Shown in pieces: positions 1 through 44,784 of a stretch of DNA of 44,784 bases; positions within the stretch are counted from its first letter, which is position 1; each line of letters starts with the position of its first letter. Where the stretch lies: sequence record NC_047889.1; one strand, 5' to 3'. A program made the position numbers and the translations under genes. Under the pieces are notes generated by a model. The model made no database searches, was not told where the DNA came from, and saw only the letters and a program-made list of their open reading frames with translations. Origin of the DNA: Escherichia phage mutPK1A2.

Positions 1-287
1 CTCGCCCTCGCCCTCGCCGGACTTTCCCCATATGGGGTCGCGCTGCGGTTGGCTTGGGAATTGGGCTAGGCTGGGCCGTCTTCAACCTGCTGCCGCAGGA
101 AGCTCGACGGGCTGGCTGAGGTTTGCCTTGTACTCGCTTAGTGGTACACAAGGAGAACGCCTAGGAAGCGCTAGGGCACGCCTTAGTATTGGACAAGGTG
201 ATTGCCTTAGTGCATCCGCTTAGGGCTTACACGGGCCGTTTTAGGGCCATTCCTGAGCGTTTGACAGGGTGTGTTGGTGTGGGCTAT
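1..287. repeat. Left direct terminal repeat (DTR), at least 287 bp
   Basis: Bases 1..287 are identical to 44498..44784 by direct reading; the right copy is cut by the window end so the true length may be longer. Begins with (CTCGCC)x3. Confidence 0.9.
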
Positions 288-329
288 CTGTTCGTTTCGT
301 CTCGCTGGCGCTCGCCTACACTCACCGCG

Positions 330-351
330 CTTGTGTATCCTTGGTATAATC
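330..351 (+). promoter_or_regulatory. Candidate host sigma70 promoter (extended -10 TGgTATAAT)
   Basis: Perfect TATAAT at 345..350 preceded by TG at 342..343; no good -35, so weak call. Confidence 0.3.
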
Positions 352-364
352 CTGATGGATAGCT

Positions 365-700
365 TAGGTTAACCTTAGTGGGTTGCCTTAGTTAAAGCCT
401 TAGTGCTTAGCTTAGTATCAACTTAGTAGTGTACCTTAGTTAGTCTTAGTGCCAGACCTTAGTGATTGCATAGCTAAAGCTATAAGATGCAATTAGGTCG
501 CGGTCGGTAGACCGCTAAGAGCAGGTAATAGTAATAAAGATGCAGTAGGAGGAACACCAGAAACCTAGCCAACCTAGTCTATCCTAGCTCTGTATCTATT
601 GCTCTTCCTTAGTCTCACATGCTAGACAACCTATGTTCACCTTAGTAGTTGTGACATGTATCACATAAATGATCTATCTTAGTGAAACTTAGTGTTGACA
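365..700 (+). repeat. Array of about 12 short CTTAGT / CCTTAGT repeats internal to the left DTR
   Basis: Recurring CCTTAGT, GCTTAGT, ACTTAGT, TCTTAGT units at irregular spacing between about 373 and 690; related CTTAGT units also inside the DTR (about 136, 183, 209). Confidence 0.7.
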
Positions 701-723
701 CAGAGGCAATCAACAGGTATACA
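695..723 (+). promoter_or_regulatory. Candidate host sigma70 early promoter (TTGACA-17 bp-TATACA)
   Basis: Consensus -35 TTGACA at 695..700, 17-bp spacer, TATACA at 718..723; lies upstream of the early genes as in T7 A-promoters. Confidence 0.45.
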
Positions 724-946
724 TTAGCAATCACTGAGGCGGACCTAGCAAGCTGCCTCAGGTTATAAGCAGGATAATTGATGCGTAGGTCATAGCTAGT
801 GAATGTAGTCGCATGAAGGCTTGAGTAAGGGGCCGTTTAATACCTTCTTCCTCTGGAGACAACGCTTATAGCACCGCTCTTTAACAATTTGCTTAGTGTA
901 ACCTATGTATGCCGTGGTTAATTACTTATTAAATGAGGTATTAACT

Positions 947-1078
947 ATGAGTTTAGCAACGCTGAGTTATGAAGAAATGTATGCAGCCTACTACAACGCA
1001 TTAGATGAAGGAGAAGAAGCATTGACCTTCGCTGAGTTTATGGAGGCTTTATGGAGTTTCTATCATGACTCTAAATAA
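947..1078 (+). CDS. Hypothetical early protein (43 aa, acidic)
   Basis: ATG with upstream TGAGGT; ORF below the 60-aa track cutoff, found by reading; overlaps the next ORF by 14 nt. Confidence 0.35.
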   Translation: MSLATLSYEEMYAAYYNALDEGEEALTFAEFMEALWSFYHDSK

Positions 1079-1247
1079 CCGTGAACTATCCGTTCTCTTC
1101 ACTCTGTTATGCTACATGATTCGTAACAACGAATTGCTTACAGATGATGAGTTGGCACTATATCACCGCTTTCTTAACGAAGGTTGGACAGATACAGTTA
1201 ACCATAAACGTGACTTGATGAAGGAGTTAAGCAATGTATCAGCATGA
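1065..1247 (+). CDS. Hypothetical early protein (60 aa)
   Basis: ORF track; GGAG 9 nt upstream; tight packing with neighbours. Confidence 0.4.
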   Translation: MTLNNRELSVLFTLLCYMIRNNELLTDDELALYHRFLNEGWTDTVNHKRDLMKELSNVSA

Positions 1248-1458
1248 GGTTTTCTTTGAATCAGCTAAAGAAGCTATTCGTTTGCATGATGATATGAAGT
1301 TAGCAGATATGAAGGTTGGCTTGACCAGCTTCCTGCTGGATTACAACATGGAATATCACCGCGTTACCTTGGTATCTGAGTATGACCATCAAACGATTAC
1401 CGAGTATCTAGGTAGCGAAGATTATGATTACGACCAAGTAATCACAACAGACCTGTAA
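1234..1458 (+). CDS. Hypothetical early protein (74 aa)
   Basis: ORF track; strong RBS AAGGAG before ATG. Confidence 0.5.
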   Translation: MYQHEVFFESAKEAIRLHDDMKLADMKVGLTSFLLDYNMEYHRVTLVSEYDHQTITEYLGSEDYDYDQVITTDL

Positions 1459-1584
1459 ATTAGCTATTGACAGCCACGGCATACAAGGTTACATTAAGCA
1501 TCAAGACGGCGACGTCTTTAAACATCCCGCTCTTTAACAATCTGGTTTGTGCCTTGATAGGCTTACTAACAAAGGTGAACTATC

Positions 1585-1749
1585 ATGACTAACGCACAAC
1601 GTAAACGCTATGATGCATTGCAAGAGAAACTTGCTGTTGCTTATGCCGCTTGGCAAGCTAACACAGACAAGAGCAAACACGATAAACTTTATAGTAAAGT
1701 GGTTGCAATTAATGCTAAAATAGATAAACTTGTGAATAGTATCTTATAA
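1585..1749 (+). CDS. Hypothetical early protein (54 aa, basic N-terminus)
   Basis: ATG preceded by AAAGGTGA; flanked by a 19-bp inverted repeat (1543..1561 / 1772..1790); not in the ORF track because under 60 aa. Confidence 0.4.
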   Translation: MTNAQRKRYDALQEKLAVAYAAWQANTDKSKHDKLYSKVVAINAKIDKLVNSIL

Positions 1750-1898
1750 GATAGTTGCTGGCACTAGCCAGCCTATCAAGGCACAAGCCACGCTCTTTAA
1801 CAATTTGGATAGAAGCTTCTTAGTCTGGATAGGTTAAACCTAGGGTATTCTTTTGAGTACCCTATAATGTAACCTAACTAACTAATGAGGATTAAATC

Positions 1899-2228
1899 AT
1901 GGAACGCAATGCTAACGCTTACTACAACCTTCTGGCTGCAACTGTTGAAGCATTCAACGAGCGTATTCAGTTTGATGAGATTCGCGAAGGTGATGATTAC
2001 TCTGATGCACTACATGAGGTTGTAGACAGCAATGTTCCAGTTTATTACAGCGAAATCTTTACTGTGATGGCTGCTGATGGCATTGATGTTGATTTTGAGG
2101 ATGCTGGTTTGATTCCTGACACGAAGGATGTAACCAAGATTCTACAAGCTCGCATCTATGAAGCTCTTTATAATGATGTACCAAATGACAGCGATGTAGT
2201 TTGGTATGAAGGCGAAGAAGAGGAATAA
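1899..2228 (+). CDS. ocr: Ocr-like DNA-mimic anti-restriction protein (T7 gene 0.3 homolog)
   Basis: Highly acidic 109-aa protein; segment [43 protein letters not shown] closely matches recalled T7 Ocr ([43 protein letters not shown]); acidic C-terminus; first sizeable early gene as in T7. Confidence 0.8.
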   Translation: [109 protein letters not shown]

Positions 2229-2336
2229 TAAGATGGAAAGGAAATATAACTTCATATTTTCAGACGGTGTGACCTTAAAATGTTCCTTGCGATTTGCACA
2301 GATTCGTGAGGAAGTACTAGGAACTACATACAAGCT

Positions 2337-2360
2337 ATTTAGCTGACACTATAAGAGAAG
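2337..2360 (+). promoter_or_regulatory. Variant phage-promoter-like element ATTTAGCTGACACTATAAGAGAAG
   Basis: Shares the GACACTATA core with the phage consensus but differs at -11 and around +1; may be a weak early promoter or a relic. Confidence 0.3.
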
Positions 2361-2422
2361 GCTTAACAAGGCGTTGCTACGGTAGCGCCTGATTAAACTT
2401 TCACTTACTAGGAGTTGAGATT

Positions 2423-2608
2423 ATGAAAACCTTGATTGGATGCTTCTTGTTGGCTTCTCTTGCTCTGGCATTTACCGCTAAAGCTGGTTATGACGCTTAT
2501 AAAGTAGAACAAGCCCAGCAAGACTGGGCCAAAAAGTTCAACTTGTGCAGCAAGAGCAACACCTACGAGTACTGCAACAAAACACTAAGACACTTATGGA
2601 AAGAGTAA
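2423..2608 (+). CDS. Small early protein with N-terminal signal peptide (61 aa, 3 Cys)
   Basis: RBS AGGAG; N-terminus MKTLIGCFLLASLALAFTAKA-G is a typical Sec signal peptide with an AKA cleavage motif. Confidence 0.5.
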   Translation: MKTLIGCFLLASLALAFTAKAGYDAYKVEQAQQDWAKKFNLCSKSNTYEYCNKTLRHLWKE

Positions 2609-2672
2609 CTAACCTATAGCCTGCCTGAGTGGGCTATGTGATATTTACTTACCACTATATAAGGTGATTACT

Positions 2673-3557
2673 ATGACTACTGAAAACACCCTCGTGTCTG
2701 TCCGTGAAGCTGCAACCGCTGAAATTAAGCAGCACTTAGACAATATCGGCACTTCTTACATCAAAGTTGGCGCTTGTCTGAATGAATTACGCGGTGATTT
2801 CGAAGGTCAAAAAGACTTTTTAGCTTATGTAGAATCAGAGTTCGGCATCAAGAAGGCACAATGCTACAAGCTGATGAGTGTAGCCCGTGTCTTTGAAGGA
2901 GACGAACGCTTTAAAGGTGTGGCTATGCGTGTAATGCTGGCGCTTGTTCCTTTCGCTGATGAAAATATAATCATGGAGAAGGCCGCAGAACTCGCCGCAG
3001 ATGGCAAGCTGGACACTAACGCCGTAAACGCCTTGATTGAGCCTAAGAAAGAGATAAAGGCCGAAACGGTACAATCTAAGGCTGAGACAGTAAAACCGCA
3101 GGAGAACGCGACTGAGGCCGCAGAATCACAGGAAATGCAAGCGCCGCAGGTAGTGCCACCCGCGAGCGAGCAGGAGGCCGACGAATCAGCACCATGGGGA
3201 GAGGAAAGCAAGCCGGAGGCACCGAAGGCCGCGCCGCTGGATAACACGGCTAATACTGAGAATGCCGCTATTGCTGGTCTGCTGGCACAAATTAAAGCAC
3301 TGACTGAGCAATTACAGGCAGCCAATGATCGCATCGCCTCCTTAAGTAGCGCACGCGAAAGCAAGAAGGCAGCCGCGCCTATGCTGCCGCAATTCAAATC
3401 TTCCTGCTTCTATGCTCGCTTAGGTTTAAGCGCTGAGGAGGCAACGAAGAAAACAGCAGTTAACAAGGCACGCCGCGAACTGGTTAAGCTAGGCTACGGT
3501 GAAGGCCATGAAGCATGGCCCTTAATCTCTGAGGCAGTAGAAGAGTTGACTAAGTAA
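2673..3557 (+). CDS. Hypothetical early protein (294 aa; globular N-domain, acidic Ala/Glu-rich linker, C-domain)
   Basis: Long ORF with SD AAGGTG before ATG 2673 (track start 2664 is GTG); sits immediately upstream of the RNAP gene, the slot held by gene 0.7 in T7, but with no kinase motifs seen. Confidence 0.6.
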   Translation: MTTENTLVSVREAATAEIKQHLDNIGTSYIKVGACLNELRGDFEGQKDFLAYVESEFGIKKAQCYKLMSVARVFEGDERFKGVAMRVMLALVPFADENIIMEKAAELAADGKLDTNAVNALIEPKKEIKAETVQSKAETVKPQENATEAAESQEMQAPQVVPPASEQEADESAPWGEESKPEAPKAAPLDNTANTENAAIAGLLAQIKALTEQLQAANDRIASLSSARESKKAAAPMLPQFKSSCFYARLGLSAEEATKKTAVNKARRELVKLGYGEGHEAWPLISEAVEELTK

Positions 3558-3620
3558 CCTTATCGGTGGCATCTTCTTAGGTGTCACCTATTAAGGTTTC
3601 TTTCACTAGGAGTAAACAAG

Positions 3621-6248
3621 ATGCAAGACCTACACGCTATTCAACTTCAACTTGAAGAAGAAATGTTTAACGGCGGTATCCGTCGCTTTGAAGCGGACCA
3701 ACAACGCCAGATTGCATCCGGTAATGAATCAGACACGGCATGGAATCGCCGCTTATTGTCCGAACTAATCGCACCTATGGCGGAAGGTATTCAGGCTTAC
3801 AAGGAAGAATACGAAGGCAAGAGAGGTCGTGCACCACGTGCATTAGCTTTCATTAACTGCGTAGAAAACGAAGTAGCAGCATATATCACCATGAAAATCG
3901 TTATGGACATGCTGAATACAGACGTTACCTTACAAGCCATCGCTATGAATGTAGCGGACCGCATCGAAGACCAAGTACGTTTTAGCAAGCTGGAAGGTCA
4001 CGCAGCTAAATACTTTGAGAAAGTGAAGAAGTCGCTTAAGGCTAGCAAGACTAAATCTTATCGTCATGCGCACAACGTAGCGGTAGTAGCTGAGAAATCT
4101 GTTGCTGACCGTGACGCGGATTTCTCCCGTTGGGAGGCATGGCCTAAAGACACCTTGCTGCAAATCGGTATGACCTTGCTCGAAATATTGGAGAATAGTG
4201 TATTCTTCAATGGTCAACCTGTCTTCCTTCGTACCTTGCGCACTAACGGCGGAAAGCATGGTGTTTACTATTTACAGACCAGTGAACATGTTGGCGAGTG
4301 GATAACTGCATTTAAGGAACATGTAGCGCAGCTCAGCCCTGCCTATGCACCTTGCGTTATACCTCCCCGCCCTTGGGTATCACCTTTTAACGGTGGGTTT
4401 CATACTGAGAAAGTAGCAAGCCGTATTCGTCTGGTAAAAGGCAATCGTGAGCACGTCCGCAAGCTGACCAAAAAGCAAATGCCAGCGGTTTACAAGGCTG
4501 TTAACGCTTTGCAGGCGACTAAGTGGCAGGTTAATAAAGAGGTTTTGCAGGTAGTAGAAGACGTTATCCGTCTCGACCTTGGTTATGGTGTGCCTTCCTT
4601 TAAACCGCTCATTGACCGCGAGAACAAGCCAGCTAATCCAGTGCCGCTAGAATTTCAGCACCTACGGGGCCGTGAACTGAAAGAAATGCTTACGCCGGAA
4701 CAATGGCAAGCCTTTATCAACTGGAAAGGTGAATGCACCAAGCTGTATACCGCTGAGACTAAGCGCGGCAGCAAATCGGCGGCGACCGTCCGCATGGTAG
4801 GACAGGCCCGTAAATACAGCCAGTTTGACGCAATATACTTCGTGTATGCACTGGACAGCCGCAGCCGCGTCTACGCGCAATCTAGCACGCTCTCTCCGCA
4901 ATCAAACGACTTAGGCAAGGCATTGCTCCGTTTTACCGAAGGGCAGCGCCTTGATAGCGCTGAGGTGCTTAAATGGTTTTTGGTGAACGGGGCTAATAAC
5001 TGGGGTTGGGATAAGAAAACTTTTGACGTGCGCACCGCTAACGTGCTGGATAGTGAATTTCAAGACATGTGCCGCGACATTGCAGCGGATCCGCTGACCT
5101 TCACTCAATGGGTTAATGCCGACTCCCCTTACGACTTCCTTGCTTGGTGCTTTGAATATGCGCGTTATCTGGATGCACTGGATGAAGGCACGCAAGACCA
5201 ATTCATGACGCACCTCCCAGTCCATCAAGATGGTAGTTGTTCTGGTATCCAGCACTACAGTGCTATGCTACGCGATGCAGTAGGTGCGAAAGCGGTAAAC
5301 CTTAAGCCCTCTGACTCCCCTCAAGATATTTATGGTGCCGTTGCGCAGGTAGTAATTCAGAAGAATTATGCATACATGAATGCAGAGGATGCGGAAACCT
5401 TCACTTCTGGCAGCGTGACTTTAACAGGTGCAGAACTTCGTAGCATGGCTAGTGCGTGGGATATGATAGGAATCACTCGCGGCCTGACCAAAAAGCCCGT
5501 AATGACACTACCTTACGGCAGCACACGTCTAACCTGCCGTGAGTCAGTGATTGATTATATCGTTGATTTAGAAGAAAAAGAGGCCCAACGGGCTATTGCG
5601 GAAGGGCGTACCGCCAACCCTGTACATCCTTTTGATAATGACCGTAAGGACAGCCTGACACCTAGCGCAGCTTATAACTATATGACAGCTCTAATCTGGC
5701 CTTCTATCTCGGAAGTGGTTAAAGCTCCTATAGTGGCAATGAAAATGATTCGTCAGCTTGCACGTTTCGCAGCTAAAAGAAACGAAGGCTTAGAATATCC
5801 CTTACCAACTGGCTTCATCTTGCAACAAAAGATAATGGCTACCGATATGCTCCGCGTATCCACTTGCTTGATGGGTGAAATCAAGATGAGTCTCCAGATT
5901 GAAACAGATGTAGTTGATGAAACGGCAATGATGGGTGCGGCTGCTCCTAACTTCGTCCATGGTCACGATGCTAGCCACCTGATTCTGACTGTATGTGACC
6001 TAGTGGATAAAGGTATTACATCCATTGCAGTCATCCATGATTCTTTCGGTACTCATGCAGGACGTACCGCAGACCTGCGGGATAGCTTAAGGGAAGAAAT
6101 GGTTAAGATGTATCAAAACCATAATGCCCTGCAAAACCTGCTAGATGTGCACGAAGAGCGTTGGTTAGTAGACACCGGAATCCAAGTACCAGAGCAAGGG
6201 GAGTTTGACCTTAACGAAATCTTAGTTTCAGACTATTGCTTCGCATAA
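3621..6248 (+). CDS. Single-subunit DNA-dependent RNA polymerase, SP6-type
   Basis: 875 aa; N-terminus [32 protein letters not shown] recognised as SP6 RNAP; catalytic motifs [13 protein letters not shown] and HDSFGTH present; RBS AGGAG. Confidence 0.95.
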
Positions 6249-6255
6249 TATTAAT

Positions 6256-6288
6256 AGGCCATTCCTTCTGGAGTGGCCTTTCCTTTTA
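6256..6288 (+). terminator. Candidate intrinsic terminator after the RNAP gene
   Basis: 10-bp stem AGGCCATTCC / GGAGTGGCCT with loop TTCT followed by TTCCTTTT. Confidence 0.5.
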
Positions 6289-6322
6289 CCTACTACCTGT
6301 AACATTTCATTAACATAAACGT

Positions 6323-6338
6323 GTCTCACATGTGAGAC
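6323..6338. repeat. 16-bp perfect palindrome GTCTCACATGTGAGAC (copy 1)
   Basis: Exact palindrome directly upstream of the promoter at 6341. Confidence 0.85.
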
Positions 6339-6340
6339 TT

Positions 6341-6363
6341 ATTTACCGGACACTATAGGAGAA
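6341..6363 (+). promoter_or_regulatory. Phage RNAP promoter ATTTACCGGACACTATAGGAGAA
   Basis: Matches the recurring consensus ATTTAC(T/C)GGACACTATAGAAG; GACACTATAG core as in SP6-class promoters. Confidence 0.7.
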
Positions 6364-6505
6364 ACCATCGGAGATGGGAAAGAGAAGGGAAGTTAAAGGA
6401 TATAAAGGTAGTAATAGGTATTAAAGGTTATATAGGTTACCTAGGAATACCTATTACCTTCCTCCTTCCTCTTATTACTACTTAGAGGAAGGGCAGACCT
6501 AGGTT

Positions 6506-6521
6506 GTCTCACATGTGAGAC
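6506..6521. repeat. 16-bp palindrome GTCTCACATGTGAGAC (copy 2)
   Basis: Exact copy, again directly upstream of a promoter-like element. Confidence 0.85.
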
Positions 6522-6526
6522 TTCGT

Positions 6527-6549
6527 ATTTACCGGACAGTATAGATAAG
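6527..6549 (+). promoter_or_regulatory. Degenerate promoter-like element ATTTACCGGACAGTATAGATAAG
   Basis: Two core substitutions (CAGTATAGAT vs CACTATAGAA); tandem with the promoter at 6341, reminiscent of the T7 phi1.1A/1.1B pair. Confidence 0.4.
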
Positions 6550-6574
6550 ACTAATTCACTTTGGAGATTTAACC

Positions 6575-6703
6575 ATGCGTAACTTTGAGAAGATGACCCG
6601 TAAAGCTAACCGTTTTGACATGGAAGAAGGGCAGACGAAAGGCAAGAAGCTGAATAAGCCTGTCCGTGACCGTGCATCTAAACGCGCTGCGTGGGAGTTC
6701 TAA
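6575..6703 (+). CDS. Small basic protein (42 aa), gene 1.1-like
   Basis: MRNFEKMTRKANRF... starts like my recollection of T7 gp1.1 and sits right after the RNAP gene; RBS GGAG; below the ORF-track size cutoff. Confidence 0.5.
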   Translation: MRNFEKMTRKANRFDMEEGQTKGKKLNKPVRDRASKRAAWEF

Positions 6704-6706
6704 GTT

Positions 6707-8695
6707 ATGACTATTATTCAGAATGTACCGTGTCCTGCCTGTCAAAAGAATGGACATGATATTACTGGCAACCATCTTATGATATTTGAGGATGGCGCTG
6801 GTTACTGTAACCGTGGTCACTTCCATGATAACGGTAAGCCTTATTACCATAAGCCAGAGGGTGGCATCGAGATAACCGAATTGCCTATTACTGGCAATAT
6901 TAAATATACACCTTCTCAGTTTAAAGAGATGGAGAAGGAAGGGAAGATTAGCGACCCTAAGCTACGCGCCATCGCACTTGGTGGTATGCGTATGAAAGAC
7001 CGTTGGGGGGTTATGAATGAGCAAGAAAGGGCAGACCAAGAAGCAGAGTGGAAACTTGATGTTGAATGGTTCCTCACGCTTAAGCGTAAGAACCTTGTAT
7101 CCCGTCACATTCGAGGTGACATCGCAGCAATGTACGATGTGCGCGTTGGACACGATGAAGAGGGAAGAGTCAACCGTCACTATTATCCACGATATGAAAA
7201 GGGTGTGCTTGTTGGAGCAAAATGCCGGACGTTGCCGAAGGATTTTAAGTTCGGACACCTAGGTAAACTCTTTGGTATGCAAGATCTTTTCGGGATGAAT
7301 ACTTTGTCTCACGTGTTAGACAAGGGAAGACGAAAGGATTGCTTGCTTATTGTGGGCGGCGAACTGGATGCACTAGCAGCACAGCAAATGCTCCTTGATT
7401 CTGCCAAGGGTACTAAGTGGGAAGGCCAGCCTTATCATGTATGGTCTGTCAACAAAGGCGAGTCTTGCCTTGAAGAGATAGTGCAGAACCGTGAGCATAT
7501 CGCCCAATTCAAGAAGATTATATGGGGTTTTGATGGAGATGAGGTAGGGCAGAAGCAGAATCAGCAAGCGGCTCGCCTGTTTCCTGGCAAATCCTATATC
7601 CTTGAATACCCATCTGGTTGCAAAGATGCTAACAAGGCATTGATGGCTGGCAAGGCTAAAGAGTTTGTTGATGCTTGGTTTAATGCCAAGTCATCTGATG
7701 AAGTCTTTGGTAGCCAGATTAAATCTATCGCATCTCAAAGGGATAAGCTCAAGGCTGCACGTCCAGAGCAAGGGCTATCATGGCCTTGGCCTAAGCTGAA
7801 CAAGGTAACGCTAGGTATTCGTAAGAACCAGCTTATCATTGTAGGTGCAGGCTCTGGTGTAGGTAAGACTGAGTTCCTCCGCGAAGTGGTTAAACATCTT
7901 ATTGAAGAACACGGTGAATCTGTAGGCATCATTTCTACAGAAGACCCGATGGTCAAGGTGTCCCGTGCTTTTATCGGTAAGTGGATTGATAAGCGCATTG
8001 AGTTACCGCCAACCAATGACCCGAAAGAAGACGGATACCGTGAGGTGTTCGACTACACCGAGGAAGAAGCTAACGCTGCCATTGATTATGTGGCTGATAC
8101 AGGAAAGCTATTTGTGGCTGACCTAGAAGGCGACTATTCTATGGAGAAGGTAGAGCAAACTTGCCTAGAGTTTGAGGCTATGGGCATTTCTAATATCATC
8201 ATTGATAACTTAACGGGGATTAAATTAGATGAGCGTGCTTTTGGTGGGAAGGTTGGTGCACTTGATGAATGCGTCAAACGAATTGGTACTATCAAAGACC
8301 GACATGCGGTTACGATTTTCCTTGTCTCTCACCTTACACGTCCTCCGGCAAACCGTACCCAACACGAAGAAGGTGGCGAAGTTATCCTTTCTGACTTCCG
8401 AGGCTCAGGCGCTATCGGATTCTGGGCATCTTACGCCTTGGGGATTGAGCGTAATACAAGAGCTGAAACGCTTGATGAAAGGACTACCACGTACATCTCG
8501 TGTGTCAAAGACCGCGACCAAGGAATCTACACTGGAACCAAGGTCATGCTTAAGGGTGACATTCAAACCGGACGTTTAATGGAACCACAAGCCCGTACTA
8601 AGTCATTTGATACAGGTGAAGCAAGGCAACAAGAAGTACCTGATTTACCTGACACTATAGAAGGGACTAACTTCGATGAAGAAAGTGAGTTCTGA
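6707..8695 (+). CDS. DNA primase/helicase (T7 gp4-like)
   Basis: 662 aa; N-terminal Cys zinc-binding region (CPACQ...CNRGH), Walker A GAGSGVGKT, acidic C-terminus ending EESEF. Confidence 0.9.
   Translation: MTIIQNVPCPACQKNGHDITGNHLMIFEDGAGYCNRGHFHDNGKPYYHKPEGGIEITELPITGNIKYTPSQFKEMEKEGKISDPKLRAIALGGMRMKDRWGVMNEQERADQEAEWKLDVEWFLTLKRKNLVSRHIRGDIAAMYDVRVGHDEEGRVNRHYYPRYEKGVLVGAKCRTLPKDFKFGHLGKLFGMQDLFGMNTLSHVLDKGRRKDCLLIVGGELDALAAQQMLLDSAKGTKWEGQPYHVWSVNKGESCLEEIVQNREHIAQFKKIIWGFDGDEVGQKQNQQAARLFPGKSYILEYPSGCKDANKALMAGKAKEFVDAWFNAKSSDEVFGSQIKSIASQRDKLKAARPEQGLSWPWPKLNKVTLGIRKNQLIIVGAGSGVGKTEFLREVVKHLIEEHGESVGIISTEDPMVKVSRAFIGKWIDKRIELPPTNDPKEDGYREVFDYTEEEANAAIDYVADTGKLFVADLEGDYSMEKVEQTCLEFEAMGISNIIIDNLTGIKLDERAFGGKVGALDECVKRIGTIKDRHAVTIFLVSHLTRPPANRTQHEEGGEVILSDFRGSGAIGFWASYALGIERNTRAETLDERTTTYISCVKDRDQGIYTGTKVMLKGDIQTGRLMEPQARTKSFDTGEARQQEVPDLPDTIEGTNFDEESEF
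8643..8665 (+). promoter_or_regulatory. Phage promoter ATTTACCTGACACTATAGAAGGG inside the 3' end of the primase/helicase gene
   Basis: Good consensus match; T7-like phages often embed promoters in the ends of genes. Confidence 0.6.
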
Positions 8696-8716
8696 TTAGT
8701 GTATTTATTAGGGCTT

Positions 8717-8732
8717 GTCTCACATGTGAGAC
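8717..8732. repeat. 16-bp palindrome GTCTCACATGTGAGAC (copy 3, extended stem CTTGTCTCACATGTGAGACAGG)
   Basis: Exact core with extended complementary arms, followed by CTCTTATT. Confidence 0.85.
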
Positions 8733-8771
8733 AGGCTCTTATTAAGTATATTAAATAACTGGAGATTGATT

Positions 8772-9494
8772 ATGTATAAATTAGTATTGAATGCAGGTGA
8801 TTATGTTCGTAACATCAATGAAGCCTCACGTCGTTATCGTTGCCGTGGTGTAGTGGATCGTGTAAGTGAGAACATGTATCATGTAGAATATGATGATGGT
8901 GTTAAGGCTTCTTATCACAAGAAAACTGCACATAAATATCTTGAAAAGGTTGTAGAGGTAAACAATCAATGTAAGTGCATACATGATGAGGTTTGCGATA
9001 AGTGCAGACGTCAGGCAATTAAAGCCTTTACCTTTGCTCAACGCTATGGCTCTATGTATGGTACTGGTCACAAGACCCTTGCAGAAGCAGCTTGGAAGAC
9101 ATTGCAGTTTGAGCATTCAAATGGACGACGCACCACACTTAAGAAAGAGCGCCGCAATGTAATCACTGGTAAGACTCAAAGTGAGATGATTAAGCAATGT
9201 GGCACTGCATTAGGTGTTACACAGTTTAATACTCGTGCATTGGGTAAATCCACAGGACAAGCTATGGTAAAGATTGGCGAAGCCATGATGCATCCAAATG
9301 TACCTGTGCGAATCATGGATGTTGACCATGCAATCACAGAACAAGGTACGCAACGACGTGTAATTAATAAGCATTTTGCCGACACTATAGAAGGTATTAT
9401 TCGTAAGCAAGGGTTGAAAGGTCTTCACATCTTAAATGGTGAAGAATTACTGTACCTACCTATCGTTACTGAAGAAACCTACGTGAATATCTAA
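8772..9494 (+). CDS. Hypothetical protein (240 aa) with Cys cluster CKCIHDEVCDKC
   Basis: ORF track (first ATG at 8772, RBS GGAG); between primase and DNA polymerase. Confidence 0.6.
   Translation: MYKLVLNAGDYVRNINEASRRYRCRGVVDRVSENMYHVEYDDGVKASYHKKTAHKYLEKVVEVNNQCKCIHDEVCDKCRRQAIKAFTFAQRYGSMYGTGHKTLAEAAWKTLQFEHSNGRRTTLKKERRNVITGKTQSEMIKQCGTALGVTQFNTRALGKSTGQAMVKIGEAMMHPNVPVRIMDVDHAITEQGTQRRVINKHFADTIEGIIRKQGLKGLHILNGEELLYLPIVTEETYVNI
9373..9395 (+). promoter_or_regulatory. Weaker promoter-like element ATTTTGCCGACACTATAGAAGGT inside a CDS
   Basis: Core GACACTATAGAAGG conserved; upstream half diverges from consensus. Confidence 0.4.
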
Positions 9495-9504
9495 GGAGTT
9501 AATC

Positions 9505-9723
9505 ATGACTAAGGTATTAATTTATATGCGTGGACCTCATAAATGCTATGCAGTTGTAGCACCAGATGGTGTTAAGCCCTATGGTACTTCAAAAGGATTG
9601 GCATTAATAGGTGCTAGTCGTAGTGCAAGTTTCCAAATGGAACTTTTTGGTCATTGGACTGAATGGCAATTCCGTGAGGATTTTAAAGTCATTGGCAGCT
9701 TCATGGTGAAACATGCAAAATAA
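9505..9723 (+). CDS. Hypothetical protein (72 aa)
   Basis: ORF track; strong RBS TAAGGAG. Confidence 0.55.
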   Translation: MTKVLIYMRGPHKCYAVVAPDGVKPYGTSKGLALIGASRSASFQMELFGHWTEWQFREDFKVIGSFMVKHAK

Positions 9724-9922
9724 ACATAGTCTTAAAATGTTCGATGGTCATGAAGACCTGCAAGCCAAGATTACTAACCAAGCCTTCCTGTTTGCACAGC
9801 TAACTATGGCTGAAGCAAAGAAGAATAGCCTGACGCGCGAGCAAGTTATCAAAGAGGCAACTTGGGAGCCACACCAAGGCAAATACATGGGCCAGAAATT
9901 AACTGTAACACGCAGTCGATAA
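9713..9922 (+). CDS. Hypothetical protein (69 aa)
   Basis: ORF track; overlaps the previous gene by 11 nt; start uncertain. Confidence 0.4.
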   Translation: MQNKHSLKMFDGHEDLQAKITNQAFLFAQLTMAEAKKNSLTREQVIKEATWEPHQGKYMGQKLTVTRSR

Positions 9923-9932
9923 GTAAAGGGTT

Positions 9933-9948
9933 GTCTCACACGTGAGAC
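9933..9948. repeat. Palindrome variant GTCTCACACGTGAGAC (copy 4)
   Basis: One central substitution (CACGTG for CATGTG); follows an ORF stop and is followed by CCTTTC. Confidence 0.8.
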
Positions 9949-9979
9949 AGCCTTTCATCATATTGATTGGAGGTGCATT

Positions 9980-10087
9980 ATGTCACGTGATTATGATTCT
10001 GATTGGGATTTCCAAGATTCAATGAACTCAAAACCTGAACGTTCAGATGACTACTACGAAACAGAGGCAATGTATGAAAGCTATTAA
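9980..10087 (+). CDS. Small acidic protein (35 aa)
   Basis: RBS GGAGGT 7 nt before ATG; short, so tentative. Confidence 0.35.
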   Translation: MSRDYDSDWDFQDSMNSKPERSDDYYETEAMYESY

Positions 10088-10292
10088 AGTCAGTAAGGTT
10101 TGCTCTTGCGGTAAAGGTTATCGCAGTCGTATTGATGGTAAGTGTGGGCATTGCAGGTCTAAGAAAGAGGCTGCTTTGTTTGATAAGTACCACAATGAAT
10201 TAGCATATAACTATCCTCATCTAACACCTAATTCTTTATTAGGACTTGGTTATAGGGTTAAATACTTTGGAGCAATCTATGAAATCAATTGA
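10074..10292 (+). CDS. Small zinc-ribbon-like protein (72 aa; CxC...CxxC)
   Basis: In-frame ATG at 10074 with GAGG upstream inside track ORF 10047..10292; four Cys in VCSCGKG...CGHC; overlaps the DNAP start by 14 nt. Confidence 0.45.
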   Translation: MKAIKVSKVCSCGKGYRSRIDGKCGHCRSKKEAALFDKYHNELAYNYPHLTPNSLLGLGYRVKYFGAIYEIN

Positions 10293-12825
10293 TTGGAAGA
10301 AGGAAGCAGAAGGCCGCATCTTAGTGATGGATTCTGAGGCTAAAGGCCTGCTGGATGCTATCCGATATGGCCACCGCGAAGATGTGCACATCATTTGCTG
10401 CATGGATTTGCTTACTACAGAGGAGTTCCTCTTCTTTGACCCATACGAGATGCGTGACCCTGAAGCAAGAGAACGCCTAAAAGAATGGGAAGGCCATCAA
10501 GATGGAACATTGGTTGACGGTGTTAACTTCCTTAAGCACTGCGAAGCCATCGTCTCACAGAACTTCCTAGGGTACGACGGCCTTCTATTTGAGAAAGCAT
10601 TCCCTGATATCTGGAAAGGCTTTAACTATACCGAGAGACGCGGCAAGGGCAGACTCCGCGCTGACCTGTGTCCGGTACGCGTCATGGATACGCTGGTCAT
10701 GAGTCGCCTGTTAAACCCCGATAGACGCCTCCCTCCGCAAGCATACGCCAAAGGCATGGGTAACGTAGCCCCTCACTCAATTGAGGCGCACGGCATCCGT
10801 ATAGGCCGTTATAAGCCGGAGAACGAGGACTGGTCTAAACTAACGGACCACATGGTTCACCGTGTACGTGAAGACGTGGCTATTGGTCGCGACCTCTTCC
10901 TCTGGCTATACAACGGGGAATGGACGGAGCACAAACGCCGTGGCGTGAATAAACGTACGGGCCTAGGCATTGAGACGGCCTTCCACATGGAATCAATTGT
11001 GGCGCTGGAGATGAGCCGTCAGGCCGAGCGTGGATTCCGTCTGGATATAGATAAAGCATTAGCACGATGCGAGGAATTGGACGCTAAGATTGATGAGACA
11101 GTCGCAGCGTTCCGTCCGCACATGCCTATGCGTATCAGGTCTAAACCTTTTAAACCGGAAGAAAAGAATGAAGTATGCCAACGCGCAAATGAGTATGGAG
11201 CTAGCAACAATATACCTACTGTCCTTGACCCCTCACACTTTCTTCATGCCGAGAGACGAGGAGATCGCAAAACAGTATGGAGTGTCACTACTAAGTCTGG
11301 TGATTGGTCGGCTAGTATCAAGAAAGACTTTCCTCACCTTAGAGGAAACCGTAATGACACGCCAAGTATCAAGTGGATTGGCGCTTACTCGCCTGTTACT
11401 TTCGAAGAGATTCCCTTGGGTAACAGGGATACAGTTAAGCAAGTGCTCTATGATTATGGATGGAAAGGTGTTGAATTTAACGATACCGAGCAAGCGCATC
11501 TGGATGAGTATGGAGTGTTACCCAAACCTTGGAGTGGGAAGATAAATGAAAAGTCCCTTACTTTATGGCAAGAGAGAGCCGCACGTGAAGGTAAAACAGT
11601 CCCTGATTGGTGCTTGGGTATCGCTGCATGGTACATACTCGTATCCCGTCGTGGTCAGATCCTTAACCGTGGTGACGTTGAAGCCTTCGACCAGAAGGGG
11701 GCGTGGCCTTCGCAAGCTGGTGTACGAAAGTGTCGCGGCCTTGTACCTGTAGCATTTAACAAGGAGTTAGGAATCAATGCGCAGCAATATTACGAAAGGT
11801 ACGGATGCTGGCCTACGTCAGACAAGGATGACGGAGAGTGGCGTGTGCCAGCTATTGCTATTAGTATTGGAACTTCTACGTTCCGTATGCGTCATCGTAA
11901 CGTGGTTAATATTCCTGCCCGTGGTTTGTATCCTTTACGTGATTTATTCATAGCCGGTAAAGGTAAGCTAATCCTTGGTTGTGATGGTGCTGGTCTTGAA
12001 CTACGTGTACTGTCTCACTTCATGAATGACCCTGAATATCAAGATATTGTACTGCATGGTGACATTCACACCCATAATCAAATGAAGGCTGGTCTTCCTA
12101 AGCGTGACATGGCGAAGACATTTATATATGCCTTCCTATATGGGTCTGGTATAGCTAGCCTTGCAGCAGTATGTGGTGTTACTGAGGAAGAAATGGAGGA
12201 AGTTGTGGCAAGATTTGAGGTTGAACTACCATCTCTTGCACGTCTTCGTGAGAATGTTATCGCACAAGGTAACAAGTTTGGCTACCTACAAGCACCTGAT
12301 GGTCATTGGGGTCGCATCCGTATGTCTGGTGGTGAACTTAAAGAGCACACTATGCTTAACGTGTTACTCCAAATGACTGGCTCTTTGTGTATGAAATACG
12401 CATTGGTCAGAGCGTTTGCAGTGATGCGCAAGGAAGGTGTGGCCTTAGATAGCATGGGAAACCCTTGCGGTATAGCTAACGTGCACGATGAAATCCAGAT
12501 GGAAGTCCCTGAAGATGAGGTCTTGTTTCTCAACTACGACTTGCCTTTCACCTTAGAAGGGTTCGAAACAGAGAAGGCTGCTGTGAAAGCAGTGTTCGAT
12601 GCAGAGGAGAAACGTGTTCATGTGGATTCTGAAGGACGTATGTGGTCTGCTGCAAATCTCGTTAGCGTTGATGCTGATGCTGGTGTACTTCATTGCCAGC
12701 GTCGCTATCACCGTGCAGGGCATATCATTGCCGACGCAATGACTTGGGCGGGTCAGTATCTGAAGATGCGTTGTCCGATGGCAGGTGAGTATAAGATTGG
12801 TGCAAGTTGGAAGGAGACACACTAA
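10279..12825 (+). CDS. Family A DNA polymerase (T7 gp5-like)
   Basis: 848 aa from ATG 10279 (RBS GGAG); exo motif DSEAKGL, pol motifs DGAGLELRVL, RDMAKTFIYAFLYGSG, HDE. Confidence 0.95.
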   Translation: MKSIDWKKEAEGRILVMDSEAKGLLDAIRYGHREDVHIICCMDLLTTEEFLFFDPYEMRDPEARERLKEWEGHQDGTLVDGVNFLKHCEAIVSQNFLGYDGLLFEKAFPDIWKGFNYTERRGKGRLRADLCPVRVMDTLVMSRLLNPDRRLPPQAYAKGMGNVAPHSIEAHGIRIGRYKPENEDWSKLTDHMVHRVREDVAIGRDLFLWLYNGEWTEHKRRGVNKRTGLGIETAFHMESIVALEMSRQAERGFRLDIDKALARCEELDAKIDETVAAFRPHMPMRIRSKPFKPEEKNEVCQRANEYGASNNIPTVLDPSHFLHAERRGDRKTVWSVTTKSGDWSASIKKDFPHLRGNRNDTPSIKWIGAYSPVTFEEIPLGNRDTVKQVLYDYGWKGVEFNDTEQAHLDEYGVLPKPWSGKINEKSLTLWQERAAREGKTVPDWCLGIAAWYILVSRRGQILNRGDVEAFDQKGAWPSQAGVRKCRGLVPVAFNKELGINAQQYYERYGCWPTSDKDDGEWRVPAIAISIGTSTFRMRHRNVVNIPARGLYPLRDLFIAGKGKLILGCDGAGLELRVLSHFMNDPEYQDIVLHGDIHTHNQMKAGLPKRDMAKTFIYAFLYGSGIASLAAVCGVTEEEMEEVVARFEVELPSLARLRENVIAQGNKFGYLQAPDGHWGRIRMSGGELKEHTMLNVLLQMTGSLCMKYALVRAFAVMRKEGVALDSMGNPCGIANVHDEIQMEVPEDEVLFLNYDLPFTLEGFETEKAAVKAVFDAEEKRVHVDSEGRMWSAANLVSVDADAGVLHCQRRYHRAGHIIADAMTWAGQYLKMRCPMAGEYKIGASWKETH

Positions 12826-12923
12826 TGCAAACTGCTTTTATCATTCTTGGGATCATATTATTTATGGTAGTACTCTGGGCTTTCTCTGGCATTGACCCAG
12901 ATTGTGATGGTAACTACGACTGA
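12825..12923 (+). CDS. Small hydrophobic membrane peptide (32 aa)
   Basis: ATG overlapping the DNAP stop (TAATG); AGGAG upstream; sequence MQTAFIILGIILFMVVLWAFSG is one TM helix. Confidence 0.3.
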   Translation: MQTAFIILGIILFMVVLWAFSGIDPDCDGNYD

Positions 12924-12991
12924 GTTATACTCAAGGTCACTTACGAGTGGCCTTTATGCATAACTTATTCCTACTTATTTTGTCTAACATG

Positions 12992-13014
12992 ATTTACTGG
13001 ACACTATAGAAGGA
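12992..13014 (+). promoter_or_regulatory. Phage promoter ATTTACTGGACACTATAGAAGGA
   Basis: Exact consensus copy. Confidence 0.75.
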
Positions 13015-13078
13015 AATCCTAGGTAATCTAGGTTTATAAGGTAGTATAGGTAACTAAGTAAATATAGGAGATATAAAT

Positions 13079-13465
13079 ATGTCTATGGTAACTACTCTGG
13101 TATTCGTGGCTCAATACTTTCGTGGTCTGGCTAATAAGTTCAAGTCCAAGGCCATCAAAGCTATTGAGTCTCGCATCGAAGCAGTACAGGCAGAGCAAGT
13201 TAAAGTTGAAGACCATCGTAGTTCTCAAATGATTGACTGTCACAACCGCTACTATGCATCTCGTGATGAATTAAATGCACGTCAAGTCAAAGAGGTTGAA
13301 GAAATGATGGCACGTCACCAGCAAGAGCGTGACAACCTGAAAGCTGACTTCGAAGAGAACAAGGCATCCATTGCTCTGGTACATCAAGCTGCATCTGATA
13401 GCTTGAAGAAAGAGATTGTTATGCTGGAAATTGAACTGGACAACTTGACTAATAAGGAGCTATGA
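13079..13465 (+). CDS. Hypothetical coiled-coil protein (128 aa)
   Basis: ORF track; RBS TAGGAG; heptad-like charged sequence. Confidence 0.6.
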   Translation: MSMVTTLVFVAQYFRGLANKFKSKAIKAIESRIEAVQAEQVKVEDHRSSQMIDCHNRYYASRDELNARQVKEVEEMMARHQQERDNLKADFEENKASIALVHQAASDSLKKEIVMLEIELDNLTNKEL

Positions 13466-13761
13466 TGGAAGAAGTGATTCAAGCTAAACATGTAGGTATC
13501 ATCTTTCGTGATCTAGAGCAGCGTAAAGTTGCAGGTCATACCCGTTTGGCTAAAGAAGATGATACAGCAATCACTACTGTTGAACAAGCAGATGCCTATC
13601 GTGGTCCAGAGTTTACTCAAGGTGAAACTTGTCACCAATTGAGCCTATCACTTTGTGACACCATGGCTATTGTAAATGTGCAAGAAGTTGAAGAAGGTGA
13701 GTGTGTCAGTTACATCTACCCTTTAGATACTATTGCACGCATTAAGGTAATCCATAAGTAA
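13462..13761 (+). CDS. Hypothetical protein (99 aa)
   Basis: ORF track; RBS AAGGAG; start overlaps the previous stop. Confidence 0.55.
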   Translation: MMEEVIQAKHVGIIFRDLEQRKVAGHTRLAKEDDTAITTVEQADAYRGPEFTQGETCHQLSLSLCDTMAIVNVQEVEEGECVSYIYPLDTIARIKVIHK

Positions 13762-13783
13762 TTACTGGACACTATAGAACAAT
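13759..13783 (+). promoter_or_regulatory. Phage promoter (AATTACTGGACACTATAGAACAA)
   Basis: Consensus core; followed by a roughly 190-bp structured leader with several hairpins before a strongly expressed gene. Confidence 0.7.
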
Positions 13784-13974
13784 AGGATGTGGGTTTGTCG
13801 GAGACAGTAAAGCCAAGGTGCTCAGTGAGCGTAAAGCCTAAGCACGTCCTATGATTGTAAAGTGTTGATGTTGAACCCTTGTGCATCTTGCACAACCCGA
13901 TACTATATCGGGCTTTCTAGTGAGTACATGCTTGTGCTCAGTACAAAGCTAACTGACAATAGGAGACTAAATAA

Positions 13975-14781
13975 ATGGCACGTGGTGATTTTGATTTTGG
14001 TGCTCAGATTACTAAATCTGAAGGTAAAGTCTTTAAGAATCCAGAAGTAGGTGATCATGAAGCAGTAATCTCTGGCATCATTCATGTTGGTTCCTTCCAA
14101 GACATCTTTAAGAAAGGTAATACCACTGAAGTTAAGAAGCCAGCAAACTTTGTTCTGGTTAAGATTGTCCTGATGGGTGACGATGACAAGAACGAAGATG
14201 GTTCTCGCATGGAACAATGGATGGCTGTGCCTCTGAAGTCTGGTGATAAGGCAACACTGACTAAGTTCCTGAATGCAGTTGACCCTAAAGAGTTGCTGGG
14301 TGGCTTCGATGATTTCATTGGTGAATGCCTGACTGCAACGATGGTTGGTTCTGGTGACAAGAATGACGATGGCTCATTCAAGTATGTTAACTGGAAAGGT
14401 TTCGGTGGTATGCCGGACAAGCTGAAGAAACTTGTCATTGCTCAGGTTGAAGAAGAAGGTCTGTCGATGACAGGTCACATCACCTTCGACAAACTGACCA
14501 AAGAAATCCTTGATGATATTCCTGCTAACTTGGTGCGTCAATACTTCCTTAACGAGACGCCTCGTGGTAAGAACATGTCTGTTTCTGGTTCTCACGTAGA
14601 AGCAATCATCAAAGCTGCTCGCGAAGAAGACCCAGAGTGGAAGAAGGCTAAGAAGAAAGAAGAGGAAGATGCTACCCCAGCTAATCGTAAATCTCTGGCT
14701 ACTGGTGAGTCTGTTCCGCAGGAAGTACCTGAAGCAGAAGATACTCCTGCACCGGAGATGGATGAGGACGCGGAATATTAA
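13975..14781 (+). CDS. Putative ssDNA-binding protein (gp2.5-like)
   Basis: 268 aa; own promoter and structured leader; acidic C-terminal tail ending DEDAEY as in T7 gp2.5; no direct similarity verified. Confidence 0.4.
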   Translation: MARGDFDFGAQITKSEGKVFKNPEVGDHEAVISGIIHVGSFQDIFKKGNTTEVKKPANFVLVKIVLMGDDDKNEDGSRMEQWMAVPLKSGDKATLTKFLNAVDPKELLGGFDDFIGECLTATMVGSGDKNDDGSFKYVNWKGFGGMPDKLKKLVIAQVEEEGLSMTGHITFDKLTKEILDDIPANLVRQYFLNETPRGKNMSVSGSHVEAIIKAAREEDPEWKKAKKKEEEDATPANRKSLATGESVPQEVPEAEDTPAPEMDEDAEY

Positions 14782-14790
14782 GGAGAACGG

Positions 14791-15009
14791 ATGAAAGTAC
14801 AAATCGTAACTCTACATTGCAAGAAAGGAGTCACCACGCTTGGCGGCAACACTTTTCACTCCTTCTCCGAAGGGGAGGTTTATGCTGACCTGCACTACAT
14901 CTGGCGCGATGGGCAGCACGTGGTGAACTACAGCGACCCTGCGACTGGTAAACGCCACGGCGTGTCGCTTCCGGCGCACGACATTGCGCAGGTGAACACA
15001 GTTTTATAA
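14791..15009 (+). CDS. Hypothetical protein (72 aa)
   Basis: ORF track; RBS AAGGAG. Confidence 0.5.
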   Translation: MKVQIVTLHCKKGVTTLGGNTFHSFSEGEVYADLHYIWRDGQHVVNYSDPATGKRHGVSLPAHDIAQVNTVL

Positions 15010-15010
15010 A

Positions 15011-15026
15011 GTCTCACACGTGAGAC
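15011..15026. repeat. Palindrome variant GTCTCACACGTGAGAC (copy 5)
   Basis: Immediately after a stop codon and 15 bp upstream of the promoter at 15042. Confidence 0.8.
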
Positions 15027-15041
15027 AACTCGGTGTCCGGT

Positions 15042-15064
15042 ATTTACTGGACACTATAGAAGAG
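15042..15064 (+). promoter_or_regulatory. Phage promoter ATTTACTGGACACTATAGAAGAG
   Basis: Exact consensus. Confidence 0.75.
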
Positions 15065-15114
15065 AAGAATTTTAATCGGCGATAATGCCATAACCAACAA
15101 AAGGAGAATTTAAT

Positions 15115-15489
15115 ATGTTCAAGATTGAAACTATCGTAAACCGTGTTGTTAAAGGTGCTGCTCTGGTATCCGTTGAGTCTTTCATTATCGTCGATGAAGC
15201 TGACCAACTGGTAGCTGGTACTAAGGCTTATGATACCCGTGAAGAGGCTCAGGCTAAAATTGACAGCATGGGTAACTTCGCTGCGGGTCTGGAGTTTGCT
15301 CGTGCTTGCTTCCATGAGCAGGCTGACAAAGCTCAGATCGGTAAGGCTAATATCGTAGCTGAATATCTGGATTGGATTGCTGCTGGTAAGCCAGTGAAAG
15401 AAGTTAAAGCTGCTGAAGAAGCTGAAGCTCCGGCAGTGGAAGAATCCGCTGCACCGGAAGCTCCGGTAAGTGAAGAAGAAGAGTTTTAA
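15115..15489 (+). CDS. Hypothetical acidic protein (124 aa) with C-terminal tail ending EEEEF
   Basis: ORF track; strong RBS AAGGAG; Ala/Glu-rich acidic tail ending in Phe. Confidence 0.6.
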   Translation: MFKIETIVNRVVKGAALVSVESFIIVDEADQLVAGTKAYDTREEAQAKIDSMGNFAAGLEFARACFHEQADKAQIGKANIVAEYLDWIAAGKPVKEVKAAEEAEAPAVEESAAPEAPVSEEEEF

Positions 15490-15495
15490 TTTATG

Positions 15496-15528
15496 CCCTG
15501 TCTGACTTAGTGCAGGCAGGGTCTTTTG
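15496..15528 (+). terminator. Candidate intrinsic terminator
   Basis: 9-bp stem CCCTGTCTG / CAGGCAGGG with 8-nt loop followed by TCTTTTG. Confidence 0.5.
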
Positions 15529-15553
15529 CGTAATAGTTATTGGAGAATGAATT

Positions 15554-15859
15554 ATGCCGACTATTAAATCTCGTTTAGTAGCAGACTATGTTTATGGTCG
15601 TGATGCTAGAACTTTGAAAGACTATTTCAAAGTAATCATCTTGCTGGATGGAGAAGTGTTTCACACTAAAACATTCACCCTCCCTGAATTGTTTGATTTA
15701 GGTTACTGGGGTTGTACATATCAGGCCATAGCAGACAAGGTGCTACTCAGTGTGTTAAAGGAGTGGCCTACATGCGACCAAACTTCGACTTCGGAGCTAC
15801 AGTATCGGAAGATAATAACCTGTTGCTGTGGCCGACTGAAGGTAATAGAATCGCTTTAA
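15554..15859 (+). CDS. Hypothetical protein (101 aa)
   Basis: ORF track; RBS GGAG; 3' end overlaps the exonuclease gene in another frame by about 88 nt, so the true end is uncertain. Confidence 0.4.
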   Translation: MPTIKSRLVADYVYGRDARTLKDYFKVIILLDGEVFHTKTFTLPELFDLGYWGCTYQAIADKVLLSVLKEWPTCDQTSTSELQYRKIITCCCGRLKVIESL

Positions 15860-16800
15860 TAGATGCTGATATGTTACCCTACATCGTAGGTTATACAATC
15901 AGTGACATGACTTATGTACGAGCCACAACTCGTGTTAAGTCAGGACAAGCCCCATCAATCAAAGATACACCTGAGTGTAAGCAAGCGTGTGACCGTGTGA
16001 ACTCCTTGCTTAACTCTTGGGTGTATGCAGCAGAGTGCGATGCAGCTAAGTTATTCTTGACGAAATCAGAAGCTAACTTCCGTGTTCGCCTAGCATTCAC
16101 CAAGCCTTACAAGGGTCAACGTAAGACCGAGAAGCCTCCCTTCTTCTATGAATTGCGAGAGCATCTCTTAGAGGTTCACGGTGCAATCTTGGCAGATGGA
16201 GAAGAAGCTGATGACCTCATGAGCATCGCACAATGGGCTAGCCACCGCCGCTTCCTGCAAGATACAGGTAACGAGTTCCCTATCGGTAGTCCAGAGCATA
16301 AAGCATTCTCTGATACTTGCATCGTTTCCTTAGATAAGGATTTGATGATTGTTCCCGGTTGGCATCTTCAGCCGGGTCAAGAGAAGAAATGGGTAGAACC
16401 TATGGGTTGGCTTGAGTTACGCCGCAAGGCTAACGGTCAAGTCAAAGACCTAAAAGGTGCTGGCCTTATGTTCCATTATGCACAGATGATTATCGGTGAT
16501 GATATTGATAACTATGCTGGCATACCTGGTCGTGGTGCTAAATATGCCTATGATCTTCTCAAAGGTTGTAAGACAGAGAAAGAATTGTACATGGCAGTGC
16601 TTGGAGCTTACAAAGCTAAGTTCGGTCATGGACAGGTTAAGATTAAGAATTACCGAGGTGGTTATCGGGTTGGCAAAGCCTTTGACCTTATGCTTGAATG
16701 TGGTCGCCTAGCACACATGGCTAGGTTCAAAGGTGATATATGGCGGGCCGATAAGAACCCAATCTTGTGGGGAGATGATGCGGAATGGTTAGCAAATTAA
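15772..16800 (+). CDS. 5'-3' exonuclease (T7 gp6-like, FEN family)
   Basis: Start ATG 15772 with RBS AAGGAG; acidic active-site-like motifs IALIDADMLPY, EADDLMSIA, VSLDKDLMIVPG in the arrangement of FEN-type exonucleases. Confidence 0.7.
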   Translation: MRPNFDFGATVSEDNNLLLWPTEGNRIALIDADMLPYIVGYTISDMTYVRATTRVKSGQAPSIKDTPECKQACDRVNSLLNSWVYAAECDAAKLFLTKSEANFRVRLAFTKPYKGQRKTEKPPFFYELREHLLEVHGAILADGEEADDLMSIAQWASHRRFLQDTGNEFPIGSPEHKAFSDTCIVSLDKDLMIVPGWHLQPGQEKKWVEPMGWLELRRKANGQVKDLKGAGLMFHYAQMIIGDDIDNYAGIPGRGAKYAYDLLKGCKTEKELYMAVLGAYKAKFGHGQVKIKNYRGGYRVGKAFDLMLECGRLAHMARFKGDIWRADKNPILWGDDAEWLAN

Positions 16801-17198
16801 AAGCATCGGAGGTGGCAGCTTATAAGAAGGAATTGCTAGATAAGCAAGGATGGAAATGCCCTCTGTGTGGCGGCAGCCTCAAAGCTGTCACACCTGTAAA
16901 CCGTGTACTTGACCATGACCATGAGACAGGATTCTGCCGTGCTGTTGTATGCCGAGGCTGCAATGGTGCGGAAGGGAAGATTAAGGGTGTTATCTCTGGT
17001 TATGGTAAGGCGGGTAATAACCGTTACTTCCAGCTTCAATGGTTAGAGAGATTGTATGAATACTGGAAGTTACATAGTACGCCTCAGACAGATAAGTTAT
17101 ATCACAAACATCAAACGGAGGCAGAGAAGCGCGAGGCTAAGAACCGTAAGGCACGCCTTGCTTATGCAAGAAAGAAGAAGGAGGTTAAAGTTGGGTAA
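16785..17198 (+). CDS. Endonuclease VII-like Holliday junction resolvase
   Basis: CPLCGG...LDHDHETGFCRAVVCRGCNGAEGKIKG matches the zinc/HNH-like motif pattern I recall for T4 endonuclease VII (CLICQ...HLDHDHE...CNLCNAAEG). Confidence 0.7.
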   Translation: MVSKLKASEVAAYKKELLDKQGWKCPLCGGSLKAVTPVNRVLDHDHETGFCRAVVCRGCNGAEGKIKGVISGYGKAGNNRYFQLQWLERLYEYWKLHSTPQTDKLYHKHQTEAEKREAKNRKARLAYARKKKEVKVG

Positions 17199-18198
17199 GC
17201 TTCGCAGCTTGTACAAAGACTCCGAGGTACTTGATGCAATCGAGCAAGCTACCGACGAGAAAGGTAATGTTAACTACAATGAGATGGCACGTGTATTATC
17301 GTGTCATCCTGTGGGTAAGAAGATTACCCGCCAGTTGGCTCGATACTGGCATGGTCAATTCAAGAAGACCAAGAAGAATGGTGATTACTATCAGACTCTT
17401 CTGCAAGAGGATCGGCGCATCAAAGAAGGGCGTAAGCTCAGGACTCCTGACCGTTACGAGGATTTGGCTGTTGTACCATTGCCTGACTCGCCTCATCGAA
17501 GTGTACTGGTAATCCCTGATACTCATGCACCTTATGAGCACCCAGATACCTTAGGGTTCCTTGCAGCAGTGGCAGCACGTTACCGTCCAGACACAGTGGT
17601 ACATCTCGGAGATGAAGCAGATAAACACGCCCTCTCCTTCCACGACTCTGATCCAAATCTGGATAGTGCTGGGGTGGAATTGGAGAAGGCTCGTGTCTTT
17701 ATGCATAAGCTGCATAAGATGTTTCCTGTGATGCGCCTGTGTCATTCTAATCACGGCTCTATGCACTTCCGTAAGGCAAGCGCCAAAGGTATTCCTGTAC
17801 AATATCTGCGTACCTATCGTGAAGTCTTCTTTCCGCATGGGGGTGGCGACCAGTGGGATTGGCAGCATACACACGTTCTTGAGTTGCCGAATGGTGAACA
17901 GGTTGCATTTAAGCATCAACCCGCAGGCTCAGTCTTAGCAGATGCAGCGCATGAGCGCATGAACTTAGTGTGCGGTCACTTGCATGGTAAGATGTCGGTG
18001 GAGTATGCACGTAATACACATGAACAGTATTGGGCTGTGCAGGGCGGCTGTTTGATTGATGAGTCATCTCGTGCATTTGCCTATGGTCGTGAGTCCAAAT
18101 ACAAGCCAGCATTAGGTTGTGTGGTTATTCTGGAGGGTGTGCCGCACATTGTCCCGATGCAGACCAATAGTGATAATCGCTGGATTGGTAAGATTTAG
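17191..18198 (+). CDS. Calcineurin-like metallophosphoesterase
   Basis: Motifs VIPDTHAP (DxH), HLGDEAD (GDxxD), CHSNHGS (GNH-like), GHLHG; start placed at TTG 17191 behind AAGGAGG (track ATG 17056 would overlap the resolvase by 143 nt); start is uncertain. Confidence 0.65.
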   Translation: MGKLRSLYKDSEVLDAIEQATDEKGNVNYNEMARVLSCHPVGKKITRQLARYWHGQFKKTKKNGDYYQTLLQEDRRIKEGRKLRTPDRYEDLAVVPLPDSPHRSVLVIPDTHAPYEHPDTLGFLAAVAARYRPDTVVHLGDEADKHALSFHDSDPNLDSAGVELEKARVFMHKLHKMFPVMRLCHSNHGSMHFRKASAKGIPVQYLRTYREVFFPHGGGDQWDWQHTHVLELPNGEQVAFKHQPAGSVLADAAHERMNLVCGHLHGKMSVEYARNTHEQYWAVQGGCLIDESSRAFAYGRESKYKPALGCVVILEGVPHIVPMQTNSDNRWIGKI

Positions 18199-18215
18199 TT
18201 GACACTATAGAACAA
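18193..18215 (+). promoter_or_regulatory. Phage promoter ATTTAGTTGACACTATAGAACAA
   Basis: Closest of all copies to the classical SP6 promoter ATTTAGGTGACACTATAGAAG. Confidence 0.65.
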
Positions 18216-18265
18216 AGGGTAGGTATTAGCTTACCCTTGATTGTATAGTGAATGGAGGAATTAAT

Positions 18266-18805
18266 ATGTCACAATATGTATGTGAGAAATGCGGCAATCG
18301 ATATGATAACTGCACCTGTGATTATAATAAAGGTAAAAGGATTAAATCAGGTGATTATGTTATACGACGTGCAGGCTGCCGCGACCCAGAGTGGGGCAGG
18401 GTGTGTAAACTATTAGGCAAGAAATCAGATGCAACATTCAAAGTTATAAAGGATGAGTCTGTCGGCAGCGCCATTATACTTGAAGGTATCGAAAAGCGAG
18501 AATGGTATGCACCTTTTTTCGAGAGAGTGGCAACCCCACCAGTTGTACCTGAGTCTAATAACTCAAACAATAATATGGTTACGCAACCTAAGCACTACGA
18601 GTTCTTCGATGGGGTAGAGGCAATCACTATCATTGCTCGTAGTATGACCGAGAAGCAATTTGCTGGATATTGCATGGGTAATGCTTTGAAGTATCGTCTG
18701 CGTGCAGGGAAGAAATTCAACACGGAAGAAGACCTGAAGAAAGCAGACTACTACAAAGAGCTATTCCAGAAGCATCGTCACGAATGTATTGATGAGGATA
18801 TTTAA
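18266..18805 (+). CDS. gp1.7-like nucleotide kinase
   Basis: C-terminal block PKHYEFFDGVEAITIIARSMTEKQFAGYCMGNALKYRLRAGKK...ADYYKELF matches my recollection of the T7 gp1.7 conserved domain; N-terminal Cys-rich region; RBS GGAGG. Confidence 0.65.
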   Translation: MSQYVCEKCGNRYDNCTCDYNKGKRIKSGDYVIRRAGCRDPEWGRVCKLLGKKSDATFKVIKDESVGSAIILEGIEKREWYAPFFERVATPPVVPESNNSNNNMVTQPKHYEFFDGVEAITIIARSMTEKQFAGYCMGNALKYRLRAGKKFNTEEDLKKADYYKELFQKHRHECIDEDI

Positions 18806-18806
18806 T

Positions 18807-18980
18807 ATGGAAGGTAAACTATATAGAGGGTACTTCGGTAACTTATATAGAGTAAGCCCTCTCGGTTTTGTATTGACCTCCAATGATGAAGGTGCAATGT
18901 GGTTCCTAAGTGCCTATGGTTCTGACTTAGCATACTTTAAAGAGGCAATAGTTAAAGGTGTGATGAAGGAGGTGAAATGA
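18807..18980 (+). CDS. Hypothetical protein (57 aa)
   Basis: Part of track ORF 18789..18980; ATG 18807 chosen on RBS GAGGA. Confidence 0.35.
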   Translation: MEGKLYRGYFGNLYRVSPLGFVLTSNDEGAMWFLSAYGSDLAYFKEAIVKGVMKEVK

Positions 18981-19924
18981 ATATCTTCCAATTCCTAGGT
19001 CTTCCAGAAGACCACCGCAATCACCCATTCATGCTGGTGAAACATCGCGGTGAAGTACCTGAGAAGAAATTAACTTTTCCATGTTATGCACAGGTAAAAC
19101 GAGATGGTATATTTAGTGCTGTGGTTGTTCGCAACGATGGTGTCGTTGGTGTCTTTGGACGCACTGGAAAGAAACTGGCTAACACGGAAACCTTGGAAGA
19201 ATCTTATTCAGCTTTCCCTACTGGCATTTATCTCGGTGAGTTGCAATCTATGGCTATTGATGTCTACCTTGAAGCACTTTCTGGAGTAGTTAACCCTAAC
19301 CGCACTGAGCCACTGGATTTCATAGGCCAGCAGATTAAAGACAACCTGTATATTGACTTCTTCGATATGTTAACTATTAAGGCATTCCATGATGGATTCA
19401 CTGATGTTTCTTATCTCAAACGTTACGATGCTTTACATCGTCGCATCGGCGCTCATCTTAGCGGGTACAACGCTATCCTTCCTATTACTCCTTGCCATAA
19501 TGAGCGAGAAGTTGAAGCGTTTGCGCAAGAGCAAATAGACGCAGGCCGAGAGGGTGCTGTGTTTAAACTGGACTGTGATTATGAAGCAGGCCACAAAGGT
19601 TATCGTCAGACTAAAGAAGTCCGTAAGGTAACTTATGACCTTACTTGTATTGGCTTTGAAGAAGGCAAAGGTAAGTACAAAGGTAAGGTAGCTAACCTCA
19701 TTTTCAAATGGAAAGGAGGCAAGACAATCAAAGCTATGTTAGGTAAAGGGTGGACTCATGCAGATGCAGAACAGATGTTCCACGATATTAAACATGGTGG
19801 ACGATTGAATGTCATTGGTAAAATCTTTGAAGTAAAAGGTCTTCAGGATTCAAGCAAGGGCAACATTCGTCTGCCCAAAGCGGGAGAATTAAGACATGAC
19901 AAAGATGAACCAGATTTCTTTTGA
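18977..19924 (+). CDS. ATP-dependent DNA ligase
   Basis: 315 aa; adenylation motif I KRDG in VKRDGIFSAV; strong RBS AAGGAGGTG; C-terminus DEPDFF. Confidence 0.85.
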   Translation: MNIFQFLGLPEDHRNHPFMLVKHRGEVPEKKLTFPCYAQVKRDGIFSAVVVRNDGVVGVFGRTGKKLANTETLEESYSAFPTGIYLGELQSMAIDVYLEALSGVVNPNRTEPLDFIGQQIKDNLYIDFFDMLTIKAFHDGFTDVSYLKRYDALHRRIGAHLSGYNAILPITPCHNEREVEAFAQEQIDAGREGAVFKLDCDYEAGHKGYRQTKEVRKVTYDLTCIGFEEGKGKYKGKVANLIFKWKGGKTIKAMLGKGWTHADAEQMFHDIKHGGRLNVIGKIFEVKGLQDSSKGNIRLPKAGELRHDKDEPDFF

Positions 19925-20111
19925 TAGCATGAAGGCAACTCGTGCAGTTGAGGTAGCAGAAGTTATCTTTGAAACTTTATCCTGTGGCATGGAAGTGCCA
20001 TATACCTTACTAGCTGATGCAGAAGAGCTTGGTCTTTCTGTAGAAGCTATCCAAGAGAAAGTTGAAGAACTCTATGGTACAGACGAAGAAGAAACCGACG
20101 ATTTCATTTGA
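19896..20111 (+). CDS. Hypothetical acidic protein (71 aa)
   Basis: ORF track; RBS GGGAG; overlaps the ligase end. Confidence 0.4.
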   Translation: MTKMNQISFDSMKATRAVEVAEVIFETLSCGMEVPYTLLADAEELGLSVEAIQEKVEELYGTDEEETDDFI

Positions 20112-20115
20112 GGGT

Positions 20116-20244
20116 ATGGAGATGCTTGAGATGATTCTCAAGCCTTCTTCTCCGAAGGTGACTAAGACTCACGAAGAATTAATCGTAGATGAAGTGAAGC
20201 GTTACATTATGGATTGTGTTAGAGCACAACTGGTGGTCCAATGA
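20116..20244 (+). CDS. Hypothetical small protein (start ambiguous: 20074, 20116 or 20131)
   Basis: Track ORF 20062..20244 starts at TTG; several in-frame ATGs with weak to moderate SD. Confidence 0.3.
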   Translation: MEMLEMILKPSSPKVTKTHEELIVDEVKRYIMDCVRAQLVVQ

Positions 20245-20702
20245 TACGTCCAGCTTCATTCCTAGATATTCCTGAGATTATAAACCTTGGGAATAAATAT
20301 GTGGAAGAGGAAGTCAAGGTTGTAGCCCACCACTCAGCCTCATGGAATGCAGAACAAAGCGCACATAACCTTTGTGCATCTCTTAGTAGAGAAGATTTAT
20401 TCCTATGGGTTGCTGTAGATGAAGGGCAGATTGTAGGTTTTCTGTGGGCTGGCTATCACGAGTTAGCCCCTTGGACACCTGTAAGAGTTGCATCTGACAT
20501 TCTCTTTTATATTGTACCAGAGAAGCGAGGGACACTGCTCGGTATGCGCCTCATCAAAGCCTTGAAGCAATGGGCTAACGATAGTGGGTGTTCCGAGGTT
20601 CGCCTGTCTATCGCTTCTGGTATTAATGAAGAACGTGTCGGACGTATGTATAAGCGACTTGGCTTTGAACAGTTTGGCACTGTGTATAACCTGAAGTTCT
20701 AA
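20241..20702 (+). CDS. GNAT-family N-acetyltransferase
   Basis: 153 aa; acetyl-CoA binding motif region VPEKRGTLLGMRLIKALKQWA (R/Q-x-x-G-x-G/A pattern) and overall GNAT size and layout. Confidence 0.65.
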   Translation: MIRPASFLDIPEIINLGNKYVEEEVKVVAHHSASWNAEQSAHNLCASLSREDLFLWVAVDEGQIVGFLWAGYHELAPWTPVRVASDILFYIVPEKRGTLLGMRLIKALKQWANDSGCSEVRLSIASGINEERVGRMYKRLGFEQFGTVYNLKF

Positions 20703-20711
20703 GGAGATCAC

Positions 20712-20921
20712 ATGGGTATTGTAAAGAAAGCATTTAAGGCTGTCGGTCTTGCTCAAGATGCACCGCGTATTGAAGCCAAGGTTCCTGCTCAGCAGCTTGA
20801 GCGTAAGCCTGAGACTGAAGCTGAAGATATACAGATTGGTGCAGGTGGTGATGATGCGACTGCATCTGCAAAAGGTAAGCGCGGGCTTGTTCGTCCGGTA
20901 GCTTCTAGCTTGAAGGTGTAA
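20712..20921 (+). CDS. Small charged protein (69 aa), possibly gp6.7-like virion protein
   Basis: Strong RBS TAAGGAG; directly upstream of portal as gp6.7/7.3 are in T7; basic C-terminus with KGKRGL. Confidence 0.45.
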   Translation: MGIVKKAFKAVGLAQDAPRIEAKVPAQQLERKPETEAEDIQIGAGGDDATASAKGKRGLVRPVASSLKV

Positions 20922-20922
20922 T

Positions 20923-22473
20923 ATGAAACAGAGCACAGATTTGGAGTATGGAGGTAAGCGGTCTAAGATACCTAAGCTATGGGAGAAGTTCTCCACTAAA
21001 CGTAGCTCTTTCCTTGATAGGGCGAAGCATTACTCCAAATTAACCTTGCCCTATCTGATGAATGACAAAGGTGATAACGAGACTTCGCAGAACGGATGGC
21101 AAGGTGTAGGTGCTCAGGCAACTAACCACCTAGCCAACAAGCTAGCGCAAGTGCTATTCCCTGCACAGCGCTCCTTCTTCCGTGTAGACCTAACTGCACA
21201 AGGTGAGAAGATTCTTAATCAGCGTGGCCTGAAGAAGACAAAGCTAGCTACTATCTTTGCTCAAGTGGAAACACGGGCAATGAAAGAGTTAGAGCAACGT
21301 CAATTCCGGCCTGCTGTAGTAGAAGCATTCAAGCATCTTATTGTTGCTGGTAGCTGTATGCTATACAAGCCAAGCAAAGGTGCAATCAGTGCAATCCCAA
21401 TGCATCACTATGTAGTTAATCGTGACACTAATGGCGACCTGTTAGACATTATCTTACTGCAAGAAAAATCCTTGCGTACATTTGACCCTGCTACACGTGC
21501 TGTAGTAGAGGTTGGCTTGAAAGGTAAGAAATGCAAGGAAGATGACAACATTAAGCTGTACACACATGCTAAGTATCTTGGTGAGGGTTTTTGGGAACTC
21601 AAGCAATCTGCTGATGACATCCCTGTTGGTAAGGTAAGTAAAATCAAATCAGAAAAGCTACCATTTATCCCGCTAACTTGGAAGCGAAGCTATGGTGAGG
21701 ATTGGGGTCGTCCTTTAGCAGAGGATTACTCCGGTGATTTATTCGTTATCCAATTCCTGTCTGAAGCAGTTGCCCGTGGTGCTGCACTGATGGCAGATAT
21801 TAAGTACTTGATTCGTCCAGGAGCTCAGACTGATGTTGACCACTTTGTTAACTCTGGCACTGGTGAGGTTGTCACTGGTGTAGAAGAAGACATCCATATT
21901 GTACAGTTAGGTAAGTATGCAGACCTCACACCTATTAGTGCGGTTCTAGAGGTGTACACTCGCCGTATCGGTGTCGTATTCATGATGGAGACGATGACAC
22001 GCCGTGATGCCGAACGTGTTACTGCTGTAGAAATCCAGCGAGATGCGTTAGAGATTGAGCAGAACATGGGCGGTGTATATTCCCTCTTTGCTACTACTAT
22101 GCAATCGCCAGTAGCGATGTGGGGTCTGCTGGAGGCAGGTGATTCATTCACTAGTGACCTAGTTGACCCTGTGATTATCACAGGCATTGAAGCATTAGGG
22201 CGCATGGCTGAACTGGATAAGCTGGCAAACTTCGCTCAGTACATGTCACTGCCTTTGCAATGGCCTGAGCCTGTCCTAGCTGCTGTGAAGTGGCCTGATT
22301 ACATGGATTGGGTACGTGGTCAAATCTCTGCTGAACTGCCATTCCTTAAATTGACTGAAGAGATGGAGCAAGAACAGGAAGCGCAGATGCAAGCACAGCA
22401 AGCACAGATGCTTGAAGAGGGTGTGGCTAAGGCCATTCCGGGTGTAATTCAACAAGAACTTAAGGAGGCGTAA
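20923..22473 (+). CDS. Portal (head-to-tail connector) protein
   Basis: 516 aa; position before scaffold and capsid; segment WQGVGAQATNHLANKLAQVLFP resembles T7 gp8 WQAVGARGLNNLASKLMLALFP. Confidence 0.85.
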   Translation: MKQSTDLEYGGKRSKIPKLWEKFSTKRSSFLDRAKHYSKLTLPYLMNDKGDNETSQNGWQGVGAQATNHLANKLAQVLFPAQRSFFRVDLTAQGEKILNQRGLKKTKLATIFAQVETRAMKELEQRQFRPAVVEAFKHLIVAGSCMLYKPSKGAISAIPMHHYVVNRDTNGDLLDIILLQEKSLRTFDPATRAVVEVGLKGKKCKEDDNIKLYTHAKYLGEGFWELKQSADDIPVGKVSKIKSEKLPFIPLTWKRSYGEDWGRPLAEDYSGDLFVIQFLSEAVARGAALMADIKYLIRPGAQTDVDHFVNSGTGEVVTGVEEDIHIVQLGKYADLTPISAVLEVYTRRIGVVFMMETMTRRDAERVTAVEIQRDALEIEQNMGGVYSLFATTMQSPVAMWGLLEAGDSFTSDLVDPVIITGIEALGRMAELDKLANFAQYMSLPLQWPEPVLAAVKWPDYMDWVRGQISAELPFLKLTEEMEQEQEAQMQAQQAQMLEEGVAKAIPGVIQQELKEA

Positions 22474-23393
22474 TGTCTTTCTCATTTACTGAACCGTCAA
22501 CCACTCATCCTATTGCTGAAGACAATCCGGTAGAAACCAAGGAGGTATCAACTGATGCTACTACTAATGATGTTCATGCTGATACTAGCACTAATGTACA
22601 AGATGACAATGCTAGTACACAATCTGCTGAAGACACCAGAGGAGAAACTTCTGGACAGCATTCAGAAGCGAGAGACAATGACGGAGAGAATGGTGAATCT
22701 AAGCCAGATGATACCACGACCGACACTGAGGAAGTGCAATACTTCTTCGGAGAATATGAAGTAACAGTAGATATACCACAGGATGTTACTGATAGCCTTA
22801 AAGAGAAAGGTATTGATGCTAAGCAGGTTGCCAAGGAACTCTATGCCAAAGATGGCAAGTTTGAGCTGTCTGATGCAACCAAGAAGAAACTGTATGATGC
22901 TTTTGGCAAGTTTGCGGTAGATGCTTACCTGTCAGGCCTTAAGGCTCAAAATGAAGCCTTCTTCCTAAAAGAAGCCAACGCAGCTAAAGAGTTGGAAGCA
23001 GCTAATACCCAACGCTTCTCTGATGTTTCTAAGGAGATTGGTGGTGAAGAAGGGTGGTCCCGTCTTGAGGCGTGGGCACTTGAAGCGCTGTCTGATGACG
23101 AACTAATGGCATTCAATGCGGTGATGGAATCTGGCAACCAGTACCTCCAGCAATACGCTGTGCGTGAACTGGAGAGTCGCCGTAAGGCTGCACAGGGTGA
23201 TGACAAACCAAACCTGATTGAACCCTCTGCACCTGCTGCTGCGTCTGAAGACAACGGCCCACTATCGCGTGAGCAGTACCTGCGTGAGATGATGACCCTT
23301 AGCTCTCGTTTCGGTACAGACAAGAAAGCGGCTGCTGAGTATCAGGCTAAACTGGATGCTCGCCGTCGTGCGGGGATGGCTCGCGGACTCTAA
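22473..23393 (+). CDS. Capsid assembly (scaffolding) protein
   Basis: 306 aa, very acidic and helical, between portal and major capsid; RBS AAGGAGG. Confidence 0.75.
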   Translation: MSFSFTEPSTTHPIAEDNPVETKEVSTDATTNDVHADTSTNVQDDNASTQSAEDTRGETSGQHSEARDNDGENGESKPDDTTTDTEEVQYFFGEYEVTVDIPQDVTDSLKEKGIDAKQVAKELYAKDGKFELSDATKKKLYDAFGKFAVDAYLSGLKAQNEAFFLKEANAAKELEAANTQRFSDVSKEIGGEEGWSRLEAWALEALSDDELMAFNAVMESGNQYLQQYAVRELESRRKAAQGDDKPNLIEPSAPAAASEDNGPLSREQYLREMMTLSSRFGTDKKAAAEYQAKLDARRRAGMARGL

Positions 23394-23409
23394 TCAGTAT
23401 TTACTGGAC

Positions 23410-23432
23410 ACTATAGAAGGGAGAAATGTCTC
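23410..23432 (+). promoter_or_regulatory. Phage promoter ATTTACTGGACACTATAGAAGGG (capsid promoter)
   Basis: Exact consensus, directly upstream of the major capsid gene. Confidence 0.8.
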
Positions 23433-23469
23433 CCTAAATTATCAATTTGATTTATAAGGAGGTTTATTA

Positions 23470-24675
23470 ATGTCTACGCCGAATAACCTGACCAACGTTG
23501 CAGTCTCCGCTTCCGGTGAGGTAGACAGCCTTCTCATTGAGAAATTCAATGGTAAGGTAAATGAGCAGTACCTGAAGGGTGAGAACATCATGTCATACTT
23601 TGATGTTCAGACTGTTACTGGTACTAATACTGTAAGCAACAAATACTTGGGTGAAACCGAGTTGCAGGTTCTGGCACCGGGCCAGTCTCCGGCTGCAACC
23701 TCTACTCAGGCCGATAAAAACCAACTGGTAATTGATGCCACTGTTATTGCTCGTAACACAGTTGCACACCTGCATGATGTACAGGGTGATATTGACAGCC
23801 TGAAACCTAAGCTGGCTACCAACCAAGCTAAGCAGCTTAAGAAGATGGAAGATGAAATGCTGATTCAGCAGCTGCTGCTGGGTGGTATTGCTAACACTCA
23901 GGCTAAGCGTACTAACCCTCGTGTGAAAGGTCATGGCTTCTCTGTCAACGTGGAGGTCAATGAAAGCGAAGCACTGGTTAACCCGCAGTATGTAATGGCG
24001 GCTGTAGAGTTTGCTCTGGAGCAGCAGCTTGAGCAGGAAGTAGACATCTCTGATGTAGCTATCCTGATGCCGTGGCGCTACTTCAACGTACTGCGTGATG
24101 CAGACCGTATCGTTGACAAGAGCTACACCATTAGCCAGTCCGGTGCAACCATTCATGGTTTTGTTCTGTCTTCTTACAACTGTCCTGTTATCCCGTCTAA
24201 CCGCTTCCCTAAATTCTCTCAGGGTCAGAAACATCACCTGCTGTCCAATGAAGACAACGGTTATCGTTATGACCCGACCGCAGAGATGAATGGTGCTATC
24301 GCTGTACTGTTCACATCTGACGCTCTGCTTGTGGGTCGTTCTATTGATGTAACCGGTGATATCTTCTATGAGAAGAAAGAGAAGACCTACTACATTGATA
24401 CTTTCATGTCTGAAGGTGCAATCCCTGATCGCTGGGAAGCAGTGTCTGTTGTGACAACTAAGCGTAGCACATCTACTGGGGAGGCTGAGGATACTGGTGG
24501 GGCACAGCACACTCAGGTTCTGAACCGTGCACAGCGCAAAGCTGTATACGTCAAGAATGCTGCCCCGGCAAGTGCTGCTGCCGCTGCTAGCTTGTCTGCT
24601 GAAGATTTGGTTGCTGCTGTTCGTGCAGTGATGGCTAATGACATTAAGCCGACTGCAATGAAACCTACTGAGTAA
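23470..24675 (+). CDS. Major capsid protein
   Basis: 401 aa; own strong promoter, RBS TAAGGAGG, strong terminator after it, position after scaffold. Confidence 0.85.
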   Translation: MSTPNNLTNVAVSASGEVDSLLIEKFNGKVNEQYLKGENIMSYFDVQTVTGTNTVSNKYLGETELQVLAPGQSPAATSTQADKNQLVIDATVIARNTVAHLHDVQGDIDSLKPKLATNQAKQLKKMEDEMLIQQLLLGGIANTQAKRTNPRVKGHGFSVNVEVNESEALVNPQYVMAAVEFALEQQLEQEVDISDVAILMPWRYFNVLRDADRIVDKSYTISQSGATIHGFVLSSYNCPVIPSNRFPKFSQGQKHHLLSNEDNGYRYDPTAEMNGAIAVLFTSDALLVGRSIDVTGDIFYEKKEKTYYIDTFMSEGAIPDRWEAVSVVTTKRSTSTGEAEDTGGAQHTQVLNRAQRKAVYVKNAAPASAAAAASLSAEDLVAAVRAVMANDIKPTAMKPTE

Positions 24676-24683
24676 TACCTATG

Positions 24684-24716
24684 CCCTATCTACCTTGCGT
24701 AGGTAGGGTTCTTTTT
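24684..24716 (+). terminator. Intrinsic terminator after the major capsid gene
   Basis: Imperfect 10-bp stem (CCCTATCTAC / GTAGGTAGGG) with loop CTTG followed by TTCTTTTT. Confidence 0.6.
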
Positions 24717-24729
24717 GTTAGGAGGATTC

Positions 24730-25467
24730 ATGCCTGTAATTAGACAAACCAGTAAAGTAGGACATATGATGGAAGATGTGGCCTTCCAGATTATTGATAG
24801 TAAGCTGGAAGCGGTAAACTTGTGTATGCGAGCTATTGGTCGTGAGGGTGTGGATTCTCTCGACTCAGGTGACTTGGACGCAGAAGATGCAAGCAAGATG
24901 ATCGACATCGTATCCCAGCGATTCCAGTACAACAAAGGAGGTGGCTGGTGGTTCAATCGTGAACCAAACTGGCAGATTGCACCTGATACCAATGGTGAAG
25001 TCAATCTACCTAACAACTGCCTAGCAGTATTGCAGTGTTATGCTTTGGGTGAGAAGAAAGTACCCATGACTATGCGAGCAGGTAAGCTCTACTCTACATG
25101 GAGTCATACCTTTGATATGCGTAAGCATGTGAATGCTAATGGTATGATTCGTCTTACCTTACTTACCTTACTTACATATGAGCATCTACCTACTAGTGTA
25201 ATGCAGGCTATTGCCTATCAAGCTGCTGTAGAGTTTATTGTGTCTAAGGATGCAGATCAGACTAAGCTAGCCACTGCACAGCAGATTGCCACTCAACTTC
25301 TTATGGATGTGCAATCCGAACAAATGTCACAAAAGCGACTGAATATGCTTGTGCATAATCCTACGCAGCGTCAGTTCGGTATTATGGCGGGTGGTTCTCA
25401 GAATGTACCTGCTTACTCTCATTCACCATATGATAGTTGGGCACTTCGTCCGTGGGAGGATCGTTAA
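24730..25467 (+). CDS. Tail tubular protein A (gp11-like)
   Basis: RBS AGGAGG before ATG 24730; region AIGREGVDSLDSGDLDAEDASKMIDIV...GGGWWFNREPNWQIAPD resembles T7 gp11. Confidence 0.8.
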   Translation: MPVIRQTSKVGHMMEDVAFQIIDSKLEAVNLCMRAIGREGVDSLDSGDLDAEDASKMIDIVSQRFQYNKGGGWWFNREPNWQIAPDTNGEVNLPNNCLAVLQCYALGEKKVPMTMRAGKLYSTWSHTFDMRKHVNANGMIRLTLLTLLTYEHLPTSVMQAIAYQAAVEFIVSKDADQTKLATAQQIATQLLMDVQSEQMSQKRLNMLVHNPTQRQFGIMAGGSQNVPAYSHSPYDSWALRPWEDR

Positions 25468-27869
25468 TGGAAGTACAAGGTTCGTTAGGGAGGCAAATCC
25501 AAGGGATTAGCCAGCAACCTCCAGCAGTACGTCTTGATGGTCAATGCACTACTATGGTGAACATGGTCCCTGATGTGGTGAATGGGACTCAATCCCGCAT
25601 GGGTACAACTCACATTGCTAAGCTCTTGGATGAAGGTACAGATAATATGGCAACGCACCATTATCGCAGGGGTGAGGGGGATGAAGAGTATTTCTTCACC
25701 TTAAAGAAGGGGCAAGTGCCAGAGATATTTGATAAGCATGGACGCAAGTGCAATGTCATCTCTCAAGATGCACCTATGACCTACCTTTCTGAAGTTGTTA
25801 ACCCTAGGGAAGATGTGCAATTCATGACTATAGCTGATGTTACTTTTATGCTTAACCGTAGGAAAGTGGTTAAAGTTAGTAATAGGAAGTCACCTAAAGT
25901 TGGAGATAAAGCCATTGTGTTTTGTGCATATGGTCAATACGGTACATCTTATTCTATCATAATTAATGGAACTACAGCTGCTAGTTTTAAAACACCAGAT
26001 GGGGGAAGTGCAGAACATGTTGAACAAATACGAACGGAACGTATCACTTCTGAATTGTACTCCAAGTTGCAGCAATGGAGTGGTGTGAATGACTATGAAA
26101 TACAAAGAGATGGTACGAGCATATTTATAGAGAGACGCGATGGTAAAAGTTTCACAGTAACAACTACCGATGGTGCAAAAGGTAAGGACTTAGTGGCTAT
26201 CAAGAATAAAGTTAGCTCTACTGACCTACTCCCTTCTCGTGCGCCTGCTGGTTATAAAGTGCAAGTGTGGCCTACTGGCAGCAAACCTGAGTCTCGTTAC
26301 TGGCTGCAAGCTGAGCCGAAAGAGGGAAACCTTGTGTCTTGGAAAGAAACAATAGCTGCTGATGTATTACTTGGGTTTGATAAAGGCACAATGCCTTACA
26401 TCATTGAACGTACAGGTATCATTGACGGCATAGCTCAATTCAAGATAAGACAAGGTGATTGGGAAGATCGTAAAGTAGGGGACGACTTGACTAACCCTAT
26501 GCCCTCTTTTATTGATGAGGAAGTGCCCCAGACAATAGGTGGGATGTTCATGGTACAGAACCGTCTATGCTTTACAGCAGGCGAAGCGGTTATTGCTTCT
26601 CGTACATCATACTTCTTCGATTTCTTTCGTTATACGGTTATCTCTGCACTGGCAACTGACCCATTTGATATTTTCTCAGATGCGAGTGAAGTTTATCAAT
26701 TGAAACACGCAGTAACCTTAGATGGCGCTACCGTGTTATTCTCTGATAAGTCACAATTCATTTTGCCAGGAGATAAACCGCTAGAGAAATCCAACGCCTT
26801 ACTCAAGCCTGTCACAACATTTGAAGTTAACAATAAAGTTAAACCAGTAGCCACTGGTGAGTCTGTAATGTTTGCTACTAACGATGGTGCTTACTCTGGT
26901 GTCCGAGAGTTCTATACAGACTCTTATAGTGACACTAAGAAGGCACAAGCAATCACAAGTCATGTGAATAAGCTTATCGAAGGTAACATTATCAACATGG
27001 CAGCAAGTACCAATGTCAACCGATTGCTTGTCACTACCGATAAATATCGTAACATAATTTACTGCTATGATTGGTTATGGCAAGGTACAGACCGTGTACA
27101 ATCAGCATGGCATGTATGGGAGTGGCCTATGGGTACAAAGGTGCGAGGTATGTTTTATTCTGGTGAATTACTTTATCTACTCCTTGAGCGAGGCGATGGC
27201 GTCTATCTGGAGAAGATGGACATGGGTGATGCACTAACCTGTGGTTTGAATGACCGCATCAGAATGGATAGGCAAGCAGAGTTGATCTTCAAGCATTTTA
27301 AAGCAGAAGATGAATGGATATCTGAACCACTTCCTTGGACTCCTACTAACCCAGAACTTTTGGATTGCATCTTAATAGAAGGGTGGGATTCATATATTGG
27401 AGGTTCTTTCCTGTTCAAATATAACCCTAGTGATAACACCTTGTCTACAACCTTTGACATGCATGATGATAACCACGTAAAAGCGAAGGTTATTGTTGGT
27501 CAGATTTACCCTCAAGAGTTTGAACCAACACCTGTAGTTATCAGAGATAGGCAAGACCGTGTATCCTATATTGATGTACCTGTTGTGGGATTAGTTCACC
27601 TTAATCTTGATATGTATCCTGATTTCTCCGTGGAGGTTAAGAATGTGAAGAGTGGTAAAGTACGCAGGGTGCTAGCGTCAAACCGTATAGGTGGTGCTCT
27701 CAACAATACAGTAGGCTATGTTGAACCAAGAGAAGGTGTCTTCAGATTCCCACTGAGAGCTAAGAGTACGGATGCTGTTTATCGTATTATTGTAGAATCA
27801 CCTCACACATTCCAGCTCCGCGATATTGAGTGGGAAGGGAGCTACAATCCAACCAAAAGGAGGGTCTAA
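25467..27869 (+). CDS. Tail tubular protein B (gp12-like)
   Basis: 800 aa; N-terminal GISQQPPAVRLDGQ resembles T7 gp12 GISQQPDILRYPDQ; start overlaps previous stop (TAATG). Confidence 0.85.
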   Translation: MEVQGSLGRQIQGISQQPPAVRLDGQCTTMVNMVPDVVNGTQSRMGTTHIAKLLDEGTDNMATHHYRRGEGDEEYFFTLKKGQVPEIFDKHGRKCNVISQDAPMTYLSEVVNPREDVQFMTIADVTFMLNRRKVVKVSNRKSPKVGDKAIVFCAYGQYGTSYSIIINGTTAASFKTPDGGSAEHVEQIRTERITSELYSKLQQWSGVNDYEIQRDGTSIFIERRDGKSFTVTTTDGAKGKDLVAIKNKVSSTDLLPSRAPAGYKVQVWPTGSKPESRYWLQAEPKEGNLVSWKETIAADVLLGFDKGTMPYIIERTGIIDGIAQFKIRQGDWEDRKVGDDLTNPMPSFIDEEVPQTIGGMFMVQNRLCFTAGEAVIASRTSYFFDFFRYTVISALATDPFDIFSDASEVYQLKHAVTLDGATVLFSDKSQFILPGDKPLEKSNALLKPVTTFEVNNKVKPVATGESVMFATNDGAYSGVREFYTDSYSDTKKAQAITSHVNKLIEGNIINMAASTNVNRLLVTTDKYRNIIYCYDWLWQGTDRVQSAWHVWEWPMGTKVRGMFYSGELLYLLLERGDGVYLEKMDMGDALTCGLNDRIRMDRQAELIFKHFKAEDEWISEPLPWTPTNPELLDCILIEGWDSYIGGSFLFKYNPSDNTLSTTFDMHDDNHVKAKVIVGQIYPQEFEPTPVVIRDRQDRVSYIDVPVVGLVHLNLDMYPDFSVEVKNVKSGKVRRVLASNRIGGALNNTVGYVEPREGVFRFPLRAKSTDAVYRIIVESPHTFQLRDIEWEGSYNPTKRRV

Positions 27870-28591
27870 TGGCTATAGGTTCAGCCGTTATGTCTGGTAT
27901 GTCTTCTATTGGTAGTATGTTTGCAGGCAGCGGTGCAGCAGCCGCTGCTGGAGGTGCTGCCGCAGGTGGCGGAGGTTTGCTAGGTTCACTAGGTGGATTC
28001 CTAAGTGGCTCCACTGCTGGTTTCTCTAATGCTGGCCTTCTTGGTGCTGGCCTTCAAGGGTTAGGCTTGATTGGTGATCTCTTTGGTGGAAGTGATGAAG
28101 CCAAGGCGATGAAGAAAGCACAAGAAGAGCAATGGCGGCAGCAGCTTATTGCTACACAAGAGGCGTACAAGACAGTGGCAGACGCAGAACGTTCTGCTGC
28201 TAAACAATATCATGCAGATGCAATCAGTAATCAGGCTTCACTGCTACAGCAGCGAGCACAGGTTGCATTACTTGCTGGGGCTACTGGTACTGGTGGTAAT
28301 TCTGTGTCCTCTATGCTTAATGACTTAGCAGCAGATGGCGGCAGGAACCAGAGTACTATCATTGATAACTATGAGAATCAGAAGATTAATTTCACCAACC
28401 AGCTTAAGTCTATCCAACGTGGTGGTCAGATGCAGATGCGTGAGTTTAAGAAGCCTTCTGCTATGAATACCTTGGTTAAAGGTATTCCAAGTCTGGCATC
28501 TGCCTATGTAACTGGTAGTAAGTCTGGCAAGGCATTGGGTAAAGCCTTAACTGATTCTCGCACATATTCATCTGGAACAAGAGGTATTTAA
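27869..28591 (+). CDS. Internal virion protein (Gly/Ala-rich N-terminus)
   Basis: 240 aa; low-complexity G/A/S N-terminal region; position after tail tubular B as gp13/gp14 in T7. Confidence 0.65.
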   Translation: MAIGSAVMSGMSSIGSMFAGSGAAAAAGGAAAGGGGLLGSLGGFLSGSTAGFSNAGLLGAGLQGLGLIGDLFGGSDEAKAMKKAQEEQWRQQLIATQEAYKTVADAERSAAKQYHADAISNQASLLQQRAQVALLAGATGTGGNSVSSMLNDLAADGGRNQSTIIDNYENQKINFTNQLKSIQRGGQMQMREFKKPSAMNTLVKGIPSLASAYVTGSKSGKALGKALTDSRTYSSGTRGI

Positions 28592-31539
28592 TGGCAATTG
28601 AGCGACAAGCAGTACAAGGTCTGCCACAAGTGCAGGCCACTTCTCCTAATGTCATGACCTTTGCACCTCAACAAGTGGGAGGTGTGGAGGCTGGCGTGGC
28701 TTCTACCTCCGGTAGTAGGTTTATCGAAGACCTTATTCGTGCAGCAAGCAGCGTGGCTGATGTTACCACTGGTATCCTTAATCAGAAGATTGAGGAAGAT
28801 AAGGTTGTTCAAATGGAACGGGCATATAACGGATTAATGCCTTCTGAGGATGCAACTCGTGGTGGCGCTCGTGCTAACATGCTTGTCAAAGCTCAACTGC
28901 TAGCTAATGATGAAGCAGCACGAATGAAAGACATGGCTACTCGTTTCCAAGGGACGGATGACGAGTGGACACAACTTATGGTTGACTCTCGTAATGAGAT
29001 GCAGAATAAGCTGTTCCAGCAATACCCTGAGTTGCAAGGTGACAAAGATACTATGCGTATGGTCACTAATGTCTTCCAAGAACAGCAGCCTCAGATTTGG
29101 GCTACACGGACCCAGCATAAACTTGACCGTGAACAAGCAGACCGTGAGGATACCTTTGACGGGCGAGTGGCTTCTACTTGGGATTCTAATATTGACCCTG
29201 AAGCATCTGGCTATGCTTTACAGGAACGAATCCGCGAAGGTCTGACTCAAGGATTACTACCTGAACAGATGCACAAGAAGTTAGTCCAGCGGGCAATTTC
29301 ACTTGCACAAGGTGGGGATGTTAGCATGGCTGAAGCACTGAAGTATGTGAAGGACGATAAGGGCGTTTCTGTTTATGCTAAGAATCCACAGCTTATCACA
29401 GCCATCACTAGTGGTAATGCAGTTTGGGCTAGGAATAATGTAGCTGATGTAACTCGTATGTCTTTCGAAGTTAAAGAATCATACCTTGCAGGCGATTTAA
29501 CTGATGAAGAATTATTGGAACGAGCACAGCACATTAATAATCTGACAGGTAACTCTGTCTTCTCTAATTCAGAGCTAGAGGCACTGATGCGCAAACGGGC
29601 TAAGCAGAATGCAGAGCTAGGTGCAATGCAGGATATGCGACGTGAGCTTTACTCCGACCGCCTGACTGGCTTCCAAGGTAAGACTGATAAAGAGAAGAAG
29701 GCTTACATTGATGTTATCAAACAGGATAGCCAACTTTATGCAGACCAGCAAATCAAACAACGTGGCTTGGACCCTTACAGTCAAGAGGCTGAAGCTATTC
29801 GTGGTGCAGTGGAAGTGCAGCGCCTGCAATTCATGAACTCCAAAGGCTTAGTGGATGATACCTTTGAGTCTCGTATCAAAGCCATGGAATCTATGCTATC
29901 GCCTGAGCACTTTGCCAAGGGCGAACCACAGGAGTTGATGACTATTCGCCAGTTGTGGGAACAGTTGCCAGAAGAGAGCCGAGGTGTCTTTGGTGACACG
30001 GTGAATGGCTACATGGATAACTACAACACTGCACTACAAATGGGAGAGACACCTTTGCAGGCTGCAAGGTTTGCGCGTGAAGCACAGCAGAAATTCTCTC
30101 GTACTGAGAAGGAAAACAAGAAGTTCAACTCAGCTATTGGAGATGCACTGGATGAGGTATCTGGTGCTGGCTGGTTTGATGGTAAAACCGAAGTGTCAGA
30201 CTTAGGTAAAGCTATTGCGGAAGAAGAGTTACGAGCTAAGGCCAATATGTTGTGGTCTAGCGGTATGCGTAACATGGATTCTATCAAGAAGGCTTTAATT
30301 ACTTGGGGCAATAAACGCTACACTCAATCAGAGGATGCAAAGACTTCAGGTGGCTATTTCATTAAAGGTGATTACACTTCTGCATCTGATATGCTTATGT
30401 CAGTTGGGAAAGGTGTAAACCCTACCGATGTCCCTCTGGCGCTTGGTAGGTATGTAGAAACACAGATGCCAGAATTGAAGAAGGAGCTTCAAGAGTGGGA
30501 AACTAAGGATGATGTGTACATTGATTACAATGAACAGAAAGGAACTTTTGTGATTCGTGCTGGTGCAGCAGGTCGCCCTCTTTCTGGAGTAATCCCTGTA
30601 ACTTCTTTGGATACCACTTCACTACTGGATTCTGCCTATCAGAAGAAAGTAGAAGAACGAGATAAAGGCGAGTATGTTCATCCCTATCGTACAGGTATCG
30701 GTGCACAAGAACCAATGCCAGCTAAGCCAACTGCCAAAGATATTGGTAAATTTGGACTAGCTAACTTCCTCATGTCTTCTGCTTTTGCTTCTGGTGAGAA
30801 TCTGCCTTCTAACTTCGAGATTAACTATCGAGGTAATATGCAACAATTCTATGACAAGCTAGCTATGGATGAGAATAAAGATAAAGTTGGCTTTAATAAG
30901 GCAACTGGAACCTTTACTCCATATAAAGACGCTCACGGTGAGTCTATCGGTTACGGTCATTTCTTAACGGAAGAAGAGAAGCGAAACGGGTATATTAAGA
31001 TTGGCGATGAACTAGTTCCCTATCGAGGGTCTATGTCTCAGCTTACAGAGAGTAAGGCTCGCGCTCTTATGGAGCAAGATGCTAAGAAGCATGTGCCTCC
31101 TACTCGTGACTGGAAGATTCCGTTTGACCAGATGCATCCTGCACAGCAACGTGGCTTGATGGATTTAACCTACAATTTAGGTAAAGGTGGAATCCAGAAC
31201 TCACCGCGTGCTCTTGCTGCATTCAAAGCTGGTAAACTTACGGAAGGCTTTATCGAAATGCTGGGTACTGCATCTAGTGAAGGTAAACGTGTTTCTGGCT
31301 TACTGAAGCGACGTGCTGAGGCTTACAATATGGCATCTGCTGGTGGTGTGCCTAAGATTACCGAAGTGGAGACTCGTGAAGATGGCTCCATGTGGGTTAG
31401 GTTTGGTGGCCCTATGCCAGCAGGTTCTGTCTCGGCATGGACTCATAAACGTATTGGCGCGGATGGTTGGTATCAGGTTTATGATGCTGCACCTACCAAG
31501 TTAACTAAAGATTCTAAGGTAGGTAAAGTTAAATTGTAG
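28591..31539 (+). CDS. Internal virion protein with C-terminal GH24 lysozyme-like domain
   Basis: 982 aa; C-terminal region (about nt 30900..31330) has T4-lysozyme-like motifs DAHGESIGYGH and LMDLTYNLGKGG. Confidence 0.75.
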   Translation: MAIERQAVQGLPQVQATSPNVMTFAPQQVGGVEAGVASTSGSRFIEDLIRAASSVADVTTGILNQKIEEDKVVQMERAYNGLMPSEDATRGGARANMLVKAQLLANDEAARMKDMATRFQGTDDEWTQLMVDSRNEMQNKLFQQYPELQGDKDTMRMVTNVFQEQQPQIWATRTQHKLDREQADREDTFDGRVASTWDSNIDPEASGYALQERIREGLTQGLLPEQMHKKLVQRAISLAQGGDVSMAEALKYVKDDKGVSVYAKNPQLITAITSGNAVWARNNVADVTRMSFEVKESYLAGDLTDEELLERAQHINNLTGNSVFSNSELEALMRKRAKQNAELGAMQDMRRELYSDRLTGFQGKTDKEKKAYIDVIKQDSQLYADQQIKQRGLDPYSQEAEAIRGAVEVQRLQFMNSKGLVDDTFESRIKAMESMLSPEHFAKGEPQELMTIRQLWEQLPEESRGVFGDTVNGYMDNYNTALQMGETPLQAARFAREAQQKFSRTEKENKKFNSAIGDALDEVSGAGWFDGKTEVSDLGKAIAEEELRAKANMLWSSGMRNMDSIKKALITWGNKRYTQSEDAKTSGGYFIKGDYTSASDMLMSVGKGVNPTDVPLALGRYVETQMPELKKELQEWETKDDVYIDYNEQKGTFVIRAGAAGRPLSGVIPVTSLDTTSLLDSAYQKKVEERDKGEYVHPYRTGIGAQEPMPAKPTAKDIGKFGLANFLMSSAFASGENLPSNFEINYRGNMQQFYDKLAMDENKDKVGFNKATGTFTPYKDAHGESIGYGHFLTEEEKRNGYIKIGDELVPYRGSMSQLTESKARALMEQDAKKHVPPTRDWKIPFDQMHPAQQRGLMDLTYNLGKGGIQNSPRALAAFKAGKLTEGFIEMLGTASSEGKRVSGLLKRRAEAYNMASAGGVPKITEVETREDGSMWVRFGGPMPAGSVSAWTHKRIGADGWYQVYDAAPTKLTKDSKVGKVKL

Positions 31540-31556
31540 TACCTAACTCAAGGCTT

Positions 31557-31572
31557 GTCTCACATGTGAGAC
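31557..31572. repeat. 16-bp palindrome GTCTCACATGTGAGAC (copy 6, extended stem)
   Basis: Exact core with flanks CTT...AGG, followed by TCTTTAT. Confidence 0.85.
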
Positions 31573-31603
31573 AGGTCTTTATGATAGGCACTATGGAGGA
31601 ACT

Positions 31604-34600
31604 ATGGAACAAGATATTAAGACTAATTGGGCTGGATATGTCCAGTCTACTCCTGAGCCGTTTTCTATTGAGGCGGCTCCGGTATCGGCTCCTACGATAC
31701 GCCAGCGTAATGAGTTACAAGAGCAAGTTCTTGAAGCCAAAGCTGATGCGGACATCTTAGGTGCTGTAGGTGCTGCCTTCCAGAATGAATGGTTGGCATT
31801 TGGAGGTAAGCGATGGTATGACCGTGCCACTGCTGATTTCACACCTCAACCTGACTTTGAAATCCAACCGGAGCAACGTGAAGCTCTTCGCTTCAAATAC
31901 GGCACGGATATGATGCAGACAATCACTGAGGGTGTTCGTTCTGAGGATGAATTGAACTTCCGTATTCAGAATGCTGATGAAGACCTTGAGCGTAATAAAC
32001 GTATTGCGCAGGCTGGCTGGGTTGGCTCTGTGGCAACGATTGGTGCTGCTGTGCTTGACCCTGTTGGCTGGGTTGCCTCTATTCCAACCGGTGGTGCAGC
32101 TAAAGTTGGACTTGTAGGCCGTGCTGTGCGTGGTGCTATCGCCGCTGGCGTGAGTAATGCCGCTATTGAATCCGTATTGGTCCAAGGTGACATGACTCGT
32201 GATTTAGATGACATTATGGTGGCACTAGGCTCAGGTATGGCGATGGGTGGCGTTATCGGCGCTGTAGCGCGTGGTAGGGCCACTAAGCTCAGTGAGCAAG
32301 GGGATGACAGAGCGGCAAGCATTGTGCGCAGTGCAGACGCAGGGGACCGCTATGTGCGTGCTGTTGCTGATGACAGTATCGGTGCGATGCGTGTTAAGGG
32401 TGAAGAGGTACTCACTGAGGGTGCATTTGATATCTCTAGCAAAGGTGAAGATTTGCTGAAAATCCTACAGCGGGAAGGTAATGCAATTGATATGACACCT
32501 CGCCGCTGGGCCGGAACTATGTCTGCCCTTGGGACTGTCGTGCACTCCTCTCAGGATGCTAGTGTTCGTGGCCTCGGTGCTCGCCTGTTTGAGTCTCCGC
32601 AAGGTTTAGGTATGCAAAAGGCATCTGCCAGTCTTATGCAGAATACCAACTTGAATCGACTGAAGTCTGCTGATATGAACCGTTTCAATGACGGGTTTGA
32701 CTTATGGCTCAAAGAGAATAATATCAATCCAGTTGCAGGCCATACTAACTCTCACTATGTGCAACAATATAATGAGAAGGTATGGGAAGCTGTACGCATC
32801 GGTATGGATGAGTCTACGCCTAAGTCTATCCGTATGGCAGCAGAGGGGCAGCAAGCTATGTATCGTGAAGCATTAGCATTACGTCAACGCTCTGGTGAAG
32901 CTGGGTTTGAAAAGGTCAAAGCAGATGATAAGTACATGCCTGATATTTTTGACAGTATGAAGGCTCGTCGTCAATTCGGTATGCACGATAAAGAGGACAT
33001 CATTGAGCTATTCTCTCGTGCATACCAGAATGGTTCTCGTAAGGTTCCAAAGGAAGTGGCTGATGAGATTGCACGTGCACAAGTAAACCGTGTTGTGGAT
33101 GCCACTCTGACAGGACGTATGAGTTTCGAAAAGGCTATGTCTGGTCAGACTAAAGCAGAGTATGAAGCAATAATGCGCAAGGCAGGCTTCAGTGATGAAG
33201 AAATTGAAAAGATGGTAGAAGCTCTGGATAATAAAGAAACCAGAGATAATATCTCTAACCGAGCTAAGATGAGTTTAGGCTTAGATGTTACTCAAGAGTA
33301 CAATGGCATTCGTATGCGTGACTTTATGAATACTAACGTGGAAGAGTTAACAGATAACTACATGAAGGAAGCGGCAGGTGGTGCTGCCTTGGCTCGTCAA
33401 GGTTTCTCTACCTATCAGGCTGCACTTAATGCAATTGACCTTGTAGAGCGAAATGCACGAAATGCAGCTAAAGATACAAAAGCGCACGCACAATTTGAAG
33501 CGGAGTCTGCTAAGATTCGTCAATCAGAGCCTGATTACAAGAAGGCACAAGAGAAGATTGAAGAGTTAAAGAAGCGACTTAAATTGAAAGAGAAAGATGA
33601 AGCAGCTGGTCTGGCTATTGATGAAGAAATCCGTCAGATGCGAGAAGGGCTTCGCTTGATTATGGGTAAATCTATCGATGCAGACCCACAGGCTTTGTCT
33701 ACTAAAATGCTGCGTCGTGGTCGTGACATTACAGGTGTACTTCGCTTAGGTCAGATGGGCTTCGCACAGCTAGGTGAACTTGCTAACTTCATGGGTGAGT
33801 TTGGTATTGCTGCAACCACTATAGCTTTAGGTAAGCAATTCCGCTTTACATCTAAGGCTTTGCGGAGCGGTGATGGCTTCTTCCGAGATAAGAACTTGGC
33901 AGAAGTAGAGAGGATGGTAGGTTACATTGGTGAGGATAACTGGCTAACAACCAAGGGTGCACGTCCAGATGAGTTTGGTGATGTAACCACAGTAAGAGGG
34001 ATGATGGCTCACTTTGACCAATCCATGAACTCAATACGTCGTGCTCAGACCAACCTATCACTCTTCCGAATGGCACAAGGCTCTCTGGAGCGAATGACCA
34101 ATAGGCAAATAGCTTTGTCTTTCATTGACCACCTTGAAGGCAAGAGGATTATTCCTCAGAAGAAACTGGAGGAACTTGGTCTTACTCAGGAGTTCATGAC
34201 TAACCTACAGAAGCACTATGATGCTAACTCTAAAGGTTCTGGCTTGCTTGGCTTTGATACAATGCCTTATGCCATGGGTGAAACTTTAGCTAATGCTATT
34301 CGTCGTAAGTCAGGTATAATTATCCAACGTAACTTCATTGGTGATGAAGGTATCTGGATGAACAAAGCACTAGGTAAGACATTTGCACAGCTTAAGTCAT
34401 TCTCTCTTGTATCTGGTGAGAAGCAATTTGGTCGAGGGATTCGCCACGATAAAATTGGTCTTGCTAAGAAGACAGCTTACGGGTTTGCTTTGGGTTCAAT
34501 AGTGTATGCGGCAAAAGCCTATGTGAACTCTATTGGGCGAGAAGACCAAGATGAATATTTGGAAGAGAAGTTATCGCCTAAAGGGTTGGCCTTTGGTGCA

Positions 34601-34912
34601 ATGGGTATGATGAGTACAACTGCTGTATTTAGTCTAGGTGGAGATTTCTTAGGTGGCCTAGGTGTTCTACCTTCCGAACTCATTCAATCACGCTATGAAG
34701 CAGGTTTCCAAAGTAAGGGTCTGATTGACCAAATACCTCTGGTTGGCGTTGGTGCAGATGCAGTAAATCTGGCTAATTCAATCAAGAGGTATGCAGAAGG
34801 TGACACAGAAGGTGTAGATGTCGCTAAGCGAGCACTTCGTCTTGTGCCACTAACTAATGTAATAGGTGTCCAAAACGCATTGCGTTATGGCTTAGATGAA
34901 CTGGAGGATTGA
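31604..34912 (+). CDS. Large internal virion (core/ejection) protein
   Basis: 1102 aa; RBS GGAGG; position and size consistent with T7 gp15/gp16-class core proteins. Confidence 0.75.
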   Translation: MEQDIKTNWAGYVQSTPEPFSIEAAPVSAPTIRQRNELQEQVLEAKADADILGAVGAAFQNEWLAFGGKRWYDRATADFTPQPDFEIQPEQREALRFKYGTDMMQTITEGVRSEDELNFRIQNADEDLERNKRIAQAGWVGSVATIGAAVLDPVGWVASIPTGGAAKVGLVGRAVRGAIAAGVSNAAIESVLVQGDMTRDLDDIMVALGSGMAMGGVIGAVARGRATKLSEQGDDRAASIVRSADAGDRYVRAVADDSIGAMRVKGEEVLTEGAFDISSKGEDLLKILQREGNAIDMTPRRWAGTMSALGTVVHSSQDASVRGLGARLFESPQGLGMQKASASLMQNTNLNRLKSADMNRFNDGFDLWLKENNINPVAGHTNSHYVQQYNEKVWEAVRIGMDESTPKSIRMAAEGQQAMYREALALRQRSGEAGFEKVKADDKYMPDIFDSMKARRQFGMHDKEDIIELFSRAYQNGSRKVPKEVADEIARAQVNRVVDATLTGRMSFEKAMSGQTKAEYEAIMRKAGFSDEEIEKMVEALDNKETRDNISNRAKMSLGLDVTQEYNGIRMRDFMNTNVEELTDNYMKEAAGGAALARQGFSTYQAALNAIDLVERNARNAAKDTKAHAQFEAESAKIRQSEPDYKKAQEKIEELKKRLKLKEKDEAAGLAIDEEIRQMREGLRLIMGKSIDADPQALSTKMLRRGRDITGVLRLGQMGFAQLGELANFMGEFGIAATTIALGKQFRFTSKALRSGDGFFRDKNLAEVERMVGYIGEDNWLTTKGARPDEFGDVTTVRGMMAHFDQSMNSIRRAQTNLSLFRMAQGSLERMTNRQIALSFIDHLEGKRIIPQKKLEELGLTQEFMTNLQKHYDANSKGSGLLGFDTMPYAMGETLANAIRRKSGIIIQRNFIGDEGIWMNKALGKTFAQLKSFSLVSGEKQFGRGIRHDKIGLAKKTAYGFALGSIVYAAKAYVNSIGREDQDEYLEEKLSPKGLAFGAMGMMSTTAVFSLGGDFLGGLGVLPSELIQSRYEAGFQSKGLIDQIPLVGVGADAVNLANSIKRYAEGDTEGVDVAKRALRLVPLTNVIGVQNALRYGLDELED

Positions 34913-35874
34913 TGAGTTATACTTTCACAGAACATATAGCCAACGGTACGCAAGTTACCTATCCCTTTAGCTTTGCTGGTAGGGATAAAGGTTATCTTCG
35001 TGCCTCAGATGTGATAGTGGAATCTCTTCAAGGTAACACTTGGATTGAGGTTACATCTGGCTGGCAATTAACTGGTACGCATCAAATCACTTTTGATGTA
35101 GCACCCGTTGCAGGTTTGAAGTTCCGTATTCGAAGGGAAGTACAAAAGGAATATCCATACGCTGAGTTTGACCGTGGTGTTACCTTGGATATGAAGTCTT
35201 TAAATGGTTCTTTCATTCATATACTGGAGATTACACAGGAGTTACTTGATGGGTTTTATCCAGAAGGATACTTCATTAAGCAGAATGTAAGCTGGGGCGG
35301 CAATAAGATTACTGACCTAGCTGATGGTGAGAATCCAAAAGATGCAGTAAATAAATCACAGCTAGATGCTATCGACAAGAAGCATACTGATTGGAACTCT
35401 GCACAAGACATAGAGATTGCTGGTATTAAGAGAGGGATGGTGTCTGGTGTATCGCATCGCACTATCCCTTGGTATATGGTCGCCTCCGGTGGAGAGCAAA
35501 TCATTCGACCACCTTACTCATTTGATGATGCTATGGTGTTTATAAACGGTGTATTCCAGCATGAACTAGCAGGTGCAGTATCAGTGGGGTATGATGTTAT
35601 AACCCTGTCCGAGCCATTACAGGCTGGGGATGAAGTTTATGTGCTTATCGGTAGTCGCTTAACCCCACCTACAAGTGCGGATACTATCCTCTTTACACAA
35701 GCAGTGAGTGAAGGTACACAATCTATCGACATTGTAACGGCTTTCCAACGTCTTGATGTATATTTAGATGGCCTGTATCAACCTAATAATGCTTATGAAA
35801 TCGTAGGGTCTACTATCACTTTCAGTGAGCCATTACCTGAGTGTGTCGTAAGTATGAAGTTACAACTAGTGTAA
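34912..35874 (+). CDS. Tail fiber-like adaptor protein (T7 gp17 N-terminal domain homolog)
   Basis: 320 aa from ATG 34912; N-terminal pattern resembles the T7 gp17 tail-attachment domain; short length fits an adaptor that carries separate tailspikes. Confidence 0.65.
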   Translation: MSYTFTEHIANGTQVTYPFSFAGRDKGYLRASDVIVESLQGNTWIEVTSGWQLTGTHQITFDVAPVAGLKFRIRREVQKEYPYAEFDRGVTLDMKSLNGSFIHILEITQELLDGFYPEGYFIKQNVSWGGNKITDLADGENPKDAVNKSQLDAIDKKHTDWNSAQDIEIAGIKRGMVSGVSHRTIPWYMVASGGEQIIRPPYSFDDAMVFINGVFQHELAGAVSVGYDVITLSEPLQAGDEVYVLIGSRLTPPTSADTILFTQAVSEGTQSIDIVTAFQRLDVYLDGLYQPNNAYEIVGSTITFSEPLPECVVSMKLQLV

Positions 35875-35883
35875 GGAGGTGCA

Positions 35884-36078
35884 ATGATTAACTCCGAACT
35901 GGTAGATAGTGGTGTGAAGCTGGCGCCACCTGCATTAGTATCAGGTGGGTACTTCCTCGGTATCAGTTGGGATAATTGGGTGTTAATAGCAACATTCATT
36001 TATACCGTGTTGCAAATTGGAGACTGGTTTTATAATAAGTTCAAGATTTGGAGGGAGAAGCGTGAGCGTACACAATAA
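35884..36078 (+). CDS. Holin (T7 gp17.5-like)
   Basis: 64 aa; RBS AAGGAGGTG; LGISWDNWVLIATFIYTVLQIG resembles T7 holin FGLSLNEWFYVAAIAYTVVQIG; one TM helix and a basic C-terminus. Confidence 0.7.
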   Translation: MINSELVDSGVKLAPPALVSGGYFLGISWDNWVLIATFIYTVLQIGDWFYNKFKIWREKRERTQ

Positions 36079-36361
36079 ACATGCAGCTACAGAGGATGAG
36101 GTTGGCATTCTGCATGGTGCTATTACCAAGATGTTCAACAAGAAAGCACAGGCAATACTGGACACTATAGAAGGGGATCCAGATGCAGCACTGGCTTTAG
36201 TGTCCGGTAAGGACATTGGAGCTATGTGTAAGTGGGTACTGGATAATGGCATCACTGCTACACCTGCTGCACAGCAGGAAGAATCCAAGTTATCTAAGCG
36301 CCTCAAGGCTATCCGAGAGGCATCAAGTGGCAAGATTATTCAGTTTACAAAAGAGGAGTAA
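36062..36361 (+). CDS. Putative terminase small subunit
   Basis: About 100 aa from GTG 36062 behind GGAGGG (track start 36017 is TTG inside the holin gene); upstream of large terminase. Function by position only. Confidence 0.45.
   Translation: MSVHNKHAATEDEVGILHGAITKMFNKKAQAILDTIEGDPDAALALVSGKDIGAMCKWVLDNGITATPAAQQEESKLSKRLKAIREASSGKIIQFTKEE
36154..36176 (+). promoter_or_regulatory. Promoter-like element AATACTGGACACTATAGAAGGGG inside the small terminase gene
   Basis: Core CTGGACACTATAGAAGG conserved; would drive HNH and large terminase. Confidence 0.5.
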
Positions 36362-36364
36362 GAG

Positions 36365-36697
36365 ATGATAAAGCAGATAGAGGAGGAAGGATATACAATA
36401 CTGCCGGAAGGTGTGATTCTTAGTAAGAGAAAACAACCTATGCGGTTTAGTGTTAACCATAAAGGCTATGCACGTATTGGTTTGATGCTAAAAGGCAAGC
36501 AACGCTTCTTCTATCTGCACGTCATTATTGCTACTAAATTCTGTAAGAAGCTACCACACCATACTCAAGTTAATCATAAAGATGGCAATAAATTGAATAA
36601 CGCTAAAGATAACTTAGAGTGGTGTACTGCTAGCGAAACATACTGCACAAATACCATGGAGACATACAAGGAGATATTACTTTGTACTCTAAGATGA
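36365..36697 (+). CDS. HNH endonuclease (homing-endonuclease type)
   Basis: 110 aa; HKGYARIGL...FFYLHVIIATKF...VNHKDGNKLNNAKDNLEWCTASE is the HNH_3-type motif pattern; strong RBS AGGAG. Confidence 0.8.
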   Translation: MIKQIEEEGYTILPEGVILSKRKQPMRFSVNHKGYARIGLMLKGKQRFFYLHVIIATKFCKKLPHHTQVNHKDGNKLNNAKDNLEWCTASETYCTNTMETYKEILLCTLR

Positions 36698-36795
36698 AAG
36701 AACTAAGAGCTGTAGGAATGACCTATAAGCAGATAGCACAGAGCTTAAATGTAAGTGTGGCTACCGTGTTTAAACATTGTAAGGCAGGTGATTGA
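36694..36795 (+). CDS. Small helix-turn-helix ORF (33 aa), possibly the detached DNA-binding tail of the HNH endonuclease
   Basis: MKELRAVGMTYKQIAQSLNVSVATVFKHCK reads as an HTH; its ATG overlaps the HNH stop (ATGA) in the -1 frame and its stop overlaps the large terminase start. Confidence 0.4.
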   Translation: MKELRAVGMTYKQIAQSLNVSVATVFKHCKAGD

Positions 36796-38693
36796 TGGCT
36801 AAGGCAAGAGAATCACAAGCAGAGGCTCTTGCCAGATGGGAGATGCTACAGGAATTACAGCAGACCTTTCCTTACACAGCGGAAGGTTTGCTTCTCTTTG
36901 CAGATACAGTTATTCATAACTTGATTGCAGGCAAACCTCATCTGATTCGTATGCAGGCCGATATTTTAAAGTTTCTATTCTATGGACATAAATATCGCCT
37001 CATCGAAGCGCCCCGTGGCATCGCTAAAACTACACTATCAGCAATCTATACTGTTTTCCGTATCATCCATGAACCCCATAAGCGTATCATGGTAGTGTCC
37101 CAAAACGCCAAGCGAGCAGAGGAAATTGCAGGTTGGGTAGTGAAAATCTTCCGTGGCCTAGACTTCCTTGAGTTTATGCTACCGGACATATACGCTGGCG
37201 ACCGTGCATCAGTCAAAGCATTTGAGATTCACTACACGTTACGCGGCAGCGATAAGTCACCTTCTGTATCCTGTTACTCTATCGAAGCAGGTATGCAGGG
37301 TGCTCGTGCTGATATTATTCTAGCAGATGACGTAGAATCGATGCAGAATGCTCGTACAGCAGCAGGCCGCGCCTTGCTTGAGGAGTTGACCAAGGAGTTT
37401 GAATCTATTAACCAATTTGGTGACATCATCTACCTTGGGACGCCTCAGAACGTAAACTCTATCTACAATAACTTACCTGCTCGTGGTTACTCGGTTCGTA
37501 TCTGGACCGCACGTTATCCTTCAGTAGAGCAAGAGCAATGTTATGGTGACTTCCTTGCACCTATGATTGTGCAGGATATGAAAGACAACCCAGCACTTCG
37601 CTCTGGTTATGGGTTAGACGGTAACAGTGGTGCACCTTGCGCACCTGAAATGTACGATGATGAAGTGCTGATTGAGAAGGAAATCTCTCAGGGTGCGGCT
37701 AAGTTCCAGCTTCAGTTTATGCTTAATACTCGCATGATGGATGCTGACCGCTATCCGCTACGCCTGAATAACCTCATCTTCACTTCATTCGGTACAGAGG
37801 AAGTCCCTGTGATGCCTACATGGAGCAACGACTCTATTAACATCATTGGCGATGCACCGAAGTATGGCAATAAGCATACAGACTTTATGTATCGCCCTGT
37901 GGCCCGACCTTATGAGTGGGGTGCTGTTACCCGCAAGATTATGTATATTGACCCCGCAGGTGGCGGTAAGAACGGGGATGAAACTGGTGTGGCTATCGTC
38001 TTCCTGCACGGCACATTCATTTATGTGTATCAGTGCTTTGGTGTGCCGGGAGGATACCGCGAATCGTCCCTGAATCGCATTGTGCAGGCCGCAAAGCAGG
38101 CAGGTGTTAAAGAGGTATTCATTGAAAAGAACTTTGGTCATGGCGCGTTTGAGGCCGTTATAAAGCCATACTTTGAACGAGAGTGGCCTGTGACTCTGGA
38201 GGAAGATTACGCCACCGGACAGAAAGAGTTGCGTATCATTGAAACACTAGAGCCACTAATGGCGGCCCACAGGCTCATCTTCAACGCAGAGATGGTCAAG
38301 TCTGATTTTGAGTCGGTACAGCACTATCCGCTTGAACTACGCATGTCATACAGCCTTTTCAATCAAATGTCGAACATCACGATTGAGAAGAACAGCCTAC
38401 GACACGATGACCGCTTAGACGCTCTGTATGGCGCTATACGGCAATTAACTTCTCAGATAGACTATGACGAGGTTACACGGATTAATCGCCTCAGAGCGCA
38501 GGAGATGCGCGATTACATCCATGCTATGAACACACCTCACCTCCGTAGGGCAATGCTCTATGGAGATTATGGCACTGAGCGAAGAGTAACCAACACTTCC
38601 GTGGCTATGCAGCAAAGAGTATACGGTCAGAATTACAGGAGTAAATCGGCAAGCAGAAATACACTTTCTGCAAGGATTTCAAGGACTTATTAA
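36795..38693 (+). CDS. Terminase large subunit
   Basis: 633 aa; Walker A-like APRGIAKTT; size and position typical of T7 gp19. Confidence 0.85.
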   Translation: MAKARESQAEALARWEMLQELQQTFPYTAEGLLLFADTVIHNLIAGKPHLIRMQADILKFLFYGHKYRLIEAPRGIAKTTLSAIYTVFRIIHEPHKRIMVVSQNAKRAEEIAGWVVKIFRGLDFLEFMLPDIYAGDRASVKAFEIHYTLRGSDKSPSVSCYSIEAGMQGARADIILADDVESMQNARTAAGRALLEELTKEFESINQFGDIIYLGTPQNVNSIYNNLPARGYSVRIWTARYPSVEQEQCYGDFLAPMIVQDMKDNPALRSGYGLDGNSGAPCAPEMYDDEVLIEKEISQGAAKFQLQFMLNTRMMDADRYPLRLNNLIFTSFGTEEVPVMPTWSNDSINIIGDAPKYGNKHTDFMYRPVARPYEWGAVTRKIMYIDPAGGGKNGDETGVAIVFLHGTFIYVYQCFGVPGGYRESSLNRIVQAAKQAGVKEVFIEKNFGHGAFEAVIKPYFEREWPVTLEEDYATGQKELRIIETLEPLMAAHRLIFNAEMVKSDFESVQHYPLELRMSYSLFNQMSNITIEKNSLRHDDRLDALYGAIRQLTSQIDYDEVTRINRLRAQEMRDYIHAMNTPHLRRAMLYGDYGTERRVTNTSVAMQQRVYGQNYRSKSASRNTLSARISRTY

Positions 38694-38714
38694 TTACCGG
38701 ACACTATAGAAGGA
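38692..38714 (+). promoter_or_regulatory. Phage promoter AATTACCGGACACTATAGAAGGA
   Basis: Consensus core immediately after the terminase stop; followed by an AT-rich TAGGT-repeat leader and hairpin GGGTGTAC-TCCT-GTACACCC. Confidence 0.7.
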
Positions 38715-38845
38715 AGGCCCAGATAATAAGAGAAATAACAAGGATAATATAGGTTAACCTAGGTTATATAGGTATTCCTTAGTATGGGTGTACTCCTGTA
38801 CACCCTATTCCTTACTTCCTTACTATATTAACTATAATAGGAGAT

Positions 38846-39127
38846 ATGATGGCTAATGAGTACAGCAATCAGCCTTTAACAGGCCGATATGACAGAAAAC
38901 AAGTACAACCAGTTAGTGAACACTTAATGGTCCCAAGTGTTAACACTAATATTGATCTATACAACCCAGCAAAACAGGCTAGTGTTATTAATGATACCAC
39001 AAAGTCCGGTAAGCAACTCGGAGCTATGCTTGTAACAGAAATGGGTGTCCTGATGCTAGCCCGTGGAGGTGAACCCACAAGCAAGTGGGACCAGACAAAG
39101 ACATCAGAGATTATTGTTCCAGCCTAA
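38846..39127 (+). CDS. Paralog family member 1 (93 aa), unknown function
   Basis: RBS AGGAG; shares the motif SGKQ-x-GAM-V...L..AR...P.S.WD with the next ORF. Confidence 0.6.
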   Translation: MMANEYSNQPLTGRYDRKQVQPVSEHLMVPSVNTNIDLYNPAKQASVINDTTKSGKQLGAMLVTEMGVLMLARGGEPTSKWDQTKTSEIIVPA

Positions 39128-39143
39128 TAAGAGGAGAAAAGAT

Positions 39144-39431
39144 ATGCCTAAGTATGGAGATGCAAACACTGTAACAGGTCAGTCCTTCCGTGTTAAAGAT
39201 GTTCAAACTATTGCAACTGCACTGCCATTGCCTGTGGTAGCAGAGGCAGACCTTAAATCTAAAGCACACCCAATTAACATCCACCATCTTTCGGGTAAAC
39301 AAAAAGGAGCCATGGTTGCGGTACAGAAAGCAGAGGGATCGCTATATATCGCTGTAGCACGAGATGCACTACCTGAATCTCCGTGGGATGCCACTACAAT
39401 GGAAGGTACCGCTGTTACGCCAGCGGGGTAA
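39144..39431 (+). CDS. Paralog family member 2 (95 aa), unknown function
   Basis: ATG 39144 with RBS AGGAG; contains HLSGKQKGAMVAVQKAEGSLYIAVARDALPESPWD. Confidence 0.6.
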   Translation: MPKYGDANTVTGQSFRVKDVQTIATALPLPVVAEADLKSKAHPINIHHLSGKQKGAMVAVQKAEGSLYIAVARDALPESPWDATTMEGTAVTPAG

Positions 39432-39438
39432 TATTATC

Positions 39439-40116
39439 ATGTTAGGTATTACAGGACAACGAAGTTTAAGTCATCAATCAAAGGTTGCCACGGAAGTGGC
39501 TCCTATTGTTGATATCTCAGAGGTGTCTGACGTTAACTCTTATCTAAACCAAAAGCACCTATCAGGTAAACAGGAAGACTATACTGTTCTGGCTAAGAAA
39601 GGTTCACGTTATTCATTGTATGCTGCAACAGGTTCTAAGCCAGAAGATAAGTGGTTGCCTTTAGAGCAAGCAACCCTACCTGATTCGAGTGCGTTAGATC
39701 TAATTGACACCATCGATGTTGAAGTTGCAAGTGCAAGCGACACAGTAGAGGTTAATGTAACCAAAGAGGGGACTGTGTGCATCCAGACGCCTATGAAGGG
39801 CTTAGCAGGTGATACAGTTTACCGGCAAGAATTGACTGCCAATATTAACCTTACCATTAATGAAAACGGAAGCCAAAGCGATACGGTTAAATTAAACATA
39901 TCAATTCCTAATTTGCCAGGAACATCTAGTGGTTCTTACTATACAGTTGACAATGTGCTGTGTACTTCTTTTGGAGACGACAGTCCTGTTATTGCCAATA
40001 TAGATGTCGATAAGGCTACCACTAACTTGATTGCTGTTACACTTCGTAAAGAGACGGCAACAGACATTAAGCTGTCTCTTGTAATTAGGTGGTCAATGCC
40101 AGTGGAGGTTGTATAA
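39439..40116 (+). CDS. Paralog family member 3 (225 aa; paralogous N-domain plus C-terminal extension)
   Basis: ATG 39439 (track start 39364 overlaps the upstream gene); N-terminal region has the same TGQ...HLSGKQ...WLP architecture. Confidence 0.55.
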   Translation: MLGITGQRSLSHQSKVATEVAPIVDISEVSDVNSYLNQKHLSGKQEDYTVLAKKGSRYSLYAATGSKPEDKWLPLEQATLPDSSALDLIDTIDVEVASASDTVEVNVTKEGTVCIQTPMKGLAGDTVYRQELTANINLTINENGSQSDTVKLNISIPNLPGTSSGSYYTVDNVLCTSFGDDSPVIANIDVDKATTNLIAVTLRKETATDIKLSLVIRWSMPVEVV

Positions 40117-40460
40117 TGCTTAACAAGTACTTCAAGCGTAAAGAGTTTGCTTGCCGTTGTGGGTGCGGTACATCCACTGTTGATGCTGAGTTATTACAGG
40201 TAGTCACAGATGTACGTGAGCACTTTGGTGCTCCTGTAGTTATTACTTCTGGACACCGCTGTGCTAAGCACAATGCTAATGTGGGAGGTGCTAAGAACTC
40301 CATGCATCTTACTGGTAAGGCTGCTGACATTAAGGTACAAGGTACTACACCTTACCGTGTATGGTCCTATCTAACAGCACGCTACCCCAATAAATATGGC
40401 ATTGGGTCTTATTCTAATTTCACCCACATTGATGTAAGAGAGGGATGTGCACGATGGTAA
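40116..40460 (+). CDS. Endolysin, M15-family zinc peptidase
   Basis: 114 aa from ATG 40116 (RBS GGAGGT); the FKRKEFACRCGCG...SGHRC...H...D pattern is characteristic of M15 peptidase endolysins. Confidence 0.75.
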   Translation: MLNKYFKRKEFACRCGCGTSTVDAELLQVVTDVREHFGAPVVITSGHRCAKHNANVGGAKNSMHLTGKAADIKVQGTTPYRVWSYLTARYPNKYGIGSYSNFTHIDVREGCARW

Positions 40461-40585
40461 GATGTATTGAATGGTGCGAGCGCAGGGTTGCTCAAGCTGC
40501 CGAGGATGGCAACTATGATGACTGGAAGAACTACTCTGACTTGTTAGCTCAATGGAAAAGGAGATGCAATGAAAAAGCTGTTTAA
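40454..40585 (+). CDS. Small hydrophilic ORF (43 aa)
   Basis: ATG overlapping the endolysin end; weak SD; short. Confidence 0.25.
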   Translation: MVRCIEWCERRVAQAAEDGNYDDWKNYSDLLAQWKRRCNEKAV

Positions 40586-40718
40586 GTCTAAGAAAGTGGT
40601 AGGTGCACTGGTTGCACTGGTGATTGCTCTTGTTTCTGTAGGTCTTGGCGTAGACCTAGGTGAAGGTACGGAAGGCTCCGTCACCGACGTGGTATGCCAA
40701 GTAATCACCTGTGAATAA
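40569..40718 (+). CDS. Small membrane protein (49 aa, one TM helix), lysis-associated candidate
   Basis: Strong RBS AAAAGGAG; MKKLFKSKK then hydrophobic VVGALVALVIALVSVGLGV then acidic tail; lies in the lysis cassette. Confidence 0.4.
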   Translation: MKKLFKSKKVVGALVALVIALVSVGLGVDLGEGTEGSVTDVVCQVITCE

Positions 40719-40932
40719 GGTGCTAGAGGTGGTAGTAGGTCTTATTGGCCTGCTGCTTGCCGCTAAGAAGAAGAAGGAAGAGAAGGAGGCACAAAGTGAG
40801 GCGAATCATGCTAGCGACAATCCTGCTGATTGGTTCGCTGATCACTTCAGGGTGTCAGACGGCGTTACCAGAGAATCCAAAGGTGAAGCCTCTGAAGCCG
40901 ACGCTTACGGCAGTCTACGAGGTGGACGATAA
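40711..40932 (+). CDS. Small TM protein ORF, i-spanin-like candidate (start uncertain, GTG 40711/40729)
   Basis: Hydrophobic N-terminus VVGLIGLLLAA then a charged region; a lipoprotein ORF is embedded in another frame, as in Rz/Rz1 pairs; short for an i-spanin. Confidence 0.3.
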   Translation: MNKVLEVVVGLIGLLLAAKKKKEEKEAQSEANHASDNPADWFADHFRVSDGVTRESKGEASEADAYGSLRGGR

Positions 40933-41005
40933 AGTCTGTTTCAGTAAGCCTGACGCTACAAAATTAGGTCTGTATATTCTCTCGCTAGAACGCGGGTATA
41001 ATTAA
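40808..41005 (+). CDS. Putative o-spanin-like outer-membrane lipoprotein (Rz1-like)
   Basis: ATG 40808 with GAGG upstream; MLATILLIGSLITSGC has a lipobox-like TSGC; Pro-rich mature region; overlaps the previous ORF out of frame. Confidence 0.4.
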   Translation: MLATILLIGSLITSGCQTALPENPKVKPLKPTLTAVYEVDDKVCFSKPDATKLGLYILSLERGYN

Positions 41006-41034
41006 TACATAATTTTATGTATCAGTGTCTTACG

Positions 41035-41057
41035 ATTTACTGGACACTATAGAAGAG
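41035..41057 (+). promoter_or_regulatory. Phage promoter ATTTACTGGACACTATAGAAGAG (tailspike promoter)
   Basis: Exact consensus upstream of the tailspike region. Confidence 0.75.
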
Positions 41058-41135
41058 ATAAGATAGGCCGTTCTTTTGAGCGGCCTATTACTAGCCAATC
41101 TTCATAGGGAGGGTTGGGACGTAATAGGAGAGTAT

Positions 41136-41276
41136 ATGGCTAAGTTAACTAAACCCAAGACAACGGGCTTACTACATAGAGATACTGTACTAGCTACCTT
41201 ATTAGATAATTTACTATCTAAAAGGCGTGTTACATTTGAAGGTGTAGTTCCAAGTGAAGATACTAAATTGAGATAG
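41136..41276 (+). pseudogene. Short ORF (46 aa), possible N-terminal remnant of a lost second tailspike gene
   Basis: Good RBS (AGGAGAG) right after a strong promoter but only 46 codons (MAKLTKPKTTGLLHRDTV...), followed by about 260 bp of non-coding DNA; in related two-tailspike phages a full tailspike gene sits here. Confidence 0.4.
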
Positions 41277-41537
41277 AAGTACCTGCAACAGGAGATTTAG
41301 ATTCTTCGTGGGCATCACTTGTATCATTAAGTACACCTACACTTTGTACAGCTTGGATTACTAAAGTGTCAGATACTAGATTAGAAGTACATGTGTTCCA
41401 TACAGCACAAGTTGAAATAGACATAGATGTAGATGTTTACATTCTAGGTAAACACATTGTCAGTGCGTAAGCACTGCTTTTCGCGCAACTTTTCTTAAAG
41501 GTTATCATGATGGTAGCCTTTCAGAAAAGGAGGTTAC

Positions 41538-43973
41538 ATGATTCAAAGACTAAGTTCTTCATTAGTTAAATTCAAGAGTAAAATAGCAGGTGCAATCTGG
41601 CGTAACTTGGATGACAAGCTCACCGAGGTTGTATCGCTTAAAGATTTTGGAGCCAAAGGTGATGGTAAGACAAACGACCAAGATGCAGTAAATGCAGCGA
41701 TGGCTTCAGGTAAGAGAATTGACGGTGCTGGTGCTACTTACAAAGTATCATCTTTACCTGATATGGAGCGATTCTATAACACCCGCTTCGTATGGGAACG
41801 TTTATCAGGTCAACCTCTTTACTATGTGAGTAAAGGTTTTATCAATGGTGAACTCTATAAAATCACGGATAACCCTTATTACAATGCTTGGCCTCAAGAC
41901 AAAGCGTTTGTATATGAGAACGTGATATATGCACCTTACATGGGTAGCGACCGTCATGGTGTTAGTCGTCTGCATGTATCATGGGTTAAGTCTGGTGACG
42001 ATGGTCAAACATGGTCTACACCAGAGTGGTTAACTGATCTGCATCCAGATTACCCTACAGTGAACTATCATTGTATGAGCATGGGTGTATGTCGCAACCG
42101 TCTGTTTGCCATGATTGAAACACGTACTTTAGCCAAGAACGCACTAACCAATTGTGCATTGTGGGATCGCCCTATGTCTCGTAGTCTGCATCTTACGGGT
42201 GGTATCACTAAGGCTGCAAATCAGCGATATGCAACAATACATGTACCAGATCACGGACTATTCGTGGGCGATTTTGTTAACTTCTCTAATTCTGCGGTAA
42301 CAGGTGTATCAGGTGATATGACTGTTGCAACGGTAATAGATAAGGACAACTTCACGGTTCTTACACCTAACCAGCAGACTTCAGATTTGAATAACGCTGG
42401 AAAGAATTGGCACATGGGTACTTCTTTCCATAAGTCTCCGTGGCGTAAGACAGATCTTGGTCTAATCCCTCATGTCACAGAGGTGCATAGCTTTGCTACT
42501 ATTGATAACAATGGCTTTGTTATGGGCTATCATCAAGGTGATGTAGCTCCACGAGAAGTTGGGCTTTTCTACTTCCCTGATGCTTTCAATAGCCCATCTA
42601 ATTATGTTCGTCGTCAGATACCATCTGAGTATGAACCAGATGCGGCAGAGCCATGCATCAAGTACTATGACGGTGTATTATACCTTATCACTCGTGGTAC
42701 TCGTGGCGACCGACTAGGAAGCTCTCTGCATCGTAGTAGAGATATAGGTCAGACTTGGGAGTCACTAAGATTTCCACATAATGTGTATCATACTACTTTA
42801 CCGTTTGCTAAGGTAGGAGATGACCTTATTATGTTTGGTTCAGAACGTGCAGAAAATGAATGGGAAGCAGGTGCACCAGATGATCGTTACAAGGCATCTT
42901 ATCCTCGTACCTTCTATGCACGATTGAATGTAAACAATTGGAATGCAGCTGATATTGAATGGGTTAACATCACAGACCAAATCTATCAGGGTGACATTGT
43001 GGACTCTAGTGTAGGTGTAGGTTCGGTAGTAGTTAAAGACAGCTACATTTACTATATCTTTGGTGGCGAAAACCATTTCAACCCAATGACTTATGGTGAC
43101 AACAGAGATAAAGACCCATTTAAAGGTCATGGACACCCTACTGATATATACTGCTATAAGATGCAGATTGCAAATGACAGTCGTGTATCTCGTAAGTTTA
43201 CATATGGTGCAACTCCCGGACAGGCTATACCTACCTTCATGGGTACTGATGGTATTCGTACTATTCCTGCTCCACTTCACTTATCAGGAGAGGTAGTTGC
43301 CGCAGATATGACTGTCGAACATCTTACCCTGAAGGCAAGTACAAGTGCTAATATTCGCTCAGAGATGCTGATGGAAGGTGAATATGGGTTCATTGGTAAG
43401 ACTATACCAAAGGATAACCCAACTGCCCAACGTGTCATCATCTCTGGTGGAGGGGGTACAGCAGCAGATACCGGTGCGCAAATTACCTTACATGGAGCAG
43501 GTTCTAGTACTTCTAGACGCGCAGTATATAATGCCAATGAGCACTTGTTCCAAAGCGGGGCTATCATGCCCTACAATGATAACGTGTATCCTGCTGGCGG
43601 CCCTCGTAATAGATTCACTACTATCCATCTTACAAGTGACCCTATTATTACGTCTGATGCCACTCATAAGTATGGATCACAAGGTATTGATGAGAGTGTA
43701 CTAAAGGCATGGGGTAAGGTTAGCTTCAAGCAGTACAAGTTGATTGGTGAGATGTCTCGTGGTGTGCACCACACTCACTTTGGTGTATTGGCACAAGACA
43801 TTGTAGCTGCTTTTGCATCCGAAGGGTTAGATGCAATCGACTTCGGCATTGTCTCCTTCGAAGAAGGTCAGTTTGGTGTTAGATATAGTGAAATCTTAAT
43901 CTTGGAGGCTGCTTATACTCGTTATCGTTTAGATAAGTTAGAGGAGATGTATGCCACTAATAAAATCAGTTAA
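41538..43973 (+). CDS. Tailspike endosialidase (endo-N-acetylneuraminidase) with C-terminal chaperone-like end
   Basis: 811 aa; sialidase Asp-boxes SGDDGQTW and SRDIGQTW; overall sequence recognised as K1-phage endosialidase; RBS AAAAGGAGGT. Confidence 0.9.
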   Translation: MIQRLSSSLVKFKSKIAGAIWRNLDDKLTEVVSLKDFGAKGDGKTNDQDAVNAAMASGKRIDGAGATYKVSSLPDMERFYNTRFVWERLSGQPLYYVSKGFINGELYKITDNPYYNAWPQDKAFVYENVIYAPYMGSDRHGVSRLHVSWVKSGDDGQTWSTPEWLTDLHPDYPTVNYHCMSMGVCRNRLFAMIETRTLAKNALTNCALWDRPMSRSLHLTGGITKAANQRYATIHVPDHGLFVGDFVNFSNSAVTGVSGDMTVATVIDKDNFTVLTPNQQTSDLNNAGKNWHMGTSFHKSPWRKTDLGLIPHVTEVHSFATIDNNGFVMGYHQGDVAPREVGLFYFPDAFNSPSNYVRRQIPSEYEPDAAEPCIKYYDGVLYLITRGTRGDRLGSSLHRSRDIGQTWESLRFPHNVYHTTLPFAKVGDDLIMFGSERAENEWEAGAPDDRYKASYPRTFYARLNVNNWNAADIEWVNITDQIYQGDIVDSSVGVGSVVVKDSYIYYIFGGENHFNPMTYGDNRDKDPFKGHGHPTDIYCYKMQIANDSRVSRKFTYGATPGQAIPTFMGTDGIRTIPAPLHLSGEVVAADMTVEHLTLKASTSANIRSEMLMEGEYGFIGKTIPKDNPTAQRVIISGGGGTAADTGAQITLHGAGSSTSRRAVYNANEHLFQSGAIMPYNDNVYPAGGPRNRFTTIHLTSDPIITSDATHKYGSQGIDESVLKAWGKVSFKQYKLIGEMSRGVHHTHFGVLAQDIVAAFASEGLDAIDFGIVSFEEGQFGVRYSEILILEAAYTRYRLDKLEEMYATNKIS

Positions 43974-44106
43974 GCAAGCTGCTGTACTCCAGAATACAGA
44001 AGAACTTATTCAATCAGGACGTGACCCTAAGCAGGCATACGCCATTGCCAAGGATGTACAACGTAGAGCATTGAGTAAGCCCTCTGCATCGTCTGCGAAG
44101 CAGTAA
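43951..44106 (+). CDS. Hypothetical small protein (51 aa)
   Basis: ATG with GAGGAG upstream, overlapping the tailspike 3' end. Confidence 0.3.
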   Translation: MPLIKSVKQAAVLQNTEELIQSGRDPKQAYAIAKDVQRRALSKPSASSAKQ

Positions 44107-44166
44107 CACTTAGTCTACACAAGGGCTGGTTTAGGTTGGCCCTTAGTGCAACCCAAAGGAGGTTTG

Positions 44167-44322
44167 ATGATTTGGATTCATACTTATGGAGTCGGCCCAT
44201 TCAAACGTAAGGTACTCAGGAAGATACATGACACTGAAGAGTCTGCACTGGCTAGCCAGAAGGTTCTTGGTGGAACTGTACAGGCTTACCTGAAGCAACC
44301 CAAGGGATTCTACTTAGTGTAA
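44167..44322 (+). CDS. Hypothetical small protein (51 aa)
   Basis: Strong RBS AAAGGAGGT before ATG. Confidence 0.4.
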   Translation: MIWIHTYGVGPFKRKVLRKIHDTEESALASQKVLGGTVQAYLKQPKGFYLV

Positions 44323-44337
44323 TCAAATGGAGATAAC

Positions 44338-44433
44338 ATGTTAGTAGGCTTAATTAGTTTTATCTTAGGTGTATGCGTAGGTTTCTGTATTATGCCTGTA
44401 GCAATAGCTTGTGCACTTAAGGCTGAGGTATAG
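44338..44433 (+). CDS. Small hydrophobic peptide (31 aa)
   Basis: RBS GGAG; MLVGLISFILGVCVGFCIMPVAIACALKAEV is a single TM segment; short, tentative. Confidence 0.25.
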   Translation: MLVGLISFILGVCVGFCIMPVAIACALKAEV

Positions 44434-44497
44434 GTGACCTTAGTCTTGTACAAGGATCAATCAAAGTCAAAATTTTGATATAGGCGTGTGTCAGCTC

Positions 44498-44784
44498 TCT
44501 CGCCCTCGCCCTCGCCGGACTTTCCCCATATGGGGTCGCGCTGCGGTTGGCTTGGGAATTGGGCTAGGCTGGGCCGTCTTCAACCTGCTGCCGCAGGAAG
44601 CTCGACGGGCTGGCTGAGGTTTGCCTTGTACTCGCTTAGTGGTACACAAGGAGAACGCCTAGGAAGCGCTAGGGCACGCCTTAGTATTGGACAAGGTGAT
44701 TGCCTTAGTGCATCCGCTTAGGGCTTACACGGGCCGTTTTAGGGCCATTCCTGAGCGTTTGACAGGGTGTGTTGGTGTGGGCTA
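44498..44784. repeat. Right direct terminal repeat (DTR)
   Basis: Same sequence as 1..287; T7-like genomes carry terminal redundancy used in concatemer formation and packaging. Confidence 0.9.

Follow-up and report, generated by a model that had tools for sequence, protein, structure and literature searches.

In the 44,784-nt stretch of DNA analyzed here (Escherichia phage mutPK1A2, record NC_047889.1; hereafter, the window), positions 36365 to 36795 probably represent a free-standing I-HmuI-like HNH homing endonuclease gene that has either been inactivated recently by a frameshift or been mis-sequenced by one base. The type of element is known, and this family and its insertion site were previously uncharacterized. 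A preliminary description of the window had proposed a single homing endonuclease with an HNH and a helix-turn-helix (HTH) domain, located in the packaging operon and disrupted by a frameshift. This proposal is supported by intact, single-ORF alleles of 143 aa that occupy the same site. The phage belongs to Vectrevirus (K1E/SP6-like), and the gene order at the locus runs from a tail-fiber/adaptor gene (34909 to 35874) and a T7-type holin gene (35884 to 36078) through the small terminase gene and two ORFs to the large terminase gene. The features of the locus are as follows.

36062 to 36361, plus strand: small terminase subunit gene (99 aa), the upstream flank; Pfam DNA_Packaging_2 (58.9 bits) and annotated as such in relatives
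36160 to 36175, plus strand: core of an SP6-type promoter for the phage RNA polymerase (GGACACTATAGAAGGG), located within the small-terminase coding sequence
36365 to 36795, plus strand: homing-endonuclease gene remnant, 431 nt (432 nt in intact alleles), between the small-terminase stop and the large-terminase start
36365 to 36697, plus strand: truncated HNH ORF of 110 aa, consisting of 91 native residues and 19 out-of-frame residues (TYCTNTMETYKEILLCTLR)
36634 to 36795, plus strand: -1 frame with the native C-terminal 52 residues (NILHKYHGD...KAGD), including the HTH, from ORF reading, tblastn, and HTH Pfam matches
36636 to 36638, plus strand: frameshift site at codons 91/92, an A3 run in the window (GCGAAAC) and A4 in intact alleles (GTGAAAAC)
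36786 to 36792, plus strand: AGGTGAT, a Shine-Dalgarno-like motif for the large terminase, read from the sequence and derived from the 3' end of the endonuclease gene
36795 to 38693, plus strand: large terminase subunit gene (632 aa from the ATG at 36795), the downstream flank; Pfam Terminase-T7_RNaseH-like (122 bits) and gene calls in relatives

ORF reading and Pfam searches confirmed the layout first described, in which a 110-aa HNH_3 ORF ends in ATGA and a 33-aa HTH ORF continues in the -1 frame to the large-terminase start. The 110-aa ORF is identical to ATS93348.1/YP_009795419.1, the "putative HNH homing endonuclease" of phage mutPK1A2. It matches HNH_3 with 39.2 bits (cut-off, 24.8), and no other Pfam family was retrieved with it at an E value of ≤1. 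Its 3' end reads ...AGA TGA, with the ATG at 36694 to 36696 overlapping the stop codon. The 33-aa ORF that begins at this ATG (MKELRAVGMTYKQIAQSLNVSVATVFKHCKAGD) matches several HTH families in Pfam (E values of about 1e-5; HTH_7 exceeds its cut-off), and its TGA stop (36793 to 36795) shares a base with the large-terminase ATG in a TGATG motif. The open stretch of the -1 frame starts at 36634, 60 nt ahead of the ATG at 36694, which is the sole in-frame ATG; the HNH ORF and the -1 frame thereby overlap by 64 nt (36634 to 36697).

For database comparison, the two frames were joined at the point given by the HNH consensus (…CTASE|NILHKY…). Along 100% of its length, the joined sequence is 99% identical to one 143-aa protein (P0001; E value of 1e-90); the two-ORF arrangement is therefore not a product of chance. 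P0001 carries PF13392, and its 90% cluster comprises 14 members, with ten distinct full-length 143-aa variants on >20 contigs, many of which, at about 45 kb, are as long as a phage genome. All of the 143-aa variants read ...CTASENILHKYHGD... / …EWCTASENILHKYHGD…. Five metagenome contigs encode P0001 itself, in each case precisely at this small/large terminase junction, where its gene begins 3 nt past the small-terminase stop and its own stop overlaps the large-terminase start. These five contigs are identical to one another in the DNA of this gene and thus effectively count as one independent intact lineage, to which the ten protein variants add support. The comparison with intact HNH-HTH proteins that the preliminary description had called for therefore retrieved single-ORF alleles from the same site in relatives. 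The two ORFs were found as separate genes in no relative, and every intact allele is a single ORF.

Searches with the insert DNA against deposited phages retrieved no close relative, only a 31-nt match at the large-terminase junction and short matches to the HNH core. Protein-guided scans of contigs similarly retrieved, besides a contig designated ZELL14, distant relatives only. The P0001 cluster also contains damaged alleles from metagenome assemblies, namely, P0027 (84 aa, on a 45-kb contig, truncated after ...AKDNL), P0029 (145 aa, with a frameshift within the last ten codons), and, apparently, P0032 (118 aa, N-terminally shortened). These seemingly broken alleles show that decay occurs in this endonuclease family.

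At the DNA level, positions 36365 to 36795 align with L006 to L010 at 96.8% identity with a single 1-nt gap, and the stretch is absent from K1E. The only indel falls in a run of A residues that reads GAAAAC in relatives and GAAAC in the window (AGTGAAAAC versus AGCGAAAC), with one A of the A4 run missing. A tblastn search of P0001 against the window followed frame 2 to 36637 and then frame 1 from 36634; the same search found no further copies of the HNH in the window. The ATGA therefore lies about 57 nt downstream of the actual frame break. The region of 36680 to 36700, which had been suggested for resequencing, is the wrong place to look, as both the alignment and the tblastn frame switch put the missing A at 36636 to 36638. 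The start Met of the 33-aa ORF corresponds to M110 of the intact protein. Judged by this alignment, the 33-aa "HTH ORF" is the stranded C terminus of the endonuclease, and the ATGA overlap is a by-product of the shift, because its Met is an internal residue of the intact protein.

Outside the indel, 11 synonymous and 2 nonsynonymous changes (V117I and G118E) separate the window from L006. Positions 117 and 118 vary among intact alleles, and the "AVG" of the window also occurs in the intact proteins P0023, P0025, and P0028; the stranded C-terminal coding sequence carries no private damage. Given this lack of further decay, the frameshift either arose very recently or reflects a one-base error in the record. 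The A3 allele was not found elsewhere, either by exact-protein look-up or by DNA pattern scans that accepted A3 as well as A4 and covered viral, metagenome, and genome contigs; only the A4 contig was matched.

The position of the lesion bears directly on the catalytic center. The shift affects codon 92, so that the window ORF has Thr in place of the invariant Asn92, one of 13 invariant columns across 19 homologues (26 to 35% identity). By sequence, residues 10 to 96 of P0001 align with I-HmuI (PDB entry 1u3e; E value of 2e-12), with H71 on H75 and N92 on N96. The catalytic residues of I-HmuI are D74, H75, and N96 (PMC12724721). The equivalent of D74, position 70, is an Asn that is invariant in the family rather than an Asp, and the details of metal coordination may not be the same. 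An AlphaFold model of P0001 (pLDDT of 88.8) places the helix of the beta-beta-alpha motif at residues 89 to 98 and the C-terminal HTH helices at residues 105 to 128 and 132 to 140. The only significant Foldseek match of this model in the PDB was again I-HmuI (1u3e), over the whole length (E value of 7.5e-9; 160 aligned columns), with I-PpoI as the runner-up (E value of 0.04). No GVE2- or gp74-type chain was present among the top 50 fold matches or among the hits of a PDB sequence search with P0001 at an E value of ≤1.

The 110-aa window ORF thus contains an HNH_3 domain above threshold and retains H71 but has lost Asn92, whereas intact alleles carry the equivalents of both H75 and N96. Likewise, nuclease and HTH lie in two frames in the window, while P0001 unites them in one polypeptide with an I-HmuI-like fold along its whole length. 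Because Asn92, the active-site helix, and the entire DNA-binding HTH are missing, the 110-aa product is predicted to be inactive. I-HmuI, from Bacillus phage SPO1, shares with the intact protein an N-terminal beta-sheet region, a beta-beta-alpha-metal HNH motif, and a C-terminal HTH, in the same order. It differs in its length of 174 aa and in its coding position within a group I intron of a DNA polymerase gene, whereas the present protein is 143 aa and free-standing between two genes and, in the window, is frameshifted. I-HmuI is an HNH nicking homing endonuclease; members of the family described here may nick or cut both strands.

Comparison with phages that lack the gene defines the insertion site. 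In endonuclease-free K1E, the small-terminase stop overlaps the large-terminase start (GAGGATTGATGG), and the junction reads ...CACTAAGGAGGATTGATGGCTAAGGCAAG.... The large-terminase ATG of endonuclease-free phages is preceded, at the end of the small-terminase gene, by AAGGAGGA. Its counterpart in the window is GAGGAG (36353 to 36358), located at the small-terminase 3' end and followed 6 nt later by the start of the endonuclease gene, for which it would serve as the ribosome-binding site. At the other end, AGGTGAT is the putative ribosome-binding site of the large terminase, and with its 3' end the endonuclease gene also restores the stop/start overlap, GATTGATGG. The 5' flanks differ at three bases between endonuclease-free (ACTAAGGAGGAT) and endonuclease-carrying (ACAAAAGAGGAG) sequences, and these differences may contribute to self-immunity. 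We note that, in the K1E reference (L005, AM084415; 1062 onward), the annotation gives the large terminase as gp40A, the leading portion of a gene that is split; this gene has been read as interrupted by an intron with another homing endonuclease (PMC4246154). Unlike in the K1E annotation, the large-terminase gene of the window is uninterrupted (632 aa).

A promoter-like element had also been reported at 36154, upstream of the endonuclease gene. This element is a genuine member of the phage promoter family, with its core at 36160, although it is not specific to the insert. The window contains ten copies of the promoter (consensus, ATTTACTGGACACTATAGAAGGG), all on the plus strand, compared with 0.35 expected by chance. 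They are located at 6348, 8650, 9380, 12999, 13767, 15049, 23406, 36160, 38699, and 41042; the copy at 38699 lies 6 nt past the large-terminase stop, and the copy at 36160 deviates from the consensus at -17 to -13. We rejected an endonuclease-specific internal promoter, as the motif is part of the small-terminase coding sequence and occurs in endonuclease-free K1E as well. The stretch is present there with 3 downstream mismatches, and the core carries a substitution in a contig with an intact endonuclease; thus, the promoter is not a feature of the insert.

Elsewhere in the window, ten other small ORFs contain no endonuclease-gene domains. The window also encodes an Ocr DNA-mimic homologue (1899 to 2228; Pfam ocr, E value of 9e-31), an endonuclease VII homologue (16785 to 17198), and a GNAT acetyltransferase (20241 to 20702). 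These genes lie in the early and middle regions and are ordinary in this phage group.

The nearest deposited relatives around the locus are Vectrevirus phages (K1E, K1-5, and others) with 90 to 96% identity. Relatives with an uninterrupted small-to-large terminase junction, which the preliminary description had proposed looking for, make up about three quarters (45/60) of the Vectrevirus records listed, out of 76 matched. In 14 of the 60 listed records, the junction is interrupted by about 432 nt containing a different HNH+HTH gene. This second family, of 147 aa, occurs in Mt1B1_P10, AAPEc6, VEc3, KMB47, and several "Vectrevirus" records, and is named "HNH homing endonuclease" in several of them. 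It shares with the window family the insertion site, the 5' flank (ACAAAAGAGGAGT), the architecture, and the approximate size. In contrast, the proteins are only about 36% identical, the DNA is alignable in the HNH core alone, the 3' junctions are unlike (GGCGAAATGG in the 147-aa family versus GGTGATTGATGG in the window family), and the 147-aa genes are intact in those records.

The endonuclease gene of the window shares 96.8% identity with that of the ZELL14 contig, compared with about 91% for the small terminase and the first 500 nt of the large terminase. An identity higher than that of the flanks would be expected if the gene moves between backgrounds. With its sporadic presence at a defined site and its stronger conservation relative to the flanks, the gene is, as far as the sequences tell, both mobile and dispensable. 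I-HmuI-like HNH genes of the lactococcal Skunavirus phages display the same variable presence at fixed intergenic sites and cluster by insertion site (PMC12724721). Marker-exclusion activity has been shown for some of these, and truncated remnants, which are common in phages, account for 56/268 (PMC12724721). The Skunavirus remnants differ in belonging to another phage group and host and in being mostly partial deletions, whereas the lesion in the window is a single-base frameshift without other decay.

A third HNH group was found at the neighboring holin/small-terminase junction of ACG-C91, K1E strain KY435490, ULINTec4, and EC120. Its members are 34 to 38% identical to the window endonuclease and overlap a lengthened holin gene. 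They are located at 773 to 1204 of L001 (KY435490), 765 to 1151 of L002 (ACG-C91), and about 810 to 1200 of L003 (ULINTec4); the ULINTec4 stretch is unannotated, and its gene was found by tblastn. Separately, comparison of window positions 35884 to 36361 with L004 (Mt1B1_P10) revealed a holin that is 97.8% identical and an identical 29-nt promoter-like stretch. The preceding tail-fiber 3' end of Mt1B1_P10 is only about 60% identical to that of the window, and the other endonuclease family occupies its terminase junction. This mosaicism suggests recombination breakpoints around the hot spot or the replacement of one endonuclease gene by another.

Based on analogy with I-HmuI and other phage endonuclease genes, a homing cycle can be proposed for this locus. 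The intact gene encodes one 143-aa protein, which combines an N-terminal beta-sheet region for DNA contact, a beta-beta-alpha-metal HNH motif in which His71 would act as the general base and Asn92 as a metal ligand, and a C-terminal HTH. During mixed infection, this enzyme would recognize, in a related phage, the small/large terminase junction that lacks the gene and would nick or cut it, and recombinational repair from the endonuclease-carrying genome would then copy the gene into the cut genome. The gene appears to have been inserted between the ribosome-binding site and the start codon of the large terminase; it would thereby take over that site and supply the large terminase with AGGTGAT and a TGATG stop/start overlap as replacements. 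In the window, the missing A at 36636 to 36638 would shift translation at codon 92, add 19 wrong residues, and lead to the stop at 36697.

Several other readings of the locus were weighed. The phage may have an intact 143-aa gene from whose record one A of the A4 run was dropped during sequencing or assembly. In keeping with such an artifact, the sole lesion is a 1-nt difference in homopolymer length, the downstream frame is otherwise undamaged, and the A3 allele is unique to this record in the collections searched. PK1A2 is a K1E-like member of the SP6 subgroup. The publication on it goes no further than a "preliminary sequence analysis," after which MG004687 was deposited, and contains nothing on this gene or on the sequencing method (PMC5715158). 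However, a run of four bases is short for a consensus-level homopolymer error, and this phage, a long-propagated laboratory host-range mutant, is under no selection to retain a selfish endonuclease. P0027 and P0029 are also broken within the same protein cluster. We therefore regard an artifact as a real possibility, though not a likely one. A genuine two-frame gene, read through by programmed -1 ribosomal frameshifting or transcriptional slippage to yield a full-length HNH-HTH protein, is far less credible. The recoded product would join the peptide NILHKYHGDIQGDITLYSK to ...EWCTASE, and the 64-nt overlap between the frames would accommodate a shift. A modest hairpin at 36657 to 36691 (GGAGACAUACAAGGAGAUAUUACUUUGUACUCU) also lies downstream of the site, just ahead of the ATGA (z = -2.0 for the 101-nt fold; 6/200 shuffles fold as well). 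This hairpin, which is weak, begins 17 nt from the A run (a stimulatory structure is expected 5 to 9 nt downstream of a shift site), and its sequence is identical in intact alleles. No X XXY YYZ heptamer occurs anywhere in the ORF, and the A3 at the site is too short for polymerase slippage. All ten natural variants are one ORF with A4, so the two-frame layout is not conserved, and a shift anywhere but at codon 91/92 would omit the invariant Asn92. The suggestion that the endonuclease might be expressed by frameshifting was thus not borne out: the slippery heptamer is missing, intact alleles need no shift, and the break is in the codon of the catalytic Asn.

The location between the two terminase genes had also raised the idea that the HNH protein assists the terminase in packaging, like HK97 gp74 or the GVE2-type HNH, and is not selfish. 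Position alone favors this reading. HK97 gp74 and the GVE2 HNHE have an HNH motif and a gene beside the terminase genes in common with the window protein, but they belong to another HNH subfamily and are needed for cos cleavage. They are also present in every member of their groups, consistent with the universal conservation of true packaging HNH proteins within their phage groups (PMC12724721). The window protein, on the other hand, matches HNH_3 only in Pfam and has the homing enzyme I-HmuI as its sequence and fold match, and there is no gene at the junction in about three quarters of the Vectrevirus records (60 listed of 76). T7/SP6-type large terminases moreover have their own nuclease domain (Pfam Terminase-T7_RNaseH-like), and the phage was propagated with the gene broken (PMC5715158). 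With the wrong subfamily, absence from most relatives, and a broken copy here, we consider a packaging role extremely unlikely. Equally improbable is a pair of independent functional genes, in which a stand-alone HNH nuclease is followed by a small HTH regulator through termination-reinitiation at the ATGA. The ATGA (36694 to 36697) and TGATG overlaps would permit coupled translation, and the HTH sequence is undamaged. Nevertheless, the two are separate in no relative, the 110-aa ORF lacks the invariant Asn92 and is out of frame for its last 19 residues, and the initiating Met of the putative regulator is M110 inside the intact protein. A related scenario, which we judge very improbable, is that the phage tolerates the split or even profits from it: termination-reinitiation at the ATGA would release a free 33-aa HTH peptide that might still bind the homing site at the terminase junction and thereby either adjust large-terminase translation or protect the genome against related endonucleases. 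If true, this would represent a step in the domestication of a dead homing endonuclease. An endonuclease gene frameshifted recently or mis-sequenced by one base is the reading that we prefer.

For annotation, YP_009795419.1/ATS93348.1 (110 aa) needs either a recheck or a label that marks it as a frameshifted pseudogene, and the 33-aa HTH ORF should not be named a regulator. The significance of the finding beyond annotation is small. Within the SP6/K1E-like phages, the locus illustrates, cleanly and on a small scale, the life cycle of a homing endonuclease, and the holin/small terminase/large terminase region emerges as a hot spot whose two junctions accommodate at least three HNH families. Among therapeutic K1 phages, a candidate marker-exclusion factor would be the intact 143-aa enzyme or its 147-aa counterpart from the same site.

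Follow-up and report, generated by a model that had tools for sequence, protein, structure and literature searches.

The region 41035–43973 of the Escherichia phage mutPK1A2 genome (NC_047889.1, analysed over its whole length of 44,784 nucleotides, referred to here as the window) is very probably the two-slot tailspike module of a K1E-like Vectrevirus, in which slot 1 holds a frameshifted gp46 gene and slot 2 the PK1A2 allele of the endosialidase. In the initial annotation, slot 1 was described as a 46-codon ORF followed by about 260 bp without an ORF (41277–41537) and was interpreted as the deletion remnant of a full tailspike gene. This stretch instead encodes gp46 residues 45–111 one frame over, and only 67 nt are intergenic; the apparent ORF gap is caused by a single-base deletion (A4 to A3) relative to the other K1E-like records, and the apparent decay amounts to one recent 1-nt indel and not to a deletion scar. 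The short ORF belongs, as its 5′ part, to an independent gene that is conserved, its 111 codons being intact in all 23 of the other complete or near-complete K1E-like records (81–100% identity).

PK1A2 is reportedly a host-range mutant of PK1A, the names and years associated with this account being Pelkonen, 1992, Jakobsson, 2007, and Lehti, 2017. The modular tailspike locus of K1E, K1-5, K5 and SP6, its docking peptides and the 'truncated' K1E gp46 are already known and have served as textbook cases of how host range evolves since 2001–2007; the only new detail is the gp46 frameshift, whether it is real or due to a miscalled homopolymer. The window is the complete PK1A2 genome, published under MG004687 as that of a laboratory mutant; it is K1E-like (PMC5715158) and has 286-bp terminal repeats.

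Organization of the tailspike module

The region shares its organization with SP6-like (Vectrevirus/Zindervirus) tailspike modules, and all of the features described here lie on the plus strand. A gp37-type adapter (T7 gp17-like N-terminus, ~320 aa, without a receptor-binding domain) is encoded by gene 37 at 34912–35871, outside 41035–43973 yet a functional part of the module; its 320-aa product matches residues 1–320 of vB_EcoP_B B_47 at 99.4% identity in a single frame. The slot-1 protein starts with MAKLTKP, the slot-2 protein starts with MIQRLSSSLVK, which agrees with MIQRLGSSLVK at ten of 11 positions (G6S is also found in PK1A), a phage promoter and a conserved leader precede slot 1, and a conserved inter-slot block of ~77 nt contains two symmetrical elements. 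Passages of PMC6872550 and PMC6966330 that cite Leiman 2007 describe the gp37 adapter as the docking platform for gp46 and gp47, and the conserved slot-1 heptapeptide MAKLTKP is defined in a part of PMC6872550 that cites the same work. The slot-1 and slot-2 products would dock non-covalently on gp37 through their short N-termini, the slot-1 peptide being MAKLTKP and the slot-2 peptide MIQRL(G/S)SSLVK.

The phage promoter proposed initially at 41035 is well supported. The SP6/K1E-type phage RNA polymerase promoter ATTTACTGGACACTATAGAAGAG occupies 41035–41057, agrees with the promoter annotation in X78310 and Y10025 and is conserved in K1-5, K5 and SP6; the window contains nine matches of this type, where chance would give 0.01, and exact copies lie at 15046 and 41039. 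The SP6 promoter, taken as a model, places the probable transcription start at G 41052, and this single late promoter would yield a transcript with a stable 5′ hairpin and the two tailspike-module genes. The hairpin is a 12-bp stem-loop in the 5′ transcript leader, AUAGGCCGUUCUUUUGAGCGGCCUAU (41062–41089; ΔG = −20.7 kcal/mol, z = −5.8, none of 200 shuffles as stable), the sequence of which is common to K1-5, K5 and SP6 and which may stabilise the mRNA at its 5′ end or act in its processing. A scan of 40900–44400 for sigma-70 promoters and intrinsic terminators gave no enrichment over shuffles.

The true intergenic stretch covers only 41471–41537 (67 nt), is highly conserved and holds most of two hairpins. 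Hairpin 1, CAGTGCGTAAGCACTG followed by CTTTTC (41461–41482), is terminator-like and carries the gp46 stop codon TAA in its loop; it begins inside the last gp46 codons at 41461, where the conserved inter-slot block also begins. It is kept in ten phages, SP6 showing a compensatory change from T-A to C-G, and is annotated as a putative terminator in KAW1A4500; folded alone, its energy is not exceptional (z = −1.3). Hairpin 1 may act in termination or attenuation. Hairpin 2 (41489–41529) is long and imperfect (ΔG = −19.7 kcal/mol, z = −4.9, none of 200 shuffles as stable) and lies directly 5′ of the endosialidase Shine–Dalgarno sequence AAGGAGG (41527–41533), which it partially overlaps. Its stems are invariant across the K1E-like phages, K1-5, K5 and SP6, which makes a covariation test uninformative; it may serve for processing of the RNase III type or for the control of translation.

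The split gp46 gene

The 46-codon ORF is indeed well initiated, as first noted, and runs from an ATG at 41136 to a TAG at 41274–41276, with an AGGAG ribosome-binding site (41126–41130) 5 nt upstream. Its 46-aa product is exactly the recorded mutPK1A2_p59. This 5′ part of gene 46 (41136–41276) consists of authentic codons 1–44 followed by Leu-Arg-stop, matches positions 1–45 of phrog_15083 (E = 9e-25) and encodes MAKLTKP, the heptapeptide that binds the adapter, together with a predicted helix and predicted β-strands 1 and 2. The 3′ part (41267–41470) comprises codons 45–111 and the TAA (41468–41470) in the other frame, matches positions 45–111 of the same profile (E = 3e-42) and encodes five of the seven strands of the β-sandwich predicted by a structure model. 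When vB_EcoP_B gp46 is used as a tblastn query the match breaks into two frames at codon 45, residues 45–111 aligning to 41267–41467 in frame 2 with 100% identity. The break coincides with the frameshift site AAA at 41265–41267, which is one A short of the AAAA in the other K1E-like records and appears as a 1-nt deletion (A4 to A3) in the alignment with K1E. With the A restored, gp46 is 100% identical to vB_EcoP_B gp46 and 97% identical to K1E gp46; K1E gene 46 is the '12 kDa ORF' of X78310, gp46 of AM084415 and phrog_15083 (111 aa). Homology to this family thus spans the whole 111-residue profile, divided between two reading frames, and the uninterrupted 111-codon ORF of the family is replaced by one with a stop after codon 46 through the 1-nt deletion. 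Judging by its sequence, gp46 as recorded is a pseudogene or truncated allele of the phrog_15083 family: with one A lost from the A4 run in the slot-1 gene, translation would end after 46 residues and 67 codons would be left untranslated in another frame.

In addition to the 23 genome records, gp46 is intact in the ten loci examined and in two metagenomic contigs, and the sole other record with gp46 out of frame is EF507428, a partial PK1A sequence. The A4 variant of the frameshift site was found in four contigs; the A3 variant is absent from IMG/VR. The dN/dS ratio of gp46 is 0.15–0.45 (0.13–0.37 among relatives for codons 45–111 alone), which marks it as a conserved gene and not as decaying DNA, and its variable sites are distributed 20/10/37 over the three codon positions. 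The protein would be a conserved, non-enzymatic one of 111 aa in which an anchor peptide is followed by a helix and a small β-sandwich, predicted to fold compactly. In Pfam, gp46 gave a sub-threshold match to the ASH domain alone (E = 0.07), which was disregarded. In K1E, gp46 is part of the virion and is located on gp37 by cryo-EM, as stated in a passage of PMC6966330 citing Leiman 2007.

Cassette boundaries and comparison with related phages

Related phages do carry a full tailspike in slot 1, as had been proposed: a 632-aa K5 lyase in K1-5 and K5 and a 550-aa tailspike in SP6. Homology to these loci stops at 41155–41161 and restarts at 41461, leaving a K1E-type cassette body (41162–41460) with no nucleotide similarity to K1-5, K5 or SP6; in K1-5, ~1.9 kb of the K5 lyase gene takes the place of these bases. 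The shared flanks hold the promoter, 5′ hairpin, ribosome-binding site and first codons on one side and the two intergenic hairpins on the 3′ side. The slot is bounded by these conserved flanks, which are suited to cassette exchange (K1-5, K5, SP6), and it may be through the flanks (40990–41161 and 41461 onward) that tailspike cassettes are swapped by homologous exchange between K1E, K1-5, K5 and SP6.

Alignment of slot 1 to the tailspike loci gave a divided result, with matches in the flanks and the N-terminal ~24–45 residues but none in the cassette body. Residues 1–45 of gp46 match the N-terminus of the K5 lyase (2x3h), the slot-1 occupant in K1-5, with 18 of 46 residues identical, and the likeness is confined to the first ~24–45 residues, MAKLTKP included. 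Searches of the cassette body against the K1-5, K5 and SP6 loci by tblastx and blastn returned no match in 41208–41459, a tblastn search of 50,697 phage records with gp46 showed no tailspike similarity past about residue 45, and a word-indexed search of 5.8 billion proteins gave no longer gp46 homologue; tailspike-derived similarity, which a remnant might have retained in 41277–41537, was thus detected by none of tblastn, tblastx and the protein search. Beyond the docking region, gp46 has only a weak fold resemblance to the distal β-sandwich domains of tail fibres and tailspikes.

K1E is the closest model, with the promoter, leader, ribosome-binding site, gene order, intergenic block and endosialidase as in PK1A2 and 98.5% nucleotide identity over 41000–41540. 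PK1A2 differs from K1E in lacking one A at 41265–41267, with a 46-aa product instead of 111 aa, in the endosialidase substitutions H417Y and N489D, and in having Ser6 and not Gly6 in the slot-2 undecapeptide, Ser6 being shared with PK1A. K1-5 carries a K5 lyase as gp46 and an endosialidase as gp47 on gp37, and the adapter gene is also present in PK1A2. The K1-5/K5 upstream flank (promoter, 5′ hairpin, ribosome-binding site and MAKLTKP codons) is ~91% identical over 40900–41155, and the inter-slot block and endosialidase start are 98% identical from 41461, whereas the cassette bodies have no similarity and slot 1, which measures 336 nt in PK1A2, has a length of 1,899 nt in K1-5 and K5 (632 aa, a β-helix lyase). 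According to the literature, the host range covers K1 and K5 for K1-5 and K1 only for PK1A2. SP6 (SP6p49 and SP6p50, corresponding to gp46 and gp47) has the same module architecture and flanks, its upstream flank being 80% and its inter-slot block 88% identical; in SP6, however, both slots hold full LPS-specific tailspikes, and the slot-1 N-terminus reads MSLTKPR instead of MAKLTKP. The wild-type PK1A endosialidase locus (EF507428) is 99.84% identical to that of PK1A2 over 3,840 nt, with six differences: three endosialidase amino-acid changes (H417Y, N489D and R614G) and three gp46 differences clustered in 18 nt (one G/A and two single-A indels), as a result of which gp46 is out of frame in both PK1A and PK1A2, but differently.

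The slot-2 endosialidase

Gene 47 (41538–43973) encodes an 811-aa endosialidase tailspike, identified by its Pfam architecture and motifs, that is 97.8% identical to the vB_EcoP_B endosialidase. The gathering thresholds of Pfam are exceeded by five domains, End_N_terminal (residues 39–102), End_beta_propel (103–545), End_beta_barrel (214–296), End_tail_spike (546–705) and Peptidase_S74 (706–763); the five values, from strongest to weakest, are 1.4e-219, 2.3e-84, 4.6e-48, 6.4e-35 and 1.1e-08. Asp-boxes and a C-terminal chaperone-like end had been noted from the outset, and both are present, the former as SGDDGQTW (152–159) and SRDIGQTW (400–407) and the latter as an intramolecular chaperone from Ser706 (nt 43653–43970); the N-terminus is formed by the docking peptide MIQRLSSSLVK. 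The N-terminal extension, β-propeller with an inserted β-barrel, stalk and S74 chaperone agree with the GH58 endoNE/endoNA type. The β-propeller in the GH58 phage endosialidase architecture is six-bladed.

Two substitutions set this protein apart. H417Y (codon 417, 42786–42788) results from C to T at 42786 and replaces a His found in PK1A, K1E, K1-5 and nine other relatives, and N489D (codon 489, 43002–43004) results from A to G at 43002 and replaces an Asn found in all 12 relatives, so that the pair is unique to PK1A2 among 13 sequences. Two PK1A2 endosialidase substitutions, probably these, are reported to abolish catalysis with retention of polysialic acid binding (PMC5715158). Slot 2 would encode the binding-competent, cleavage-deficient allele that defines PK1A2, reported to bind polysialic acid without cleaving it. 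There are three endosialidase differences from EF507428 (H417Y, N489D and R614G) against two substitutions in the literature; the third, R614G, seems peculiar to the PK1A record, since Gly is present in all other relatives.

Discussion

We lean slightly towards the gp46 frameshift being a genuine, recent loss-of-function mutation that is tolerated in laboratory propagation. A homopolymer miscall or assembly artefact, the true PK1A2 having AAAA and an intact 111-codon gp46, has a chance somewhat short of even. The missing A is a single-base change in a homopolymer, a classic miscall site; no second mutation follows in gp46, the 67 downstream codons being 100% identical to those of an intact relative without further decay; and the record of the parental PK1A has A4 at this site, together with two other oddities within the same 18 nt. 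The intact gene in the other 23 records and the metagenomic contigs and the failure to find A3 in IMG/VR point the same way. Against an error, gp46 is the sole split gene among 52 vB_EcoP_B proteins mapped (55 annotated) onto the 44.8-kb genome, and the assembly therefore shows no tendency to indels; the chance that one isolated random error hits this 333-nt gene is ~0.7%; as a homopolymer, A4 is short; and only a dispensable gene, gp46 being the obvious candidate, would be expected to retain a real frameshift.

That slot 1 is what a deletion left of a full tailspike gene, in decay as a leftover ORF followed by drifting non-coding DNA, now appears improbable. The full tailspikes in this slot of K1-5, K5 and SP6 speak for it, as do the resemblance of the first ~24–45 residues to the K5 lyase N-terminus, the position of the gp46 stop codon inside the conserved inter-slot block and not in its own cassette, and the words 'small' or 'truncated' applied to K1E ORF46 in passages of the reviews PMC6966330 and PMC5380687 that cite Leiman 2007. 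The supposedly non-coding stretch is, however, coding in 23 of 23 other K1E-like records and under purifying selection, 41162–41460 lacks nucleotide or translated similarity to the K5 lyase and SP6 tailspikes, no longer homologue exists among the 5.8 billion proteins searched, and gp46 is a predicted compact β-sandwich reported in the K1E virion (PMC6966330, in a passage citing Leiman 2007). The gene may have arisen as a tailspike cut down to an anchor and a distal domain. Programmed recoding was also considered, in which a −1 shift of the ribosome or slippage during transcription joins the gp46 halves at the A run and full-length gp46 is still produced, as the frames overlap at the A-rich ACU AAA UUG, where a −1 shift with the last A re-read would be needed. 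We rejected it as extremely improbable: the site lacks a canonical X XXY YYZ slippery heptamer, polymerase slippage would need a run much longer than A3, no stimulatory structure was detected downstream, and all relatives encode gp46 in a single frame, so that recoding is not a family trait.

The value of these results is largely corrective, in that the apparent spacer is a frameshifted conserved gene. As the endosialidase is the PK1A2 allele, reported not to cleave, K1 capsule degradation predicted from the sequence would be wrong. If the frameshift is real, the gp46 body would be dispensable for laboratory growth, a free genetic datum. A real frameshift might also have been co-selected with the catalytically dead endosialidase during the isolation of PK1A2 on a capsule-poor K1 host, the gp46 β-sandwich normally acting in adsorption; we consider this unlikely. 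If true, gp46 would be, for example, a lectin-like or spacing element on the adapter, the loss of which contributes to the altered host range, and at the least PK1A2 would be a natural knockout in which the gp46 body is dispensable for infectivity.

Genome context

Perfect 286-bp direct repeats at both termini (1–286 and 44499–44784) identify the window as a complete linear genome; the repeats are G+C-rich (0.55–0.63, versus ~0.38–0.49 in the kilobase before). PK1A2, whose genome has been deposited as MG004687, was obtained from PK1A as a host-range mutant by selection on a K1 strain bearing little capsule; two substitutions in its endosialidase abolish catalysis while polysialic acid binding is kept (Lehti et al., 2017, PMC5715158). 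Sequence comparison of the tailspike-module region gives 98–99% identity to K1E-like Vectreviruses. The large terminase gene (36792–38693) is unbroken and encodes 632 aa with 99.2% identity to vB_EcoP_B, a K1E-like relative, whereas that of K1E is split into 40A and 40B by the putative homing endonuclease gp40.5. The HNH endonuclease B_9 of vB_EcoP_B has no counterpart in the window. A 250-codon ORF (39364–40116), flanked on one side by the gp41/gp42-like genes and on the other by the endolysin, is absent from K1E and vB_EcoP_B; KAW1A4500, UTI89UKE2 and fTuEco01 have a 225-aa hypothetical protein annotated at this locus. Its N-terminal part is 38% identical to gp42, so the locus holds three paralogous small-protein copies (38849–39125, 39144–39425 and 39448–39654).

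A frameshifted gp46 gene in the first tailspike slot

The phage promoter that the initial annotation placed at 41035 is borne out by the promoter-like sequence ATTTACTGGACACTATAGAAGAG (41035–41057, + strand), whose 19-nt core has nine + strand copies in the window (0.01 expected by chance) and thus belongs to a genuine SP6/K1E-type late promoter family. Downstream of a 12-bp leader hairpin (41062–41089; dG −20.7, z −5.8) lies the well-initiated 46-codon ORF described earlier (ATG 41136 to TAG 41274–41276, AGGAG 5 nt upstream), the product of which exactly matches the NCBI entry 'hypothetical protein mutPK1A2_p59 [Escherichia phage mutPK1A2]'. Reading of 40700–41700 and an ORF listing show no long ORF in the ~260 bp that follow, up to the start of an 811-codon ORF. 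To this extent the reported ORF-free spacer stands, but it is not devoid of coding sequence. The K1E counterpart of this slot is gene 46, a 111-codon ORF that the 1994 annotation called the '12 kDa ORF' and gave a promoter and ribosome-binding site of its own, and alignment with K1E reveals one A missing from the run ACTAAAATTG, which reads AAA in the window (41265–41267). Codons 1–44 are authentic and are followed by Leu-Arg-stop; codons 45–111 continue in the next frame at 41267–41467, ending at TAA 41468–41470. When the A is put back, the translation is identical to vB_EcoP_B gp46, and in a profile search both halves match phrog_15083 (positions 1–45, E 9e-25; positions 45–111, E 3e-42). 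Together the short ORF and 'spacer' are a frameshifted gp46 gene, the 'spacer' being its out-of-frame 3′ two-thirds, and only 67 nt (41471–41537) are truly intergenic.

The proposal that this DNA is the deletion remnant of a tailspike gene is unlikely: gp46 is a conserved, constrained 111-codon gene rather than decaying DNA. The tighter constraint on the endosialidase (dN/dS 0.05–0.21, versus 0.15–0.45) places gp46 under moderate purifying selection. It is intact in two metagenomic IMG/VR contigs, and the A3 variant of the run occurs nowhere in IMG/VR. All homologues returned from 5.8 billion proteins were 111 aa in length, so no longer protein contains the gp46 sequence. From a shallow alignment, AlphaFold2 predicts a disordered N-terminus (1–13), a helix (15–24) and a seven-stranded β-sandwich (26–104), with mean pLDDT 69 and pTM 0.59; five of the seven strands would be taken away by the codon-45 frameshift.

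As had been stated, related phages carry a full tailspike in this slot: a 632-aa K5 lyase in K1-5 and K5 and a 550-aa tailspike in SP6. Upstream nucleotide homology to these phages extends from ~40990 to 41155–41161, taking in the promoter, 5′ hairpin, ribosome-binding site and first 7–9 codons, and restarts exactly at 41461, 10 nt ahead of the gp46 stop, running into the endosialidase. Between these limits there is no match to the K1-5, K5 or SP6 loci at the nucleotide level or in any translated frame. The anticipated residual tailspike likeness is thus undetectable in the 'spacer' but present in gp46 residues 1–45, which at the protein level match the K5 lyase N-terminus (18/46 identical, pairwise E 7e-07; E 0.023 against PDB entry 2x3h). 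Reviews citing Leiman et al. (2007) (PMC6872550, PMC6966330, PMC5380687) describe MAKLTKP as the heptapeptide docking slot-1 proteins on the adapter gp37, MIQRLGSSLVK as the docking peptide of slot-2 proteins, and K1E gp46 as very small, 'truncated', non-enzymatic and gp37-attached in the virion; in the literature, K1E gp46 already counts as a truncated tail protein. The window carries an intact adapter gene (34912–35871).

The inter-slot block contains hairpin 1 (CAGTGCGTAAGCACTG at 41461–41476, then CTTTTC), with the gp46 stop codon in its loop, and hairpin 2 (41489–41529; dG −19.7, z −4.9), which adjoins the endosialidase Shine–Dalgarno sequence. Both are kept across K1E-like phages, K1-5, K5 and SP6; hairpin 1 of SP6 has one compensatory change (T-A to C-G), and hairpin 2 is invariant. 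By analogy with T7-group phages, we infer that the leader and inter-slot hairpins may act in stability, processing or termination.

Mutation or miscall

We lean towards the frameshift being a real mutation. Among the 52 vB_EcoP_B proteins (55 annotated) mapped on the window, gp46 alone is split over two frames, so the assembly is not indel-prone, and the chance of one random error falling in this gene is ~0.7%; a true frameshift would, moreover, last only in a dispensable gene. However, the missing A sits in a homopolymer, no decay is seen downstream of the site and the record of the parent PK1A (EF507428) carries A4 at the same run, and a miscall in the record has a substantial probability, somewhat below even. 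In EF507428 gp46 is also out of frame, but differently: at positions 420–439 (window 41259–41276) GATAGAAAG holds one A too many and a G is replaced by A, both of which are found in neither PK1A2 nor any relative. The two records differ at six places, three of them within 18 nt of gp46 sequence, and the two discrepancies peculiar to EF507428 look like errors of the older record.

The endosialidase

The 811-codon endosialidase ORF (41538..43973) has the full Pfam architecture, and the Asp-boxes (residues 152–159 and 400–407) and C-terminal chaperone (S74, from Ser706) noted initially are confirmed. It differs from EF507428 at three residues (H417Y, N489D and R614G), versus the two PK1A2 substitutions in the literature. 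Among 13 sequences, H417Y and N489D occur in the window alone, whereas at position 614 (window 43377; EF507428 position 2540) the outlier is the PK1A record, with Arg in place of the Gly of the window and all 11 other relatives; the peculiarity at this residue lies either in the record or in the PK1A stock itself. On this sequence comparison, the two substitutions reported to abolish cleavage are likely to be H417Y and N489D. In the slot-2 docking undecapeptide, MIQRLSSSLVK, codon 6 (41553–41555) encodes Ser; K1E, K1-5 and eight other relatives have MIQRLGSSLVK, and wild-type PK1A also carries G6S. The corresponding peptides are MLQRLGASLVK in ACG-C91 and MLQRLSTKLIQ in K5 ORF-P. At 43951–44106, a small ORF in a different frame (51 aa, 94% identity to vB_EcoP_B '48') shares the final 23 nt of the endosialidase gene, an arrangement that the annotations of K1-5, ACG-C91 and further relatives also show.

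Overall, the observation of the initial annotation is partly confirmed and its interpretation partly supported. The single-base frameshift is the only new element, all else, including the genome itself, being already known; the gp46 locus does correspond to the first tailspike slot, which is exchangeable.
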